64,000 nucleotides of DNA, taken from Rhizomicrobium sp. (lineage in GTDB: Bacteria > Pseudomonadota > Alphaproteobacteria > Micropepsales > Micropepsaceae). The position numbers and the translations under genes are program-made. The stretch is from NCBI GenBank assembly GCA_037200385.1, contig JBBCGL010000001.1, positions 2,369,418 through 2,433,417 of the forward strand. Direction: 5' to 3'. The notes beneath the pieces are model-generated. The model was given only the letters and a program-made list of their open reading frames with translations. It was not told the DNA's origin and did no database searches. Positions 1 through 64,000 of the stretch are shown here, piece after piece (within the stretch, counting starts at the first letter, position 1; every line of letters starts with the position of its first letter).

Positions 1-549
1 CGGGCTCGGGCGGCCGAACAGCTTCGGCGCCCATTCAAAGGCCAGCAGGAGCTGCGGCGCCAGCGCGCCATCGGCCTGGGTCAGGGAATTGCCCACCGCA
101 TAGCCGTCGCCGCCGACGTAGTGCTCGATATAGTCCAGCGACTTTTTCACCTCGGCCAGCGCATGGTCGATCTTTGCGAGATCCCATCTCTTGCGCGGCA
201 GGCCGGCAGCGGTGAACAGCGGCACCATCGCCATCACCAGATAGAAATCGCAGAGCCGCGCGATCAGGCGGACCTGGGCTCGCGCCCAGGGATCGGCCGG
301 CCGCAGCGTCGGCGCCGGATAGGCGTCCTCGAGATATTCGCAGATGACCTCGGACTCCGGCAGCGTGCGGCCGTCGTCCAGTTCCAGCGTCGGTACGCGG
401 CCGAGTGGATTGATCTCGAGATACCCGCCCTTGCCGCTGCCGTCATGGATGCCGGACGGCTCGACGAAGGGGATGTCGAGGCCCTTGGCGTAGAGCACCA
501 GCCGCACCCGGGTCGGGAAGGGCGAGAGATAGGTCTGATGCAGTTTCAT
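1..549 (-). CDS. Glutathione S-transferase family protein (3' end runs off window)
   Basis: Not in the ORF track (no stop in window). Translated by hand from ATG at 549: MKLHQTYLSPFPTRVRLVLYAKGL...INPLGRVPTLELDDGRTLPESEVICEYLEDAYP, the GST N-terminal signature (NPxGxVPxL, ESxxIxEYL). Confidence 0.9.
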   Translation of the reverse strand, partial: MKLHQTYLSPFPTRVRLVLYAKGLDIPFVEPSGIHDGSGKGGYLEINPLGRVPTLELDDGRTLPESEVICEYLEDAYPAPTLRPADPWARAQVRLIARLCDFYLVMAMVPLFTAAGLPRKRWDLAKIDHALAEVKKSLDYIEHYVGGDGYAVGNSLTQADGALAPQLLLAFEWAPKLFGRPSP

Positions 550-552
550 CGC

Positions 553-1755
553 TCACAACCCCAGCACGAGACGGGCGACGATATCACGCTGGATCTCGTT
601 CGACCCGCCATAGATCGAAGCGGCCCGGTTGTTGAGATAGCGCGCCATCGCCAGCAGGCCCTCCGGCGGTCCGACGGGCACGGTGTTCGAGCCCGGAAGA
701 CGCGCCTCGGGCTGGTCCACGGCGGCGTAGACGCCGACCGCTTCGACCGCGAGCGCGTCGAGGCGCTGCATCGCCTCGGTGCCCTGCATCTTGAGCATCG
801 AGGAGGCCGGACCGGGATTCTTGCCGGCGCTGAGCGCGCTCATCACGCGATGCTCGGTCATCGCGATGGCTTCCACTGCGATGGCGGCGGCGGCCAGGCG
901 CGCGGCGAAGGATTCGTCGTCGATCAGCCGTGTGCCGTCGTCGCCGATCTCGATCGCCGCCAGGTCGCGGATGCGGCCGAGCGCGATCTTCAGGCCGGCG
1001 CCCGAACCGCCGCCGCGCTCGAACTCCAGGAGATATTTCGCGACCGTCCAGCCGTCATTCTCTTCCCCGAGCCGGCCGGATTTCGGCACGCGGACGTCGT
1101 CGAAGAAGACCTGGTTCACCTCATGCTCGCCGGCCAGGGTGATGATCGGCTTCACCGTGATGCCCGGCGCCGCCATGTCGAGCAGCAGGAAGGTGATGCC
1201 CGCCTGCGCCTTGCCGTCCGACCTGGTGCGCACGAGGCAGAACATGCGGTTCGCCCAATGGGCATGCGTCGTCCAGATCTTCGAGCCGTTGAGGACGTAG
1301 TCATCGCCGTCGCTCACCGCCTTCAGCTGCAGCGAAGCGAGGTCGGAGCCCGAGCCCGGCTCGGAATAGCCCTGGCACCAATAGTCCTCGCCGGACAGGA
1401 TGCGCGGCAGATAGTGGGCTTTTTGCGTCTCGGTGCCGTAGCGCATGATGCAGGGTCCGACCATGCGAAGCCCCATCGGCGCCAGGGCCGGCGCGCCCGC
1501 ACGCGCGCATTCGGCAGCGAAGATATGGCGCTGCATGTCGCTCCAGCCGGTGCCGCCGAATTGGCGGGGCCAGCTCGGCGCCGCCCAGCCCTTGGCGTGC
1601 AGGATCTTCTGCCAGGCGAGGCTGTAGCGCTTGTCCATGAAGACCGAGGTCGCGCGGCGGCCGGCCTCGCACAGCTCAGGCGTCAGCGCGGCATCGAGAA
1701 ACGCGCGCACTTCGTCGCGAAAGCAGATTTCCTCAGTGGAAAGATCGAGATTCAT
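553..1755 (-). CDS. Acyl-CoA dehydrogenase family protein
   Basis: Motifs WCQGYSEPGSGSDLASL, NGSKIWTT, FFDDVRVP, IYGGSNEIQRDIVA. Confidence 0.92.
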   Translation of the reverse strand: MNLDLSTEEICFRDEVRAFLDAALTPELCEAGRRATSVFMDKRYSLAWQKILHAKGWAAPSWPRQFGGTGWSDMQRHIFAAECARAGAPALAPMGLRMVGPCIMRYGTETQKAHYLPRILSGEDYWCQGYSEPGSGSDLASLQLKAVSDGDDYVLNGSKIWTTHAHWANRMFCLVRTRSDGKAQAGITFLLLDMAAPGITVKPIITLAGEHEVNQVFFDDVRVPKSGRLGEENDGWTVAKYLLEFERGGGSGAGLKIALGRIRDLAAIEIGDDGTRLIDDESFAARLAAAAIAVEAIAMTEHRVMSALSAGKNPGPASSMLKMQGTEAMQRLDALAVEAVGVYAAVDQPEARLPGSNTVPVGPPEGLLAMARYLNNRAASIYGGSNEIQRDIVARLVLGL

Positions 1756-1810
1756 GGATACCAGCGTGTTCCGGGCTCACGCGGCGATCAAGCCGCAATG
1801 CAAGCCTTCC

Positions 1811-2278
1811 TCAAGTGGAGCGCGGAAATTTTCGCTTGATTGCCTGCACTTCATTTTCGAGCGCGCCGAGGAATCGCGAACGGTCCTGCTTGGTGAAGCC
1901 GGCGTTGAAGGTCTGGCCGCCGGGCGTCGCTTCGCGCAGATGGCGGTGCAGGTCGCGCATGCCGAGCGCCACGCCGATGCTCGCCTCGGTGAAGGGCTTG
2001 CCGGTCGGTCCCAGCACGCGTGCGCCCTTGCCCAGCGCGCGCGACGCCAGCGGGATGTCCGCCGTGATCACGACATCACCCTCGCCGGCATTCTCGACGA
2101 TCCAGTCGTCGGCGGCGTCGGCCCCCGCCGCGACGGTGACGTGCTGCACCAGCGGGTTGCGGCTGGGCCGCAGACCGCCATTGCTGACGATGACGACCGG
2201 CAGGGCGTGCCGCTCGGCCACCCGCTCGACCTCCGCCTTCACCGGGCAGGCGTCGCCGTCGACATAGATCTCAAGCAC
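1811..2278 (-). CDS. yaiI: YaiI/YqxD (UPF0178) family protein
   Basis: IYVDGDACPVK, ADDWIVE, VITADIPLA, and C-terminal DRSRF motifs. Confidence 0.88.
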   Translation of the reverse strand: MLEIYVDGDACPVKAEVERVAERHALPVVIVSNGGLRPSRNPLVQHVTVAAGADAADDWIVENAGEGDVVITADIPLASRALGKGARVLGPTGKPFTEASIGVALGMRDLHRHLREATPGGQTFNAGFTKQDRSRFLGALENEVQAIKRKFPRST

Positions 2279-2334
2279 GATTTTGTCTCACCGCCGCGCT
2301 GCTTCTATAAGGGAGCGGCGACAGGGAGAATAGC

Positions 2335-2955
2335 GTGGCGCTGGCCCCGGAAGACATGGACTTCATCTCGAATTTCTCGACGCTGTGGGCGGTGTTCCTC
2401 GGCGCCGTCCTGGCGACGCTGGGCGGCTTCGTGGCGACGCAGCTCGAATGGTATCTCGAGAAGCGCCGGCGCGAGCGCAATGCGGCGCTGTTCTTCGGCG
2501 AAGTGATGTCGACGCTCAACATCCTGCTCGGCTACGCCGAGAACGCGACGAAGATCGGCGATCCCTTTGGGCCGATCACGCTGCGCCTGTTCCGCTCGGC
2601 GATCGGCGAGATCGAGATCTACAACCGCAACCGCGAGACACTCTACGACCTCAGCCATGCCGACCTGCGGGCGCGGATCCATACGCTCATCCTGCGCCTC
2701 AACATGTCGGTCGACGGCATCTTCGATACCACGAACACGATTGCGGGGATCGAGACGCAGCTCGAATCGGAAAGCCTCACCGCCACCGAACGCGACAGGC
2801 TCGAGAAACGGATCGCCGCGCTCGCCGAGAGTCGCAAGGGAGCGTGCGAATACGTGCTGGAGAATGCCGCACTGCTCAAGGGCGTGGTCAAGGAGCTCGA
2901 ACCGATCGCGCGTTTCTCCTTCGACGACATGGCCAAGGCGGTGCACAATGCCTAA
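2335..2955 (+). CDS. Hypothetical protein with N-terminal transmembrane helix
   Basis: 206 aa with protein-like composition, hydrophobic segment LWAVFLGAVLATLGGFVAT, GGGAG upstream of the GTG start. Confidence 0.7.
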   Translation: MALAPEDMDFISNFSTLWAVFLGAVLATLGGFVATQLEWYLEKRRRERNAALFFGEVMSTLNILLGYAENATKIGDPFGPITLRLFRSAIGEIEIYNRNRETLYDLSHADLRARIHTLILRLNMSVDGIFDTTNTIAGIETQLESESLTATERDRLEKRIAALAESRKGACEYVLENAALLKGVVKELEPIARFSFDDMAKAVHNA

Positions 2956-3262
2956 GCCGATTTGGGTTGCGGCGCTCTGCATGCTGTCGCTCGCCGGCTG
3001 CGAGTCGCGCGGCGACCTCACCTCGGACGCGTTCGAGCCGGGCAATGTCCCGCAATCGCGGTTCGTGCTCGACAACGCCGACTGCACCGTGAAGGCGGAC
3101 AATCGGCGCGACTATCAATTGCCGGGGATCACCGAGCCTCAGACCGCGCGGCACGAAATCTATAATCGTGCCTATACGGCCTGCATGGCGGCAGACGGGT
3201 ATGTCCGGCGCGACTGGTCGCCGGACATACCCGTGCCCTATTCGGTGGACCTCCGGCCCTAA
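2948..3262 (+). CDS. Hypothetical lipoprotein
   Basis: ATG at 2948 overlaps the end of the upstream gene; MPKPIWVAALCMLSLAGC has a lipobox (LAGC); pattern of a Cys and a later YxxCMxxxGY. Confidence 0.7.
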   Translation: MPKPIWVAALCMLSLAGCESRGDLTSDAFEPGNVPQSRFVLDNADCTVKADNRRDYQLPGITEPQTARHEIYNRAYTACMAADGYVRRDWSPDIPVPYSVDLRP

Positions 3263-4521
3263 GCGGCCCGGCGGCTGCCGCGCGGCTGGAAGCGGCGCTT
3301 GGGGCGCTTGTAGCTGTTCTCCGGCGGCTTCTTGTGGCCGAAGGAACGCGGCATCTCGTTGACGCTCCCGGCGGCGGCCAGTGCGTCGGGCGCCAGGCCG
3401 TGCTCGACGACCGGAAGCTGGCGCTTCACCAGCCGCTCGATGTCGCGCAGCTGGCTGCGCTCGGCCGGATCGCAGAACGAGATCGCGATGCCCTCCGAGC
3501 CGGCGCGCGCGGTGCGGCCGATGCGGTGGACATAGCTTTCAGGCTCGTTGGGCAGCTCGAAATTGATGACATGCGTGATGTTGTCGACATCGACGCCGCG
3601 GGCCGCGATGTCGGTGGCGACGAGGACGCGCACCTGCCCGGACTTGAAGCCGTCGAGCGCGCGCTGGCGGGCGTTCTGCGACTTGTTGCCGTGGATGGCA
3701 TCGGTCGCGAAGCCCTGTTTCTCCAGATGCTCGCTGACCCGGTTGGCGATGTGCTTGGTCCGCGTGAAGACGATGACGCGCTTGAAGGCGTCGTCGCGCA
3801 GCAGATGGCTGAGCAGCGTGCGCTTGTCCTTCTGGGCGATATGGATCACGCGCTGTTCGATGCGATCGGCGGTGACGGTCGGCGGCGAGACTTCGACGCG
3901 CTCGGGCTGGCGCAGCATATCGCCGATCAGCTGGACGACTTCGCCCGGCATGGTGGCGGAGAACAGCATCGACTGGCGGTCCTTGGGCAGCATCCCGACG
4001 ATGCGGCGGACATCCTTGATGAAGCCCATGTCGAGCATCCGGTCGGCCTCGTCGACGATGAGGACCTGAGCGCGGTCGAGACGGATGTGGTTCTGCTTGA
4101 CGAGGTCGAGCAGGCGGCCCGGCGTGGCGACGAGGATGTCGACGCCGCCCCGCATGGCATTGACCTGGGCGTTCTGGCTGACGCCGCCCAGGATCACGGC
4201 CTGGCGCAGGCCCAGATGGCGGCCATAGGTCTTCAGGCTCTGGTCGATCTGGACCGCGAGCTCGCGGGTCGGTGCGAGGATCAGGGCGCGGGTGCCTTTC
4301 GGCTCGGGCCGGGTGCGATTCTCGCTCAGGCGCTGGAGCAGCGGCAAGCCGAACGCGGCGGTCTTGCCGGTGCCGGTCTGGGCAATGCCGAGCAGGTCGC
4401 GGCCGGCCAGCAGCGCGGGGATCGCGCGGGTCTGGATCGGGGTCGGATGGGTGTAGTTCTCCTCGTTCAGGGCGCGCAGGAGCGGCTCGGAAAGGCCGAG
4501 GGATTCGAAAGTCGTGTTCAA
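3259..4521 (-). CDS. rhlE: DEAD-box RNA helicase, RhlE-like
   Basis: Q motif, AQTGTGKT, PTRELA, TPGRLLD, DEAD, SAT, ARGVD, HRIGRTARAG. Likely TTG start at 4521 behind an AAGGA RBS. Confidence 0.93.
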   Translation of the reverse strand: MNTTFESLGLSEPLLRALNEENYTHPTPIQTRAIPALLAGRDLLGIAQTGTGKTAAFGLPLLQRLSENRTRPEPKGTRALILAPTRELAVQIDQSLKTYGRHLGLRQAVILGGVSQNAQVNAMRGGVDILVATPGRLLDLVKQNHIRLDRAQVLIVDEADRMLDMGFIKDVRRIVGMLPKDRQSMLFSATMPGEVVQLIGDMLRQPERVEVSPPTVTADRIEQRVIHIAQKDKRTLLSHLLRDDAFKRVIVFTRTKHIANRVSEHLEKQGFATDAIHGNKSQNARQRALDGFKSGQVRVLVATDIAARGVDVDNITHVINFELPNEPESYVHRIGRTARAGSEGIAISFCDPAERSQLRDIERLVKRQLPVVEHGLAPDALAAAGSVNEMPRSFGHKKPPENSYKRPKRRFQPRGSRRAA

Positions 4522-4676
4522 ACAATGTTCCTTAACCGCATGAACGTGCGGGATGCACGCGCTGATAACGGCTTGTTGCCGCCTTCCACGCACATCTGGA
4601 GCGAACGGGAGATTTACTGAGGCTTGCGGTGAGAGCGTGCCATGCACGCCGCGTGCGACCGTCAAGCGATGGCGGC

Positions 4677-4705
4677 TATATCGTCGGTGCGAGTCTCAAT
4701 GTCAA
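4677..4705 (-). promoter_or_regulatory. Sigma70-type promoter for rhlE
   Basis: Minus strand TTGACA (4705-4700), 17 nt spacer, GATATA (4682-4677); implies a ~150 nt 5' UTR. Confidence 0.6.
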
Positions 4706-4758
4706 GTCACGGCACCGGAGGACGGAACTTGCTCGATCTTTCGGACCATCGCTTCGCG

Positions 4759-4957
4759 CCGATTGTGCCGGGCAGCATCACGACGCCGGTGCAGATTGTC
4801 TGGGGCTGCTACGATCCTTATGCCCTCCCCGTCCTGGCGGAGGCCAGCAAGGCGCTCTGCGCCGACGCCGGGCCGACCTTCTTCCCGAAGCGGCGCCTTG
4901 GGTCGCGCAAGATGAACGGGACGCGTCGACGTGATCCTGCTCGACGTCTTCAAATAG
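4759..4957 (+). pseudogene. Frameshifted C-terminal remnant of an alpha/beta hydrolase (epoxide hydrolase-like)
   Basis: Three frames join to PIVPGSITTPVQIVWGCYDPYALPVLAEASKALCADAGPTFF / PEAAPWVAQDERD / RVDVILLDVFK*. This resembles the hydrolase tail PxLxIWGxxD...PxAxHWVxxDxPxxV, with Pro in place of the catalytic His. Confidence 0.5.
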
Positions 4958-5220
4958 CCAAAAGCGCAATAATCCCCGGGACTTCCAAGTATTCATCAGA
5001 TGATCAGGAAGGAACGATCCGGCCTCGCGGATCGGCGCAAGGCGGCCACGCAGACGGGCCTTCCGAACGACATTATCCATTCATGCCGCAGCATGTTGGC
5101 GGCACCCTGTTGCGGATTCACCGTAGTTTTGCGCATGATGGGCGGAACACGACCGTCCGTCGCCGGACGAGCGGACGTGGTTACTGGGCGATCCGGCAGG
5201 GCATGGCATTCGGCGGCATC

Positions 5221-5949
5221 ATGGCGAACTACGATAACGGCTCGCGCGGCGGTCTTGCGCAGGCATCGGTCAAAGGCACAGTCAAGTGGTTCAATGGAAC
5301 CAAAGGCTACGGCTTCATCACTCTAGAGAATGGCGGCGACGCCTTCTGTCACGCATCGGCGCTGCAGGCAGCAGGCCATGCGGAGGTCCCCCAGGGAGCG
5401 ACGATCGTCTGCGACCTGCAGGATTCTCCGCGCGGCCTTCAGGTCGTTGCGGTGCACAGCGTCGATCTCAGCACCGCTGACTCGGGCGGTGGCGGTGGCG
5501 GACCGCGCGGTCCCCGTCGCGACTTCGGGGACAGCGGCGGTGGCCGGCGCGGCGGTGGCGGACGCTTCGGCGGCGGCGACCAGTTCGGTGGCGGCGATCG
5601 CTTCGGTGGTGGCGACCGGTTCGGTGGCGGAGACCGTTTCGGCGGCGGGGATCGCTTCGGTGGCGGCGACCGGTTCGGTGGCGGCGGCGGTGGCGGTGGA
5701 CGCTTCGGCGGTGGCCGCGAGCGCGATGCCGGGCCTTCGGGTCCCATGGTCGAAGGCAAGGTCAAGTTCTTCAACGACCAGAAGGGCTTCGGCTTTGTGA
5801 TGCCGGACAGCGGCAGCGGCGACGTCTACATCCATGCCAGCGCGCTCCGGCGCTCCGGCGTGCAGGTCCTGGAACCGGAACAGCGTATTCGCTATTCCAC
5901 CCGCCAGGGCCAAAAGGGTGTCGAAGTCGACCGCGTCGAGGTCATCTAA
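5221..5949 (+). CDS. Cold-shock protein with two CSD domains and a Gly/Arg-rich repeat linker
   Basis: Two CSDs (GTVKWFNGTKGYGFI...FCHASAL; GKVKFFNDQKGFGFV...YIHASAL). Start at 5221 or 5212; the upstream part of the 435-aa ORF is not Csp-like. Confidence 0.9.
   Translation: MANYDNGSRGGLAQASVKGTVKWFNGTKGYGFITLENGGDAFCHASALQAAGHAEVPQGATIVCDLQDSPRGLQVVAVHSVDLSTADSGGGGGGPRGPRRDFGDSGGGRRGGGGRFGGGDQFGGGDRFGGGDRFGGGDRFGGGDRFGGGDRFGGGGGGGGRFGGGRERDAGPSGPMVEGKVKFFNDQKGFGFVMPDSGSGDVYIHASALRRSGVQVLEPEQRIRYSTRQGQKGVEVDRVEVI
5566..5673 (+). repeat. Six 18-bp coding tandem repeats (FGGGDQ + 5x FGGGDR)
   Basis: Units such as ttcggtggcggcgatcgc and ttcggtggtggcgaccgg; the FGGGDR units differ only at synonymous positions. 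Confidence 0.95.
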
Positions 5950-6067
5950 GCGCCTGTTTTCTTTTGCGCTTCTACTAGTTGGCGAGCCTTGCGGCCCGCG
6001 CAACGCGGTATCGCATGGTAAATTGACAGCGCCTGCTTGAATTGCGCACCCGCGAACATATATAGCG

Positions 6068-6096
6068 TCGATCTATATCGGACCTATATAGATCGA
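6068..6096. promoter_or_regulatory. Perfect inverted repeat, candidate PadR operator
   Basis: tcgatctatat-N7-atatagatcga, AT-rich, 13 bp upstream of the padR ATG. Confidence 0.6.
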
Positions 6097-6109
6097 GGGG
6101 CTTGGGGCC

Positions 6110-6643
6110 ATGGATGTCCGCACGATCTGCTTGGGGATTCTGACCCGGTGCGACGCCACAGGCTATGAAATCAAGAAGTTGTTCGAGGACGACGGCTACG
6201 AGCATTTCGTCGAAGCCAGCTTCGGATCGATCTATCCCGCGCTGAACCGTCTGACCGATGAAGGCTATGTCTCCGTCCGCTCCGAAGCGCAGGAGAAGCG
6301 ACCGGACCGCAAGGTCTATTCCATCACACCGGCCGGGCGCTCGGCCTTCATCGCTTCACTGCTCAAGCCGCTGCCGGAAGACCGTCACCGCTCGCCCTTC
6401 GTGTTCGCCATGCTGTTCGCCGACATGCTGCCGGCGAGCCGCGTGACGGGCATGCTGGACGGCTATATCGCGCAAATCGAGCAGAAGCTCGCGCATCTGA
6501 AAGCCCATGATTGCGCATCCCAGTCGAGCGGCGAGCGCTTCGTCGCCGGCTATGGACGCACGGTCTATGAGGCGATCCTGGAATTCCTCCGCGGCCATCG
6601 GGCGGAGATCGAAAAAGAACAACTGGCCCAAGCGGCCGAATAG
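6110..6643 (+). CDS. PadR family transcriptional regulator
   Basis: TGYEIKKLFE...FGSIYPALNRL...RKVYSITPAGR winged-helix signature. Confidence 0.92.
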   Translation: MDVRTICLGILTRCDATGYEIKKLFEDDGYEHFVEASFGSIYPALNRLTDEGYVSVRSEAQEKRPDRKVYSITPAGRSAFIASLLKPLPEDRHRSPFVFAMLFADMLPASRVTGMLDGYIAQIEQKLAHLKAHDCASQSSGERFVAGYGRTVYEAILEFLRGHRAEIEKEQLAQAAE

Positions 6644-6660
6644 CTGGAGCGGGAACGCCT

Positions 6661-7800
6661 ATGTTCAGGCAAATCGGAGAGACGATCGGACGCCTGTACG
6701 ATGCCGTCATGCCCGGCTTCTGGCTGCGCATGAAGCCGGCCTATCAGTGGGCCGCCGGCATCGCAATCGTCGTCGTCCTGTGGATCGCGAGCGGCCAGCT
6801 GACCGGGCGCGCGGCGCCGCACGACGAGAAGGTGGCCGATGCGTCGAAGGCCGTCACGATGGTTCGGGTCGCGACCCTTACCGCTTCCTCGCGCGATGCG
6901 ACCATCACGGTGCGCGGCCGGACCCAGGCCAAGAACGCGGTCGACGTCCGGGCCGAGGTCGAAGGCGTGGTGCAGGCCATCCATTTCGACAAGGGCCAGC
7001 GGGTGCGCGCCGGCGACACGCTGTGCGAGATCAAGCTCAACGACCGCGGCGCCAAGGTACAGCAGGCCTCGGCGATGGTGGCGCAGACCCTGAAGGAGCT
7101 GCAGGTCGCGCAGGATCTCTACAAGGAGGGCTTCCGCTCCAAGACCCAGCTGGCACAGGCCGAAGCGGCCTATGCGCAGGCCCAGGCCGGACTTTCGACC
7201 ATGCAGATCGCGCTCGGCAACACCCGCATCAAGGCGCCCTTCGCCGGCTTCGTGGACGACCGCTATGTCAATGTCGGCGATTACATGCGCCCAGGCGACA
7301 AGTGCGAGATGGTCGTTGCACCCGAGCCCTTCCTCGCGGTCGGCACCGTGTCGGAGCAGGACGTCGGCCAGATCAGCCTCGGCGACGTCGCGACCGTCAA
7401 CCTCGTGTCGGGCGAAGCGGTGCGCGGCAAGGTGAGCTTCGTGGCCGACCGCGCCGACCAGATGACGCGCGCCTTCCGCATCGAAGTCGAGCTTCCCAAT
7501 CCGGACGCCAAGCTGCGCGACGGGGTGAGCGCCGACATCCATATCGCGGTGAAGCGGCTGAAGGCCCAGCACATCTCGCCCGGTATCCTGGTGCTCGACG
7601 ATTCGGGCCAGGTCGGCGTGCGCGTCGTGGAAGACCGGATCGTGCGCTTCATCCCGGTCTCCGTGCTGTCGGATGACCCGACCGGCGCCTGGGTGACCGG
7701 CCTGCCGGACCGCGTCACCGTCATCATCGTGGGCCAGGAATTCGTGAGCAACGGCCAGAAGGTCGACGCGGTGCCCGAGAAGAGCGGAAAATCGTCATGA
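6661..7800 (+). CDS. RND efflux periplasmic adaptor (membrane fusion protein)
   Basis: N-terminal TM, lipoyl-like VRAEVEGVV...KGQRVRAGD, coiled hairpin, IKAPFAG; ATGA overlap with the RND gene. Confidence 0.92.
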   Translation: MFRQIGETIGRLYDAVMPGFWLRMKPAYQWAAGIAIVVVLWIASGQLTGRAAPHDEKVADASKAVTMVRVATLTASSRDATITVRGRTQAKNAVDVRAEVEGVVQAIHFDKGQRVRAGDTLCEIKLNDRGAKVQQASAMVAQTLKELQVAQDLYKEGFRSKTQLAQAEAAYAQAQAGLSTMQIALGNTRIKAPFAGFVDDRYVNVGDYMRPGDKCEMVVAPEPFLAVGTVSEQDVGQISLGDVATVNLVSGEAVRGKVSFVADRADQMTRAFRIEVELPNPDAKLRDGVSADIHIAVKRLKAQHISPGILVLDDSGQVGVRVVEDRIVRFIPVSVLSDDPTGAWVTGLPDRVTVIIVGQEFVSNGQKVDAVPEKSGKSS

Positions 7801-10800
7801 CCCGGATCGTCGAGTGGTCGGTCAACAACACGCGGCTGGTCATCGCGCTGATCGCGGTGGTGATCATCGCGGGCGTGGTCGCCTTCATCAAGATTCCCAA
7901 GGAAGCGCAGCCGGACATCCCGATCCCGATCCTGGTGGTCCAGGTGACCTATCCGGGCATCAGCCCCGAAGACAGCGAGCGATTGCTGGTCAAGCCGCTC
8001 GAGACCGCGCTGCGCTCGGTCGAGGGGATCAAGACGATGACCGCGCGCGCCTATAGCGGTGTCGCGGTCGTGATCCTCGAATTCGACGTGAACTTCAACA
8101 AGCAGAAGGCGCTGGCCGACGTCCGGGCGCAGGTCGACCAGGCGCGCTCCCTGCTGCCGCAGGAGGCCGACCCGCCGTCGGTGCAGGAGGTCAACACCGC
8201 GCTGCAGCCGGTGATTTCCGTGGCGCTGTCCGGCGAAGTGCCGGACCGCACCCTGCTCAAGCTGGCGCGCGACCTGAAGGACGAGATCCGCCTCATTCCC
8301 AGCGTGCTGGACGTCAACATCAACGGCGAGCGCAAGGAACAGCTCGAGATCGTCATCGATCCGGCGAAGCTCGAAAGCTACGGCATCTCGCAGGCGGAGA
8401 TGTTCGCCGCGGTCTCCAACAACAACCGGCTGATCGCCGCCGGCCTGATCGACACCGGGCATGGCAGCTTCGCGGTCAAGGTGCCCGGCGTGATCGCCAA
8501 CGCTTCGGACCTGCTCAACCTGCCGATCCGCGCCACGGCGAACTCGACCGTCACGCTGGGCAGCGTCGCCGAGGTGCGCCGCACCTTCTACGATCCCACG
8601 ACCTATGCGCGGGTCAACAACCAGCCGACCATCTCGCTCGACATCTCCAAGCGCATCGGCTCGAACATCATCGCCAACAACCTGGCGGTGCGCGACATCG
8701 TCGACCGGGCGGAGAAGACCTGGCCGCCCGGCGTGCACGTCACCTATCTGTACGATTTCTCGACCCAGATCCGCGACATGCTGGGGTCGCTGTCGGACTC
8801 GATCATCCTCGCCATCGTGCTGGTGATGATCATCGTCGTCGCCGCGCTCGGCCTGCGCGCAGGACTGCTCGTGGGCGTCGCGATCCCGACCTCGTTCCTG
8901 ATGGCCTTCATGGTGCTCAACGGCATCGGCATGTCGCTGAACGAGATGATCATGTTCGGCATGCTGCTCGCGGTCGGCATCCTGGTCGACGGCGCGATCA
9001 TCGTGGTCGAATACGCCGACCGGAAGATGACCGAAGGGCACAAGCCGAAACAGGCCTTCGCGGAAGCGGCCCTGCGCATGTTCTGGCCGGTGGTCAGCGC
9101 GACCGCGACCATGATCGGCGCCTTCCTGCCGATGCTGCTGTGGCCGGGCGTCGCCGGCAAGTTCATGAGTTTCTTTCCGATCACGCTGATCATTATCCTG
9201 TCGGCCTCGATGGTCGTGGCGCTGATCTTCCTCCCGGTCCTGGGCGGCATCTTCGGCAAGCGGCCGCCGCATGACGAACAGCACGAACGCGCCGTGGAGG
9301 CGTCGGAGACCGGCGACTGGCGCGAGATCCCCGGCATCACGGGCTGGTACGCGCATCTGTCGGAGTGGCTGACGCAGCGGCCCGGCATGGTCATGCTGGG
9401 TGCCGGCGGCATCGTGTTCGGCGTGATCTTCCTGTTCGTGCTGTTCAATCGCGGCACCGTGTTCTTCGCCGACGCGGACCAGGGCTTCGCCCAGGTGTTC
9501 ATCTCGGCGCGCGGCAATCTCTCGGCCGGCGAGAAGCGCGACATCGTCATGGGCGTCGCGCGCATCGCGCAGACGGTGCCGGGCCTGCGGGCGATCTACG
9601 CCTCGTCTGGCGGACAGAACAGCAGCGTCATGAACAACAATGGCGGCGTGCCGGTCGACAATATCGGCCAGCTCGGGCTCGAGATGAAGGACTATCGCGA
9701 GCGCCGTCCGGGCAAGCTGATCGAGGAGGAGATCCGCCAGAAGACCGCGAACATCCCCGGCGTGCACATCGAGGTGCGTGAGCCCGATCCCGGCCCGCCG
9801 ACCGGCAAGGACGTGATGATCGACGTGAGCTCGGACGACTATCCCGCGATGGCCGGCGTCACCGCGGCGATCCGGGCGCATATGGACAAGATGAAGGAGC
9901 TGCGCGACGTCGAGGATACCCGGCCGCTGCCCGGCATCGAATGGGACCTCGACATCAAGCGCGACATCGCCAGCCGCTTCGGCGCCAATGCGCAGTCGAT
10001 CGGCACGGCGGTGCAGCTCGTCACCAACGGCATCCTGGTCGGCAAGTACCGTCCCGACGACAGCCAGGACGAGGTCGACATCCGCGTCCGCTACCCGAGC
10101 GCACAGCGCGGCATCCATGCGCTGGACGATCTGCGCATCTCGACCGCCGACGGCAGCATGGTGCCGATCAGCAATTTCGTCACGCTCAAGCCGGCCCAGC
10201 AGGTGAACTCGATCGAGCGCGTCGACGGCCATCGCGTCTACCACGTGCGCGCCAACGTCAAGCCGGGACTCAACGCCAATGCCGAGATCGCGCTCATCAA
10301 GTCTTGGCTCGCGACGCAGTCCTTTCCGCACGACGTGCGCGTCGCGTTCAAGGGCGGCAGCGAGCAGCAGGAAGAGTCGGGCGCGTTCCTGGTGGTCGCG
10401 GCGTTCCTCGCGCTGTTCCTGATCGCGATCGTGCTGCTGGCGCTGTTCAACAGCTTCTATCACGCCGGACTGATCCTCGGCGCGGTGGTGCTCGCGATGA
10501 TCGGCGCCCTGCTCGGCATGGTCGCGATGGGCCAGCCCTTTTCCGTCATCATGACGGGCACCGGCATGCTGGCGCTGGCCGGCATCGTGGTGAACCACAA
10601 CATCGTGCTGATCGACACCTTCCACCGCTTGCGCGATTCCGGGATGGACCCTATCGAGGCGGTGATCCGCTCGAGCGCCCAGCGCCTCAGGCCCGTGTTC
10701 CTGACCACGATCACCGCGATCGGCGGCCTGCTGCCCATGATGTTCGCGGTCGAGATCAACTTCGCGACGCGGGAAGTGACGATCGGCGGGCCGAACGGGC

Positions 10801-11009
10801 TGATGTGGGTGTCGCTTTCGACCGCGATCGTGTTCGGCCTGGCGTTCTCCAAGATGATCACGCTGGGCCTGATCCCCGCGATGCTCGCCCTGCCCTACCG
10901 CATGCGCGAGCGCGGCGGCTTCCTGGCGGCGCTTGGCAGCGGCCTGGCGGCGCCGATCCGGGCCGTGCGCGGACGGCGCGCCGCGCCGGAGCCGCAGCCG
11001 GCGGAGTGA
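7797..11009 (+). CDS. RND efflux permease (AcrB/AcrD/AcrF family)
   Basis: 1070 aa with two TM bundles; GILVDGAIIVVE, HNIVLID and RLRPVFLTTITAIGGLLP motifs. Confidence 0.95.
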   Translation: MTRIVEWSVNNTRLVIALIAVVIIAGVVAFIKIPKEAQPDIPIPILVVQVTYPGISPEDSERLLVKPLETALRSVEGIKTMTARAYSGVAVVILEFDVNFNKQKALADVRAQVDQARSLLPQEADPPSVQEVNTALQPVISVALSGEVPDRTLLKLARDLKDEIRLIPSVLDVNINGERKEQLEIVIDPAKLESYGISQAEMFAAVSNNNRLIAAGLIDTGHGSFAVKVPGVIANASDLLNLPIRATANSTVTLGSVAEVRRTFYDPTTYARVNNQPTISLDISKRIGSNIIANNLAVRDIVDRAEKTWPPGVHVTYLYDFSTQIRDMLGSLSDSIILAIVLVMIIVVAALGLRAGLLVGVAIPTSFLMAFMVLNGIGMSLNEMIMFGMLLAVGILVDGAIIVVEYADRKMTEGHKPKQAFAEAALRMFWPVVSATATMIGAFLPMLLWPGVAGKFMSFFPITLIIILSASMVVALIFLPVLGGIFGKRPPHDEQHERAVEASETGDWREIPGITGWYAHLSEWLTQRPGMVMLGAGGIVFGVIFLFVLFNRGTVFFADADQGFAQVFISARGNLSAGEKRDIVMGVARIAQTVPGLRAIYASSGGQNSSVMNNNGGVPVDNIGQLGLEMKDYRERRPGKLIEEEIRQKTANIPGVHIEVREPDPGPPTGKDVMIDVSSDDYPAMAGVTAAIRAHMDKMKELRDVEDTRPLPGIEWDLDIKRDIASRFGANAQSIGTAVQLVTNGILVGKYRPDDSQDEVDIRVRYPSAQRGIHALDDLRISTADGSMVPISNFVTLKPAQQVNSIERVDGHRVYHVRANVKPGLNANAEIALIKSWLATQSFPHDVRVAFKGGSEQQEESGAFLVVAAFLALFLIAIVLLALFNSFYHAGLILGAVVLAMIGALLGMVAMGQPFSVIMTGTGMLALAGIVVNHNIVLIDTFHRLRDSGMDPIEAVIRSSAQRLRPVFLTTITAIGGLLPMMFAVEINFATREVTIGGPNGLMWVSLSTAIVFGLAFSKMITLGLIPAMLALPYRMRERGGFLAALGSGLAAPIRAVRGRRAAPEPQPAE

Positions 11010-12872
11010 TCAGCCGGCGACGGGCAGCGAGCGCACGACGTCCGGATCGTTCTCGACGGCCTTGAGCACTTCCAGCGCCTCGGCGGCCTGCTTCTGCTTG
11101 TTCCACATCGCGGCGTAATGGCCGCCGCGCCCGATGAGCTCGGCATGGCGGCCGCGCTCGACGATCTCGCCGTGGTCGAGCACCAGGATCTCGTCGGCAT
11201 CGATCACGGTCGAGAGGCGATGCGCGATCACCAGCGAGGTTCGGCCCTGGCTGACTTCGGCCAGCGCGCCCTGGATTTCGCGCTCCGTATGCGTGTCGAG
11301 CGCCGAGGTCGCCTCGTCGAGCAGCAGGATCGGCGGGTTCTTGAGGATGGTGCGCGCGATGGCGACGCGCTGCTTCTCGCCGCCCGAGAGTTTGAGGCCG
11401 CGCTCGCCGACCATCGCATCGTAGCCGAGCGGCAGCTCGCGGATGAACTTGTCGATCTGGGCATGGCGCGCGGCGTCCTTGATCTGCGCCTCCGTCGCGC
11501 CGATCCGGCCATAGGCGATGTTGTACTTCACCGTGTCGTTGAACAGCACCGTATCTTGCGGGACGATGCCGATGATCTTGCGCAGCGACGCCTGGTTCAC
11601 GTCGCGGATGTCCTGGCCGTCGATGGTCACGCTGCCGGACGTGATGTCATAGAAGCGGTAGAGGATGCGCGAGATGGTCGACTTGCCGGCGCCGGACGGA
11701 CCGACCACCGCGACCGTCTTGCCGGCGGGGACGGTGAAGCTGATGCCCTTCAGCACGGTGCGTGCGGGCTCATAGCCGAAAACGACGTTGTCGAACCGGA
11801 TGGCGCCGCCGGTCACGGCGAGGTCCGGCGCGCCGGGCTTGTCGGTGACCTCGACGGGCTGGTGCAGCAGGCGGAACATCGCCTCCATGTCGACCAGCGC
11901 CTGGGTGATCTCGCGATAGACCGTGCCCAAGAGGTTCAGCGGCTGGTAGAGCTGGATCAGGATCGCGTTGGCGGCGACCAGCGTGCCGACGCTGATCCGC
12001 CCGGCCTGGACGTCATAGGCGGCAAGCACCATCACGGCGCCGAGGCCCAGCGCCATGATGATCGCCTGGCCGGTGTTGAGCACGGAGAGCGAGATCTGCG
12101 CCTGGATCGAGGCGCGCGAATATTTCTCCATCGAGACGCCGAAGCGGCGGGTCTCGTGACCTTCGTTGTTGAAATACTTCACCGTCTCGTAGTTGAGCAG
12201 GCTGTCGACCGCCTTGGTGTTGGCGTCGGTGTCGCTCTGGTTCATGTCGCGGCGGAACTGGATGCGCCAGCGGGTGATCGCGAAGGTGAACCAGACATAG
12301 GCGACGACCATGACCAGCGTCGTCAGCGCGACCCACATCCCGTTCCTCCGGAACAGGATGACGCTGTAGAACACGAGCAGCAGGATGGTGGGGAAGATGC
12401 TGAACAGCGCGAAGGAGAGCATCGTGTCGATGCCCTTGGTGCCGCGCTCGATCACCCGGCTGAGGCCGCCGGTCTTGCGCTCCAGGTGGAAGCGCAGCGA
12501 GAGCGTGTGGACATGCGCGAAGGTCGAGACCGCGACCTCGCGCATTGCATGATACTGGACCTTGGCGAAGATTCCGTCGCGCAGCTGTGCCAGCGCCTGC
12601 ATCAGGATGCGGCTGACGGTGTAGGCCGCGATCAACGCGACGACCGAGCCGATGGCGATTGCGGCTGGCGATCCGCCGAGCCGGTCGATGGCATAGCCGT
12701 AGAACAGCGGCGAATAGCTGGTGGCCGCCGTCGCTGCGAGCAGGAACAGGACGGAGACGACGACGCGCAGGCGCAGTTCCGGCTGGCCCTTGGGCCACAG
12801 ATAGGGCAGCAGCATCCAGAGCGGGCGGAAGGACGGCGCGCCGTCACCCTCTTCGACGATGGGACGCGCCAT
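11010..12872 (-). CDS. ABCB-type exporter, Atm1/HMT1-like (TMD-NBD fusion)
   Basis: LRFHLERKTGGLSRVIERG, DSLLNYETVKYF, GPSGAGKST, LSGGEKQR, LLLDEATSALD. Confidence 0.93.
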   Translation of the reverse strand: MARPIVEEGDGAPSFRPLWMLLPYLWPKGQPELRLRVVVSVLFLLAATAATSYSPLFYGYAIDRLGGSPAAIAIGSVVALIAAYTVSRILMQALAQLRDGIFAKVQYHAMREVAVSTFAHVHTLSLRFHLERKTGGLSRVIERGTKGIDTMLSFALFSIFPTILLLVFYSVILFRRNGMWVALTTLVMVVAYVWFTFAITRWRIQFRRDMNQSDTDANTKAVDSLLNYETVKYFNNEGHETRRFGVSMEKYSRASIQAQISLSVLNTGQAIIMALGLGAVMVLAAYDVQAGRISVGTLVAANAILIQLYQPLNLLGTVYREITQALVDMEAMFRLLHQPVEVTDKPGAPDLAVTGGAIRFDNVVFGYEPARTVLKGISFTVPAGKTVAVVGPSGAGKSTISRILYRFYDITSGSVTIDGQDIRDVNQASLRKIIGIVPQDTVLFNDTVKYNIAYGRIGATEAQIKDAARHAQIDKFIRELPLGYDAMVGERGLKLSGGEKQRVAIARTILKNPPILLLDEATSALDTHTEREIQGALAEVSQGRTSLVIAHRLSTVIDADEILVLDHGEIVERGRHAELIGRGGHYAAMWNKQKQAAEALEVLKAVENDPDVVRSLPVAG

Positions 12873-12964
12873 CAGTGGCCCATGTTCCCGCCGCCGAAGG
12901 CGAGGAACCCGGCGACGATGGCGATCACGGCGATGATTCCGAGGATGATGAGGGAGCGGCGCAC
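12872..12964 (-). CDS. Small (30 aa) single-TM membrane protein
   Basis: GTG at 12964 behind GAAAGG: MRRSLIILGIIAVIAIVAGFLAFGGGNMGH*; the stop overlaps the ABC exporter start. Confidence 0.55.
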   Translation of the reverse strand: MRRSLIILGIIAVIAIVAGFLAFGGGNMGH

Positions 12965-13028
12965 GACTAACCTTTCTGTTCGAATCTGTTTAGGAACTGC
13001 GGGCCGGGCGTGCAACCCTTGGGATGAC

Positions 13029-13595
13029 ATGGACAAGAAAACTGCTGCCATTTGCGTGTTCTGCGGCTCGTCGCACGGCGCCAAGCCGGCTTATGCCGCA
13101 GCGGCGACAAGGCTTGGAACGCTGATCGGGGAACGGGGTTTCGCCATGGTGTTCGGCGGCGGCGACGTCGGGTTGATGGGAGATTGCTCGCGGGCCGCGC
13201 GCGCGGCCGGGGCGCGGGTCTTCGGGGTCATTCCGGGTTTCCTGCGGCGGCGCGAAACGCCGCTGGACGGCGTGGACGAGGTCATCGTGCCAGACATGCA
13301 GATCCGCAAGCAGCGGATGATCGCCGAATCCGACGCCTTCGTGATCCTGCCGGGCGGGCTGGGAACCCTCGACGAGCTCTTCGAGGTGCTGTCGATCGCG
13401 CAGCTCAAGGAGCATGACAAGCCCATCGTGATCGTCGACACGGACGATTTCTATGCGCCCCTCTGGCCGTTGCTGGCGCGGGTGGTGCGCGAGGGCTTTG
13501 CCCTTCGGACCATCGACACGCTCTATCATGTCGTGAAGACGCCCGAACAGGCCGCCGAAAAATTGACCGCCCTACTCGGCGACCCGGCGCGTTAG
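13029..13595 (+). CDS. LOG family protein (TIGR00730-type phosphoribohydrolase)
   Basis: ICVFCGSS, VFGGGDVGLMG, RKQRM, LPGGLGTLDELFE. It is the tail of ORF 11118..13595. Confidence 0.92.
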   Translation: MDKKTAAICVFCGSSHGAKPAYAAAATRLGTLIGERGFAMVFGGGDVGLMGDCSRAARAAGARVFGVIPGFLRRRETPLDGVDEVIVPDMQIRKQRMIAESDAFVILPGGLGTLDELFEVLSIAQLKEHDKPIVIVDTDDFYAPLWPLLARVVREGFALRTIDTLYHVVKTPEQAAEKLTALLGDPAR

Positions 13596-14480
13596 AAGCG
13601 GGACACGCCCGTCGAGGCTGACCAGGACCAGCGCGCTCCAGATGCAGGCGAAGACGATCGCGTCGAGACGCGTGAAGGGCTCCGCCAGGATCAGCGTCGC
13701 GACGATCAGGGTGATCGAGGGCGAGAGATATTGCAGGAAGCCCAGCGTGGTCATGCGGATGCGGCGCGCGCCGGCGGCGAACATCACCAGCGGCAGCGCG
13801 GTGAGCGGACCGGTGAAGATCAACAGCGCGTCGCGGCTCGGCGCGGCCGCCGGGAAGGCGCCGGTGCCGTCCACCGCCCAGAGCACGATGAACGCGAGCG
13901 TCACCGGCAGCAGCAGCAGCGTCTCAATCGTGAGACCGTCGAGCGCGTCGACCGGCGTCAGCTTGCGCACATAGCCGTAGAATCCGAAGGTGAGCGCCAG
14001 GGCAGGCGCGACCCAGGGGACATGGCCGAGCGCGAAGGCTTCGATCGCAACGGCGATGGTGGCGAGCGCGATCGCCACGACGCGCAGCCGCGAAATCTTT
14101 TCGCCCAGAAGCGCCACGCCGAGCGCGATGGAGACCAGCGGCGTGAGGTAATAGCCCAGCGCCGCCTCGACCAGCTGGTGCGTCGTCACGCAATACATGT
14201 AGAGCGTCCAGTTCGCCGTGATCAGCACACTGCTGGCGGCCAGCGCGCCCAGCAGGCGCGGGGTGCGGAAGACGAGCACGAGATGAGAGACGCGACGCCG
14301 GCCCACCGTGACGGCGAGCCCGAACAGGGCGCACCACAGGATGCGGTGCAGCGTGATCTCGCCGGGCGAAATGCCGCCCAGCAGGCGCCAATACAGCGGC
14401 ACCAGGCCCCATATGGCATAAGCGGCGCCGGCATAGAGGATGCCGCGGGTTTCGTCCTGGTGGGGAGCGGGCGCGGTCAC
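13572..14480 (-). CDS. rarD: RarD family EamA transporter
   Basis: RGILYAGAAYAIWGLVPLYW, EAALGYYLTPL, LGFLQYLSPS. Start at GTG 14480; the longer ORF start runs through a palindromic repeat. Confidence 0.88.
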   Translation of the reverse strand: MTAPAPHQDETRGILYAGAAYAIWGLVPLYWRLLGGISPGEITLHRILWCALFGLAVTVGRRRVSHLVLVFRTPRLLGALAASSVLITANWTLYMYCVTTHQLVEAALGYYLTPLVSIALGVALLGEKISRLRVVAIALATIAVAIEAFALGHVPWVAPALALTFGFYGYVRKLTPVDALDGLTIETLLLLPVTLAFIVLWAVDGTGAFPAAAPSRDALLIFTGPLTALPLVMFAAGARRIRMTTLGFLQYLSPSITLIVATLILAEPFTRLDAIVFACIWSALVLVSLDGRVPLLTRRVAE

Positions 14481-14484
14481 GCTA

Positions 14485-14622
14485 TCTTTCCTCCCCCGCT
14501 GTTGCGGGGGAGGTGGCGCGCCGCGCAGCGGCGTGACGGAGGGGGCGAGCTCCGGCGTCGCCCCCCTCCACCATCGCTTCGCGATGGTCCCCCTCCCCCG
14601 TAACAATGGGGGGAGGAAAAGA
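14485..14622. repeat. Intergenic palindromic element (CCTCCCCC...GGGGGAGG family)
   Basis: Terminal arms tctttcctcccccg...gggggaggaaaaga, with internal hairpins. Confidence 0.8.
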
Positions 14623-14643
14623 GCGGCGCTATCGCACGACGCC

Positions 14644-16242
14644 TCACGCGCGGGCGCCGTCGCGGTAGAGTTTGTAGCAGATCGAATCCGACAGGGCTTC
14701 GAAGGACGCGTCGACGATGTTGGGCGAGACGCCGACCGTCGACCAGCGGTTGCCCTTGCCGTCGGCGCTTTCGACCATCACGCGGGTCACGGCCTCGGTG
14801 CCGCTCGTGAGGATACGCACCTTGTAATCCACCAACCGCAGGTCTGAGAGCCAGGACGAGTACTTGCCCAGGTCCTTGCGCAGCGCGACGTCCAGCGCGT
14901 CGATCGGGCCGACACCTTCGCCGGCGGTGTGCAGCACTTCGCCGTCCACGGTCAGCCGCACAGTGGCCTCCGAAACGGTGACGAGGTCGCCCAACGCGTT
15001 ATGGCGGCGCTCGACGATGACGCGGAAGCTCTGGACGCTGAAGTAGTCTGGCACCTGCCCGAGGACACGGCGGGCGAGCAGCTCGAACGACGCTTCGGCG
15101 CCGTCATAGGCGTAGCCGAGGAATTCGCGTTGCTTGAGGTCTTCGAGCAGGCGGGCGATGCGCGGGTCCTTGGCGTCGAGATCGATGCCGCTTTCGGAGA
15201 GGCGCGCGAGCAGGTTGGAGCGGCCGGCCTGGTCGGAGACCAGGATCTTGCGCACATTGCCGACCGTCTCCGGCGGGACGTGCTCGTAGGTGCGCGGGTC
15301 CTTCGCGACGGCGGAGGAATGCAGGCCGCCCTTATGCGCGAAAGCCGACGGCCCGACATAGGCGGCATGGCGGTTGGGGGCGCGGTTGAGGATCTCGTCC
15401 AGCAGACGCGAGATACGGGTAAGGCCGGCGAGCTTTTCGCGACTCACGCCCGTCTCAAATTGATCTGTATACGGTTCTTTCAGCAGAAGCGTCGGCAGCA
15501 GGGCGCAGAGATTGGCGTTGCCGCAACGCTCGCCCAAGCCGTTGAGCGTGCCCTGGATCTGGCGCGCACCGCCCCGCAGCGCCGCAAGACTGACCGCGAC
15601 CGCCTGTTCGGTGTCGTTGTGGGCGTGGATGCCGAGGGCGGCATCCGGCAGCTTCGCCTTCACGTCGGAAACGATACGGTAGATGTCCTCCGGCAGCGTG
15701 CCGCCATTGGTGTCGCACAGCACCAGCCAGCGTGCGCCGGCGTCATGCGCCGCCGTGATGCACTGCAGCGCATAATCCGGATTGGCCTTGTAGCCGTCAA
15801 AGAAATGCTCGGCATCGAACAGCGCTTCGCGTTTCTTCGCGACCGCGGCGGCGATCGACTCCGCGATGCCGTCGACATTCTCGCTACGCGGAATCTCGAG
15901 CGCGACATCGACTTGGAAGTCCCAGGTCTTGCCGACCAGGCAGGCCGCGTCGGCCTCGGCACCCAGGACCTGCGCCAGGCTGGGATCGTTCGCGGCACTG
16001 CGCCCAGCCCGCTTGGTCATGCCGAAGGCGGTGAAACGTGCGGTCTTGAGCGGCGGCCGCTCGGCGAAGAAGGCCGTATCGGTCGGGTTCGCCCCCGGCC
16101 AGCCGCCCTCGATATAGTCGAGGCCCAGGCCGTCGAGCGCGAGCGCGATCTGGCGCTTGTCCTCGACCGAGAAGTCCACCCCCTGGGTCTGCGCCCCGTC
16201 GCGCAGGGTCGTGTCGAACAGATAGAGGCGCTCGCGGCTCAT
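14644..16242 (-). CDS. cimA: Citramalate synthase (LeuA/CimA family)
   Basis: [51 protein letters not shown]; ATGA overlap with cysS. Confidence 0.9.
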
Positions 16243-17573
16243 CGCTTGACCTCCCAGGTCGTGCCCGTGGGGCCGTCCTTCAGCGCGATACCTTTGGCCA
16301 GCAGTTCGTCGCGGATGCGGTCCGATTCCTTGAAGTCCTTGCGGGCGCGGGCGGCCTTGCGGGCTTCGATGGCGTCGGCGATGGCGACCTCGTCGACTTG
16401 CTTCTTGGCGGCGAGGTTGAGCTGGACGTTGGAGAAGCCGAGCAGGCCCAAACCGCCGGCCAGCTCGTGCTCGGTGCCCTGATGCAGCGCCGCGATGGCC
16501 GCGGGGGTGTTGAGGTCGTCGCTCAGGGCTTCGAGGAAAGCGGCGCCGATGGGCGGATCGGCCAGCGGCTCGGTCACGGCGTACCATTTCTCGAGCGTCT
16601 TCCAGCTCTCGGTCATGCCGGCGACGGTCCAATCCATCGGCTGGCGATAATGCGTGCGCAGCATGTTGAAGCGCAGGACCTCGCCGGGCCAATCCTTCAA
16701 GAGCTCGTTGATGGTGACGAAGTTGCCGAGGCTCTTCGACATCTTCTCGCCCTCGACGTTGAGGAAACCGTTGTGCATCCAGACGCGCGCCAGCGGATGA
16801 CCCTGATGGGCGCTCTCGCTCTGGGCGATCTCGTTCTCATGATGCGGGAAGACGAGGTCGATGCCGCCGCCATGGATGTCGATGGTGTCTCCCATCGTCG
16901 CTTCGATCATTGCGGAGCATTCCAGGTGCCAGCCGGGGCGGCCGTAGCCCCACGGCGAGTCCCAGCCCGGCTGCTCGGCCTCGGACGGCTTCCACAGCAC
17001 GAAATCCATGTCGCCCTTCTTGTAGGGCGCGACGTCGATGCGGGCGCCGGCCAGCATGTCATCGAGGCTGCGGCGTGCGAGCTTGCCGTAGTCGGCCTTC
17101 GAGGTGACATCGAACAGGACATGGCCCTGGCTGGCATAGGCGTGGCCGCCCGCGATCAGCGTCTCGATCATCGCGATCATCCCAGGCACGTGTTCGGTGG
17201 CGCGCGGCATGAACGTGGGCGGGAGGCAGTTCAGCGCGCTCACGTCCTCGCGGTAGACGCCGTAGGTCGCCTCGGTGATCTCGCGCAGCACGTCGAGGAT
17301 CGGCGTGTTGCGGCCGACGGCGCGCTCGGCGGCGCGGGCGTTTATCTTGTCGTCGATGTCGGTGATGTTGCGGACATAGGTGACGTGACCCGGGCCATAG
17401 GTGTGGCGCAGCAGGCGGAACAGGACGTCGAACACGATGGCGGGGCGCGCATTGCCGATATGGGCGTAGTCGTAGACCGTCGGGCCGCAGACATACATGC
17501 GCACATTGGCGGGATCGATGGGCGTGAAGACGTCCTTCGAGCGGGTGAGCGTGTTGTGCAGGCGAATGGTCAT
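16239..17573 (-). CDS. cysS: Cysteinyl-tRNA synthetase
   Basis: [51 protein letters not shown]. Confidence 0.97.
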
Positions 17574-17634
17574 GGTGCGTCTTCTTACAATGATTTGATG
17601 CTTAGATGGTTACCCTGCCCGCCCCACCCACCAG

Positions 17635-17763
17635 TGTCATGGCCCGCGAATGCGGGCCACCCAGCTGGGGCGCCTCAAATGTCGATCCAGGAATTGCAGT
17701 CCCCGCGCCCTTCGAGGCCGGCGAAGATGTCACCTGGGTGGCCCACATTCGCGGGCCATGACA
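17635..17763. repeat. Palindromic REP/MITE-like element, TGTCAT...ATGACA family
   Basis: tgtcatggcccgcgaatgcgggccacccag...cacctgggtggcccacattcgcgggccatgaca; arms nearly identical to the copy at 62108-62233. Confidence 0.85.
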
Positions 17764-17847
17764 GTTGAGGTTTAGCGGTGAGGGTCGAGCAAAGGGAGGT
17801 GTCGCGGCGTCAGCCGCAAATAAGCGCGCAAATGTGGAGCGAAGTGC

Positions 17848-19188
17848 TCACGCCGTGTTCCCTTTGAGGCGCGCGAGCGCTCGCTCGCGGCCGATCAGGG
17901 GTAGCAGTTTTTTGAGCTCGGGTCCATCGCCGCGGCCGGTCAAAGCCAGACGGAGCGGGTGGAACAGGGCGCGGCCCTTGAGGCCGGTGGCCTCGGCTGC
18001 CGCTTTGGTGAGCAGGCTCCAGGTCGTCTCGTCCCAAGGCTCGGGCGGGAGGAGCGCGGCGGCCTTGGTCGTCAGTTCGGCATTTTCGAGGACTGGCGTC
18101 ACAGGCGCGTGGACGATGGCCCACCAGATCGCGGCGTCGGCGAGCTTGAGCAGGTTGGGCTTCACCGCCTCCCAGAAGGGTGGGCCGCCGGTTATGCCGG
18201 CCGCGTTCAAGCGCGCCGCGACCGCGTCGTGGGGCAAAAGATGCAACAGCTTGCCGTTGAGCACCGCGAGCTCGGCAGTGTCGAAATGGGCGGGGGCGCG
18301 GGCGATCTTCTCGAACGCGAATTCCTGGGCGAGCTGGTCGAGGGTCTGGCGCGGCTCGATAGGGTCCGATGTGCCGAGCTTGGCGAGGTAAGAAGCCAGG
18401 GCCAGCGGCTCGATGCCTTCGTCGCGCAGGCCGCGCAGGGAGAGGGAATTGTCGCGCTTGGAGAGCTTGCCGCCTTCGGCGGAGAGGTAGAGCGGGTAAT
18501 GCGCGAAGACGGGCACCGGCGCGCCGAGGGCTTCGAAGATCTCGATCTGCGGCGCGGAGTTGGTGACGTGGTCTTCGCCGCGGATGATGTGGGTGATGCA
18601 GAAGTCGATGTCGTCGACGACGGAAGGCAGCGTGTAGAGGAAGCGGCCGTCCTCGCGGATCAGGACGGGGTCGGAGAGGGTGGAGGTGTCGATCTCGACC
18701 GGGCCGCGGATCGCATCGGTCCAGCGGACCTTGGCGTGGCTGAGCTTGAAGCGCCAATGGGGCTTGCGGCCTTCGGCTTCGAGACGGGCGCGGTCGTCGG
18801 CGGTGAGTGCGAGGGCGGCGCGGTCGTAGACCGGCGGCTTGTGCGCGGCCATCTGGCGCTTGCGGCGGCGCTCGAGCTCGTCCGCGGTCTCATAGGCGGG
18901 GTAGAGGCGGCCGGCGGCTTTGAGTTTCGCGGCGGCTTCCTCGTAGATCGTCACGCGGTCGGACTGGCGCGCGAAGATGTCGTGATGCAGGCCGAGCCAG
19001 GCGTAGTCTTCGAGGATTGCGGCTTCGAATTCCTTGGTGGAGCGCGTGTCGTCGGTGTCGTCGATCCGCAGCATGAAGCGGCCGCCGGTCTTCTTCGCGA
19101 AGAGCGCGTTTAGCACCGCGGCACGGCCGTTGCCGACCTGGAGATGGCCGGTGGGGGATGGGGCGATGCGAACGATGGGGGCAGTCAT
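17848..19188 (-). CDS. gltX: Glutamyl-tRNA synthetase
   Basis: [28 protein letters not shown]. The HIGH motif reads QVGN. Confidence 0.9.
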
Positions 19189-19211
19189 CGCGTCCCTCGC
19201 CACATGCACAA

Positions 19212-19347
19212 CTTGTCATCCCCGGCCGAGCAATGCGTCAGCATTGCGAGGGGAAGGGGACCCAGGTCTGTCCGCACCACGGATGCGTACCGACCTGGGT
19301 CCCCTTCCCTCGCGCTCGCTCCGCTCGCACTCGCCGGGGATGACAAG
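19212..19347. repeat. Palindromic element, TGTCAT...ATGACA family
   Basis: cttgtcatccccggc...gccggggatgacaag with inner arms gaggggaaggggacccaggt / acctgggtccccttccctc. Confidence 0.85.
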
Positions 19348-19353
19348 GGGTGG

Positions 19354-21021
19354 TTAATCACGGGCGTCTCGGAACGCGTTGGTGATCGGATACCGCCGGT
19401 CGCGGCCGAAGTTTCTGGCGCTGATCTTCACGCCGGGCGGGGCCTGGCGGCGCTTGTATTCGCTGACGTAGAGCAGCTGCTCGATGCGCTTGACCGTCGC
19501 AGGATGGTAGCCCTTGGCGCAGGTCGCCTCGAAGGTCATTTCGTTCTCGACCAGGCATTCGAGGATGCCGTCGAGGATCTCGTAGGGCGGGAGGCTGTCC
19601 TCGTCCTTCTGGTTCTCGCGCAATTCGGCGCTCGGCGGCTTCTCGATGATGCGCTCGGGGATGACGCGCCCGGCCGGGCCGAGGCCATGGCGCGGGGTGC
19701 ACTGGTTGCGCCAGCGGGCGAGCGCGAAGACCTCCATCTTGTAGACGTCTTTCAGGACGTTGTAGCCGCCGCACATGTCGCCATAGAGCGTGGCGTAACC
19801 GACGCTCATCTCGGATTTGTTGCCGGTGGTGAGCACCATGGGGCCGAATTTGTTGGAGATCGCCATCAGGATCACGCCGCGGGCGCGGGACTGGAGGTTC
19901 TCCTCCGTCGTGTCGACGCGCTTGCCGGCGAAGATGGGCGCGAGCGCCTTGCCGAAGCTCTCGACGACGTCCTCAATGGCGACCGTGTCGTAATGCACGC
20001 CGAGCAGGGCGGAGCATTCGGCGGCGTCATAGAGGCTCTCGCCCGAGGTATACTTGCTGGGCAGCATCACGCAGCGCACGCGGTCGGCGCCGAGCGCATC
20101 GACCGCGACGGCGGCGCTCAGCGCGCTGTCGATGCCGCCGGACATGCCCAGCACCACGCCGGGGAAGCGGTTCTTGTTCACGTAGTCGCGCAGGCCCAGC
20201 ATCATCGCGTGATAGACGGAGTGGCTGCGCTCTTCGGTCTTCACGCGCCCGCCGGGGGCGCAGACCCAGCCGCCGGTCGGCTGGCGGGTCCATTCGGTGA
20301 TCACGAGCGTCTCTTCCCAGCCGGGCAGAAGATGGGCGGTCGAGAGATCGGCGTTGACCACAACGGAATTGCCGTCGAACACCAGCTCGTCCTGGCCGCC
20401 GACCTGGTTGAGATAGACCAGCGGCAGTTTCGTCTCGGTGACGCGGGCGGCGATCAGGTTGAGGCGGACGTCTTCCTTGCCGGCCTCGAAGGGCGAGCCG
20501 TTGGGGACGAGGAGGATCTCGGCGCCGGTCTCGGCCAGGCACTCGACGACGTCGGGCGTCCAGATGTCCTCGCACACCGGCACGCCGATGCGCACGCCGC
20601 GGATGTTGAAGGGGCCGGGCATCGGGCCCGGGACGAAGACGCGCTTCTCGTCGAACACGCCGTAATTGGGCAGGTCGACCTTGAAGGTCTTGCCCGCGAT
20701 CTTGCCGCCGTCGAGATAGAGGCAGGCGTTGTAGAGCTTGTCGTCCTCAGTCCAGGGCGCGCCGATCAGGATGGCGGGTCCGCTGTCAGCGGTGTCCTTG
20801 GCGAGCTTCTCGATCGCTTCGCGCGCGTCTTCCTGGAGGGCGGGCTTGAGGACGAGGTCCTCGGGCGGGTAGCCCACGATGAAGAGCTCGGGAAAGAGGA
20901 TGAGGTCGGCGCCGCCGGCCGCCGCCTCGGCGCGCGCCTTGCGGGCCTTGGTCAGGTTGCCGTGGATGTCGCCCATGATCGGATTGAGCTGGGCCAGCGC
21001 GATGCGAAAGGAGTCCGTCAT
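19354..21021 (-). CDS. nadE: Glutamine-dependent NAD+ synthetase
   Basis: Nitrilase-like N-domain (FPEL, KVDLPNYGVFDEKR, CEDIW) plus synthetase domain (SGGIDSA, ENLQSRARG, TGNKSE, PPSAELR). Confidence 0.96.
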   Translation of the reverse strand: MTDSFRIALAQLNPIMGDIHGNLTKARKARAEAAAGGADLILFPELFIVGYPPEDLVLKPALQEDAREAIEKLAKDTADSGPAILIGAPWTEDDKLYNACLYLDGGKIAGKTFKVDLPNYGVFDEKRVFVPGPMPGPFNIRGVRIGVPVCEDIWTPDVVECLAETGAEILLVPNGSPFEAGKEDVRLNLIAARVTETKLPLVYLNQVGGQDELVFDGNSVVVNADLSTAHLLPGWEETLVITEWTRQPTGGWVCAPGGRVKTEERSHSVYHAMMLGLRDYVNKNRFPGVVLGMSGGIDSALSAAVAVDALGADRVRCVMLPSKYTSGESLYDAAECSALLGVHYDTVAIEDVVESFGKALAPIFAGKRVDTTEENLQSRARGVILMAISNKFGPMVLTTGNKSEMSVGYATLYGDMCGGYNVLKDVYKMEVFALARWRNQCTPRHGLGPAGRVIPERIIEKPPSAELRENQKDEDSLPPYEILDGILECLVENEMTFEATCAKGYHPATVKRIEQLLYVSEYKRRQAPPGVKISARNFGRDRRYPITNAFRDARD

Positions 21022-21107
21022 GGGGAGGGTTTAGCGCGCAATTGGAGCGGGAGAAAGACGCGGCATGCGCAGAGCGGCATAGCGCCGGCCGCGATCATCG
21101 AACACCG

Positions 21108-21214
21108 TTGTCATCCCGGACGGCGCGCAGCGCCGATCCGGGACCCATCGAGCAAGTGTTGCAATGGGTCCCGGCTCGGCGCGATGCTCACGCATCGCTT
21201 GGCCGGGATGACAA
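21108..21214. repeat. Palindromic element, TGTCAT...ATGACA family
   Basis: ttgtcatcccgg...ccgggatgacaa with inner ccgggaccca / tgggtcccgg. Confidence 0.85.
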
Positions 21215-21230
21215 TCTTGCTTTGGGTAAG

Positions 21231-22199
21231 TCAGCGCGCCGCGGCCAGGGCGGCATAGCCGGCGAGGGATTGCGAGTCGGCGTGGTCGGCGGCGTCGTCG
21301 ATCGCCAGCGCGGTCTTGAGCGCCAGGCGGGCTTCCTCGGGACGGACCAGTGTGGTCTCGCCATGGCGCACGGCGCGGACGAAGGAGGCGACGGACTCGC
21401 CGAGCGGATCGCCGAGCTCCAGCGCCTTGAGCGGGCGCGGCGTGGTGTTCTTGATCTTGCGGGTAACGAAATCGATCTCGATCACCCCGTCCTTGTACTC
21501 GGCGCGCATGCCGCGGCGGCGCGCTTCGGAGATGCGGCTGGTCTCCAGATGGGCGACGGTACCGTTGGCGAAGGTGATCTCGGCTGCGACTTCGTCGGCG
21601 AGAACGCCGTGCAGCGCCTTCGACCGCGCCTCGACGCCGGTCACGGGCGACGGCACCAGCTGGTGCATCAGGTCGAGGTCGTGGATCATGAGGTCGAGCA
21701 CGACGGAGACGTCGGCGCTGCGGCCGGTCCACGGACCCATGCGCCAGCACGAGATGTCGAGCGGCACTTCCTTGTGGTCGAGCAGGCCGGTGCCGGCGAA
21801 GACGAAGCGTTCCTGGTGCCCGACGGTCAGGACGAGATTGGTGTTCGCGGCGAGTGCGATCAGCGCATCGGCCTCTTCGACCGAGGTGGCGATGGGCTTC
21901 TCGACCAGCACGTGGGCGCCGGCGTTGAGGAAGGCGCGCACGATCTCGGCATGGGTGTGGGCCGGGGTGCAGACGCTGACGAGGTCGACGACGCCCAGCA
22001 GCTCGCGCCAGTCGGCGACGGCGGGCACGCCATGGGTGGCGAGCGCGGTCTTGCGCACCTCCACCGACGGGTCGGCGATGGCGACGAGCTCGACACCGTC
22101 GAGGTGACGGTATTTCGAGGCGTGATGGCGGCCGAAAGCGCCGGCGCCGATGACGGCGGCCTTGAGCGGACCTTTGGGGCGCAGGCGGAAAGGGGACAA
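21231..22199 (-). CDS. Gfo/Idh/MocA family oxidoreductase
   Basis: VIGAGAFG, HVLVEKP, GHQERF, DLMIHDLD. Confidence 0.9.
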   Translation of the reverse strand: MSPFRLRPKGPLKAAVIGAGAFGRHHASKYRHLDGVELVAIADPSVEVRKTALATHGVPAVADWRELLGVVDLVSVCTPAHTHAEIVRAFLNAGAHVLVEKPIATSVEEADALIALAANTNLVLTVGHQERFVFAGTGLLDHKEVPLDISCWRMGPWTGRSADVSVVLDLMIHDLDLMHQLVPSPVTGVEARSKALHGVLADEVAAEITFANGTVAHLETSRISEARRRGMRAEYKDGVIEIDFVTRKIKNTTPRPLKALELGDPLGESVASFVRAVRHGETTLVRPEEARLALKTALAIDDAADHADSQSLAGYAALAAAR

Positions 22200-22346
22200 G
22201 ATGAATCTCGCCGGAATTACAGAGAGATAAGGCCCGGCCGGCCGCTCCGGAGCGACTCATAAAATGTTTCGTCTTGTTACACGGGTTGCCCCTGATAGGG
22301 TTCCGCCAACGAAGAAATCCGTCATTTCCAGGGTTAAGGAGCGTCC

Positions 22347-23366
22347 ATGGCCAACCAGACCAACCGCGAAATCCATCTCAAGAGCCGCCCCGTCGGGCTG
22401 CCTACCACTGACAACTTCGAAGTCGCCGAGACGACCGTGCCGACGCCGGGGCCAGGCCAGGTGCTGGTGCGCAATTCCTATATCTCGGTCGACCCTTATA
22501 TGCGCGGCCGGATGATGGACCGGAAGAGCTACTCGGCGCCCTTCAAGCTGGGCGAGGCGCTGCAGGGCCATGCGGTCGGCCAGGTCGTGGCGTCGAACAG
22601 CGAGACCGTGAAGGTCGGGCAGTTCGTCCAGAGCATGAATGGCTGGCGCGAGTGGTATGTCGCCGATGCCGGGCACGTACAGGCCTTCGAGCCGGCGGCA
22701 CCGATCCAGTCCTATCTCGGCGCGCTCGGCATGCCGGGGATGACGGCCTATGTCGGACTGCTGCGCATCGGGGCGCTCAAGGACGGCGAACGGGTGTTCG
22801 TCTCGGCGGCGTCGGGCGCGGTGGGCTCGATCGTCTGCCAGATCGCCAAGGCCAAGGGCTGCTATGTCGTGGGCTCGGTCGGGTCGGACGAGAAGGCGGA
22901 CTATCTGAAAAGCCTCGGCGTCGACAAGACGATCAACTACCGCACGGCCGGCGACCTCAACACGGCGGTGGGCGCGGCCTTCCCCGAAGGGATCGACGTC
23001 TATTTCGAGAATGTCGGCGGAGCGCATCTGGAAGCGGCGCTCGCCCATATGCGGCAATTCGGGCGCATCCCGCTGTGCGGGATGATCGACATGTACAACG
23101 CGGTCGAGCCACCGCCGGGTCCGCGCAACCTCGCGATGGCGATCGGGCTGGGGCTGACGTTGCGCGGCTTCATCGTGTCGAGCCACTACGACATGCTGGC
23201 CGACTTCCACCGCGACATGGCGGCGTGGATCAAGGCCGGCAAGATGACATGGCGCGAGACGGTGGTCGACGGTGTCGAGAACGCGCCGCAAGCCTTCATT
23301 GGCCTCTTCAAGGGCGACAATCTCGGCAAGATGGTCGTGCGGGTAGGTCCGGACAAGGCGGTGTGA
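22347..23366 (+). CDS. NADP-dependent oxidoreductase (CurA/YncB, prostaglandin reductase-like)
   Basis: YISVDPYMRGRM, GMPGMTAYVGL, VSAASGAVGS, YFENVGG, GKMVV. Confidence 0.92.
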   Translation: MANQTNREIHLKSRPVGLPTTDNFEVAETTVPTPGPGQVLVRNSYISVDPYMRGRMMDRKSYSAPFKLGEALQGHAVGQVVASNSETVKVGQFVQSMNGWREWYVADAGHVQAFEPAAPIQSYLGALGMPGMTAYVGLLRIGALKDGERVFVSAASGAVGSIVCQIAKAKGCYVVGSVGSDEKADYLKSLGVDKTINYRTAGDLNTAVGAAFPEGIDVYFENVGGAHLEAALAHMRQFGRIPLCGMIDMYNAVEPPPGPRNLAMAIGLGLTLRGFIVSSHYDMLADFHRDMAAWIKAGKMTWRETVVDGVENAPQAFIGLFKGDNLGKMVVRVGPDKAV

Positions 23367-23376
23367 AAAGGGGCGG

Positions 23377-23407
23377 CTTTCCTTCCCCGTAACAACGGGG
23401 AGGAAAG
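23377..23407. repeat. Short hairpin; half-copy of the 14485 element, possible bidirectional terminator
   Basis: ctttccttccccgtaacaacggggaggaaag between convergent genes; matches the right arm at ~14590-14622. Confidence 0.65.
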
Positions 23408-23413
23408 TTGGTT

Positions 23414-24166
23414 CTACTCCGCCTCAGGTGCGCTCGCCCGCAAGGTCACGAGCGCGGTGACGATGAGATAGGCCAGCGCCAGCGGCGCCAGCCCGATCAG
23501 CACCGCGCCGGTGAGATCGGTGTAGATGCTGCAGGGAATCCACGGATAGGCCGAGCCGACGAAGAGCAGCTGAAAGCCCACGATCGCGGCGATGCCATAA
23601 AGCCCCGCGAGAACCGTCGGACCGAAAGATGACGGCCGCAACGTCCGTTCCAGCCGCAGCAATCCCGCGGTGAGGCCGATGCGCGAAACGGCCGAGGCGA
23701 CGAAGATGATCGCGAGAAGCCAGGCGAAGGCCGCCGCGAAGACGCGGCCGCCGTCGAGCGTGCAGGCGTCCAGCCGGGCCGCGAGTGCGACCTGGCCGGG
23801 GACCACGGCGGCGATCGCTCCCTGCACGGCGTTGGGGATCGCGCCGCCCAGCATCGCCGGCGCGTAAGCGACCTGCGCCGCAAAGCTGGCCGCTACGAAC
23901 AGCAGGAACACGACCTCGTTGAAGCGCGGGACGAGGTGATGCGGCTTCAGCCGCGCCAGGAAAGGCTTGCCGCCGCCCGCGGAGAACGCCCCGAAGCCGG
24001 CGGCGAACAACAGACCCGTGGCCGCGAACAGCGCGAGGCATATCCCGATGCTTTGCGCGGCGGCGGCCGGCGCTTCGCCCCGTGCCAGCGCGAAATTGAA
24101 CGCATGGGCGCCCGCGAACAGGCAGAATACGATCCAGCCCTTGGCGAGAAGCCGCGCCACGCCCAT
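23414..24166 (-). CDS. Hypothetical multi-pass membrane protein
   Basis: 250 aa with about six hydrophobic segments; fills the gap between two repeats. Confidence 0.75.
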   Translation of the reverse strand: MGVARLLAKGWIVFCLFAGAHAFNFALARGEAPAAAAQSIGICLALFAATGLLFAAGFGAFSAGGGKPFLARLKPHHLVPRFNEVVFLLFVAASFAAQVAYAPAMLGGAIPNAVQGAIAAVVPGQVALAARLDACTLDGGRVFAAAFAWLLAIIFVASAVSRIGLTAGLLRLERTLRPSSFGPTVLAGLYGIAAIVGFQLLFVGSAYPWIPCSIYTDLTGAVLIGLAPLALAYLIVTALVTLRASAPEAE

Positions 24167-24195
24167 GCCAACGTGCCCCTATCGACGGCGCAGCC

Positions 24196-24307
24196 CCTCA
24201 TCCCTCGACAAGCTCAGGATGAGGGATGTGCGAATGATGCCGCCGTCCGATGACGGTGAGACCGAGGATCGGTCAAAGACCTCATCCTGAGCCTGTCGAA
24301 GGATGAG
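24196..24307. repeat. Paired palindromes (CTCATCCTGAGC-type REP-like element)
   Basis: cctcatccctcgacaagctcaggatgagg (24196-24224) and the inverted relative cctcatcctgagcctgtcgaaggatgag (24280-24307). Confidence 0.8.
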
Positions 24308-24332
24308 CAGCACGGGATTTCCTTCGATGGTT

Positions 24333-25727
24333 TTACGCGGACGCCGCGAAGCGGTCGCTTTTCATGCGTTCGGCGCGCAGGCCTTCGGCCATCAGGAAAG
24401 CAAGCTCCAGCGCCTGGCTCGCATTGAGGCGCGGGTCGCACGCGGTCTGGTAACGGTCGAAGAGGTCGATCTCCCGGATCGCCTGCGCGCCGCCCAGGCA
24501 TTCTGTGACGTCCTGGCCGGTCATCTCGAAATGGACGCCACCGGCATGGGTACCCTCGACGCGATGGACCTCGAAGAAGCTGCGCACTTCGGCGAGGATG
24601 CGGTCGACGGGACGCGTCTTGTAGCCGGATTGCAGCTTGATCGTGTTGCCGTGCATGGGATCGCAGGACCACACCACATTGGCACCTTCGCGCTTCACCG
24701 CGCGGACCAGCGGCGGCAGCTTCTCGGCGACCTTGTCCGAGCCGAAGCGCGCGATCAGCGTGAGGCGGCCCGGCTTGTTGTCGGGATTGAGCGCCGCGAT
24801 CAGCTTGAGGAGCTCGTCCTCGCCCAGCGACGGGCCGCATTTGAGACCGATGGGGTTCTTGATGCCGCGCATGAACTCGACATGCGCGCCGTCAAGCTGG
24901 CGGGTGCGGTCGCCGATCCACAGCATGTGGGCCGAGGTGTCGTACCAGTCGCCGCTCGTGGAATCGACGCGGGTCATCGCCTGCTCGAAGTTGAGCAGCA
25001 GCGCTTCGTGGCTGGTGTAGAAATCGGTGGTGCGCAGCTGCGGCACCGAATCCGGCGTGATGCCGCAGGCCGCCATGAACTCCAGCGTCTCGGAGATGCG
25101 TGCGGCGAGACCTTTATATTGTTCGCCGGCCGGCGATCCCGCGATGAAGCCCAGCATCCAGCGGTGGACATTGTGCAGGTCGGCGTAACCACCGGATGCG
25201 AAGGCGCGCAGCAGGTTGAGCGTCGCGGCGGACTGCGCGACGGATTCGAGCAGGCGCTGCGGATTGGGGGTGCGGGCCTCAGCGGTGAACTCCCCGCCAT
25301 TGATGTTGTCGCCGCGATAGGAGGGCAGCGTGACGCCGTCGCGGGTCTCGAAATCATCGGAGCGCGGCTTGGCGAACTGGCCCGCGATGCGGCCGACCTT
25401 GACCACCGGCACGCCGGCCGCGAACGTCAGCACGACCGCCATCTGCAGCAGGACGCGGAACATGTCGCGGATATTGTCGGGATGGAATTCGGCGAAGCTC
25501 TCGGCGCAGTCCCCGCCTTGGAGCAGGAAAGCCTTGCCTTCCGCCACCTGGGCGAGGCTGGACATAAGATTGCGCGCCTCGCCGGCGAAGACCAGCGGGG
25601 GGTGGGTTCTCAGCTTCGCCTCGGCCGCCTCCAGCGCCGCCGGGTCCGGATAGACCGGGACCTGCCGGATGGGCTTGGCACGCCAGCTTTGCGGGGACCA
25701 GGGCTGGGCCACGCGGGAAACCTCCAT
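24333..25727 (-). CDS. Class II 3-deoxy-7-phosphoheptulonate (DAHP) synthase
   Basis: [52 protein letters not shown]. Confidence 0.96.
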
Positions 25728-25802
25728 TTGGGTCCCCGGATATATGGGAAGCGGCGGCGCTTTGCCAGACGGCAGGCGCGGCGTGGTGAACGGTCTTGCC
25801 CG

Positions 25803-26159
25803 TCAGGAACCGAAAGGCGGGCGCGCACTGGCCGCGATATTGGCCAGAGTGGCGGCACAAGCGTGGCGGCGTAGCAGGCTGTAACGCACATCGAGCCGCT
25901 TTTTGAAATTCCAGTCGGGATGGTGGAGTTTGGCCCATTCGGTATAGCGAGCGAGCTCCTCCAGCCGCGCGTCGGGGCTGGACTGCGGGTCGGGGCACTG
26001 GAACTGGGCGTCGAAGCCGGCGTCGTCGAGCGCGAAGAGCGGGTCGGGGGCCTCTGGAGCGGCGGGCGGCGGGATGGCAGGCGCCGAATCGTCCTGCGCC
26101 CGCGCGGCGGTGACCGCGAGCATGCTTAGCGCGACGAATGCGATGGTGAACGAACGCAT
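25803..26159 (-). CDS. Hypothetical secreted protein
   Basis: Sec signal MRSFTIAFVALSMLAVTAARA; two Cys. Confidence 0.65.
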   Translation of the reverse strand: MRSFTIAFVALSMLAVTAARAQDDSAPAIPPPAAPEAPDPLFALDDAGFDAQFQCPDPQSSPDARLEELARYTEWAKLHHPDWNFKKRLDVRYSLLRRHACAATLANIAASARPPFGS

Positions 26160-26206
26160 GGCAGCCCCCTACCCTTGCGCGGGAGATTAGATGGATACAC
26201 CCTCAT

Positions 26207-26264
26207 TGTCATGGCCCGCGCCCTTCGACGCTGCCTGCGGCGTCGAAGGGCGCGGGCCGTGACA
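26207..26264. repeat. Compact palindrome, TGTCAT family
   Basis: tgtcatggcccgcgcccttcgacgc-tgcct-gcggcgtcgaagggcgcgggccgtgaca. Confidence 0.8.
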
Positions 26265-26278
26265 GTGGTGTGTTTGTG

Positions 26279-27154
26279 TCAGACGACTTCCTTCCGCTGC
26301 CGCACCGCGTTGAACACCTCTGTCGGGACGGCGAGCATGGGCGCGGCGGCATAGAGCTGGCGCAGTTCGGCGAAGTTGGCGTCGGGGTTTGCGGTCAGGG
26401 CGGCGAGCTTGTCAAACAGCTCGGCGCGTGCCGGGGCGATGGCTTCGCCCGGTTGGGGCATGAAGCCCCAGACGTCCCAGGGGAGCATCTCGATGCCGTT
26501 CAGCGATGCGAAGTCGCGCAGGACGTTGCCGGCGACGAACCATTCGCCTTTCATATCCATGATGCCGAAACGGCTCGCGTCGGCCTTGCCAGCGCGGATC
26601 TGGCGCCAGGCTTCGCCGGCGATGAGGAATTGTGCGCGCGGGACATCGAGCGGATCGAATTCCAGGCGCAGCATGGCGCGCTGGGCGGCGTCGAGCTGGG
26701 CGTCGACGAACTGCCACGCGTCGCCGTTCCAGTACTCGATCACCCAGTGGTCGACTTCCATCTTGGCGTCGAAATAGCGGGCGAAGCCGCAGCGGGCGCG
26801 GGCGGGAATGCCGGCACGGCGAAAAAGGCTCACGCCCAAGATCGAGAAATGGCGGCAATTGCCGACCATGCGCTGATAGAGCGTACGCACGAACGCAAGC
26901 GGACGCGGATCGTGGCTGTGCAGCAGCGCCAGCATGCCGGGGACCGAACGAGTATGGGTCTCGGCGATGCGCGCCTCGTTCAGGCGCATGCGGTAGGCGG
27001 GCGCCCAATGCTGATGCAGCAGCAGGTTCTGGATGTAGGCGACGATGCCGGGGATGTCGGTGGGTGCGTCCTTGAGCAGCGCGTCGCGTTCGCCGGGATC
27101 GGTCATGCAGTGCTGGCGGGTATAGAAACCGGCGATCTCAAGCGGGAGCGGCAT
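26279..27154 (-). CDS. Transglutaminase-like domain protein
   Basis: GNCRHFS...GIPARARCGF...DHWVIEYW...VDAQ gives a Cys-His-Asp triad. ATG at 27154 behind AGGAG. Confidence 0.85.
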   Translation of the reverse strand: MPLPLEIAGFYTRQHCMTDPGERDALLKDAPTDIPGIVAYIQNLLLHQHWAPAYRMRLNEARIAETHTRSVPGMLALLHSHDPRPLAFVRTLYQRMVGNCRHFSILGVSLFRRAGIPARARCGFARYFDAKMEVDHWVIEYWNGDAWQFVDAQLDAAQRAMLRLEFDPLDVPRAQFLIAGEAWRQIRAGKADASRFGIMDMKGEWFVAGNVLRDFASLNGIEMLPWDVWGFMPQPGEAIAPARAELFDKLAALTANPDANFAELRQLYAAAPMLAVPTEVFNAVRQRKEVV

Positions 27155-27320
27155 GGCGATAGGTCTCCTGAAACCGTCGTCAGGGTAGCGAAGGTCGCGG
27201 CGCATTTCCCGACCGATCTTGCGACAATTTGGGCTTGCGGTGTTACCCGTGGCGTTCGCCGGGAGCGGACGATAGCGTAACGCAAGCGCGGCCTTTCCGA
27301 GCCGCCATTCGGGAGAGACC

Positions 27321-28904
27321 ATGGACACCTCGGATCCGCAATTCCTCGAAGCGCTGCTCGCCCATGCGAGCGTCGGGATGGTCAGCGCCTTCTGGGCACG
27401 GGTGAAGCCGGGCGCGACCGCGATCTGGGACCGCTTCGGCGAACACTCCTATGCCGAGGTTAACGCCAATTCGAACCGGCTGGCGCGGGTACTGCGCGGC
27501 GCGGGACTGCAGCCCGGCGATGGCGTGGCGCTGTTCTGCACCAACCGGACGGAGTTCGTGGAGACGCTGAACGCCTGTCGCCGCTCGGGCCTGCGCGTGA
27601 CGCCGGTGAACTGGCATCTGGCGCCCGATGAGATCGCCTACATCCTGAACGACTGCGAGGCGCGCGCACTGGTGGCGGAGACCAAGTTCGGGACCCTCCG
27701 CGAGGCGGTGAAGCAGGCGCCGGAGATCGGCCTCAAACTGTCCGTGGGCGGATTGTCGGACGGGTTCGAGGACTACGACAGCGCGCTCGACGGCGTCGAC
27801 GGGCGCGACCTGCCCGATCCGCAGATGGGCAGCCAGATGCTTTACACCTCTGGCACCACGGGCCGGCCCAAAGGCGTGCACCGGCCGCATGGCGTCGCAA
27901 CACCGCCGCAATTCGCCGGCTCGAACGCGAACTACGATCCGGACAGCGACGTGCAGATGTGCGCGGGGCCCGGCTATCACGCCGCGCCGCTCGCCTTCGA
28001 CATCGCGGTTCCGCAGGCCAGCGGCGTGCCGATCGCCTTTCTGGGGGAGCGCTGGGATACCGAAGAGGTGTTCCGCACCATCGAGACGCGGCGCGTGACG
28101 CACGCGCATCTGGTGCCGATCATGATGCAGCGCATGCTGGCGGCATCCGACGACCTGAAGAAGAGATACGACCTGTCGAGCCTCAAGCTGATCATCCATG
28201 GCGCGGCGCCCTGCCCGCCGGAGATCAAGCGCGCGATGATCGACTGGCTGGGACCCAAGCTCTTCGAGTACTACGCGGGCAGCGAGGGCGGCGCCGGGTT
28301 CTATATCCGCGCCGAGGAATGGCTGCAGAAGCCCGGCAGCGTGGGCAAGCGGCCGACCCTGCAACGGGTCAAGATCCTCGACGAGGAGGGCAACGAATTG
28401 CCCAGCGGCCAAGCGGGTCTGATCTACCACGAGACGCAGAAGGCCAATCCGTTCTCCTATTACAGGGACGACAAGAAGACCGCCGCGTCGCATCGCGGCG
28501 ATTTCTTCACCCTGGGCGATATCGGTTATTTCGACGCGGACGACTATCTGTTCCTCACCGGGCGCTCGGCGGAGATCATCATCTCGGGCGGGGTGAACAT
28601 CTATCCGCAGGAGGTAGACAACGAGATCCTCAAGCACCCGGCGGTCGAGGACGTCTGCACCATCGGCGTGCCCGACGCGGAATGGGGCGAGGCGGTGAAG
28701 GCCGTCGTGATGCTGAAGCCGGGCTGGGTGGGAAGCGAGGACCTCAAGCAGGAGATCATCGCCTCGGTGCGCGGCCGGCTGGCCGGCTTCAAGGTTCCGC
28801 GCAGCATCGATTTCGTCGCCGCGCTGCCGCGCAGCGCCGCCGGCAAGATCAAGCGCGGCGACGTGCGCAAGCCCTTCTGGGAGGGCCGCAAGGTGCAGAT
28901 TTAG
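27321..28904 (+). CDS. Acyl-CoA synthetase / AMP-binding protein
   Basis: YTSGTTGRPKG, EYYAGSEG, TLGDIGY, IISGGVNIYPQE, GKI. Confidence 0.92.
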   Translation: MDTSDPQFLEALLAHASVGMVSAFWARVKPGATAIWDRFGEHSYAEVNANSNRLARVLRGAGLQPGDGVALFCTNRTEFVETLNACRRSGLRVTPVNWHLAPDEIAYILNDCEARALVAETKFGTLREAVKQAPEIGLKLSVGGLSDGFEDYDSALDGVDGRDLPDPQMGSQMLYTSGTTGRPKGVHRPHGVATPPQFAGSNANYDPDSDVQMCAGPGYHAAPLAFDIAVPQASGVPIAFLGERWDTEEVFRTIETRRVTHAHLVPIMMQRMLAASDDLKKRYDLSSLKLIIHGAAPCPPEIKRAMIDWLGPKLFEYYAGSEGGAGFYIRAEEWLQKPGSVGKRPTLQRVKILDEEGNELPSGQAGLIYHETQKANPFSYYRDDKKTAASHRGDFFTLGDIGYFDADDYLFLTGRSAEIIISGGVNIYPQEVDNEILKHPAVEDVCTIGVPDAEWGEAVKAVVMLKPGWVGSEDLKQEIIASVRGRLAGFKVPRSIDFVAALPRSAAGKIKRGDVRKPFWEGRKVQI

Positions 28905-28986
28905 GGGCGATTTCGCTTCGCCTGCCAAAGAGTGTATCGAGAGGCGGGCGCCGAACCGGCGCCGGTTCCCTTTAGCGGCCAGCGGC

Positions 28987-29370
28987 GTGACCAGCGGACG
29001 ATCCAAGCTCATCGAGCGTTATCTCTATGCCTTCGACTGGGATGTCGAAGCGATCTGGGGACTGTCGCTCGGCGTCGAGGAGCGCCCCATCGCGGATCTG
29101 GCATGGATGCTGGAACTGCCCATATGGCCCGGACCGCAAGGCCCCTATTCGCTGACGCCGCTCGAGGTCCTCGCGGCGCCCAAGGTGCATAGCGCGGAAT
29201 TCGTCCGCCTGGCGCGCTCCGATACCTCTTATCCGATCGACATCGCCTGGCACGAAGACCGCTGGGTCGTGCTGGACGGCGTGCACCGCCTGGCGAAGCT
29301 CCACCGCGACGGCGCGCAAACTGTGCGGGTGCGGGTGGTGCCGCAGACGATGCTGATCAAGCGGGCTTGA
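28987..29370 (+). CDS. Small hypothetical protein with ParB/sulfiredoxin-like motif
   Basis: YPIDIAWHEDRWVVLDGVHRLAK resembles the ParB_N/Srx PIxV...xxDGxHR core. Confidence 0.6.
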   Translation: MTSGRSKLIERYLYAFDWDVEAIWGLSLGVEERPIADLAWMLELPIWPGPQGPYSLTPLEVLAAPKVHSAEFVRLARSDTSYPIDIAWHEDRWVVLDGVHRLAKLHRDGAQTVRVRVVPQTMLIKRA

Positions 29371-29383
29371 AGCGCCCGCAGCA

Positions 29384-30772
29384 TCAGCCGGGCGTCTTGG
29401 AGTAGCTCTTGGTCCGCATCGTCACCAGTTCCTCGGCGGCGCTGGGATGCAGCGCGATGGTCGAGTCGAACTGGGCCTTGGTCGCACCCATCTTGAGGCA
29501 GACGGCGACGATCTGGATGATCTCGGCGGCGTGATCGCCGAAGATGTGGCAGCCCAGCACCTTGTCGGTCTTGCTGTCGACGATCAGCTTGAAGGTGCTG
29601 CGCGCCTCGCGGCCGCTGAGCGTGTGCTTCAGCGGGCGGAAGACCGATTTGTAGACGTCGATGCTGTGGCCCAGGCCCAGCGCCTTCGTCTCGTTCATGC
29701 CGACGGTACCGATCTCCGGCGTGGTGAAGACGGCGGTCGGGATGTCCGCGTGGTCGACCGGCGTCGGGATGCCCTGGAAAGCCGTCTTCACGAAGCACAT
29801 CGCGTCGTGGATCGCCACCGGCGTGAGCTGGAGCCGGTCGGTGACGTCGCCGATGGCGTAGATGTGCTCGACATTGGTCCGCGAATAGCGGTCGACCAGC
29901 ACCTCGCCGCGCTTGCCGAGTTCGACGCCGGCCTTGTCGACATGCAGCGCCTCGGTGTTGGGGGCGCGGCCGATGGCGAGCATGATCTGGTCGCACTCGA
30001 TCACGTCGCCCTTGTTGGTCTCGGCGTGGAGGCAGTCGCCGCGCTTCTCGATCTTGGTGAATTCGCAGCCCACCGAGACATGCAGGCCGAGCTTGGCCAT
30101 GTTCTCGTGCAGCGCGTCGCGGATGTCCTCGTCGAAGCCGCGCAGCACCTTCTCGCCGCGATAGAGCAGCGAGACCTTCGCACCCAGGCCGTGGAAGATA
30201 TGCGCAAATTCCAGCGCGATGTAGCCGCCGCCGGCGATCAGGATGCGCTTGGGCAGCTTTTCGAGATGAAACGCCTCGTTCGACGTGATGCAGAGATTTG
30301 CGCCGGGAATGAGATGGCTGGTGCCGAGCTCGCGGGTCGGACGGTTGCCGGTGGCGATCAGGATGGTCTCCGCCGTGACCGTGCGGTCCTCGTTCAGCAG
30401 GCGCAGCGTGTGCGGTCCCTCGAACGCGGCGCGGTCGGAGAATATCTTCACGCCTGCGGCGAGGACGTTCTTGGTATAGAGCCCTTCGAGCCGCGCGATC
30501 TCCTCGTCCTTGTTGGCGACCAGGGTTGGCCAGTCGAATTCCGGCTTGCCGACGGTCCAGCCGAAGCCCTTGGCATCCTCGAAGCTTTCGGCGAATTCGG
30601 CGGCGTAGACGAACAGCTTCTTGGGGATGCAACCGCGGATCACGCAGGTGCCGCCCATCCGCGATTCCTCCGCCAGCGCGACGCGGGCGCCGGCCTGGGC
30701 TGCCATGCGGCTCGCCCGCACCCCGCCCGAGCCCCCGCCGATGACGAAAAGGTCGTAATCGTACTGGGCCAT
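29384..30772 (-). CDS. gor: Glutathione-disulfide reductase
   Basis: YDLFVIGGGSGG, GGTCVIRGCIPKK, GGGYIALE, HPSAAEE. Confidence 0.96.
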   Translation of the reverse strand: MAQYDYDLFVIGGGSGGVRASRMAAQAGARVALAEESRMGGTCVIRGCIPKKLFVYAAEFAESFEDAKGFGWTVGKPEFDWPTLVANKDEEIARLEGLYTKNVLAAGVKIFSDRAAFEGPHTLRLLNEDRTVTAETILIATGNRPTRELGTSHLIPGANLCITSNEAFHLEKLPKRILIAGGGYIALEFAHIFHGLGAKVSLLYRGEKVLRGFDEDIRDALHENMAKLGLHVSVGCEFTKIEKRGDCLHAETNKGDVIECDQIMLAIGRAPNTEALHVDKAGVELGKRGEVLVDRYSRTNVEHIYAIGDVTDRLQLTPVAIHDAMCFVKTAFQGIPTPVDHADIPTAVFTTPEIGTVGMNETKALGLGHSIDVYKSVFRPLKHTLSGREARSTFKLIVDSKTDKVLGCHIFGDHAAEIIQIVAVCLKMGATKAQFDSTIALHPSAAEELVTMRTKSYSKTPG

Positions 30773-30850
30773 GGGATGCGCTTTCGTGGGACTTGCCAGC
30801 CGTCGCATAGACGAGCTTTGATCTCCGCACAATGTAGGGGCTGAACCGGC

Positions 30851-32056
30851 ATGCGACAGGGGCGGACGGGCATGCGCTGCGCAGCCCTGCTATGCGCCGC
30901 GCTGGCGACGGCGGCCTGCACGCTGTCGGATTCGCTGCGGCATGACGACATCCGGTCGCTTTGGGCCCAGCCGGGAAATGCGGTGGTCGAGCAGACCGTG
31001 ATCTTCGCCACCGACCGCGAGCCGGACGGCAGCGCGCTGGGCTATGGCCTGCACTGGAGCGCGGCAGCGCATTGCGGGACGGCAAGGCTGTCGATCCCCA
31101 GCGCTTTCGCGCCCCGCGCCATGCCTCACTGGCCGGCAGCCGAGCGCACCGGCGACTTCAAATGCGACGGCCGGACCGATATGGGCGCGTTCGCGCAGGC
31201 GGTGGCCGATGCGGCGAAGGCGCGGCATTGCGACCGGGTGCTGTTGTTCGTCCATGGCTACAACCAGACCTTCCAGTCGGCGCTGATGCGCGCGGGTCAG
31301 CTCGCGACCGACACGCAATGGCGCTGCGCCACCGCCTTGTTCAGTTGGAGCAGCGAAGGCAAATACGACCGCTATGCCGCCGACATCGAACGCAGCGGTT
31401 ATGCCGTGCCGCTGCTGATCGACGCGCTGCGCGCGCTGGCCGCTGCCGGGCTGAAGGTCGACATCGTGGCGCACAGCATGGGGGCGCGGGTGACGCTGGG
31501 CGCGCTGGCCGCGTTGTGCGGACACGGCGCCAGCCCCATTGCGAACGAGCTGATCCTGGCCGCGCCGGATGTCAGCGCCGAGCACGACAATGACGATTTC
31601 GGGCATATGCTGGAGCACAGCGCGGCCTGCGTGCACCGCGCCACGGTCTATGCCTCGGACAACGATCTGATCCTGGTCACCTCCGAGGGCGTGCATGGCG
31701 GGATTCCCCGCGCCGGGCGGGTGCCCGAACGCGACCTGCAATATCCGGCGGCCGGCTTTGCCGACAGGATCGACATCGTGGACGCGAGCGCGGCCCCCGG
31801 CGATCCCTTCGGGCATGGGTATTTCGTGCTGTCCTACGAGATGATGGACGACATGATGTGGGTCCTTTCCGGCCTGCCCATCGCGCGGCGGGCGGATCCG
31901 GCGGCCTTGGGCGGACCGACCCTGGCCTGCGCGGCGGCCGGCGACGCCGCCTGCCCCGGCGGACATTGGGTGCTGCGCGTTGCCAAGACGCGTGGGCCGG
32001 ATTTCCAGACGCGGCTGCTGCGGGCGCTATGGCCGCTTATCTTCCGCGTTCAATGA
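30851..32056 (+). CDS. Alpha/beta hydrolase, DUF900-like, probably exported
   Basis: FATDR, LFVHGYN, FSWSS, AHSMG, LAAPD, YASDND. Alternative start at 30872; Cys-containing signal-like N-terminus. Confidence 0.85.
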   Translation: MRQGRTGMRCAALLCAALATAACTLSDSLRHDDIRSLWAQPGNAVVEQTVIFATDREPDGSALGYGLHWSAAAHCGTARLSIPSAFAPRAMPHWPAAERTGDFKCDGRTDMGAFAQAVADAAKARHCDRVLLFVHGYNQTFQSALMRAGQLATDTQWRCATALFSWSSEGKYDRYAADIERSGYAVPLLIDALRALAAAGLKVDIVAHSMGARVTLGALAALCGHGASPIANELILAAPDVSAEHDNDDFGHMLEHSAACVHRATVYASDNDLILVTSEGVHGGIPRAGRVPERDLQYPAAGFADRIDIVDASAAPGDPFGHGYFVLSYEMMDDMMWVLSGLPIARRADPAALGGPTLACAAAGDAACPGGHWVLRVAKTRGPDFQTRLLRALWPLIFRVQ

Positions 32057-32744
32057 TCTCCACTTCGCCCGGATGGGCGATGAGGAGCGTCGTCGCGATG
32101 CCCGTGAACAGGCCGTGCTCGACCACGCCGGCGATCTCGGCGACGGCCTGTGCCAGTTTCGGCGCCGAGGTGATGGCCCCGAAGGCGCAATCATAGATCA
32201 CATTGCCGGAATCGCTGCGCACCGTGGCGCCATCGCGGCTGCGCAGGGTGATGCTGATCGTGCCATAGCCGAGCGCCGCCGCGGCCGCCGCCAGCCGCGC
32301 CGCCGTCGTCTTGTGGCCGAACTCGAGGACTTCGACGGGCAGCGGGAATCTGCCCAGGCGCGCCACCAGCTTGCTTTCATCGGCGATGACGATCATCCGC
32401 CTGGCCGAGACCGCGACGATCTTCTCGCGCAGCAGAGCGCCGCCGCCGCCTTTGATCAGCGTCAGCTCGCGGTCGACCTCGTCGGCGCCGTCGATCGCGA
32501 GATCCAGCGGCGCCAGATCATCCAGCGGGGCGAGCGAGATGCCCAGCGCGCGCGCCTTCGTCGCCGTCTTCTCGGAGGTCGCGACGCCCAGCACATTGAG
32601 GCCGCCCCGCAGGCGCGGTGCGAGGAGGTCGAGGAATATCTCCGCGGTCGAGCCGGTGCCGAGACCCAGCTTCATGCCGTCCTGGATGTAGTCGAGAGCC
32701 TTGGCGGCCGCGGCACGCTTGAGAGCGTTCAGGTCGGTGGTCAT
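32037..32744 (-). CDS. rpiA: Ribose-5-phosphate isomerase A
   Basis: GLGTGST, DGADE, KGGGGALLREK, GVVEHGLF. Confidence 0.97.
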   Translation of the reverse strand: MTTDLNALKRAAAAKALDYIQDGMKLGLGTGSTAEIFLDLLAPRLRGGLNVLGVATSEKTATKARALGISLAPLDDLAPLDLAIDGADEVDRELTLIKGGGGALLREKIVAVSARRMIVIADESKLVARLGRFPLPVEVLEFGHKTTAARLAAAAAALGYGTISITLRSRDGATVRSDSGNVIYDCAFGAITSAPKLAQAVAEIAGVVEHGLFTGIATTLLIAHPGEVEIIERGR

Positions 32745-33877
32745 GGCGCGAGCCTAGCAGGCGGCGTCCGGGCCGTCACAAGCGGCGCATGTGGATAGAG
32801 CGCGCTGATGCGGCGGGCCAGGGCAGGCCTTTCGATGGCGAACCAGGACAGGATCGCCAGGGCGACGGAGAGGCCGGCCGCCGCAAGGACGCCGGTAAGA
32901 CCGACGAAACCGTTGGCGAGCAGCGCATTGCCGACCGGCAGATGGACCAGATAAAGCCCGTAGGAGATGTCGTTGCGGCGCAGCAGCCGCGTCGCCAGCC
33001 AGGGCCTGGTATAGGCCGCCGACAGCGTCAGCATCGCCAGCACCGCGAAATTCGCCAGCCCGACGAACCGGCTGCCGCTCATCAGGATCGGCGGAATGCG
33101 CCAGCGCAGGCAGAGGACCATCAACACGAGGCATAACGCCGCCCACAACCAAACCCGGCCGCGCAGCAGCGGCATCAGGACCGTCAGGTTGCGCCGCGCC
33201 GCGATCCCGCAGCAGAACATGCCGAACCAGGGCAGCGGGGTGAGGCTGAGCAGCTTGAACGGCAGGCCGTTTCCCAGGATGCGATGGTCCAGGTAATCGA
33301 CCGCAAAGGACAGCACGATGGCGGTGCCCAGGACCGTCGCGGCGCGCCCCGACCTGCGCATCAGCCAATAGAGGATCGGTGTGGCAATGTAGAACGCGAC
33401 CTCGATCGGAATGGTCCAGAGCGAGCCATTGGCGACGCCGTCGCCGTAGTGGCGCAGAAAACGCGGATTCCAGTCGCAGAGCAGCACAAGCTGCGCGCCG
33501 AGCCACAGGACCAGCCGGCCGCCGTCGCGCGCCAGCGGCAGATGCGCAAAGGCGAGGATGCAGGCAAGTGTGAACAGCGTGACCGCCAGGTAGGCGGGCG
33601 CGAGACGCAGCAGCCGGTTGCGCGCGAAAGCAGAAGGATCGGGATTGCGTTCCCAGGAGGCTGAGATCAGAAAACCGCTGATGAAGAAAAATACCGGCAC
33701 GCCTGGCGCCTGGCGCAGAAGATGAATGAACAGCGGTTCGGTGGAAAAGAACTGGTCCCAGAGATGGACGATCAGAACCTGCGCCGCGGCGGCGAGACGC
33801 AGCAGATCGAAATTGTTGGGCAGCAAGGCGAGTGCCGCCGGCGCGTCCTCCGTTCCTGCGTCGCGAACCATCCCCAT
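32741..33877 (-). CDS. Acyltransferase family 3 (OafA-like) membrane protein
   Basis: NNFDLLRLAAA, FFFISGFLI, RNRLLRLAP, NGSLWTIPIE, SYGLYLVH, IERP. Confidence 0.9.
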   Translation of the reverse strand: MGMVRDAGTEDAPAALALLPNNFDLLRLAAAAQVLIVHLWDQFFSTEPLFIHLLRQAPGVPVFFFISGFLISASWERNPDPSAFARNRLLRLAPAYLAVTLFTLACILAFAHLPLARDGGRLVLWLGAQLVLLCDWNPRFLRHYGDGVANGSLWTIPIEVAFYIATPILYWLMRRSGRAATVLGTAIVLSFAVDYLDHRILGNGLPFKLLSLTPLPWFGMFCCGIAARRNLTVLMPLLRGRVWLWAALCLVLMVLCLRWRIPPILMSGSRFVGLANFAVLAMLTLSAAYTRPWLATRLLRRNDISYGLYLVHLPVGNALLANGFVGLTGVLAAAGLSVALAILSWFAIERPALARRISALYPHAPLVTARTPPARLAP

Positions 33878-33957
33878 CACGGCTATTCTGCCGCAAAATC
33901 GGCGCGCCGCAACGGCGCACAACGACGATAATGGGCCGACGCGGTATCGGTGATGCG

Positions 33958-34461
33958 ATGCGAGGACATGCGATCTTTCTCAGTGGGCCGATCGGTACCG
34001 GCAAGACGACGCTGGGCCGGGCTCTGGCGGAACGGCTGGGCGGTGAGTTCATCGACGGCGATGGATATACGGATCAGACGCGGCCGTGGTACTGCTCCAT
34101 CAAGCGGACGAGCGAAGCGATCGTCGCAAACGGCCTGTCGGCGCTGGAGACGGTCCCGGCCGTGGTCGTTGCCTATCCGCTGGGCTGCATGAACTGGATC
34201 TATTTCCGGCGCAAATTCGGCGATGCCGGCGCGACACCGCTGTTCGTATCGCTGCGGGCCTCCTATGAGAGCATCACAAATCCGGCGCGCGGTCGCGTCT
34301 TCGCACCGTGGGAGCACAACCGCATCCGGGAGATGATCGGCGAAGGCTATGGCGCCAGGCCGTTCAGCGACTTCGTCTTCGACACGGACGCTGGCCCGTT
34401 CGACGAGACCGCCACCCGGTTGACCCAGGCCGTGCGGGCTCGGCTGGCTATTCGACCGTGA
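33958..34461 (+). CDS. P-loop kinase (shikimate/gluconate kinase-like)
   Basis: IFLSGPIGTGKTTLGRALAERLG...FIDGD. Confidence 0.75.
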   Translation: MRGHAIFLSGPIGTGKTTLGRALAERLGGEFIDGDGYTDQTRPWYCSIKRTSEAIVANGLSALETVPAVVVAYPLGCMNWIYFRRKFGDAGATPLFVSLRASYESITNPARGRVFAPWEHNRIREMIGEGYGARPFSDFVFDTDAGPFDETATRLTQAVRARLAIRP

Positions 34462-36277
34462 CGCTCTTGGCAAGGTTGCGCGGCTGGTCGACGTCGGTGC
34501 CCTTGGCGATGGCGGCGTAATAGGCCAGCAGCTGCACCGGGATCGAATAGAGGATCGGCGCGATCAGGGGATCGGCATCCGGCACCTCGATGGCGTGCCA
34601 CAGCTTGTCGCCGGCTTTGCGGATACCCTCGGCGTCGGAGATCAGCATCACCTTGCCGCCGCGCGCCATCGACTCCTGCATGTTGGAGATCGTCTTCTCG
34701 TAGACCGCGTCATGCGGCGCGATGACGATGATTGGGACGTTCTCGTCGATCAGCGCGATCGGCCCGTGCTTCATCTCGCCCGCGGCATAACCTTCGGCGT
34801 GGACATAGGAGATTTCCTTGAGCTTCAGAGCCCCCTCGAGCGCGATGGGAAAGGACGGACCGCGGCCCAGATAAAGCACGTCGCGGGCCTTGGCGATTTC
34901 CTGCCCGAGCTCCTCGAATTTCGGCTCCTGCTTGAGGAATTCGACGATATGACGCGGGGTTTCGAGCAAAGCGGCGCAGAGCCGCGCTTCTTCCTCCGCC
35001 GAGAGCATGCCGCGCGCCCGGCCGGCCGCGATGGCGAGCGCCGCCAGGGCGGAAAGCTGACAGGTAAAGGCCTTGGTCGAAGCGACGCCGATCTCCGGAC
35101 CTGCGAAGGTCGGCACCACGATATCGGCCTCGCGCGCGATGGAGCTCTCGACGACATTGACCATGGCGAGCGTGACCTGGCCGTGTTCCTTCGCATGCCG
35201 CTGCGCCGCCAGGGTGTCGGCGGTCTCGCCCGATTGCGAGATGAAGAGCGCCGCGCCGCCCTCGGCATAGACCGGATCGCGGTAGCGCAGCTCGGACGCG
35301 ACATCGACCTCGACCGGCATGCGGGCGTATTTCTCGAACCAGTATTTGCCGACCAGGGCGGCATAGTAGGAGGTGCCGCAGGCCGAGATCAGCAGGCGCG
35401 GCGCCGAGGCCAGCGCATGCGCGAGGCCGTGTTCGTGCAGCGCCACGTTCGGACCGACCGCATCGATGTAATGCGACAGCGTGTGGCCGATGACTTCGGG
35501 CTGCTCGGCGATCTCCTTGGCCATGAAGTGACGCTTGCCGCCCTTGTCGACGATCGCCGCTGAAGCGCTGGTGACCTTGACTTCCCGGTTGGCGGGACGG
35601 CCCTGCTCGTCGAAAATCGAAATCTGCGGGCCGTCGACCACCACAACGTCGCCATCCTCCAGATACGAAACCCTGTTCGTGAAGGGCGCCAGGGCGAAGG
35701 CGTCGGAGCCCAGATAGCCTTCGGTCTCGCCATAGCCGACGGCGAGCGGCGCGCCCTTGCGGGCGCCGATCAGGAGCCCTTCGTGCTCGTTGAAGATCAT
35801 CGCGAGCGAATAGGCGCCGGTGAGACGGCGCACCGCGGTGATCGCGGCCTCCTTCGGACTCATGCCCTGGTCGAGATAGTCGGTCACCAGGTGCACGGCG
35901 ACCTCGGAGTCCGTCTCAGACTGGAATGCGTGGCCCTTGGCGACCAGCTCTTCGCGCAATTCGCGGAAGTTCTCGATGATGCCGTTGTGGACGATGGCGA
36001 CCTTGGACGATGCATGCGGATGGGCGTTCACCTCGGTCGGCGCGCCATGCGTGGCCCAGCGGGTGTGGCCGATGCCGGTGTGGCCGGCGAGCGGGCTGCC
36101 CTGCAGCACCTCGCCCAGCTTGCCGAGCTTGCCGGGCGAGCGGCGGCGCGAGATCTGTCCGCCGACCAGCGTGGCGATGCCCGCGGAGTCGTAGCCGCGA
36201 TATTCCAGGCGCCGGAGCGCGTCGAGGATGACCGGCGCCACGTCGCGCGTGCCCGCGATGCCAACGATGCCGCACAT
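34448..36277 (-). CDS. glmS: Glutamine-fructose-6-phosphate transaminase
   Basis: MCGIVG, EYRGYDSAG, HTRWATHG, SQSGETADT, KHGPIAL, PRNLAKSVTVE. Confidence 0.98.
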   Translation of the reverse strand: MCGIVGIAGTRDVAPVILDALRRLEYRGYDSAGIATLVGGQISRRRSPGKLGKLGEVLQGSPLAGHTGIGHTRWATHGAPTEVNAHPHASSKVAIVHNGIIENFRELREELVAKGHAFQSETDSEVAVHLVTDYLDQGMSPKEAAITAVRRLTGAYSLAMIFNEHEGLLIGARKGAPLAVGYGETEGYLGSDAFALAPFTNRVSYLEDGDVVVVDGPQISIFDEQGRPANREVKVTSASAAIVDKGGKRHFMAKEIAEQPEVIGHTLSHYIDAVGPNVALHEHGLAHALASAPRLLISACGTSYYAALVGKYWFEKYARMPVEVDVASELRYRDPVYAEGGAALFISQSGETADTLAAQRHAKEHGQVTLAMVNVVESSIAREADIVVPTFAGPEIGVASTKAFTCQLSALAALAIAAGRARGMLSAEEEARLCAALLETPRHIVEFLKQEPKFEELGQEIAKARDVLYLGRGPSFPIALEGALKLKEISYVHAEGYAAGEMKHGPIALIDENVPIIVIAPHDAVYEKTISNMQESMARGGKVMLISDAEGIRKAGDKLWHAIEVPDADPLIAPILYSIPVQLLAYYAAIAKGTDVDQPRNLAKSVTVE

Positions 36278-36296
36278 ATTCAAATCCTTTCGTCGG

Positions 36297-36368
36297 CTGT
36301 CATTTCCGCGAAGGCGGGAATCCGGTGTCGCCCGCCCCACTGGATGCCCGCCTTCGCGGGCATGACAG
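36297..36368. repeat. Palindromic element, TGTCAT...ATGACA family
   Basis: ctgtcatttccgcgaaggcgggaatcc...ggatgcccgccttcgcgggcatgacag between glmU and glmS. Confidence 0.85.
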
Positions 36369-36428
36369 GTTTGTTTGCTCACAAGACACGTTCATCGCCG
36401 GTCCACCCTGAACAAGAACTGAACGCGG

Positions 36429-37769
36429 CTATTTCTTCTTCGCGGCCTTTTCGGCCATCTTGCGGGTGCGGAATTTCTCCGCCCAGCCGGGAATGTCTTT
36501 CTGCTCGGCGCGGGTGACGGCGAGACTGTCCTTCGCCACGGCCCTGGTGACCACCGAACCGGCGCCGACATAGGCGCCGTCGGCCACCGTCACCGGCGCG
36601 ACCAGCGCGCTGTTCGAACCGATGAAGGCCCCGGCGCCGATGTCGGTGTGGTGCTTGTCGAAGCCGTCGTAGTTGCAGGTGATGGTGCCGGCGCCGATAT
36701 TCGCGCCCGCACCGACCCGCGCATCGCCCAGATAGCTCAGATGGTTCGCCTTGGCGCCTTTTTCGATGCGGGCGTTCTTCACCTCGACGAAATTGCCGAC
36801 ATGGACGTCTTCCTCCAGTACCGCGCCGGGGCGCAGCCGCGCATAAGGACCGACCACCGCGCCGGCGCCGACGACGGCGCCTTCGAGATGGGAATGGGAC
36901 TTGATCTGCGCGCCGCTCCTCACCGTGACGCCGGGGCCGAAGACGATATAGGGGCCGACATGGCAGTCGGGCTCGAGCACCGTATCATACGACAGAAACA
37001 CCGTCTCCGGCGCGGTCATGCCGACCCCGGCGTCCAGCGCGCGGGCGCGCAAACGGGCCTGCATCGCCGCTTCGGCCGCCGCGAGCTCGGCCCTGGAGTT
37101 CACGCCCATGGTCTCGGCTTCCGCCACCACCACCACGGCACAGCCCACGCCGTCGGCCCGCGCGATGGTGGGGATGTCGGTGAGGTAGAATTCCTTCTGG
37201 ACGTTGGCGTCCTTCAGCTCCCCGGCCCAGCGGAAGAAACTCTTCGCGTTCGCGGCCATGATGCCGGCGTTGCACAGCGTCACCTTCTGTTCGGCGGCGT
37301 TGGCGTCGCGATACTCCACGATGCGGTCGAGCAGCCCGTCGCCGCGGGTGATGACCCGGCCATACGTCTTGCTCTGGGACTCGAAGGCGACGATCGCCAT
37401 GCCGGTCCTGGCCTGGGCCGCGAAGCTCGCTTCGAAGGTCGCGGCGGTGACGATGGGCATGTCGCCATAGGTGACGACCAGCGTGCCCGCGAAATCCTGC
37501 AAGGCCTCCGCCGCACAGCGCGCGGCGTGGCCGGTACCGAGTTGCTTGTCCTGCACCGCAGTTTCCGCCCCGAGCTTTTCGGCGAACGCCTTCACCTCGG
37601 CGGCGCCGGGCGCGATGACGACGACGATGCGCTCCGCCCCCGCCCCGCGCGCGGCGGCGATGACATGGCCGAGAATGGGAAGGCCGGCGACGGCGTGCAT
37701 GACCTTGGGCGTCGCGGATTTCATCCGCGTGCCCTGACCCGCCGCCAGGATGATGCATGCTCGCGCCAT
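36429..37769 (-). CDS. glmU: Bifunctional UDP-GlcNAc pyrophosphorylase / GlcN-1-P acetyltransferase
   Basis: ILAAGQGTRMKS..PKVMH, LGTGHA, EFYLTD, hexapeptide repeats, GAGTITCNYDG. Confidence 0.97.
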   Translation of the reverse strand: MARACIILAAGQGTRMKSATPKVMHAVAGLPILGHVIAAARGAGAERIVVVIAPGAAEVKAFAEKLGAETAVQDKQLGTGHAARCAAEALQDFAGTLVVTYGDMPIVTAATFEASFAAQARTGMAIVAFESQSKTYGRVITRGDGLLDRIVEYRDANAAEQKVTLCNAGIMAANAKSFFRWAGELKDANVQKEFYLTDIPTIARADGVGCAVVVVAEAETMGVNSRAELAAAEAAMQARLRARALDAGVGMTAPETVFLSYDTVLEPDCHVGPYIVFGPGVTVRSGAQIKSHSHLEGAVVGAGAVVGPYARLRPGAVLEEDVHVGNFVEVKNARIEKGAKANHLSYLGDARVGAGANIGAGTITCNYDGFDKHHTDIGAGAFIGSNSALVAPVTVADGAYVGAGSVVTRAVAKDSLAVTRAEQKDIPGWAEKFRTRKMAEKAAKKK

Positions 37770-37864
37770 GGAGATTCCCTTAAGCCCCCTCAGAAAAAGG
37801 AAGAAATGACGATTTGCGACGCTATATTGCTCCCAGCTTTTGCCGGATTCGTTAATTGCACGCC

Positions 37865-38524
37865 ATGCGCCCTGCCCTGATCTTCGACCTTGACGGAACC
37901 CTGGTGGATACTGCGCCCGACCTGCTGGGCGCCACCAACGCGGTGCTGCGCTCGGAAGGGCGGCGGGAAGTCGATCCCGCCACGCTGCGGCACATGGTGG
38001 GATTCGGGGCGCGCTCGCTGATCCAGCAGGCCATGGCGGCGACGGGGCCGGGCGTCGAGGACGCACGCCTGGCCGAGCTGGTCGACCGCTTCGTGGTGCA
38101 TTACCGCGCCCATATCGCGGACGACAGCCGGCCCTTTCCGGGCGTCAGGGAGACGCTGGCGGATCTGGCGGCGCAGAAGATGCGGTTGGCCGTGCTGACC
38201 AACAAGCCGCAGGAGATGGCAGACCTGCTGCTCAAGGCGCTGAAGCTCGATCGCTTCTTCCCGGTGGTCTATGGGGCGGGACGGATGAGCTATGTGAAGC
38301 CGGATGCGCGGATTTTCCACGACGTGGTGCGCGAGCTGGGCGGCGGGGACGCGGCGATCATGATCGGTGACAGCGTGACCGACGTAGCGACGGCGCGGGC
38401 GGCGAAGGCGCCGGTGATCCTTGTCTCGTACGGCTACACGCCCGAACCGGCGCACACGCTGGGCGGCGATGCGGTGACCGACGATTTCCGGCAGATCCCG
38501 GCGCTGGCGGCCGGCCTCGCTTGA
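37865..38524 (+). CDS. gph: HAD hydrolase, phosphoglycolate phosphatase-like
   Basis: FDLDGTLVDT, LTNK, KPD, MIGDS..D. Confidence 0.88.
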   Translation: MRPALIFDLDGTLVDTAPDLLGATNAVLRSEGRREVDPATLRHMVGFGARSLIQQAMAATGPGVEDARLAELVDRFVVHYRAHIADDSRPFPGVRETLADLAAQKMRLAVLTNKPQEMADLLLKALKLDRFFPVVYGAGRMSYVKPDARIFHDVVRELGGGDAAIMIGDSVTDVATARAAKAPVILVSYGYTPEPAHTLGGDAVTDDFRQIPALAAGLA

Positions 38525-38549
38525 CGGGCCGGGCAGGCTGACCCTATAC
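38521..38549 (+). promoter_or_regulatory. Likely promoter for tRNA-Val
   Basis: TTGACG, 17 nt spacer, CTATAC, 17 nt upstream of the tRNA. Confidence 0.55.
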
Positions 38550-38566
38550 GGCGGGTCCGCCAAGGC

Positions 38567-38641
38567 GGGCGCGTAGCTCAGCGGGAGAGCACTCCCTTCA
38601 CACGGGAGGGGTCACAGGTTCAATCCCTGTCGCGCCCACCA
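38567..38641 (+). tRNA. tRNA-Val (anticodon CAC)
   Basis: GGGCGCG acceptor stem, TAGCTCAG D-arm, ctccc-TTCACAC-gggag anticodon arm, GGTTCAAT T-loop, encoded CCA. Confidence 0.96.
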
Positions 38642-38926
38642 GCCGCCAACGAGTCAAACGGCTATGCATTGTCGATCTCCCGCTGTTCGGCATCTGGCGG
38701 CATAACCGCCTTCTGGCCGTCTCACCGGCCTTTCACAGATCGACGCCGGCGCGCGCGGCCACTCGCGTCCGAGATGGCGCTGCACGCCCTCGCAGGACGT
38801 TCAGAGGCGATCGGCAGGCAGGCCGGAGTGCGCATGCGCATGGAATCACATCTGGCTTCTTTCGCGGCCGCCGAACCGGATATGCTCCGCCGCGCATTCA
38901 AAGCGGCGCTCATTGGCATCGAAGAG

Positions 38927-40747
38927 TTAGGTCGTCGCCTGGCCGGTCGCGGCGTCGTCAAGGACCGGCAAATCGCGAACGTAACGCACTGCCAGCCAAA
39001 AATAGCCGCCTCCTTTGACCAATGTTTCCGTCGGCAGCTGATCATACCCGTATCTGCTCTCCTCCACGATCAGGATTTGGACCATCGGAGATTCAAACGA
39101 AGTGGAATTGCCAATCGTACTCGTCCAGTATGTGCCGTCATCGCCGCAACCGTAATAGGTCAAGTCCGAAAGCGCGGTGCCCATCGCAGACCCCGCGAGT
39201 TCGAGCGCGGGACTATTCAGCCCGGAGGCTATCAGTTGATCGAAATCGAGCGTATCGGTCAGCGTCTGCCAGTCGGCCTGCGTCGGCAATCGCCAGCCGC
39301 CGGTGGACTGCAGGGAATTTGCGTCGTCATAGCGGTAAAGGCGCCCATACACCGCCACATTATCGGAGGAACCGTTGGGAGGAGCCGCGTTGGGCGCGTC
39401 CCAGGTCAGATTTTGAGTCATCCAGAGCAGCTGGCCGATCGGCGTCGCGGGATAGACCGTTTGGTCTCGGGTATCCAAGAAGTAACACGCCCGGACGGAC
39501 ACCCTGTATTGCTGCGAGTTGATCTGGATGCCGTTCTCGTCATAGCCGCACAGGGTGACGCTCATCGAGCCGTCCTGCGTGATGCCGGGCACCGTCACGG
39601 TGCCTGAATCCGTCGCGCCGGAGCTTTGCGTGTTGTAGGACCGATCGATCGCCGTGACTGTCTGGTCGCCCAGGACATAGCAGAGCTTCACCCTGGCGAC
39701 GAAGTTCATCATCCAGGTGAATCCGATCTCCAGCTCGTCGGTCGGACTGTTGGCCAATAGTTCGATCGTGGGGCTCGTGAATTTGTACACGCCGCGGTCT
39801 TCGGGGCCGACGAGCTTGTCGATGGGCAGAAAGAAGAGCCATGGATTGTAGGCGATGGTGTCGGTCTGCTGGAAATTGATGAACTGCAGCATCAGCTGGG
39901 TCATGTTTCCCGCGGCGGTCAATGCGACGATGTTCTGAAATTGAAAGGTAACGTTGGCGCCGGAGCCGGTGCCGATCGGATCGGCCGCCGGCGCCGTCAG
40001 CGTCCAGCTCAGGTCGCCCGCATTCCACGCGGAAGTCCAGGCGTTGCCTTCCGTGCTGGTGATGGAGAGGCTGGCGCCGACAATGACGTCGGTCGGCGTC
40101 AGCGAGCCATCGTCGGAGCCATAGGTGAAGCTGGCGATGACCTGGGGCGGCGAATCGGGGTTTCCGTTCCCCGTAAAGATGGGCGCATTGCTTTGATTGT
40201 TGATGTTGAAGATGAGCGTGTTCTGCAGGTAAGGCTGAATGGTGGAAACGTACACTTCGTTGAAGCCGTCAGGCTGAAAGGTGACGGCGAGCACGCTCGA
40301 AAGATCCGGATTCTCGACCACGGGCGCGGATTGCAACGCGATTTTTGCCGTCAACTGCTTGGGCAAGCCGGACGCTTCGAACTCAAGGCTGAAAAAATAG
40401 GTTCCGGCCGGTCCGACGCTCTGGATCGCGCAGAGCGTGCAGGTCAGGGTCGCACCGTTGGACCATATGTAATCGCTCGAGCCCGTGCTGACCGCAAAGC
40501 CATTCCCATTCTGCGTGGCGGTCAGTCCCGCGGGAACGGTCAACGTCGCGGCCTGAATCTGCGTCACGGTGAAACAGCGGGGAGCGACCAGCGAAAACGC
40601 ATCCCCATTTGCTGGCAAGTCGATATCTTGGCCCGTGCCGTTCGTCAGAACCATGGTGAGATTCGCGGCGACGTTGATGTACAGCACGGCGGCCGGTTCC
40701 GTGCTGACCGCCGGATTGGTGATGGTAAAGGTGATGCTACTCGCCAT
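38927..40747 (-). CDS. Hypothetical beta-rich protein with C-terminal FISUMP (Fib_succ_major) domain
   Basis: The C-terminus FLDTRDQTVYPATPIGQLLWMTQNL...YGRLY...GWRLPTQADWQTL...YWTST matches the FISUMP pattern. The N-terminal ~420 aa is Thr/Asn-rich; no signal peptide. Confidence 0.8.
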   Translation of the reverse strand: MASSITFTITNPAVSTEPAAVLYINVAANLTMVLTNGTGQDIDLPANGDAFSLVAPRCFTVTQIQAATLTVPAGLTATQNGNGFAVSTGSSDYIWSNGATLTCTLCAIQSVGPAGTYFFSLEFEASGLPKQLTAKIALQSAPVVENPDLSSVLAVTFQPDGFNEVYVSTIQPYLQNTLIFNINNQSNAPIFTGNGNPDSPPQVIASFTYGSDDGSLTPTDVIVGASLSITSTEGNAWTSAWNAGDLSWTLTAPAADPIGTGSGANVTFQFQNIVALTAAGNMTQLMLQFINFQQTDTIAYNPWLFFLPIDKLVGPEDRGVYKFTSPTIELLANSPTDELEIGFTWMMNFVARVKLCYVLGDQTVTAIDRSYNTQSSGATDSGTVTVPGITQDGSMSVTLCGYDENGIQINSQQYRVSVRACYFLDTRDQTVYPATPIGQLLWMTQNLTWDAPNAAPPNGSSDNVAVYGRLYRYDDANSLQSTGGWRLPTQADWQTLTDTLDFDQLIASGLNSPALELAGSAMGTALSDLTYYGCGDDGTYWTSTIGNSTSFESPMVQILIVEESRYGYDQLPTETLVKGGGYFWLAVRYVRDLPVLDDAATGQATT

Positions 40748-40783
40748 GGCAGCTCTCCGATCGAAGCTTAGGGTCGCGCCGCT

Positions 40784-43700
40784 TCACGTGGCCGGATCAG
40801 GGGTTAGATCTAGCCATCCTTCCAGAACCGTTTGCGGCGAGTATCCGAAGACGGCGTTCTCGGTGACGGCGTCGGGCGACAGCGAAATCGGAGCCGAGGC
40901 GCCCGGAGCGATCCAGCTCCAGTCATAACCGTTCTCCTGCGGCAGCGGCACCGCGAGGCCGGAGGCCGGCGAGAGCACGGGCGCGGTGAAGAAGGTCGCC
41001 GCCAGCTTGCTCATGGCGGAGCTGTATTGGTCGGGCGGGATGGAGAGGCTAACCACGGGCAGAACCCCCGTCGTCGCGTGCACCTGTGTCCGCGGGTCAA
41101 CCAACATCGTCAGCGTCGTGGGCGCGTTCAGCGTCAGCAGAAGGGCCGGATCGGCCGCCGAGGGCTGCACCACGCCGTTGCCTCCCTCCGCCGGCGCCGC
41201 CTGCGAATAGAAGGAGCCGTAGGCGCCACCGGGCGTCTGCTCGACGAAATAGCCGATCAGTCCGTCGTTCATATCGACCGGATCGCCCAGCCGCGCTGGG
41301 AACTGTACCGCGCCGAGCGCTGCGGTGCTGTACTGTTGCCGCTGGGCGGGGCTGTACTGCTGCCGCTGGCTGGGGTTGTTGGGGTCGGGGCTGGCCGCGC
41401 TCGCCAAGACGTCCTGCGTGAAAGGAGCGGCCTCGGCGCTGTTGTCCTGGCTGAGCGGCAGCAGATTTCCGCTGGTCTCGAGCCCCAATGTACAGCGCAC
41501 GATGGCCAGCGGGCGACCCAGCAGGACGGCGAGCGCGGCATCCTGCGCGGAACCGGCTGGCTGGCTGAAGGCCGCGGCGCCGACGATGGCGGTCAGCAGA
41601 TCCTGCACGAAGCCGGTGCTTTGGCCGTAGACGTGATTCATGAACTGGGAAAGGAAAGGGTTGACGGCGGCGGTGTCGGTCGTGATCGGCGTGCCGTAGG
41701 GTTCGAGATTGCCCGGCGCGGTGCGATAGACGACCGCCCCGTGCTCGATGCCGATGGAGCCGATCGACGAGCCGTCGGCATCATAGAAGAAAAGGCTGTC
41801 GTTCAGGTCGTTCGGCATCAGCCAGCCGCACACGGGCGAGGTGGCCGGATGCGAATTCGACTCCACCACGGAGGCGGACGTGTCGCCGAAGGTCCGGGCG
41901 GAAAGCCACCGGAACCAGAGCCGGGTTGGGGTGAGGAGGCGCGGGGGAAGATAGGCTTGCCCCTGATGCGCGACATCATCGGCATTCGGCTGCAGGCTTG
42001 CCGCGACGACCGGCGTCAGGCTCACGCTGCCGGCGCCCGTCGCGAACTGCATCGTTTGGCCGAAGACGTCCACGATCTGCAGCGACCGCAGCGCCAGGAA
42101 GCCGGCGCGCAACGGCCCGAAATCACGGCCGGCGGAAAGGGGCTTCACGGCGTTGAAGGCGCCGTCGTACCAATTGTCTCCGGTGAGCAGGGCGGCCGCG
42201 CTGATATCGGAGGTGACGAGATCGACGCCCTGCCCGCCCGGGTTGCTCACCAGGTTCTCCACCGGGATTTGCGGCAGGAAGGCCTGCTGGATCTGCTGCG
42301 CGCCCAGACCGCTCATCGCCTGCGAGACGAAGTTGCGGCTATTATAGGCGGCTTGCGCGACCTGAAGCGACGGATCGGCTTCGGTATCCGACGGAAAGGC
42401 GTTCAGATAAGCCTGGATCTGCGAGCCCAGGCTGTAGGCCGCCCGCGTCGAAAGCGCCGCCGAGCCGGAGTAGCCGTAGAGTTGATCGGCCGGCTGTGTG
42501 AAGCCGTTGGACGTGACATAGGCATAGTCCGCACCGTCGTCGTCCAGCGTGAAGAACTGCGTGAGGTTGCCGGCGCTGTAGGCCGGCCAAGAATTGGCGT
42601 CCTTGCCCTGCATCTGCAAGGGCGAGAACCAGGCATTCCAGATCATGAAGATCGGCAGGAACGGGTCCGAACGGGAGGCACTGAGATTGGGCACGGCGCA
42701 CTGCGCCATCCAGCCGACCGGGTCCGGCGGATAGGCGGTGCCGCCAGCATTGCTCCAGGTGAAGGTCAGGGCCATCGGCGCATCAACGGACTGGGAAGGA
42801 TTCGGCGCCACCGACGGCGGCGGCGCGCGCAGCCAAGCGAACAGACCGGCGCCCGGCCCACCGTCCTGCGGACTGAGGCCACCCTGTGCAGCTTGAAGAG
42901 CGGCGACGAAATCCGCCGGCGAGGCAGTCGCGGGATTCGCATCGCCACCCACGGCCGCCATGGCCTGCTGCACCACGGTGGCCAACATGGGGATCAGCAG
43001 AACCGCCTCGGTGATCAAGGCCTGCACATCGGCTTGCGCCGGGGTGCCGGCGAGGACGGTCGTCAGCCCGCCCCAGGAAAGGTTGGGGAGGTCGGTCGTC
43101 TTTTCCGATCCGCTTGCGGCGAGCGTCGTCAGCAATTGCCCACTGGTCCGCACCGCGATCGTCGGTCCCGGCCCGTTGCGCTGCGCGCGCTGCAGCTGGG
43201 ATCCTTCGGCAAGCAGCACCGGGTCGGTCGGCATGCAGAAGGATGGAGCCGGCACCGCTCGCAGGCTCCATCCCGGAGCTGTCAACGCCGCGACCAGACT
43301 AGCGTAGCAACCATAGACGGCCCCTGCAAAGCTGGTCGTGGATGCGGGCGGTGCCGGCGCGACGGCGTTGCCGCTCCCATCCAGCTTGTACTGCAGGAGG
43401 CCCACCTGGTTGCCCGCGCCCTGAACGGCGTTGAGCTCGCACGGACCGTTGGTGTCGAGGAAATTGGTGAGCTCCTCGAACGAGTAGGCCGGCTGGTTGG
43501 GGTCGATCGTGAAGAACATCGTGACGTACCGGTACCAGTCCATGAACAGCTGCTTACGCTGCAGCTCGACCGAGAAGCGATCCTGGTCATAGGCCTTCTG
43601 CGCCGCGTTGAGCGCGGCCAGCAGCGCCGCTATGTCGTCTTGCAGGTCGGCCGCCCTGCCGGGCTCCGGGGCCTGGCCCTGGGGTGATGAAGGCTGCACG

Positions 43701-44992
43701 AGCTCCCAGATCCAGCCGCCGAATTCGGTCGCGAAGGCTTTGCCGTGCAGGTCTTCGTCCATCTGCGCCGGATGGGCAGTGCCGTTCTCGACGTTTTGGA
43801 CGAGGCCCAGCTGGAGCGCGTTGAGCAGATATTCGTAGTCATCGAGCGCCGCGGGAACGGCCCCCGCGCCGGCGAGATCGTTCCGCAGCAGCGCCGAGAG
43901 GGCTTCGGTGGTCGTGTTGCCGATCGCCACCTCGCCTTGGCCCCGCCACACCGCCGGCGTCGTCGTCGAGGTGCTGGCGAGAAAGCCGCCGTTCTGCTGC
44001 GCGACGGCCGTGTCCCAGACCAGCTCCTGCATGATCCCCGCAACCAGGGTTTGCGACGGAACGGCGAGGCCGGCGATGGACTGGGTGGGATCGAGCCCCT
44101 GCAGCTGCCAGCCGAACTGCTGCGTCACGATGCTGTCGAGGATATCGGACGGCGCCAGGGTCGGCGCGACACCCTGATCGGAGCACTGCGTCGCGTAGGC
44201 GGTCCAGGCTTCGGTGACGGTCTTCTGGAGACCGGCCAGCGGATCGGTGCCCGTCGGATCGATCCAGCCGATCACCTGGTAGCTCGCCTTGAAGTGGATC
44301 GCCGATCCCGCCGCCAGCACCGTGCCGACGTTTTGGCCATTCCCGATCGATTGATCGGAGAAGTCGTCGAAGAATCCGAAGACGCTGCTGCACTCCGGAT
44401 AGAAGCTGGAGAAGCCCGGGCCCACGAAGCCGACCGAAGTCAGCATGCAGGGGTTGCCGTCCTCGTCGTTATAGTCGGGCAGAAACTGCGCCGGCCCGGT
44501 GGCCGGGCCGTAGACGCGTTGGCGTCCCATATAGAGATAGGGCTGCTGCGTCGATGCGTCGGTCAGCGGCACCGAAACACACGGCGACGACGGCGCGGCG
44601 ACCGCGAGATAGTCGCTCTCGACCAGGAAGGCGGCGGCGGTCGGAGCGCTCCAACCGCCATCCTGGAAGAGACTGAAGTAGCGGATCACCAGCCAGCGAT
44701 TAGGCACCTGCGGGAAGACGACGGGGCCGCCGGCGGAGAGCTGGCTGCCGCGGCGGAAGAAGTCGGGCAATTCCCAGTGCAGATGCACGCCGATGTCCAA
44801 GGTCTCGGCGGGCGAGTCGTTGTCCTCGAGCGGGCGCGCGATGGCGTCGCCGGTGCTGGCCGTGGTGGCGTCGGCGACCCACGGTATCTTCTCGAACACC
44901 GCCGTCCGGCCCTTGAAGTTCGGCGCGATCTGCGTGTTGTCGGCCAGACTCACGCGCAGCGCGGCGATGTTGAGCGGAACTATGGCCGTCAT
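40784..44992 (-). CDS. Large hypothetical protein (1402 aa) of the DUF6603-associated cluster
   Basis: ATG at 44992 overlaps the upstream stop (ATGA). Blocks GVHLHWELP, PNRWLVIR, PLRAG..LQIVDVFGQ, LPPRL, GRPLAIV, HATTGVLP. Confidence 0.85.
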   Translation of the reverse strand: MTAIVPLNIAALRVSLADNTQIAPNFKGRTAVFEKIPWVADATTASTGDAIARPLEDNDSPAETLDIGVHLHWELPDFFRRGSQLSAGGPVVFPQVPNRWLVIRYFSLFQDGGWSAPTAAAFLVESDYLAVAAPSSPCVSVPLTDASTQQPYLYMGRQRVYGPATGPAQFLPDYNDEDGNPCMLTSVGFVGPGFSSFYPECSSVFGFFDDFSDQSIGNGQNVGTVLAAGSAIHFKASYQVIGWIDPTGTDPLAGLQKTVTEAWTAYATQCSDQGVAPTLAPSDILDSIVTQQFGWQLQGLDPTQSIAGLAVPSQTLVAGIMQELVWDTAVAQQNGGFLASTSTTTPAVWRGQGEVAIGNTTTEALSALLRNDLAGAGAVPAALDDYEYLLNALQLGLVQNVENGTAHPAQMDEDLHGKAFATEFGGWIWELVQPSSPQGQAPEPGRAADLQDDIAALLAALNAAQKAYDQDRFSVELQRKQLFMDWYRYVTMFFTIDPNQPAYSFEELTNFLDTNGPCELNAVQGAGNQVGLLQYKLDGSGNAVAPAPPASTTSFAGAVYGCYASLVAALTAPGWSLRAVPAPSFCMPTDPVLLAEGSQLQRAQRNGPGPTIAVRTSGQLLTTLAASGSEKTTDLPNLSWGGLTTVLAGTPAQADVQALITEAVLLIPMLATVVQQAMAAVGGDANPATASPADFVAALQAAQGGLSPQDGGPGAGLFAWLRAPPPSVAPNPSQSVDAPMALTFTWSNAGGTAYPPDPVGWMAQCAVPNLSASRSDPFLPIFMIWNAWFSPLQMQGKDANSWPAYSAGNLTQFFTLDDDGADYAYVTSNGFTQPADQLYGYSGSAALSTRAAYSLGSQIQAYLNAFPSDTEADPSLQVAQAAYNSRNFVSQAMSGLGAQQIQQAFLPQIPVENLVSNPGGQGVDLVTSDISAAALLTGDNWYDGAFNAVKPLSAGRDFGPLRAGFLALRSLQIVDVFGQTMQFATGAGSVSLTPVVAASLQPNADDVAHQGQAYLPPRLLTPTRLWFRWLSARTFGDTSASVVESNSHPATSPVCGWLMPNDLNDSLFFYDADGSSIGSIGIEHGAVVYRTAPGNLEPYGTPITTDTAAVNPFLSQFMNHVYGQSTGFVQDLLTAIVGAAAFSQPAGSAQDAALAVLLGRPLAIVRCTLGLETSGNLLPLSQDNSAEAAPFTQDVLASAASPDPNNPSQRQQYSPAQRQQYSTAALGAVQFPARLGDPVDMNDGLIGYFVEQTPGGAYGSFYSQAAPAEGGNGVVQPSAADPALLLTLNAPTTLTMLVDPRTQVHATTGVLPVVSLSIPPDQYSSAMSKLAATFFTAPVLSPASGLAVPLPQENGYDWSWIAPGASAPISLSPDAVTENAVFGYSPQTVLEGWLDLTPDPAT

Positions 44993-45870
44993 GCCGGCCC
45001 TCGCTTGACGAAGCTGACCTGCGCGACGCCGAGAGTCATCTCGAAGCCCATCTCCGCAGAGGTGATCGGATTGCCCGTCGCAATGTTGATGGCCTGCTGA
45101 AACGCCGTCATCATCATGCTGCGCGGCTGCGCACTGCGCAGGCAACCGGAGACGCCGGCAAGCGGGACCGATCCGGTAATGTCCAGCGGCGGTCCCGGCG
45201 CGAAGGTCCACACCGTCTTGGTCGCGGTGACGGGCGTGGTGCCGGGATCGAAGCTGTCCAACCCGAAATGCAGGGCCTCGGGCGCCTCATGCAGGTCGAA
45301 CCGCTGTGCGTCGCCATCCACCAGACAGATCATGGTGTCGGACTGCGACCCAAGCTGCTCCAGCCTTAGGATGGTCAGCGGCGTGCCGGCATCCCCTCCC
45401 TGACTGTAGGCGTTCACGCCCAGGCCGGGAAAATCCCGCACCACGGAGGATCGAAGCAGGAAGCCAGACACTAGGTTCGAGGCGACGGTCGCCGTTGCAA
45501 CCCCGAGCTTGCGCGCGCGCATCCGGCCCGCATTTGCCCGGAAGGCGGCCAGGGCCGCCGCGACAGCGACGTGCTCTACGGCCGGAAGCCCTGCCGCCGT
45601 GGCGACGGACAGGTTGCGGCCGATGCTCATGGCGCCGTCCACGAGGGCGTCGATCCAGCTCGGATTCAGGTAAAAGAAGCGGATCGACTCGGGCGGGAGC
45701 ATGCGCTCGTCCGGCACGAGATAGTTCAACGGGACACCCTTCAGCAACGCGAGCCGATTAAGCCAGTCGACGATCGTGTCCGGGACCGTGACGCCGCCGA
45801 AAACCGCCGGATCGGACAGGGCCTCGCCGATGCGGCGTCTCAATTGCCGGCGCGAGAAACGGGCCTTCAT
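44989..45870 (-). CDS. Hypothetical protein (293 aa) of the DUF6603-associated cluster
   Basis: ATG at 45870 overlaps the upstream stop. VPLNYLVPDERMLPPESIRFFYLNPSWIDALVDGAMSIG; GFLLRSSVVRDFPGL. Confidence 0.85.
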   Translation of the reverse strand: MKARFSRRQLRRRIGEALSDPAVFGGVTVPDTIVDWLNRLALLKGVPLNYLVPDERMLPPESIRFFYLNPSWIDALVDGAMSIGRNLSVATAAGLPAVEHVAVAAALAAFRANAGRMRARKLGVATATVASNLVSGFLLRSSVVRDFPGLGVNAYSQGGDAGTPLTILRLEQLGSQSDTMICLVDGDAQRFDLHEAPEALHFGLDSFDPGTTPVTATKTVWTFAPGPPLDITGSVPLAGVSGCLRSAQPRSMMMTAFQQAINIATGNPITSAEMGFEMTLGVAQVSFVKRGPA

Positions 45871-47330
45871 CGATCGCCCCGATCGGCCAGACGGCGGACG
45901 GTGTGGGAAAGAAGCGCTCGCGTCGTCGCGGGAGCTGCGGACTTGGGGGTCCGCGCCCAATTCCCTGACAGCACGGCCTGGAACGATTCGGCAAGCAGCG
46001 CGTCCTCCACCGTTGCGATGGCGGCCGCTGTGAGCCCGTTCTTCCAATTATACAGCGCCACGGAAAAAGCTTTGTCCTGCAGCGCGAGCAATCGTCCCAG
46101 CGTCCATGACGCAGCGTAAGACACGTCCAGCATTCCGCTCGTCGGATCGAAAACCAGGGCTTGGTCGGACGATGCAAAAGGCAGCGCCAACGCCGGAGCG
46201 GTATTCTGATAGGGCAGGCACGGGCCACGGTACCAGCAGACGGTCTTACTGCCGTCGCGCAAGCTCTCGTTCAGCGGGACATAGCCCATGCCCAGCGCCG
46301 CCGCCGTCGCAACGTTGCCGCCGACATACGGCACCTGGAGCATGGTCTGCGCGGCATCGGCGGTGTCGCCCGCAGGCCGGCCGTTGAGCGCCTGCACGCG
46401 ATCGGCGAAGCCGCTATTGTCGCCGGAGGTGAAGAACGTCCAACTCTGCAGCACGGCCAGGCGCAGCGTCGTGCCGGTGAAGTCGGAACCGGACGGCGCT
46501 CCTCCCTGCTCGTCGGTCGGCAGAAAACTTTCCAGTCCTTCCAGGGAGACCAGATAGGCGTAGGTCTTGCGACCGGCACCGTCGCTGCCCATCTGCGGCA
46601 GGCGCGTGCCGAAGACGACCGACACAGTCCCTGTAGGAACGCCCGCGCCGGGTTGCTGCCCCGTCGGCTTGTTGCACAGGTTCACGCGCCTAACGTGCGC
46701 CGTAAGCCCCAGATCGGCGGCGGTGGGAGCGATCTGCCAAAAGAGGCTCAACGGAATGTCGAGCACCTGCACGGGACTGGCGGTGGTCTGGTTCAGCTCC
46801 AGACCGCTCGTATCGATCGCCTGCCAGAAATAGGAATAGGCGGACGCGGGCAGGCTGCTGGCGGCGTATGCGTTCGTCGCAAAGAGGTCGCCCACCGTCG
46901 CCGGCTGGGGCGCGAGCAGAAGTCCTGGATGGGCCGCCACGTCGTCGGCATCGAGCAACAGGATGGTGAGCCAGGTGGACACGTCGGCCGGCGGCGCGCC
47001 GGCCGTGACGTCCTTGTCCGCTGGCCCGCCGATCCGGCGACTCCACGGCAAAGTCGGCTGGGAGAAGACCACATGCGGCAGCACATTGGTGAATTCGCCG
47101 ACCGCGCCGTCGGGCGGAAAGACGGACTGCACCTGCGTGGCCGGCGACCGCAACGTGAAACGGTCGCCGAGCACGGCAAAGGCGTAGCTATGCGACATCG
47201 GATCGTCGCTGATCCCGGTGATGCGCTGCGCGACGGTGAGCGTGTAGTCGCCGTCGTCGAGGCCGGGCAGATGGTGCTGGATGAACGTCACGGTTTCGTC
47301 TTGCAGAGGGTCGGACATGGGCGTCGCCAT
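45867..47330 (-). CDS. Hypothetical protein (487 aa) of the DUF6603-associated cluster
   Basis: Starts 3 nt after the DUF6603-like gene. LPHVVFSQPTLPWSR, AYLVSLEG, VLQSWTF, WYRGP, AAxxLG-type motif ASWTLGRLLA. Confidence 0.85.
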   Translation of the reverse strand: MATPMSDPLQDETVTFIQHHLPGLDDGDYTLTVAQRITGISDDPMSHSYAFAVLGDRFTLRSPATQVQSVFPPDGAVGEFTNVLPHVVFSQPTLPWSRRIGGPADKDVTAGAPPADVSTWLTILLLDADDVAAHPGLLLAPQPATVGDLFATNAYAASSLPASAYSYFWQAIDTSGLELNQTTASPVQVLDIPLSLFWQIAPTAADLGLTAHVRRVNLCNKPTGQQPGAGVPTGTVSVVFGTRLPQMGSDGAGRKTYAYLVSLEGLESFLPTDEQGGAPSGSDFTGTTLRLAVLQSWTFFTSGDNSGFADRVQALNGRPAGDTADAAQTMLQVPYVGGNVATAAALGMGYVPLNESLRDGSKTVCWYRGPCLPYQNTAPALALPFASSDQALVFDPTSGMLDVSYAASWTLGRLLALQDKAFSVALYNWKNGLTAAAIATVEDALLAESFQAVLSGNWARTPKSAAPATTRALLSHTVRRLADRGDR

Positions 47331-47333
47331 CGC

Positions 47334-50300
47334 TCAAATGCTCCCCAACAGGCCCACGGCGGGCCAATCCCAAAGCGCGGTCGTCGTCGACATGGCGGTC
47401 ACATCGACGGCAGCCGAGGCCCATGTCGCGAAGCCGTTGCTCGTCAGATCGTCGAGGATGGCCGTCCGTTGTTGCGCCACCCAGGAATCGGCGAGCGAGG
47501 ACAGGACGTGGTCGACATTGGGGAGCTGCTCGCTCGCGCTGCCGGACACCGCGATCGACAGGCTCGCAGCACCGGGAGGACCCGATACCCTTCCTACGAC
47601 TTCGTAGTCTGTGGATACCGCCGCGCTGCCATCGGTGAAGCCGGTCTGCGGCGGATCCTCGCGGAACAACAGGTCGGATACCGGGATGGCGGACAAGGTG
47701 TCCGGCGTCTGCGGGATTGGGCTGATCAGGAAGCCCGTGAGCGCGAACGGCACCATGGGCGGGTCGTTCGGCTGGCGACCTGCCCCCTTGTCGGGTGCCC
47801 ATAGCGCGGCGCTCGAAGCCATCAGCATGGGCTGGACCGAGACGCTCGTGACCGGCACCCCTGCGGCGGTCATCAGCGTGACGGTGTGGAAGCTTTGAAT
47901 CGAATTCAGGTGCATCGGCGCGATCGCCAGATCAGGGCACCAGACGGCGTCGGGGTGGTCTTGGTCGACGCCTCCATAAGTCGGCGTCCCGGCCGGCAGC
48001 GACAGGTAGGGATCGCCCGCCGCCGGCGCGACGTTGTAGCTCGTGACGGTGTTGGGGATGACGTAGACGGTCCCCGCGGTAGGGTTGGTGGTCCATTCGG
48101 CGCAGTTCGCCGGAACGGCGCTGCTGGTCAGGAGGCTGAACGTGTCGGGATCCAGGATCCAATCGTAGACCGTGCCATCCGCGGCGGTCTGGCCGCTCGC
48201 GATGAGGCCGGATGGCACGCTCGCCAGTACGACGCCGGCGTCCGTCGTCGGCGTGTCGTCCGTCGCGGCCGACCGGCCGGTTCTCAGCAGGCCAGTCCGG
48301 GGCGACGATGAGCCTGTCGGCAGGAAAGAGGATTTGAACCCGCTCCAAGCCAGAGGCGGCGCCTGCGCGGGAGCCGAGGAGCCGAACGCAACGGTGAATG
48401 AGACGACGTCCAGATGCACATGAGCTTGGCCGCCGAATGACGGACCCCAAATCTGCAGATCCGCGCCGACCTGCACTTTGAGCGTGTGCAGTCCCAGATT
48501 GAGCGCACAGCCCAGTGCCACATAGGCATCGGCCTGATAGCTCAAGGGCGACCACGCGATCAGGAAGTCGGCGCCGGCATTGAACCAGGCCTTGACCGCA
48601 CCCGAATTCCAGGTAGCCGACATCGCTACGCCGCCCATCATCATGGCGGGCAGGAGCGCAAAATAGGCCGAGCCGGTGACCTGGAAGGCCCCAAGGCCGA
48701 AATTGATGGCGAGCCGAGGCACGGCCGGGTAGCCGTCCGGCGGGGTGAATCCGGGATTGTAGCCGCCCACCGTCACAACGCAGTGGCCGGCGTTGGCGCC
48801 GCTTGTCCAGATATTGAAGGCAAAGCCGCCCGTCGGCCGGCAGAAGCTGCCGAAGAGATACGACGCCGGCGACAGCTTGCCTTGCACCGAGAGCTGGCCG
48901 CTCGTGGCGCCGAACGACGCCGCCATGTCGATCTCGATATAGGCGGCCGGCTCGCCGAGCGGCAACGACATGGCGCAGCTACCGATCAACCCGAATTGGA
49001 GGTCGACCCCGAAGGCGACCGTCAGGGCTGCAAAGCCCTCGATCATCTCGAACGAGGTGAACTGGACCCCCGCCGCGACCCAATAGGCTCCGGCCTGCGG
49101 CGGGAAGTTGCTTTGCAGCTGCGGCAGCAGCGTGGTCATGGTCGCGGCGGGCGTGGCGCCCGGCAGAGGCGCGTTCTGCGGCAGCAGGAAATAGCCCGAC
49201 AGGGTGGCTAGCGTGGGCGCCACCAGCGCGGTGTTGACGCCGAAGCCGGCGGCGAGCCCCGTCACGAAGAGGAAGGGCGGCCCGCCCAACGGCACGTCCA
49301 CCATGCCGTATAAAAAGAAGGACGCCGGCGGTCCGGGGACGTAGCCGCCCATCGCCCGAAGACCGAAATTGGCCACTTGCACGCTGACTTCGCCGAAATA
49401 GCCCGGCTCGGCGCCCGTGGCGCGCAGAAAGCCGCCGGCGATCGAGAGCGGGCCGCTGGCGAATCCCAGCGAAAGGCCCTGAAGCCCAAAGGCGACCGAC
49501 AGATCGCTCCCGACAGAGGCGCCGGGCAGCGGCAGCGGAAACACGACGGTCAATCCGTCGAGGTCGAGCGAGAAGCCTCCCAGTGCGAAGGCGGCCACCA
49601 AGCCGAACGTCGCGCGGCCGCTCGCATCGTAATCCAGGCCGATCTGCTGCAACGTTACGGGGCCGAAGCTCTTGCCGATCCGGATCCAATGCACCGGGCT
49701 CGCCGGGCTGGACGTGTTCGTCGCGGAATAGGGAACCGGCAACGCCGGATCGGCGGGCGGTGTTGCCGCCGGCAGCGAAAGCGGCAAGGCGAAGGTGCCC
49801 AGCGGATTCCCCGACGGGTCCAGCAGGCTGGCCGTGAGGGAGAAGCCCGCGCCCGGCGCACCCAGCGTGGTGCCGCCGATGATGGCGTAGGTGGATGCTT
49901 CCGGCGCGCTCGCGTCGCTGCGCGTATAGAGCGGATTGGATGCGGCGGCGACTTGCGGGATCGCGAACGCGACCGGTGTCCCGCCGACCGGCACGCTGGA
50001 ATAGGTGAAGCCGAGCCGGTCGAGCGTCAGTTGGCCGAAGCCGGGGACGTCGCCGACAAGCGGCAGGCTGGAGAGCCGCAGCGCGCCCTCCGACGGCGCG
50101 AAGGTGGCACCCACCGCGAAGAGACCCGACGTATCCGAGGGGGCAGCCGGCGCCGTGGCCGCGAAGCAGATCATGGTGTAGCCGTTGCCGTCGACCGTCA
50201 GGCCGAACTTCGCCGCCGCGCCGAACTGCGTGCTGGAGGTGCCGGAGGACGGCGCGGTGTGGACCACCTGCCCGACGACATAGTCGATCGCCGCGTCGAG

Positions 50301-51002
50301 ATTCAGCTCCGGCGGCAGCTGGACCGTGACGCCGAACTGGCTTGCAACCAGCGCCAGGAATTCGCCGAGCGGCACGATTGCGCTCTGCACGCTGCCGTCG
50401 AAGGTGAACGTGCTGCCGTCGCCTGTCTTGTCGACGGTGGCCGCCAGCGCGACGGGGACGCCGGCGAGAAGAGCATTGAGTCCGACCTGCAGGTTCACTG
50501 CGGTCGCAGCGCCACCGGCCACGGTGTCCGTGGCCTTGAAAGCGATGGCCAGGTTGTCGATGGCGAGCCAGCGTACCAGGGGCGCCGGCAGGGGGATCGC
50601 GCCTTGCGTGGGATCGGCGCTTTCGACCTCGACGCTGATGTTGAAGAGCTTTTTCGTCGCGCTCGAGCTGATCTCGAATGCCTTCACCTGGACCAGCAGC
50701 GCGTTGTCCGAGGTGAACGCCTCCGCGTCGAGGAAGTCGGAGAAGGCGCTTGCGATGTCGCCGATGCCGGGCGCGTTGCGCAGGCTGCCGACTCCGGCAC
50801 CCAGTTGCTGCTCGACGAGGCCGATCAGATCGCCCAAGTTGAATTGGAGCGGCCCGCAAGTGTGCTTCAGGTCCAGCCGGAACAGAAACCCCGCGGATGT
50901 CCCGTCGGCTGCATCCGCCGTATCGGCGACCAGCTCCGACAGCAAGGGGACGGCAACGTCGCCGACGCACAGATGCACCGAGAAACAAAAACCAAACGAC
51001 AT
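47334..51002 (-). CDS. DUF6603-like domain protein (1222 aa), amphipathic beta-strand rich
   Basis: Region ~49690-48380: KSFGPVTLQQIG, LGGPPFLFVTGLAAGFG, YWVAAGVQFTSF, VGGYNPGF..YPAVPRL, AYFALLP.MMMGG. I recall these as DUF6603 motifs; not HMM-verified. Confidence 0.75.
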   Translation of the reverse strand: MSFGFCFSVHLCVGDVAVPLLSELVADTADAADGTSAGFLFRLDLKHTCGPLQFNLGDLIGLVEQQLGAGVGSLRNAPGIGDIASAFSDFLDAEAFTSDNALLVQVKAFEISSSATKKLFNISVEVESADPTQGAIPLPAPLVRWLAIDNLAIAFKATDTVAGGAATAVNLQVGLNALLAGVPVALAATVDKTGDGSTFTFDGSVQSAIVPLGEFLALVASQFGVTVQLPPELNLDAAIDYVVGQVVHTAPSSGTSSTQFGAAAKFGLTVDGNGYTMICFAATAPAAPSDTSGLFAVGATFAPSEGALRLSSLPLVGDVPGFGQLTLDRLGFTYSSVPVGGTPVAFAIPQVAAASNPLYTRSDASAPEASTYAIIGGTTLGAPGAGFSLTASLLDPSGNPLGTFALPLSLPAATPPADPALPVPYSATNTSSPASPVHWIRIGKSFGPVTLQQIGLDYDASGRATFGLVAAFALGGFSLDLDGLTVVFPLPLPGASVGSDLSVAFGLQGLSLGFASGPLSIAGGFLRATGAEPGYFGEVSVQVANFGLRAMGGYVPGPPASFFLYGMVDVPLGGPPFLFVTGLAAGFGVNTALVAPTLATLSGYFLLPQNAPLPGATPAATMTTLLPQLQSNFPPQAGAYWVAAGVQFTSFEMIEGFAALTVAFGVDLQFGLIGSCAMSLPLGEPAAYIEIDMAASFGATSGQLSVQGKLSPASYLFGSFCRPTGGFAFNIWTSGANAGHCVVTVGGYNPGFTPPDGYPAVPRLAINFGLGAFQVTGSAYFALLPAMMMGGVAMSATWNSGAVKAWFNAGADFLIAWSPLSYQADAYVALGCALNLGLHTLKVQVGADLQIWGPSFGGQAHVHLDVVSFTVAFGSSAPAQAPPLAWSGFKSSFLPTGSSSPRTGLLRTGRSAATDDTPTTDAGVVLASVPSGLIASGQTAADGTVYDWILDPDTFSLLTSSAVPANCAEWTTNPTAGTVYVIPNTVTSYNVAPAAGDPYLSLPAGTPTYGGVDQDHPDAVWCPDLAIAPMHLNSIQSFHTVTLMTAAGVPVTSVSVQPMLMASSAALWAPDKGAGRQPNDPPMVPFALTGFLISPIPQTPDTLSAIPVSDLLFREDPPQTGFTDGSAAVSTDYEVVGRVSGPPGAASLSIAVSGSASEQLPNVDHVLSSLADSWVAQQRTAILDDLTSNGFATWASAAVDVTAMSTTTALWDWPAVGLLGSI

Positions 51003-51132
51003 CTCTGCACTCGGCTGGATAGGACGAAAGAATGATGTCTGATGACCAGGCGATCAAATGCAAACCACGGAAGAAATCGTGATCTTTTTGTGCTACTGAA
51101 GTCGTGCACGGACCTTCTTATGGAGCTCCCAA

Positions 51133-51164
51133 TCATTTTAAATACGTCAATTTAAATACGTCAA
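51133..51164 (-). promoter_or_regulatory. Candidate promoter for the island operon, overlapping a 14-bp tandem repeat
   Basis: Plus strand (tttaaatacgtcaa)x2 at 51137-51164. On the minus strand: TTGACG, 18 nt spacer, TAAAAT, in an AT-rich divergent spacer. Confidence 0.55.
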
Positions 51165-51256
51165 TCGCCTTCACTACAAATTTCGGGATAGCCATCTTGG
51201 AAATTAGGTTATGTTTCGTATAAGTATTTTTGGCTGGCAGACATCGAAGTATCCAT

Positions 51257-52225
51257 ATGAAGATCGTATTCTGGAATATTCAGAAAGCGTCGGAAGGCAA
51301 GCTCAAGAAGAATCTGAACTCCGCTATCATCGGGTCCAATGGCTTGGGTAACAACGTCGCGGACTATGTCGTCAAGATCGTTCTGGACGACAAGGTCTGG
51401 GCGACCGCGACGGGCGTGCCTGCCGATGCATTCGTCATCATCGAGCTCGTCAGCGGCGGCAGCGACAAGGGGGGTGACGCCACCGGTACTTGCCTGCCCG
51501 CGCTCACGAAGCTCGAGGGCGCGTTGAATGCGGCCGCCGTTGCGGCAAATTTAAACCCGTTGCCGACTTACAGGCACATTGTCCCCAAGATCACCGGACA
51601 TCGGGAGACCGTTGGCATCCTGTACAACGCGGCCACGCTGACTTATGTGAGCGACGCGGTCATGCGGGATACGGACAACAAATTCCTTCCCAAACGCTCG
51701 CCCCTCTGGGCGAAATTCACCGTGGGATCGACAACCACGGCGCTGAACCTGATCGGCGTGCACGGTCCCACCTCGAAACCAAGCTCGGACATCTATACCG
51801 CGGCGGTCTCCTACACGAACAAGCTGGCCGACATCGCGCAAATCGCGCAGACCGGCTTTATCCCCAAGCAAGCCACCCTGATCGGCGGCGACTTCAATTG
51901 CGACGGCGCTAACACCTATTCGAAGAGCAACAACGGCAAGAACGCCAAGATCAGCGCCTTCGCCGACCTGATCGCTTGCGCCTACACCGTGCCGTTGCTC
52001 ACCGGCACCAAGACCAGCCTGCTGCAAAGCGCCGATCAATCCACCAAACCGCCCGGCTATCTCAGCCAGCCCTACGACAATATCGTGTGCGGCGCACTAC
52101 CAGGAGCGACAGTGAAGGTGATCGATCTCTGCCAGAATGCCCCGACCTGGAGCAAGAACGCCGTGGCGACGTTCAACGCCGCCCGAACCGTCAGCGATCA
52201 CCTACCGATTAGCGTCAACTGGTAA
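51257..52225 (+). CDS. Endonuclease/exonuclease/phosphatase (DNase I-like) family protein
   Basis: MKIVFWNI, IIE, GVHG, GGDFN, YDNI and SDHLP catalytic motifs; no signal peptide. Confidence 0.88.
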   Translation: MKIVFWNIQKASEGKLKKNLNSAIIGSNGLGNNVADYVVKIVLDDKVWATATGVPADAFVIIELVSGGSDKGGDATGTCLPALTKLEGALNAAAVAANLNPLPTYRHIVPKITGHRETVGILYNAATLTYVSDAVMRDTDNKFLPKRSPLWAKFTVGSTTTALNLIGVHGPTSKPSSDIYTAAVSYTNKLADIAQIAQTGFIPKQATLIGGDFNCDGANTYSKSNNGKNAKISAFADLIACAYTVPLLTGTKTSLLQSADQSTKPPGYLSQPYDNIVCGALPGATVKVIDLCQNAPTWSKNAVATFNAARTVSDHLPISVNW

Positions 52226-52249
52226 GCCGCAGCTCTCCGGACGTAGATC

Positions 52250-53380
52250 ATGCCGAACTGGACTTTCGCCGACGACTACGCCGCGCGCTACCCCGCGCTG
52301 GCCAGCTCCGTTCTCAGCCTGCTTGTCTTTTCCGATCATTCGCTGACGGGCTCGGCCTTTGCCGGAACGCTAGACGTGGCCGCGAGCGGGGTCGCGCTGG
52401 AAACGCTGGGCCAACTGAGCGGCGCAACCGCCATCCCCCTGTCCGGCAGTGTCAGCGACGACGACACCACGCTGACCGTGACGCTGGCCTCAACCACCGG
52501 CGCGTTCGGGCTCGACGCCATAAGCGCGATCCCGCTGCTCGGTCCGAAGATCACCGCGGTCGGCATGTCCGTGTCCACGATCGCCGCAGCGAGCGATAGC
52601 GCCGATACCGGGCCGGGTACCGACGATCTCAGCTTTTCGATCGCACTCTCTCTGGGCGGCGACACGGTGACGCTCGCCGGCGCGGTACCGATGAACGGCG
52701 GCCTCTGCACGATCGAGGTCGAGACGACCGGAATCGCGATCGGCATCGACGATCTCGACTTCCTGACCAGCAAGGTCGGCGCGGGCTGGTTTCCCGCCGA
52801 CCAGCTCGGTCCGTTCTCGCAGACCTCGTTGACGCTGATCGGCCTTTCAGTGGACTTGTATCTTGCGCTGGACCCGTTCTCGATCGCCTTCGCCTCTGTG
52901 GCCATCGGCATCGGTTTCACGGGCCAGGCACTGATTGAGAACGTGCTCTATCTAAGCCCGCTGGCGGTTTGGGTCACCATCGCCGCCCCAGACGGCGCGC
53001 CCACCTTCACTTGGGCCCTCATGGGAACGCTCGCGCTCTGCTCGCATCTGAGGCCCGGCAATTATCAGAATCCGGATCTCGCGCTCGACATGAGCATGGA
53101 CCTGAACAATTTCGCCGTTTCGGCCACCCTGGAGAACGAGCAGTCGATCACGGTCAACACGGCGTTGCAGGACTTGGGCGTCGGCAGCATCGGCCTTGGC
53201 GACGACATCATCCTGACCACTCTCGAGATGGATATTACCGTCGACAGCGGCGGCAAGGCGACCGGCTTCGACCTCGATGTCGGCATGTCGGGCAGCCTGG
53301 GCCTGTTCAGCGTGCTGACGGTGGAGAAAATGGAACTGAAGATGTCTTATCTGGCGGACGGAAATGCCCCGTCTAGATAA
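52250..53380 (+). CDS. Hypothetical acidic beta-strand-rich protein (376 aa)
   Basis: 24 nt after the nuclease. Alternating hydrophobic/polar strands, about 8 Lys+Arg against many Asp/Glu. Confidence 0.75.
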   Translation: MPNWTFADDYAARYPALASSVLSLLVFSDHSLTGSAFAGTLDVAASGVALETLGQLSGATAIPLSGSVSDDDTTLTVTLASTTGAFGLDAISAIPLLGPKITAVGMSVSTIAAASDSADTGPGTDDLSFSIALSLGGDTVTLAGAVPMNGGLCTIEVETTGIAIGIDDLDFLTSKVGAGWFPADQLGPFSQTSLTLIGLSVDLYLALDPFSIAFASVAIGIGFTGQALIENVLYLSPLAVWVTIAAPDGAPTFTWALMGTLALCSHLRPGNYQNPDLALDMSMDLNNFAVSATLENEQSITVNTALQDLGVGSIGLGDDIILTTLEMDITVDSGGKATGFDLDVGMSGSLGLFSVLTVEKMELKMSYLADGNAPSR

Positions 53381-53652
53381 CGCACGCCGCAAAACTCCTA
53401 TTCGTGGACATTGCCGGAGGCGCTGACAGAGCTGGTTGCCGCCGACATCGCCGGTGTGCGCGGCTAGCTAGCTCGAGCAAGTCTTGGTGAGCACTGCGCC
53501 GTTCTGATGCAAGCCACCGGTTAAGCGTACATGCAACGGAGGCGTGCAAACCGCTGAATGATATTGTGAAGAACGTCCGCCGAACAACCCGTGGAAAAGA
53601 CGTGGAAACCGCATCCTACAACCAAAAAACCGGGAATTCTGCGGACGCAACC

Positions 53653-53698
53653 CCCTTCACACGGGAGGGGTCACAGGTTCAATCCCTGTCGCCCACCA
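53653..53698 (+). repeat. att site: duplicate of the tRNA-Val 3' half
   Basis: cccttcacacgggaggggtcacaggttcaatccctgtcgcccacca matches 38594-38641 except for a 2-bp deletion in gcgccc. Confidence 0.92.
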
Positions 53699-53824
53699 TT
53701 TTGCGGCCTGTCTTGCGCATCGGCGCGCTGCGCATGGCCTCGAAATAGTGGAAAAGAGCCCATCAAGCCTCGAACCTTTCGGAGCCGGTGCAGACCGGTT
53801 CGAAACACGAAAAGGGGCGATGCC

Positions 53825-54532
53825 ATGAAACTTCCATTTTACAAGCTGTTGGCGGCATATTCGGCGGCGATCACCACGCTGCTGATCGGCCAGCAGGTCG
53901 GCCAGGCTGTCGGCGCACCCGACAAGACGAGCTTCGGCGAGATCGACGTGCAACGGATCAACATCCGAGAAAGGGACGGGACGCTGAGAATGGTCGTCTC
54001 GGACCGCGACCGCTTTCCCGGTCTTATCTGGCGCAACAAGGACTATCCGCATACCAGCCGCACCAATGTCGCCGGCATGCTGTTCTTCAACGATGAAGGT
54101 ACCGAGAATGGCGGGCTCACCTTCGGCGGCGCCAATGACGGCAAGGTGCATAGCTTCGGCCATCTGAGCTTCGACCAATACGAACAGGACCAGGTCGTCA
54201 CTTTGGAGCAAGCCGAAAGCGACGGTCGCCGCACGGCAGGGCTGACGATCGTCGACCGGCCCGACAAATCGATGAACATCCCCGGGATTCAAGACATCGT
54301 GACATTGCCCGAGGGGCCGGAGAGAACGGCCGGCATTGCAAAGCTCGTCAGCGAAGGGGTCGTCGGCAATCACCCGCGCGTCTTCCTGGGCAAGCAGGAC
54401 GGTGCGTCGATGCTGACGCTCAAGGACGAGGATGGCCACGACCGGCTGCGCCTGACCGTGTCGAAGGATGGAAAAGCAGCCATCGAATTCGTCGATGCGA
54501 CGGGCAAGGTGACAAAGACGGTCACGCCCTAG
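53825..54532 (+). CDS. Hypothetical exported or membrane-anchored protein
   Basis: ATG at 53825 behind AAGGGG. Hydrophobic N-terminus, then EIDVQRINIRERDGTLRMVVSD...MLFFNDEGTENGGL. Confidence 0.75.
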   Translation: MKLPFYKLLAAYSAAITTLLIGQQVGQAVGAPDKTSFGEIDVQRINIRERDGTLRMVVSDRDRFPGLIWRNKDYPHTSRTNVAGMLFFNDEGTENGGLTFGGANDGKVHSFGHLSFDQYEQDQVVTLEQAESDGRRTAGLTIVDRPDKSMNIPGIQDIVTLPEGPERTAGIAKLVSEGVVGNHPRVFLGKQDGASMLTLKDEDGHDRLRLTVSKDGKAAIEFVDATGKVTKTVTP

Positions 54533-55839
54533 CGGTATTGCGGCGGATAGCCGCCGGCCGGTCTCGTGCGGTAGCGTGCGGCCAAGTCGTCCGCGCGGCT
54601 CCCGAGCGATTGCTGCCGGCCGCGAATGAAGATCGCAACCGGCTGGGAATAGGGTTCGAATGGATCGCCGCTCCACACCACGACGTCGCCCTCCTTTCCC
54701 GGATCGAGCGAACCTACCTGTTCGTCAAGGCCGAAGATGCGCGCCGGGTTGATGGTGATGGCAGCCAAGGCATCGGCATGCGAAAGGCCGTGGGCCACCG
54801 CAACGCCGGCATCGTAGCGAAGCTCGCGGATACGGAAACTGCCGCCGGCGCTGCTGTGAAAGGCGATCAGGACGCCGGCTTTCCGCAGCGCCGCGGCGTT
54901 GTCCAGCGTCGCGCCGATGGATTCGAAGGTCGCCGGCAAATCGTCCAACGGTCCGAGAATGACGGGCACATGGGCGGCGGCGATCTCGCCAGCCACCTTC
55001 CAGCCCTCCTCGGCACCATCCAGAATGACTCTTAGCCTCTCGCGCTGCGCCAATCTGAGAACTTCGTGGATGTCGGACGCGCGATGCACGTAGATCAGGA
55101 CAGGCGTGGTTCCGTGCACCACCGGAACCAGCGCTTCGAGATCGGCGCGCGACAGGGAAAGCGCGCGCGATGCCCCATTGTTATAGGCATTCCGGTGGCC
55201 TTCGTACCAGCGAACGTCGTCGAACACGGTTTCGAGCTGGCCGATCGCGGCACCCCGCGCGCCGCCCGCCCGGGCCGAACCGGACTCGCCCAGCGCCAAC
55301 ACCATCGCGACCTTCGGCTTGACCAGAATGTCTTCCGCCGCACCCAGATGGATGGCCGCCGCCTGACCGGCGAACAGGAACTGGCGGCCGGGCGGCGGAT
55401 GAAATCCGGGCCGCTCATCGGCATAGCCCGGGGTCGCGATGGCGCGGGTGATGCCGCCGAGCCGCGCCGCGCGAATGGGCACCGAATAGGGATTGAGGCC
55501 GTATTCGACGTCGAACGCCGCGCTCAGCTGGTCGTTGTAATTGACCAGGTCCACGGTCGACGGTTCCTGCCCGACTTCCACCAGCCCCAATTGCGCATCC
55601 GGCGCGATAAATCCGGGCGTGACCGGTCCGCCTTTGGCATCGATCACGATGGCACCAGCGGGCACGGCAAGGCCGGCGCCCAGCGCGGCGATCTTGCCAT
55701 CCTTCAGGACCAACGTGCCCGACGGGATCTCTCCGGCCGCGCCTTCGCTGAGGATGTGCGCATGGACGATCGCGATGCTCTGCGCGGAGGCGGGCGCGGC
55801 AAGAAGACTGGCTGCGAGCAGCAACGGACGGAGCTTCAC
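54529..55839 (-). CDS. Amidohydrolase-fold protein, secreted, lacking the HxH metal motif
   Basis: Signal peptide; DAKGGPVTPGFIAPDAQLG; ITINPARIFG..GSLDPGKEGDVVVWSGDPF. Confidence 0.85.
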   Translation of the reverse strand: MKLRPLLLAASLLAAPASAQSIAIVHAHILSEGAAGEIPSGTLVLKDGKIAALGAGLAVPAGAIVIDAKGGPVTPGFIAPDAQLGLVEVGQEPSTVDLVNYNDQLSAAFDVEYGLNPYSVPIRAARLGGITRAIATPGYADERPGFHPPPGRQFLFAGQAAAIHLGAAEDILVKPKVAMVLALGESGSARAGGARGAAIGQLETVFDDVRWYEGHRNAYNNGASRALSLSRADLEALVPVVHGTTPVLIYVHRASDIHEVLRLAQRERLRVILDGAEEGWKVAGEIAAAHVPVILGPLDDLPATFESIGATLDNAAALRKAGVLIAFHSSAGGSFRIRELRYDAGVAVAHGLSHADALAAITINPARIFGLDEQVGSLDPGKEGDVVVWSGDPFEPYSQPVAIFIRGRQQSLGSRADDLAARYRTRPAGGYPPQYR

Positions 55840-57287
55840 GGCATCCCCTCCTCGGCCGGCAGACCGACGTCGAAATCGGATTTGGCTTGGTATTTCGGAT
55901 CGTGCGCGTCATAGACCAGCGCGCCGTCGACATAGACCTTCTCGGCGACGGCATAGACGCTGAACGGATCGCGATCCCACAGGACGACATCGGCATCCTT
56001 GCCGTTTTCGAGCGAACCGGTCCGCTCCGCGACGCCGATGATCCTGGCCGGATTGATCGTGAACCACTTCACCGCGTCGGCCTCGCCGATGTCGATGCCC
56101 ATGCGCCGGCCGGCGGCGATGGCAATGGCGGCATCGCGTGGAAGGTGTTGAACGACCGTCGCGTCGTCGGAATGCAGCGATACGCATACGCCGGCTTTCT
56201 GAAGCATGGCGGCGTTCGCCTCGATGCCGTCGAACGCCTCCATCTTGTAGCCCCACCATCCGGCGCCCCAGACGACGGCGCAGATGCCGTTCGCCTTCAG
56301 AAGGCCGGGAATCTTGTAGGCTTCGGAGGCGTGGTGGAACGCGACGATGCGGTAGCCGAATTCCTTTGCCAGATCGATCATGTAGGCCATCTCGTCGGCC
56401 CGGTAGCAATGCATCTGGACCCCGATCCTGCCGCGCAGCGCATCGGCCAGCGTATCGAGCTGCAAGTCCCGCTTGGGCGGATCGGCCTTCTCGCCCGCCC
56501 TGACCTTGGCGTCGTAGGCATCCCAGGCCTGCCTGTATTCGGCCGCCTTGATCCAGGCTTCGCGATAGCCGGCCATGCTGCCCATGCGGGTGGAGGGCGC
56601 CCGCCCCTTCGCACCGTAGATGCGCCGGGGATTTTCGCCGCACGCCATTTTCAGGCCTTGCGGCGCGCCGGGAAATTTCATGCCTTGAACCGTCTCGGAC
56701 GGCACGTTTTTCAGGATCACGGACCGGCCGCCGAACAGGTTGCTCGAGCCGGGCAGAATCTCCAGCGTGGTGACGCCACCGGCGCGCGCGGCGTTGAAGC
56801 CGGGATCCTGCGGCCAGATGGAATGCTCGGCCCAGACCTGCGCGGTATCGGGATCGGTCATCTCGTTGCCGTCGGCCAGCGAGTCGATGCCGGGACTGGG
56901 ATAGACGCCCAGATGCGAGTGCGGGTCGATCACGCCCGGCGTCACCCAGCCGCCCTTCAACGCCACGATCCGATAGCCGGCCGGACGGACGATGCCGCGA
57001 CGCACGGCCTCGATCTTGCCGCCGCGCATCAGGACAGTGCCATTGTCGATCTTCTCGCCGGTGGCGGTCAGGATCGTCACGCCGGTGATCGCGGTCGGCA
57101 CGCTCGGCAGTGGCTTATAGGTGCTGGGAAACGGATTTTCATCCTTGAGAGGATCGATGCCCCGCGCGAGCTGCGCCGATCCGCCCTTGCCGGAGGTTTG
57201 CGGTTTCTTCGAGCAAGCGCAAAGCCCCAGCACGGCCGCTACGGCCAAGCCGACCGAAACGCATGCGATAAATCGCGGCGGCTTCAC
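55836..57287 (-). CDS. Amidohydrolase family lipoprotein
   Basis: Lipobox-like LCAC; TPGVIDPHSH, KMACGENP, HCYRADE, HSDD, GSLENGKDAD. Confidence 0.9.
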   Translation of the reverse strand: MKPPRFIACVSVGLAVAAVLGLCACSKKPQTSGKGGSAQLARGIDPLKDENPFPSTYKPLPSVPTAITGVTILTATGEKIDNGTVLMRGGKIEAVRRGIVRPAGYRIVALKGGWVTPGVIDPHSHLGVYPSPGIDSLADGNEMTDPDTAQVWAEHSIWPQDPGFNAARAGGVTTLEILPGSSNLFGGRSVILKNVPSETVQGMKFPGAPQGLKMACGENPRRIYGAKGRAPSTRMGSMAGYREAWIKAAEYRQAWDAYDAKVRAGEKADPPKRDLQLDTLADALRGRIGVQMHCYRADEMAYMIDLAKEFGYRIVAFHHASEAYKIPGLLKANGICAVVWGAGWWGYKMEAFDGIEANAAMLQKAGVCVSLHSDDATVVQHLPRDAAIAIAAGRRMGIDIGEADAVKWFTINPARIIGVAERTGSLENGKDADVVLWDRDPFSVYAVAEKVYVDGALVYDAHDPKYQAKSDFDVGLPAEEGMP

Positions 57288-60104
57288 TTACCCGCCTTTC
57301 CCCGGTGACCGAAGCTTGCCGGGGTCGAGATCCTTGAGCGGGATGACTTCGACCGCCGGATGCTTCTGCCGCAACGCGCCGATGAATTTCGTAGCGTCGC
57401 CGACGATCAGCACACTGATCGCGCCGGTACCGAGCCGCGATCTTTCGGCGGCCTGCACCTGTTCGGGCGTCGCGGCCAGAACACCCGAAAGATATCGGCC
57501 CAGGGCCGCGGCAGGCACGCCGTCCTGCGACAGCTCCACCAGCGCCTTGCTCAAGCCGTCCGCGGTCTCGACCTGACGGCCCGTGTAGAAGGCGAGGAAG
57601 ACGGCGCGCTTGCGCAGTTCATCCGCATCCGGTGGCGTGCTTCCCGCCCTCGCCATCCTCTCAAGAATGAGATCGCAGACTTCCGCCACCGTTTCGTTCT
57701 TGGTCGAGGCGGCGACATAGAGCATGCCGGCGGCGCGGCGGGCATCGAGCGTGGCATCCACGCTGTAGCTGAGGCCGCGGTTCAAGCGAACTTCGGTGAC
57801 GATCACTTTGTTGAGCAGAAGATTTCCGATCGTCAGCGGAGCGTAATCATCGCCGCCCCGCGGGATGGCGCGCATCGCAGCCGTCACCATGGCCTGGCCC
57901 GCGCCCGGCATGTCCAGCACCACGATACGGTGCCCGGCCGCGCCGGCCGCCCCAGAGACCGGCGGCAGCGGCGCGTCCGGCCGCGCCCATCCGCCGAAGA
58001 GGCGCTCGGCAAGGGCGAAGCCCTGCTCCGCGCTCAGCGATCCGGTGATGACGAGCGTCGCATTGTCGGGGCGCCAGAGCGTGCGATATTCGCCAAGAAC
58101 GTCGTCGCGCGTGATCGCCTGCAATGTCGCTTCGGTGGCGAGCTGGCCGTAGGGGGACGCGCCAAATTCCAGCGCCGGAACGAACTGAAGCGCCGCCTCG
58201 CGCGGCTGGCCCATCGTCTCGCGCCATCGTGCGATCTGCTGGCCTTGTTCGCGTGCGAATTCGGACGGCGCGAAAGCGGGATGCAGGACCGTATCGGCCA
58301 GCATCGCACCGGCCGCATCGATATTCGCCGCCGGCGCGGACAGCACCAGCGCGGCGCCGTCCGGCGCGACGCTGGCATCGAGCTTGCCGCCCAGCGCCTC
58401 GACGCGCCGGTCGATATCGGAAGCGCTTCGCGTCTCGCTCCCACGCAAGAGCAGACTTGCCGTGATCTGCGCGAGCCCGACCTTGGCGCTGGGATCGGCG
58501 GCGGTTCCGCCTTGCACGCTGAGCGCGAGCTGGACGATCGGAACCTCCGTCGATCTCGCCACCTCCACGCGCAGGCCGTTCGGCAATGTACGCATGGAAA
58601 CTTCGGGTGGCGTGGGTGCCTTGGGCGGTTCGGGCGTCGGCGGCTTGGCACGGCGATCGGCTGGAAGCAGCGCAACCGGCGCGATTTTCGCGGGCGGGAT
58701 CGTCGTTCCGATATCGTCCGTCGACGGCATCGGCGTTTCCGGCGCACCCGTGGCGCGCGCGGCTTCGTCCAGGTAGTGGATGTCGACCACGCCATTGGCC
58801 GACAGATATTTCCGCGCCACGCGCTGGACGTCCGCGGACGTGACGGCCTGGATCTGCTTGAGCGATCTGTCGGCCCAGCCCGGATCGCCGGCGAGCGCGA
58901 GGCCCTGCCCCAGAAGCAGCGCGCGGCCGGAGGTGGTTTCGCGCATCGCCAGGGAATCGGCCAGAAGCTCGTTCTTCGCCGTGGTCAGCTCGGCATCGCC
59001 AATGAGCGTGTTGCGCAAATCGTCCATGACGGCGGAAAGCGCAGCATCGCCCTCGGCGACGGTCTTTCCCGGCGCGAGTATGACGGTCGGCGCGAACACG
59101 CCACCGTCCTTGGCGAGCAGGTTGGAGACATAGACGCGCGTCGCGACCTGCTTTTGCCCCACCAGCACGTCGTAGAGCCGCGACGACTTGCCGTGACCCA
59201 GGATCGCTTCGATGAGGAGCATGACCGCGGTGTCGGGATCGGCCACCTTGGGCGCGACCCAGGCGTGAACGACCGCGGGCGACGGCACATTCGGGGCGTA
59301 GGTCGTCACCTGAAGCGGGACGGTGCGGGGGGCATGCGTTATCGCGGTCCGCGGGATCGGCGCTTGCGGATGGGCAATGTGCCCCAGATATTTGTCGGCC
59401 CAGGCGTCGAGCTCCTTGGGATTGAAATTGCCCGACACCACGACGGTGGCATTGTCCGGCCGGTAATAGGTTTCGTGAAAGGCGCGCGCGTCATCCACCG
59501 TCGCCGCATCGAGGTTTTCGAACGTGCCGCCGAACGGCCGCTTGTAGAGCTCGGTGGTGTAGGTGAATTTCGGCATCAGGATATAGAGGATGCGGCCATA
59601 GGGCGGCGCAAAGATGCGCTGGCGCAGCTCTTCCTCGACGATATGGCGTTCGGCATTGAAGGCGGCGTCGTCGACGACGAGGTTCGCCATCCGCTCGCCT
59701 TCGTACCACAGCAACGTCTTGAGGAATCCCGCCGGCGCGGTCGACGAATAGACGGTGAAGTCGAAAAGGGTCGAACCGTTGTGTTCGCCGCCGCCGCCGG
59801 TGGTGAGGTCGCGGGCCTGTTCCGACGCCAGGTTCTTGGTGTCGCGGAACATCATGTGCTCGAACAGATGCGCAAAGCCCGCGCGCCCTTTCGGATCGTC
59901 CTTCGCACCGACGCCGTACCAGACATGTACCGTCGCGCTGGAGCTTGTCGGATCGGGCAAGGCATAGAGCTTCAACCCGTCGGCCAGCGTGCGCTCCGTA
60001 TAGCGCAGCGGCGGAACGACGATGGCCGGCGCGGGCGCCGCGGCCGCCCCTGCCAAAAGAAGTACGGAAACGACGACCACCAAACCGTGGACAGCATTTT
60101 TCAT
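57288..60104 (-). CDS. M16 family (pitrilysin-like) zinc peptidase, secreted
   Basis: Signal peptide from ATG 60104; GFAHLFEHMMF (HxxEH), NGST, EEL, YYRPDNA; second half TLPNGLRV...WRPDNATL. Confidence 0.92.
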   Translation of the reverse strand: MKNAVHGLVVVVSVLLLAGAAAAPAPAIVVPPLRYTERTLADGLKLYALPDPTSSSATVHVWYGVGAKDDPKGRAGFAHLFEHMMFRDTKNLASEQARDLTTGGGGEHNGSTLFDFTVYSSTAPAGFLKTLLWYEGERMANLVVDDAAFNAERHIVEEELRQRIFAPPYGRILYILMPKFTYTTELYKRPFGGTFENLDAATVDDARAFHETYYRPDNATVVVSGNFNPKELDAWADKYLGHIAHPQAPIPRTAITHAPRTVPLQVTTYAPNVPSPAVVHAWVAPKVADPDTAVMLLIEAILGHGKSSRLYDVLVGQKQVATRVYVSNLLAKDGGVFAPTVILAPGKTVAEGDAALSAVMDDLRNTLIGDAELTTAKNELLADSLAMRETTSGRALLLGQGLALAGDPGWADRSLKQIQAVTSADVQRVARKYLSANGVVDIHYLDEAARATGAPETPMPSTDDIGTTIPPAKIAPVALLPADRRAKPPTPEPPKAPTPPEVSMRTLPNGLRVEVARSTEVPIVQLALSVQGGTAADPSAKVGLAQITASLLLRGSETRSASDIDRRVEALGGKLDASVAPDGAALVLSAPAANIDAAGAMLADTVLHPAFAPSEFAREQGQQIARWRETMGQPREAALQFVPALEFGASPYGQLATEATLQAITRDDVLGEYRTLWRPDNATLVITGSLSAEQGFALAERLFGGWARPDAPLPPVSGAAGAAGHRIVVLDMPGAGQAMVTAAMRAIPRGGDDYAPLTIGNLLLNKVIVTEVRLNRGLSYSVDATLDARRAAGMLYVAASTKNETVAEVCDLILERMARAGSTPPDADELRKRAVFLAFYTGRQVETADGLSKALVELSQDGVPAAALGRYLSGVLAATPEQVQAAERSRLGTGAISVLIVGDATKFIGALRQKHPAVEVIPLKDLDPGKLRSPGKGG

Positions 60105-60280
60105 GACCCAGTCCTCCTGTCCATGAACGAGGAACGAAAACCGGATTGCCGCCATTCATCGCCGACAATAAATCGCGACATGTCGCCGGTCCGTAAGCCG
60201 CGAATGGCGGATTACGCAGTGGCCGCGCGTCGTTCTTCCGGCCAGGTCCGGAGGGGACCGGCGGCAGAGGGAAGGCATCC

Positions 60281-61972
60281 ATGACAAATCTGAAAACGAT
60301 CCGGCTGGCGCGCGCGGGCTTGCGGCTTGCGGCCATCGCGCTCACCATCTGGACCTATGGGACGGCGGCGGCTTCGGCGGCCGAGGCGCGCTTCACGGTG
60401 AGCTTCGACGCCTCGTTTCGCAGCGAGCCCCTGACCGGCCGGCTTCTCGTCGTGGTGACCGACAAGGCGGGGGCCGAGCCGCGCCAACAGATCGGCATGT
60501 ATGGCGCGCCTATCTTCGGCATCGATCTCAATGGTCTGAGGCCGGGCGAGAGCGCATCGCTTGGCGCCGCGGCCGTCGGCTATCCCGTGGCCAGCACCGC
60601 CAAATTGCCGGCCGGCGACTACTACGTCCAGGCGATCGTCGAGCCCTACCGGCAGGTGCACCGCGCCGACGGGCACACGATATGGGCGGTTTCGCATCCG
60701 GGCCAGGGCGTTCCCTTCGCCTTCCCCGGAAATCTCTATAGCGCACCGGTGAAGGTTCACCTGGATCCCGCCGCCGGCTTCGACGTGCGCCTGAAGCTGA
60801 ACCAGATCATCCCGGAGAGCCGACAGCCGGATACGGCCTGGATCAAGCGCGTGCGCGTCAAGAGCGAGATCCTCAGCCGCTTCTGGGGCATGCCGATCTA
60901 TCTGGGCGCCAATGTCCTGTTGCCGAAAGGCTATGCCGAGCATCCGGACGCGCATTACCCGATCGTCTATCTGCAGAGCTTCAGCGCCGATCCGTTCTTC
61001 ATCAGCGACAAGCCGGGGCCTAGTCCGGAAGATGCCGCCTTACGCGACGCCAATCTGCAGACCGGATATGAGTTCTTTCAATCTTGGACCTGGGACAAAT
61101 TCCCACGGATCCTCGCGGCGACCGTCGAGCAGCCCTGCCCCTATTTCGTGGAAGCCTATTCCGTGGACTCGGCCAATTGCGGCCCTTATGGCGAGGCGCT
61201 GACGAAGGAGCTGTTCCCCTATCTCGAGAAGAAATTCCGCGCGATCGGAAAGCCCTATGCCCGCTTCGTGGAGGGCGCCTCGACCGGCGGCTGGGAATCG
61301 CTGGCGCTCCAGCTCAAATACCCCGACTATTTCGGCGGGACCTGGACCTTCAATCCCGATCCGATCTCCTTTCGCCACTATCAGCTGATCGACATCTACA
61401 AGGACGACAACGCGTTCGAAGTCCCGCTCTCGTCCTGGATGCATGCGGAGCGGTCCATGAAGCGTACGGTGGAAGGCCAGGTTCTTCTGACCATTCGCCA
61501 GCTTTCGGCGCTGGAAGCGGCGCTGGGCGACAAGGGCCGCTCCGGCTTCCAGCTCGAATGCTGGGAAGCGATCTACGGGCCAGTGGGCGAGGACGGCTAT
61601 CCCAAGCCGCTTTGGGACAAGGCGACCGGACGGATCGACCATTCGGTCGCCGCCTATATGCGCGACCACGGCTACGACCTGACCGACTACACCGAACGCA
61701 ACTGGGCGACGCTGGGTCCCAAGCTGCGGGGCAAGCTCAACATCATCTCTGGCGACATGGATTGGTTCTACCTGAACAATGCCGTCTACGATTTCCAGGC
61801 CATGATCGAGAAGATGGGCGGGCCCGATTACCCGGCGCGCTTCGTCTTCGGCCGCCCGAAGAAAGGGCACAACTGGCATCACAAGGACTGGGCCGGCGTC
61901 GTACAGGAGATGGCGGCACAGGCGTTGGGCAACGCGCCGGCGGGCGAGAACACGGCGCAGTGGCATTATTGA
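60281..61972 (+). CDS. Secreted esterase-like alpha/beta hydrolase (hypothetical)
   Basis: Signal peptide; VLLPKGY, EGASTGGWESL nucleophile elbow, GDMD, GHNW. Confidence 0.75.
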   Translation: MTNLKTIRLARAGLRLAAIALTIWTYGTAAASAAEARFTVSFDASFRSEPLTGRLLVVVTDKAGAEPRQQIGMYGAPIFGIDLNGLRPGESASLGAAAVGYPVASTAKLPAGDYYVQAIVEPYRQVHRADGHTIWAVSHPGQGVPFAFPGNLYSAPVKVHLDPAAGFDVRLKLNQIIPESRQPDTAWIKRVRVKSEILSRFWGMPIYLGANVLLPKGYAEHPDAHYPIVYLQSFSADPFFISDKPGPSPEDAALRDANLQTGYEFFQSWTWDKFPRILAATVEQPCPYFVEAYSVDSANCGPYGEALTKELFPYLEKKFRAIGKPYARFVEGASTGGWESLALQLKYPDYFGGTWTFNPDPISFRHYQLIDIYKDDNAFEVPLSSWMHAERSMKRTVEGQVLLTIRQLSALEAALGDKGRSGFQLECWEAIYGPVGEDGYPKPLWDKATGRIDHSVAAYMRDHGYDLTDYTERNWATLGPKLRGKLNIISGDMDWFYLNNAVYDFQAMIEKMGGPDYPARFVFGRPKKGHNWHHKDWAGVVQEMAAQALGNAPAGENTAQWHY

Positions 61973-62107
61973 CGGCGGGATGGCGGCTTGGATCGGCGGC
62001 GCGTGCCGAACCAAGCCGCCGTCCTGACTGCAAGCAGCCGATACCAAAATCAGGCACCAGACGGGCCTTAAAGCCGGTTTTTTCAAGTTGATGCAACCCC
62101 AACTCGG

Positions 62108-62233
62108 TGTCATGGCCCGCGAAAGCGGGCCACCCAGTTGGGCTCTGTACGAATTCGGCAAGATGAATGGCTGTTTTCTTTCCGAAGCAGGTGCAGGCGT
62201 CACCTGGGTGGCCCGCTTTCGCGAGCCATGACA
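62108..62233. repeat. Palindromic element, TGTCAT...ATGACA family
   Basis: tgtcatggcccgcgaaagcgggccacccag...cacctgggtggcccgctttcgcgagccatgaca; same arms as 17635-17763, unrelated middle. Confidence 0.85.
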
Positions 62234-62267
62234 CGGTTTCGATAACCCCATCTGATCACAACCGACC

Positions 62268-63398
62268 CTAAGCGCCCCAGACCTCACCATAGACGCGCGC
62301 GAAATTCGCGCCGAGGATCTTCTCGATGCGCGCGGCGGGCCAGCCGCGCCGGGCCAGATCGTCCGCCAGGTGCAGATAGCGCAGGGGATCGTTGTATTCC
62401 GGTATGATCTCGATCGAATCCGGCCCTTCGCCGGGGGCGGCGACGTTCTGCTTGCTGCGCGTCTCGAACGACCGCCGCTTGGCGTCCCTGTAGGCCTGGT
62501 CGATCACGGTGGTGGAGATCGCGTTGTCGGAGCCGATGCCGACATGATCCTCGCCGCAGACCTTCACCGCATGTTCCAGATGGCGGATCAGATCCTCCTT
62601 GTGCGCCACCCCTTTGAGCACGAGGAACGGCATGAGATAGATACCGACCACGCCGCCCTTGTCGGCCAGAGCGCGCAATTCGCGGTCGTAGACATTGCGG
62701 GGGAGATCGATCAGGTCGCGGCAGCCCGTATGGCTGATGACCGGCGGCCGTTTCGCCCGCGCGATCGCCTCGGCGATGGTGTTCTGGCCGCCATGGCTCA
62801 AATCCATGACGATGCGCTGGCGCTCGAGCTCTTCCACGAGCTGGCGCCCAAACAGGCTGAGTCCGGAATTCGCCGGCTCGTTGGAGCCGTCGCCCGCAGC
62901 ATTGCGGATGTTGTAGGTGAGCTGGATCTGCCGCAGGCCCAACAGCCCCAGGGTTTCGACCCGGCCGAGATCGTTCTCGAGAAGCTCCGTATCCTGCAAA
63001 TTGTATATGAGGCCCAGTCGGCCGGTCTTCTTGGCCAGCTTCAAATCCGCCGCCGTGCGCACGCGCAGCAGCGCTTGCGGCGCGGCGGCGCATTTCTCGT
63101 CCAGCACGGCGATCAGGCGGATCGCCTTCGCCATGCGGTCGCCGCTAAGGCCGACGCTCAAGGTCAAGCTGACGGCCGTGACGCCGCTCGCCTTGATGTC
63201 GTCAAGCATTCGCGGCGAAGGCGGCGCCTCCAGCGGCAATGTCCGGTCGGGGTCCACGATGTCGCCCATAGCATCGATGACGACGGCGTTGCGGTAGCGT
63301 TCCGCGCCGAAGCCGGTCCCGGCCGTCGCGCGCGCGGCGGTGGCCAGAGCCGTGGCGCTTGCGGCCGCGATGAATTCCCTACGATCGAATTTCAGCAT
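62268..63398 (-). CDS. Membrane dipeptidase (M19)-like protein with Tat signal
   Basis: MLKFDRREFIAAASATALA twin-arginine signal; QLTYN..N, GLSLFG, DLSH, ISHTG, HVGIGSD, KILGANFARV. Confidence 0.85.
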   Translation of the reverse strand: MLKFDRREFIAAASATALATAARATAGTGFGAERYRNAVVIDAMGDIVDPDRTLPLEAPPSPRMLDDIKASGVTAVSLTLSVGLSGDRMAKAIRLIAVLDEKCAAAPQALLRVRTAADLKLAKKTGRLGLIYNLQDTELLENDLGRVETLGLLGLRQIQLTYNIRNAAGDGSNEPANSGLSLFGRQLVEELERQRIVMDLSHGGQNTIAEAIARAKRPPVISHTGCRDLIDLPRNVYDRELRALADKGGVVGIYLMPFLVLKGVAHKEDLIRHLEHAVKVCGEDHVGIGSDNAISTTVIDQAYRDAKRRSFETRSKQNVAAPGEGPDSIEIIPEYNDPLRYLHLADDLARRGWPAARIEKILGANFARVYGEVWGA

Positions 63399-63421
63399 GG
63401 TTTCAGCCACCTATGAAAATG

Positions 63422-64000
63422 TCAGGAGCGTGCGGACGCGATCCAGGCATCGATGTTGCCCTCGAGCATCGGAAGCGGGAGCGGCCCCTCGCGCAGAACC
63501 GCGTCGTGAAACGTGCGCAGGTCGAACTTCGCACCGAGCGCCGCCTTCGCCTTGGTGCGCAGTGCAAGGATTTTCATCATGCCGACGTAATAGGCCGTCG
63601 CCACCCCCGGATCGACGATGTAGCGATCGATCTCACGCAGGTTGTCGTAATGCGTGCCTGGAATGTTATCGTCGAAATATTTCGTGGCCTGCTCGCGCGT
63701 CCACTTCATCGCATGGATGCCCGTATCGACGACAAGCCGGCCCGCCCGCATGGCCGCCAGCGACAAGCGGCCGAACTCCTGATACGGGTCCTTGTAGAGG
63801 CCGAGCTCCTTGGCCAGCCCTTCGGAGTAAAGAGCCCATCCCTCGCTATAGGCCGCGATGCTCGCGAATCTGCGGAATTTCGGCAGGCCGGTCCTCTCAT
63901 AGGCCAGCATGGTTTCGATGTGGTGACCCGGCACGGCCTCATGGAAAAGCTCTGCTGCCAACTGGTATTTCGGCGCGGCGCGCATGTCGTACAGATTGAT
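63422..64000 (-). CDS. DUF885 family protein (5' end outside window)
   Basis: HEAVPGHH, AYSEGWALYSE, RLVVDTGIH, EIDRY..PG.ATAY..G, FHDAVL..GPLPL. Confidence 0.9.
   Translation of the reverse strand: MNLYDMRAAPKYQLAAELFHEAVPGHHIETMLAYERTGLPKFRRFASIAAYSEGWALYSEGLAKELGLYKDPYQEFGRLSLAAMRAGRLVVDTGIHAMKWTREQATKYFDDNIPGTHYDNLREIDRYIVDPGVATAYYVGMMKILALRTKAKAALGAKFDLRTFHDAVLREGPLPLPMLEGNIDAWIASARS

Follow-up and report, generated by a model that had tools for sequence, protein, structure and literature searches.

The locus raises the question of what is encoded by a run of five large genes in the genome of Rhizomicrobium sp., and of whether those five genes are the whole of the unit to which they belong. 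The window, that is, the whole stretch of DNA analyzed, spans 64,000 nucleotides (GenBank assembly GCA_037200385.1, contig JBBCGL010000001.1). A first-pass annotation had described five co-oriented genes in it, and a check of reading frames and junctions found their sizes and spacing to be exact: genes A to E, of 1222, 487, 293, 1402 and 606 aa, all lie on the minus strand, with a 3-nt gap between A and B (TGAGCGATG), ATGA overlaps at both the B/C and C/D junctions, and a 36-nt gap between D and E that contains a GGAGAG ribosome-binding site. The annotation had also inferred a conserved, mobile core with a variable fifth gene. Conservation and horizontal mobility were borne out, but the size of the unit was not, as the five-gene set is the core of a true unit of seven genes that includes the divergent U1 and U2. 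The seven genes are the whole cargo of a 15-kb island at tRNA-Val in the Rhizomicrobium genome, and a 51-nt repeat of the tRNA-Val 3′ end encloses exactly these genes; when the alignment of the right-border copy is extended to the CCA end, it contains one mismatch and a 2-nt deletion. The features, in coordinates of the window, are as follows.

38567..38641, plus strand: tRNA-Val(CAC), the left island border (attL side), called by ARAGORN, its 3′ half repeated at 53650-53698
38927..40747, minus strand: E, 606 aa, with a beta-rich N-terminal part of ~420 aa and a C-terminal FISUMP (C-type-lectin-like) domain
40784..44992, minus strand: D, 1402-aa core protein of an orphan family
44989..45870, minus strand: C, 293-aa core protein
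45867..47330, minus strand: B, 487-aa core protein
47334..51002, minus strand: A, 1222 aa, with an m161-like N-terminal domain, a giant beta-meander that includes DUF6603, and a C-terminal alpha/beta domain
48126..49679, minus strand: DUF6603 domain of A, residues 442-959 (PF20248, E 3.9e-120)
50508..51002, minus strand: N-terminal ~165 residues of A, counterpart of a free-standing gene of ~161 aa (m161) elsewhere
51135..51164, minus strand: predicted sigma-70-like promoter 5′ of A in the divergent intergenic region, a consensus match at 10/12 positions
51257..52225, plus strand: U1, predicted EEP-fold hydrolase, 322 aa when begun at the ATG that agrees with homologues (longest ORF start, 51230)
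52250..53380, plus strand: U2, 376-aa acidic protein, split-off N-terminal domain of the A scaffold
53650..53698, plus strand: degenerate copy of the tRNA-Val 3′ half, the right island border (attR side), 43 nt at 98% identity

The reading frames of the cassette genes are intact, and the sigma-70-like sequence 5′ of A, a consensus match only, is the sole one in 15.3 kb. The extracellular-like, lysine-poor composition that had been remarked on before is evident in D, with 12 Lys in 1402 aa, and in the pI of 4.05-4.8 for A, B, D and E. Hydropathy and inspection revealed no signal-like N-terminus or transmembrane segment, in agreement with the earlier reading of the five genes as leaderless. No export route, secretion gene or lysis cassette accompanies the genes, and the collagen-like and GT2 accessory genes of sister loci are absent from the Rhizomicrobium genome.

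Protein A, whose DUF6603 domain had been proposed as the anchor of the locus, matches Pfam PF20248 at 402.2 bits (gathering cut-off, 27) over 500 of 502 profile positions and scores 405.7 bits in a genome search with the same profile. We found 439 homologues of A, and DUF6603 is the sole domain in all 120 that were listed. Membership of this family says nothing about mechanism, PF20248 being a catalogue entry without function or paper, and there was no occurrence of DUF6603, PF20248 or IPR046538 in the literature. The predicted fold of A is a meander of ~40 beta-strands, in which the DUF6603 region is modeled at pLDDT 80-92 with long antiparallel strands throughout, consistent with the suggestion in the first-pass annotation of a beta-sheet scaffold component; as modeled, A would form a very large beta-sheet. 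A Foldseek search of the model against PDB and BFVD returned generic beta-meander likeness only (TM ≤ 0.14), and none of the top 50 PDB matches was a repeating beta-groove protein of the AsmA/TamB/VPS13 type. The A model has no true fold match. The N-terminus of A has a separate history in other genomes. A 161-aa Mucilaginibacter protein matches the window by tblastn at 50529 on the minus strand (38%), and m161 stands as a gene of its own in 13 loci, being fused to A in Rhizomicrobium and in locus L045.

Searches of PDB with B, C, D and E by sequence and by profile found nothing, and ESM Atlas queries with B, C and D returned only unnamed clusters or chance-level matches. The AF2 model of B (pLDDT 70.8) has a beta-sandwich core followed by C-terminal helices, and Foldseek found no fold match for it in PDB (best E 0.087). 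C is without a PDB or Pfam match and belongs to a family of 3,394 representatives at 50% clustering; in many proteins it is naturally fused behind B, for example in the B-C fusion P0271. D has 298 full-length homologues at 40-48% identity, every one annotated as hypothetical, and ~190 invariant columns in its alignment. It had no match in Pfam, NCBIfam, PADLOC or PHROG or by PDB profile, and a Pfam scan of 20 D homologues one by one at E ≤ 5 yielded no consistent family. On comparison, neither B nor C proved to be paralogous to any part of D.

That the first four genes recur together had been put forward in the annotation, and the loci that we compared agree: A, B and C precede D in 40 of the 43 loci with enough upstream DNA, across about ten phyla, and the 4-nt overlaps are conserved across cassette loci. 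The fifth gene, which had been called variable, proved otherwise. Downstream of D, 37 of 47 loci carry an E-like gene, so that the fifth gene is conserved, though fast-evolving, within this subfamily. Comparison of the loci thus shows A (with its pieces U2 and the m161-like domain), B-C and D as co-inherited in fixed order, with apparent translational coupling. Components have also been joined or split in three independent ways (U2 with long A, m161 with the A N-terminus, and B with C), and we regard these fusions as evidence that the core components may associate physically. A search for D came up empty in 24 genomes from other species of the genus and in 16 from the same class. The cassette is present in single-membrane Actinomycetota and Bacillota, and its neighbors in other genomes are ordinary metabolic genes. 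Judged from gene content and distribution, the cassette is a self-contained entity that is passed on horizontally as a unit. A phage origin was rejected at the sensitivity used, as neither 2.9 million viral contigs nor 50,697 phage records contained a relative of A or D. The core families are large, spread over about ten phyla and transferred unit-wise, yet they are without a paper, a solved structure or a curated family that gives a function.

The two divergent genes alter the picture of what the unit can do. The earlier statement that no catalytic motif is recognizable is correct for the five genes but not for the unit, because the adjacent U1 carries the full EEP catalytic set: an N-terminal WN, the metal-binding E, H, GDxN, DN and a C-terminal SDH are invariant or nearly so in 14 sequences. 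The U1 profile matches DNase gamma and DNase I weakly (E 1.3e-3 to 5e-3, ~20 bits), and matches to Pfam EEP models (E 0.04-0.96) fall below the cut-off. U1 is most likely a hydrolase of the EEP superfamily that comes nearest to DNase I, DNA or lipid being its predicted substrate, and it sits upstream of A in 14 other loci. We considered whether the acidic U2 might inhibit the basic U1 or serve as its immunity partner, and ruled this out because U2 is homologous along its whole length to the N-terminal domain found in long A proteins: hhalign matched U2 residues 10-384 to the N-terminal extension of ~1600-aa A proteins with a probability of 99.6% (E 2.2e-24). U2 is therefore a split piece of the scaffold and not an inhibitor, and once it is reassigned, no immunity gene for U1 is visible within the island. 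We also looked for an adaptor domain common to the hydrolases and U2 or m161, and none was shared.

The C-terminal domain of E exceeds both curated cut-offs for the FISUMP class, at 64.1 bits for TIGR02145 (cut-off, 41.65) and 44.4 bits for PF09603 (cut-off, 33.9), and it keeps the W..NL, GRLY and GWRLP..DW motifs, as in FISUMP/DUF1566-type surface proteins. Domains of this class are ligand-binding, of C-type-lectin type, and serve as targets of diversity-generating retroelements; typical members have a lipoprotein or secretion signal and conserved cysteines (PMC5758913). E differs from them in that it lacks a lipoprotein or Sec signal, has no hydrophobic N-terminus, and shows no alignment column with Cys in ≥40% of 19 E homologues. 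Moreover, there is no diversity-generating retroelement near E, and its domain is joined to a cassette-specific, beta-rich stalk of ~420 aa. E is 28-32% identical to its homologues, versus 40-50% for A-D, and also occurs as tandem paralogues. E is accordingly conserved but fast-evolving, a lectin-type protein of predicted targeting type.

Variant cassettes show that the core is surrounded by two exchangeable slots, one for an "aiming" protein that binds carbohydrate or another ligand and one for a metal-dependent hydrolase. Elsewhere the aiming slot holds ConA-like lectin, phage tail-collar, Kelch-like or collagen-like proteins; Laminin_G_3, Tail Collar and Gp10_C proteins take the position of E in variants, and replacement of E by other lectin or tail-collar proteins is confined to distant ones. 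The enzyme slot elsewhere holds MBL-fold, lethal-factor-type (PF03497) or Hint-domain proteins, and GT2-TPR and collagen-like accessory genes occur in ~20 loci. The unit can be defined as three "super-polypeptides" (U2-m161-A, B-C and D) with an aiming slot and an enzyme slot, which makes it a concrete, testable object toward a new conflict or surface machine, and the 15-kb Rhizomicrobium island, with natural borders and only seven genes, is a minimal version that could be cloned whole.

We consider it most likely that the products of the cassette form a large multi-subunit protein complex of a type not described before. As to its role, we lean tentatively, at something short of an even chance, toward a conflict complex that is assembled in the cytoplasm and bears a targeting lectin and an enzyme payload. 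The cassette proteins would assemble in the cytoplasm, as suggested by their lack of signal peptides and conserved cysteines; A would supply a wall or barrel made of a very large beta-sheet, E would attach to a glycan on the surface of another cell or organism, and the hydrolase, U1 in this island, would be the active payload. For a nuclease toxin the missing immunity gene would be surprising, barring sequestration of the enzyme, and it counts against a conflict device, as do the missing export, lysis and secretion genes. A bolder version is possible but doubtful: a new architectural class of bacterial machine, with no kinship to phage tails, Tc toxins or secretion systems, in which a giant single-chain beta-sheet shell (U2, m161 and A) would form a cytoplasm-assembled particle with B-C and D, carry a nuclease-type enzyme with no need of an immunity protein, be aimed at other cells by an exchangeable lectin, and travel between phyla as a plug-in island.

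The main rival reading is an intracellular anti-phage defence of the abortive-infection type, in which the giant proteins would sense infection and release or activate a nuclease-type hydrolase (U1, or MBL elsewhere) in the producer. Such a system would fit the absence of signal peptides from every component and of conserved Cys from E, the absence of an immunity gene, as in abortive-infection systems, and a patchy distribution driven by horizontal transfer, with the cassette in a tRNA island. In addition, MBL accessories of sister loci match the PADLOC effector models LmuA (Lamassu), Avs1a and RTasMBL (DRT) at E 1e-10 to 1e-12, and the cassette resembles Lamassu, Avs1 and the DRT-associated MBL in being island-borne and without an immunity gene. 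However, it has no SMC, STAND or RT partner, and its core is unrelated to PADLOC models; none of A-E, U1 and U2 matches PADLOC-DB 2.0, and the cassette is without an ATPase, helicase or other usual sensing or regulatory module. Its ~12 kb of coding capacity for acidic, Lys-poor, beta-rich, structural-looking proteins, its lectin, tail-collar, collagen-like and glycosyltransferase accessories, which are atypical of cytoplasmic defence, and its ordinary metabolic neighbors in other genomes likewise make defence rather unlikely. An envelope or surface structure of the producer is less probable again, whether an adhesive or S-layer-like assembly or a beta-sheet machine that handles membrane or lipid, with E as an adhesin and the hydrolase remodeling envelope or matrix (eDNA or lipid). 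In PDB, A locally matches giant membrane beta-barrels (SlpA/SDBC, ushers, LptD) and the beta-sheet with which ApoB100 wraps lipid, but with TM-scores of only 0.10-0.14, so the likeness is that of a generic beta-meander. Extracellular-looking composition and the GT2-TPR and collagen-like accessories would suit a surface structure, and the EEP and MBL folds include lipid phosphodiesterases too. Against this, a signal peptide is absent, presence of the cassette in single-membrane phyla excludes an outer-membrane barrel of the producer, and absence from the 24 genomes of other species of the genus argues that it is no housekeeping structure. Selfish mobile cargo without joint function, or a set of independently acting genes, is disfavored and very improbable, given a gene order that holds across about ten phyla with identities of only 40-50%, the conserved overlaps, the three kinds of fusion or fission, the intact frames, and a C family with thousands of members.

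The conflict complex that we tentatively favor can be compared with known systems, A itself being a clear member of the Pfam DUF6603 proteins. No Tc-toxin, contractile-injection, PHROG or PADLOC family was matched, in line with the proposal that the system is a new one. Like tailocins and eCIS (R-pyocin, Afp, PVC), the cassette is a leaderless, mobile multi-gene set whose products, judging from its genes, would assemble in the cytoplasm, with a fast-evolving protein at the operon end that is predicted in E to be receptor-binding, and with tail-collar, gp10_C and collagen-like accessories in its relatives. It differs in that Pfam and PHROG detected no sheath, tube, spike, gp25/gp6 baseplate or AAA ATPase; the A and B models had no phage or CIS match in PDB, nor the A model in BFVD; and no cassette copy was present in phage or viral collections, so the tailocin analogy is functional only. 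The Tc (ABC) toxins share with it a few very large, leaderless operon proteins and an exchangeable enzymatic part, and in both a large beta-sheet wall may be involved, inside which an enzyme could be kept with no immunity gene. In contrast, RHS/YD, TcB, TcA, VRP1 and SpvB were undetected in the cassette (Pfam, E ≤ 0.01), no Tc or Rhs chain was among the top Foldseek matches of A, and the architecture is another one, with a separate lectin protein. On the favored reading the cassette would be an inter-organism conflict device, its logic like that of tailocins or Tc toxins and its parts not related to theirs.

Five co-oriented genes on the minus strand (A to E, in order of transcription) lie between a tRNA-Val gene and a partial copy of it, together with two genes transcribed divergently from them (U1 and U2). 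The unit is this seven-gene, 15-kb island, which is larger than the five genes of the first-pass annotation, whose ORF sizes, overall span and junctions we recovered exactly.

Features of the tRNA-Val-bounded island
38567-38641, tRNA-Val(CAC), one island boundary
38927-40747, minus strand, E, 606-aa ORF
40784-44992, minus strand, D, 1402-aa ORF
44989-45870, minus strand, C, 293-aa ORF
45867-47330, minus strand, B, 487-aa ORF
47334-51002, minus strand, A, 1222-aa ORF
51257-52225, U1, divergent from A-E
52250-53380, U2, divergent from A-E
53650-53698, copy of the tRNA-Val 3′ half (anticodon arm to CCA end), the other island boundary

Relative to the gene, the 51-nt tRNA copy differs in the acceptor stem by one mismatch and a 2-nt deletion. 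Between the two copies there are no further convincing ORFs and no integrase, so the island looks like an old, immobilized integration. Its flanks carry housekeeping genes, with glmS and glmU to one side and amidohydrolases to the other. D is missing from all 24 genomes of other species in the genus and all 16 same-class genomes searched, and its nearest homologue anywhere is only 48% identical, from which we infer an old horizontal acquisition. GC content across U1, U2 and the region of the divergent promoter (within 50001-54000) is 0.61-0.62, as compared with 0.63-0.68 in the remaining island and flanks. The lone sigma-70-like match in the 15 kb, a consensus match alone, lies between A and the divergent U1, ~130 nt from the start of A. 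The A-E junctions comprise one 3-nt gap, two ATGA overlaps and one 36-nt gap with a GGAGAG ribosome-binding site.

The core proteins are acidic and Lys-poor (12 Lys in D), and inspection found no N-terminal hydrophobic or twin-arginine leader, in agreement with the earlier statement that Sec/Tat signals are absent. The Pfam search proposed for A was positive, with DUF6603 spanning residues 442-959 (E 3.9e-120); the literature searched held no mention of DUF6603, PF20248 or IPR046538. E ends in a C-terminal FISUMP/Fib_succ_major domain that exceeds both curated cut-offs, and B, C and D had zero matches in Pfam, NCBIfam, PADLOC and PHROGs.

Scanning one genome per species for relatives of D gave 51 loci, labeled as Acidobacteriota, Bacteroidota, Pseudomonadota (alpha, beta and gamma), Actinomycetota, Verrucomicrobiota, Armatimonadota, Eremiobacterota, Sumerlaeota, Cyanobacteriota and Bacillota. 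Of the 43 loci with sufficient upstream DNA, 40 have A, B and C ahead of D, bearing out the earlier claim that the first four genes recur together. The B/C and C/D junctions mostly measure -4 to +7 nt, which means that the translational coupling, too, is conserved. Relatives of A-D share 40-50% identity with the window proteins, those of E 28-32% and those of U1 and U2 ~35%. The fifth gene had been called variable; because 37 of 47 loci have an E-like gene after D, at lower identity and in several loci as two to five tandem paralogues, it is instead conserved yet fast-evolving within this subfamily. The cassette, meaning the A-E core plus accessory genes, is mobile and strongly co-inherited, with a few copies on actinomycete megaplasmids, and its components are fused together elsewhere.

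These fusions bear on how the core is put together. A free-standing gene for a ~161-aa protein, the counterpart of the N-terminal ~165 residues of window A, sits immediately upstream of A in 13 loci. In three loci (L002:3848-7576, L014:3682-7407 and L024:3737-7459) it is in frame with A across one stop codon and ~12 nt, which could point to a recent fission or, possibly, to programmed read-through. The whole of U2 is homologous to the extension that ~1600-aa "long" A proteins carry at their N-terminus (hhalign probability 99.6%, E 2.2e-24); these proteins align with window A beginning at residue 507, so that long A consists of a U2-like part, a part like the ~161-aa protein and the DUF6603 protein. 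By this homology U2 is a split piece of the A scaffold, and we rejected the idea that it is an acidic partner or inhibitor of U1 on the same whole-length match. At 50% clustering the C family comprises 3,394 representatives. Among its 150 top-scoring matches, roughly one in four is a ~575-900-aa protein with C as its C-terminal part; one of these, P0271, has C joined behind B (44% identity, probability 100%). A Rosetta-stone argument thus suggests a core of three super-polypeptides, U2-m161-A (m161 being the ~161-aa protein), B-C and D, and the gene fusions are the strongest evidence at hand for a putative physical complex.

The A model (pLDDT 70.9 overall, 80-92 in the DUF6603 region) runs through ~40 long antiparallel strands between residues ~148 and ~874 and then an alpha/beta domain. 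Foldseek matched it with high probability to giant beta-barrels (Deinococcus SlpA/SDBC, PapC/FimD ushers, LptD, porins) and the ApoB100 beta-sheet, yet with TM-scores of 0.10-0.14, and BFVD gave nothing better than the PDB matches. A is therefore predicted to be a beta-meander of very large size, forming a sheet or a barrel, that belongs to no known family, and the beta-sheet part of the earlier scaffold proposal stands at this level. The host, with BamA, is an outer-membrane bacterium; since single-membrane phyla carry the cassette too, A cannot serve its producer as an ordinary outer-membrane barrel. For B, the model (pLDDT 70.8) shows a beta-sandwich core plus helices at the C-terminus, and it had no fold match in the PDB (best E 0.087).

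What fills the lectin slot is exchanged between lineages, and so is the hydrolase. Domains of the FISUMP type bind ligands and are of C-type-lectin type; DGRs diversify domains of this kind on surface proteins and on the receptor-binding proteins of phages (PMC5758913). The E family departs from typical FISUMP proteins in lacking both a signal peptide and any conserved cysteine, which fits cytoplasmic folding. In distant variants the E position holds Laminin_G_3 proteins (ConA-like lectins), of which one or more also have phage Tail Collar and Gp10_C domains. Further loci carry arrays of one to six Tail-Collar genes (~160 aa each), collagen-like Gly-repeat proteins and a double GT2-TPR glycosyltransferase, none of them present in this genome. 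L002 (18076-20670) and 20 other loci encode a pair of accessory proteins, ~439 and ~409 aa long, which group together in all-vs-all BLASTP; the ~409-aa family aligns as a ~170-aa head and long Gly-X-X/GGx triplet repeats with conserved Cys, collagen-like by composition and reminiscent of the glycine-rich tips of phage adhesins.

U1 retains all EEP catalytic motifs (WN, E, H, GDxN, DN, SDH), invariant or nearly so across 14 sequences, and its profile weakly matches DNase gamma and DNase I (E ~1e-3). Its longest ORF opens at a TTG at 51230; since every homologue begins at the MKI(V/I)xWN motif, the true start is probably the ATG at 51257, giving 322 aa. U1 accompanies free-standing U2 in 14 other loci, and an MBL-fold protein replaces U1/U2 in most of the rest, matching the PADLOC MBL effector models LmuA, Avs1a and RTasMBL (E 1e-10 to 1e-12). 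In a cyanobacterial variant (Leptolyngbya sp. PCC 7375, L051:16195-18066), a PF03497 (anthrax lethal-factor-type) protein (E 2e-17) lies between D and A. A 577-aa Hint (autoproteolytic)-domain protein lies downstream of a distant A-B-C-D variant (L055:14898-16628); Hint domains set free C-terminal toxin modules in polymorphic toxin systems. The Bacteroides fragilis label of that record is doubtful, given its chemotaxis receptors and 53% GC.

The cassette thus has a fast-evolving lectin-type end gene, an adjoining intact metal-dependent hydrolase and a giant beta-sheet component. We tentatively favor a conflict complex, a possible reading in which the cassette proteins would assemble in the cytoplasm, the lectin-type protein would aim the complex and the hydrolase would ride as its payload. 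The main rival, an intracellular abortive-infection-type defense system, is rather unlikely: the missing export signal and immunity gene and the defense-type MBL effectors suit it, but the lack of any NTPase or sensor module speaks against it, and so do the accessory proteins of lectin, tail-collar, collagen-like and glycosyltransferase type. Less likely still is a surface or membrane structure of the producer. What the first-pass annotation observed holds, and its interpretation is borne out in part.

The seven window proteins match no sheath, tube, baseplate or spike family, no RHS or Tc family and no PADLOC model, so the suggested comparison with Tc toxins, phage tails and contractile injection systems gave no family match. 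Relatives of A or D number zero among 2.9 million viral contigs and 50,697 phage records. Set against the published literature, the system is of no described kind, and the proposed conflict complex would be comparable in logic to tailocins and Tc toxins while being unrelated to either.
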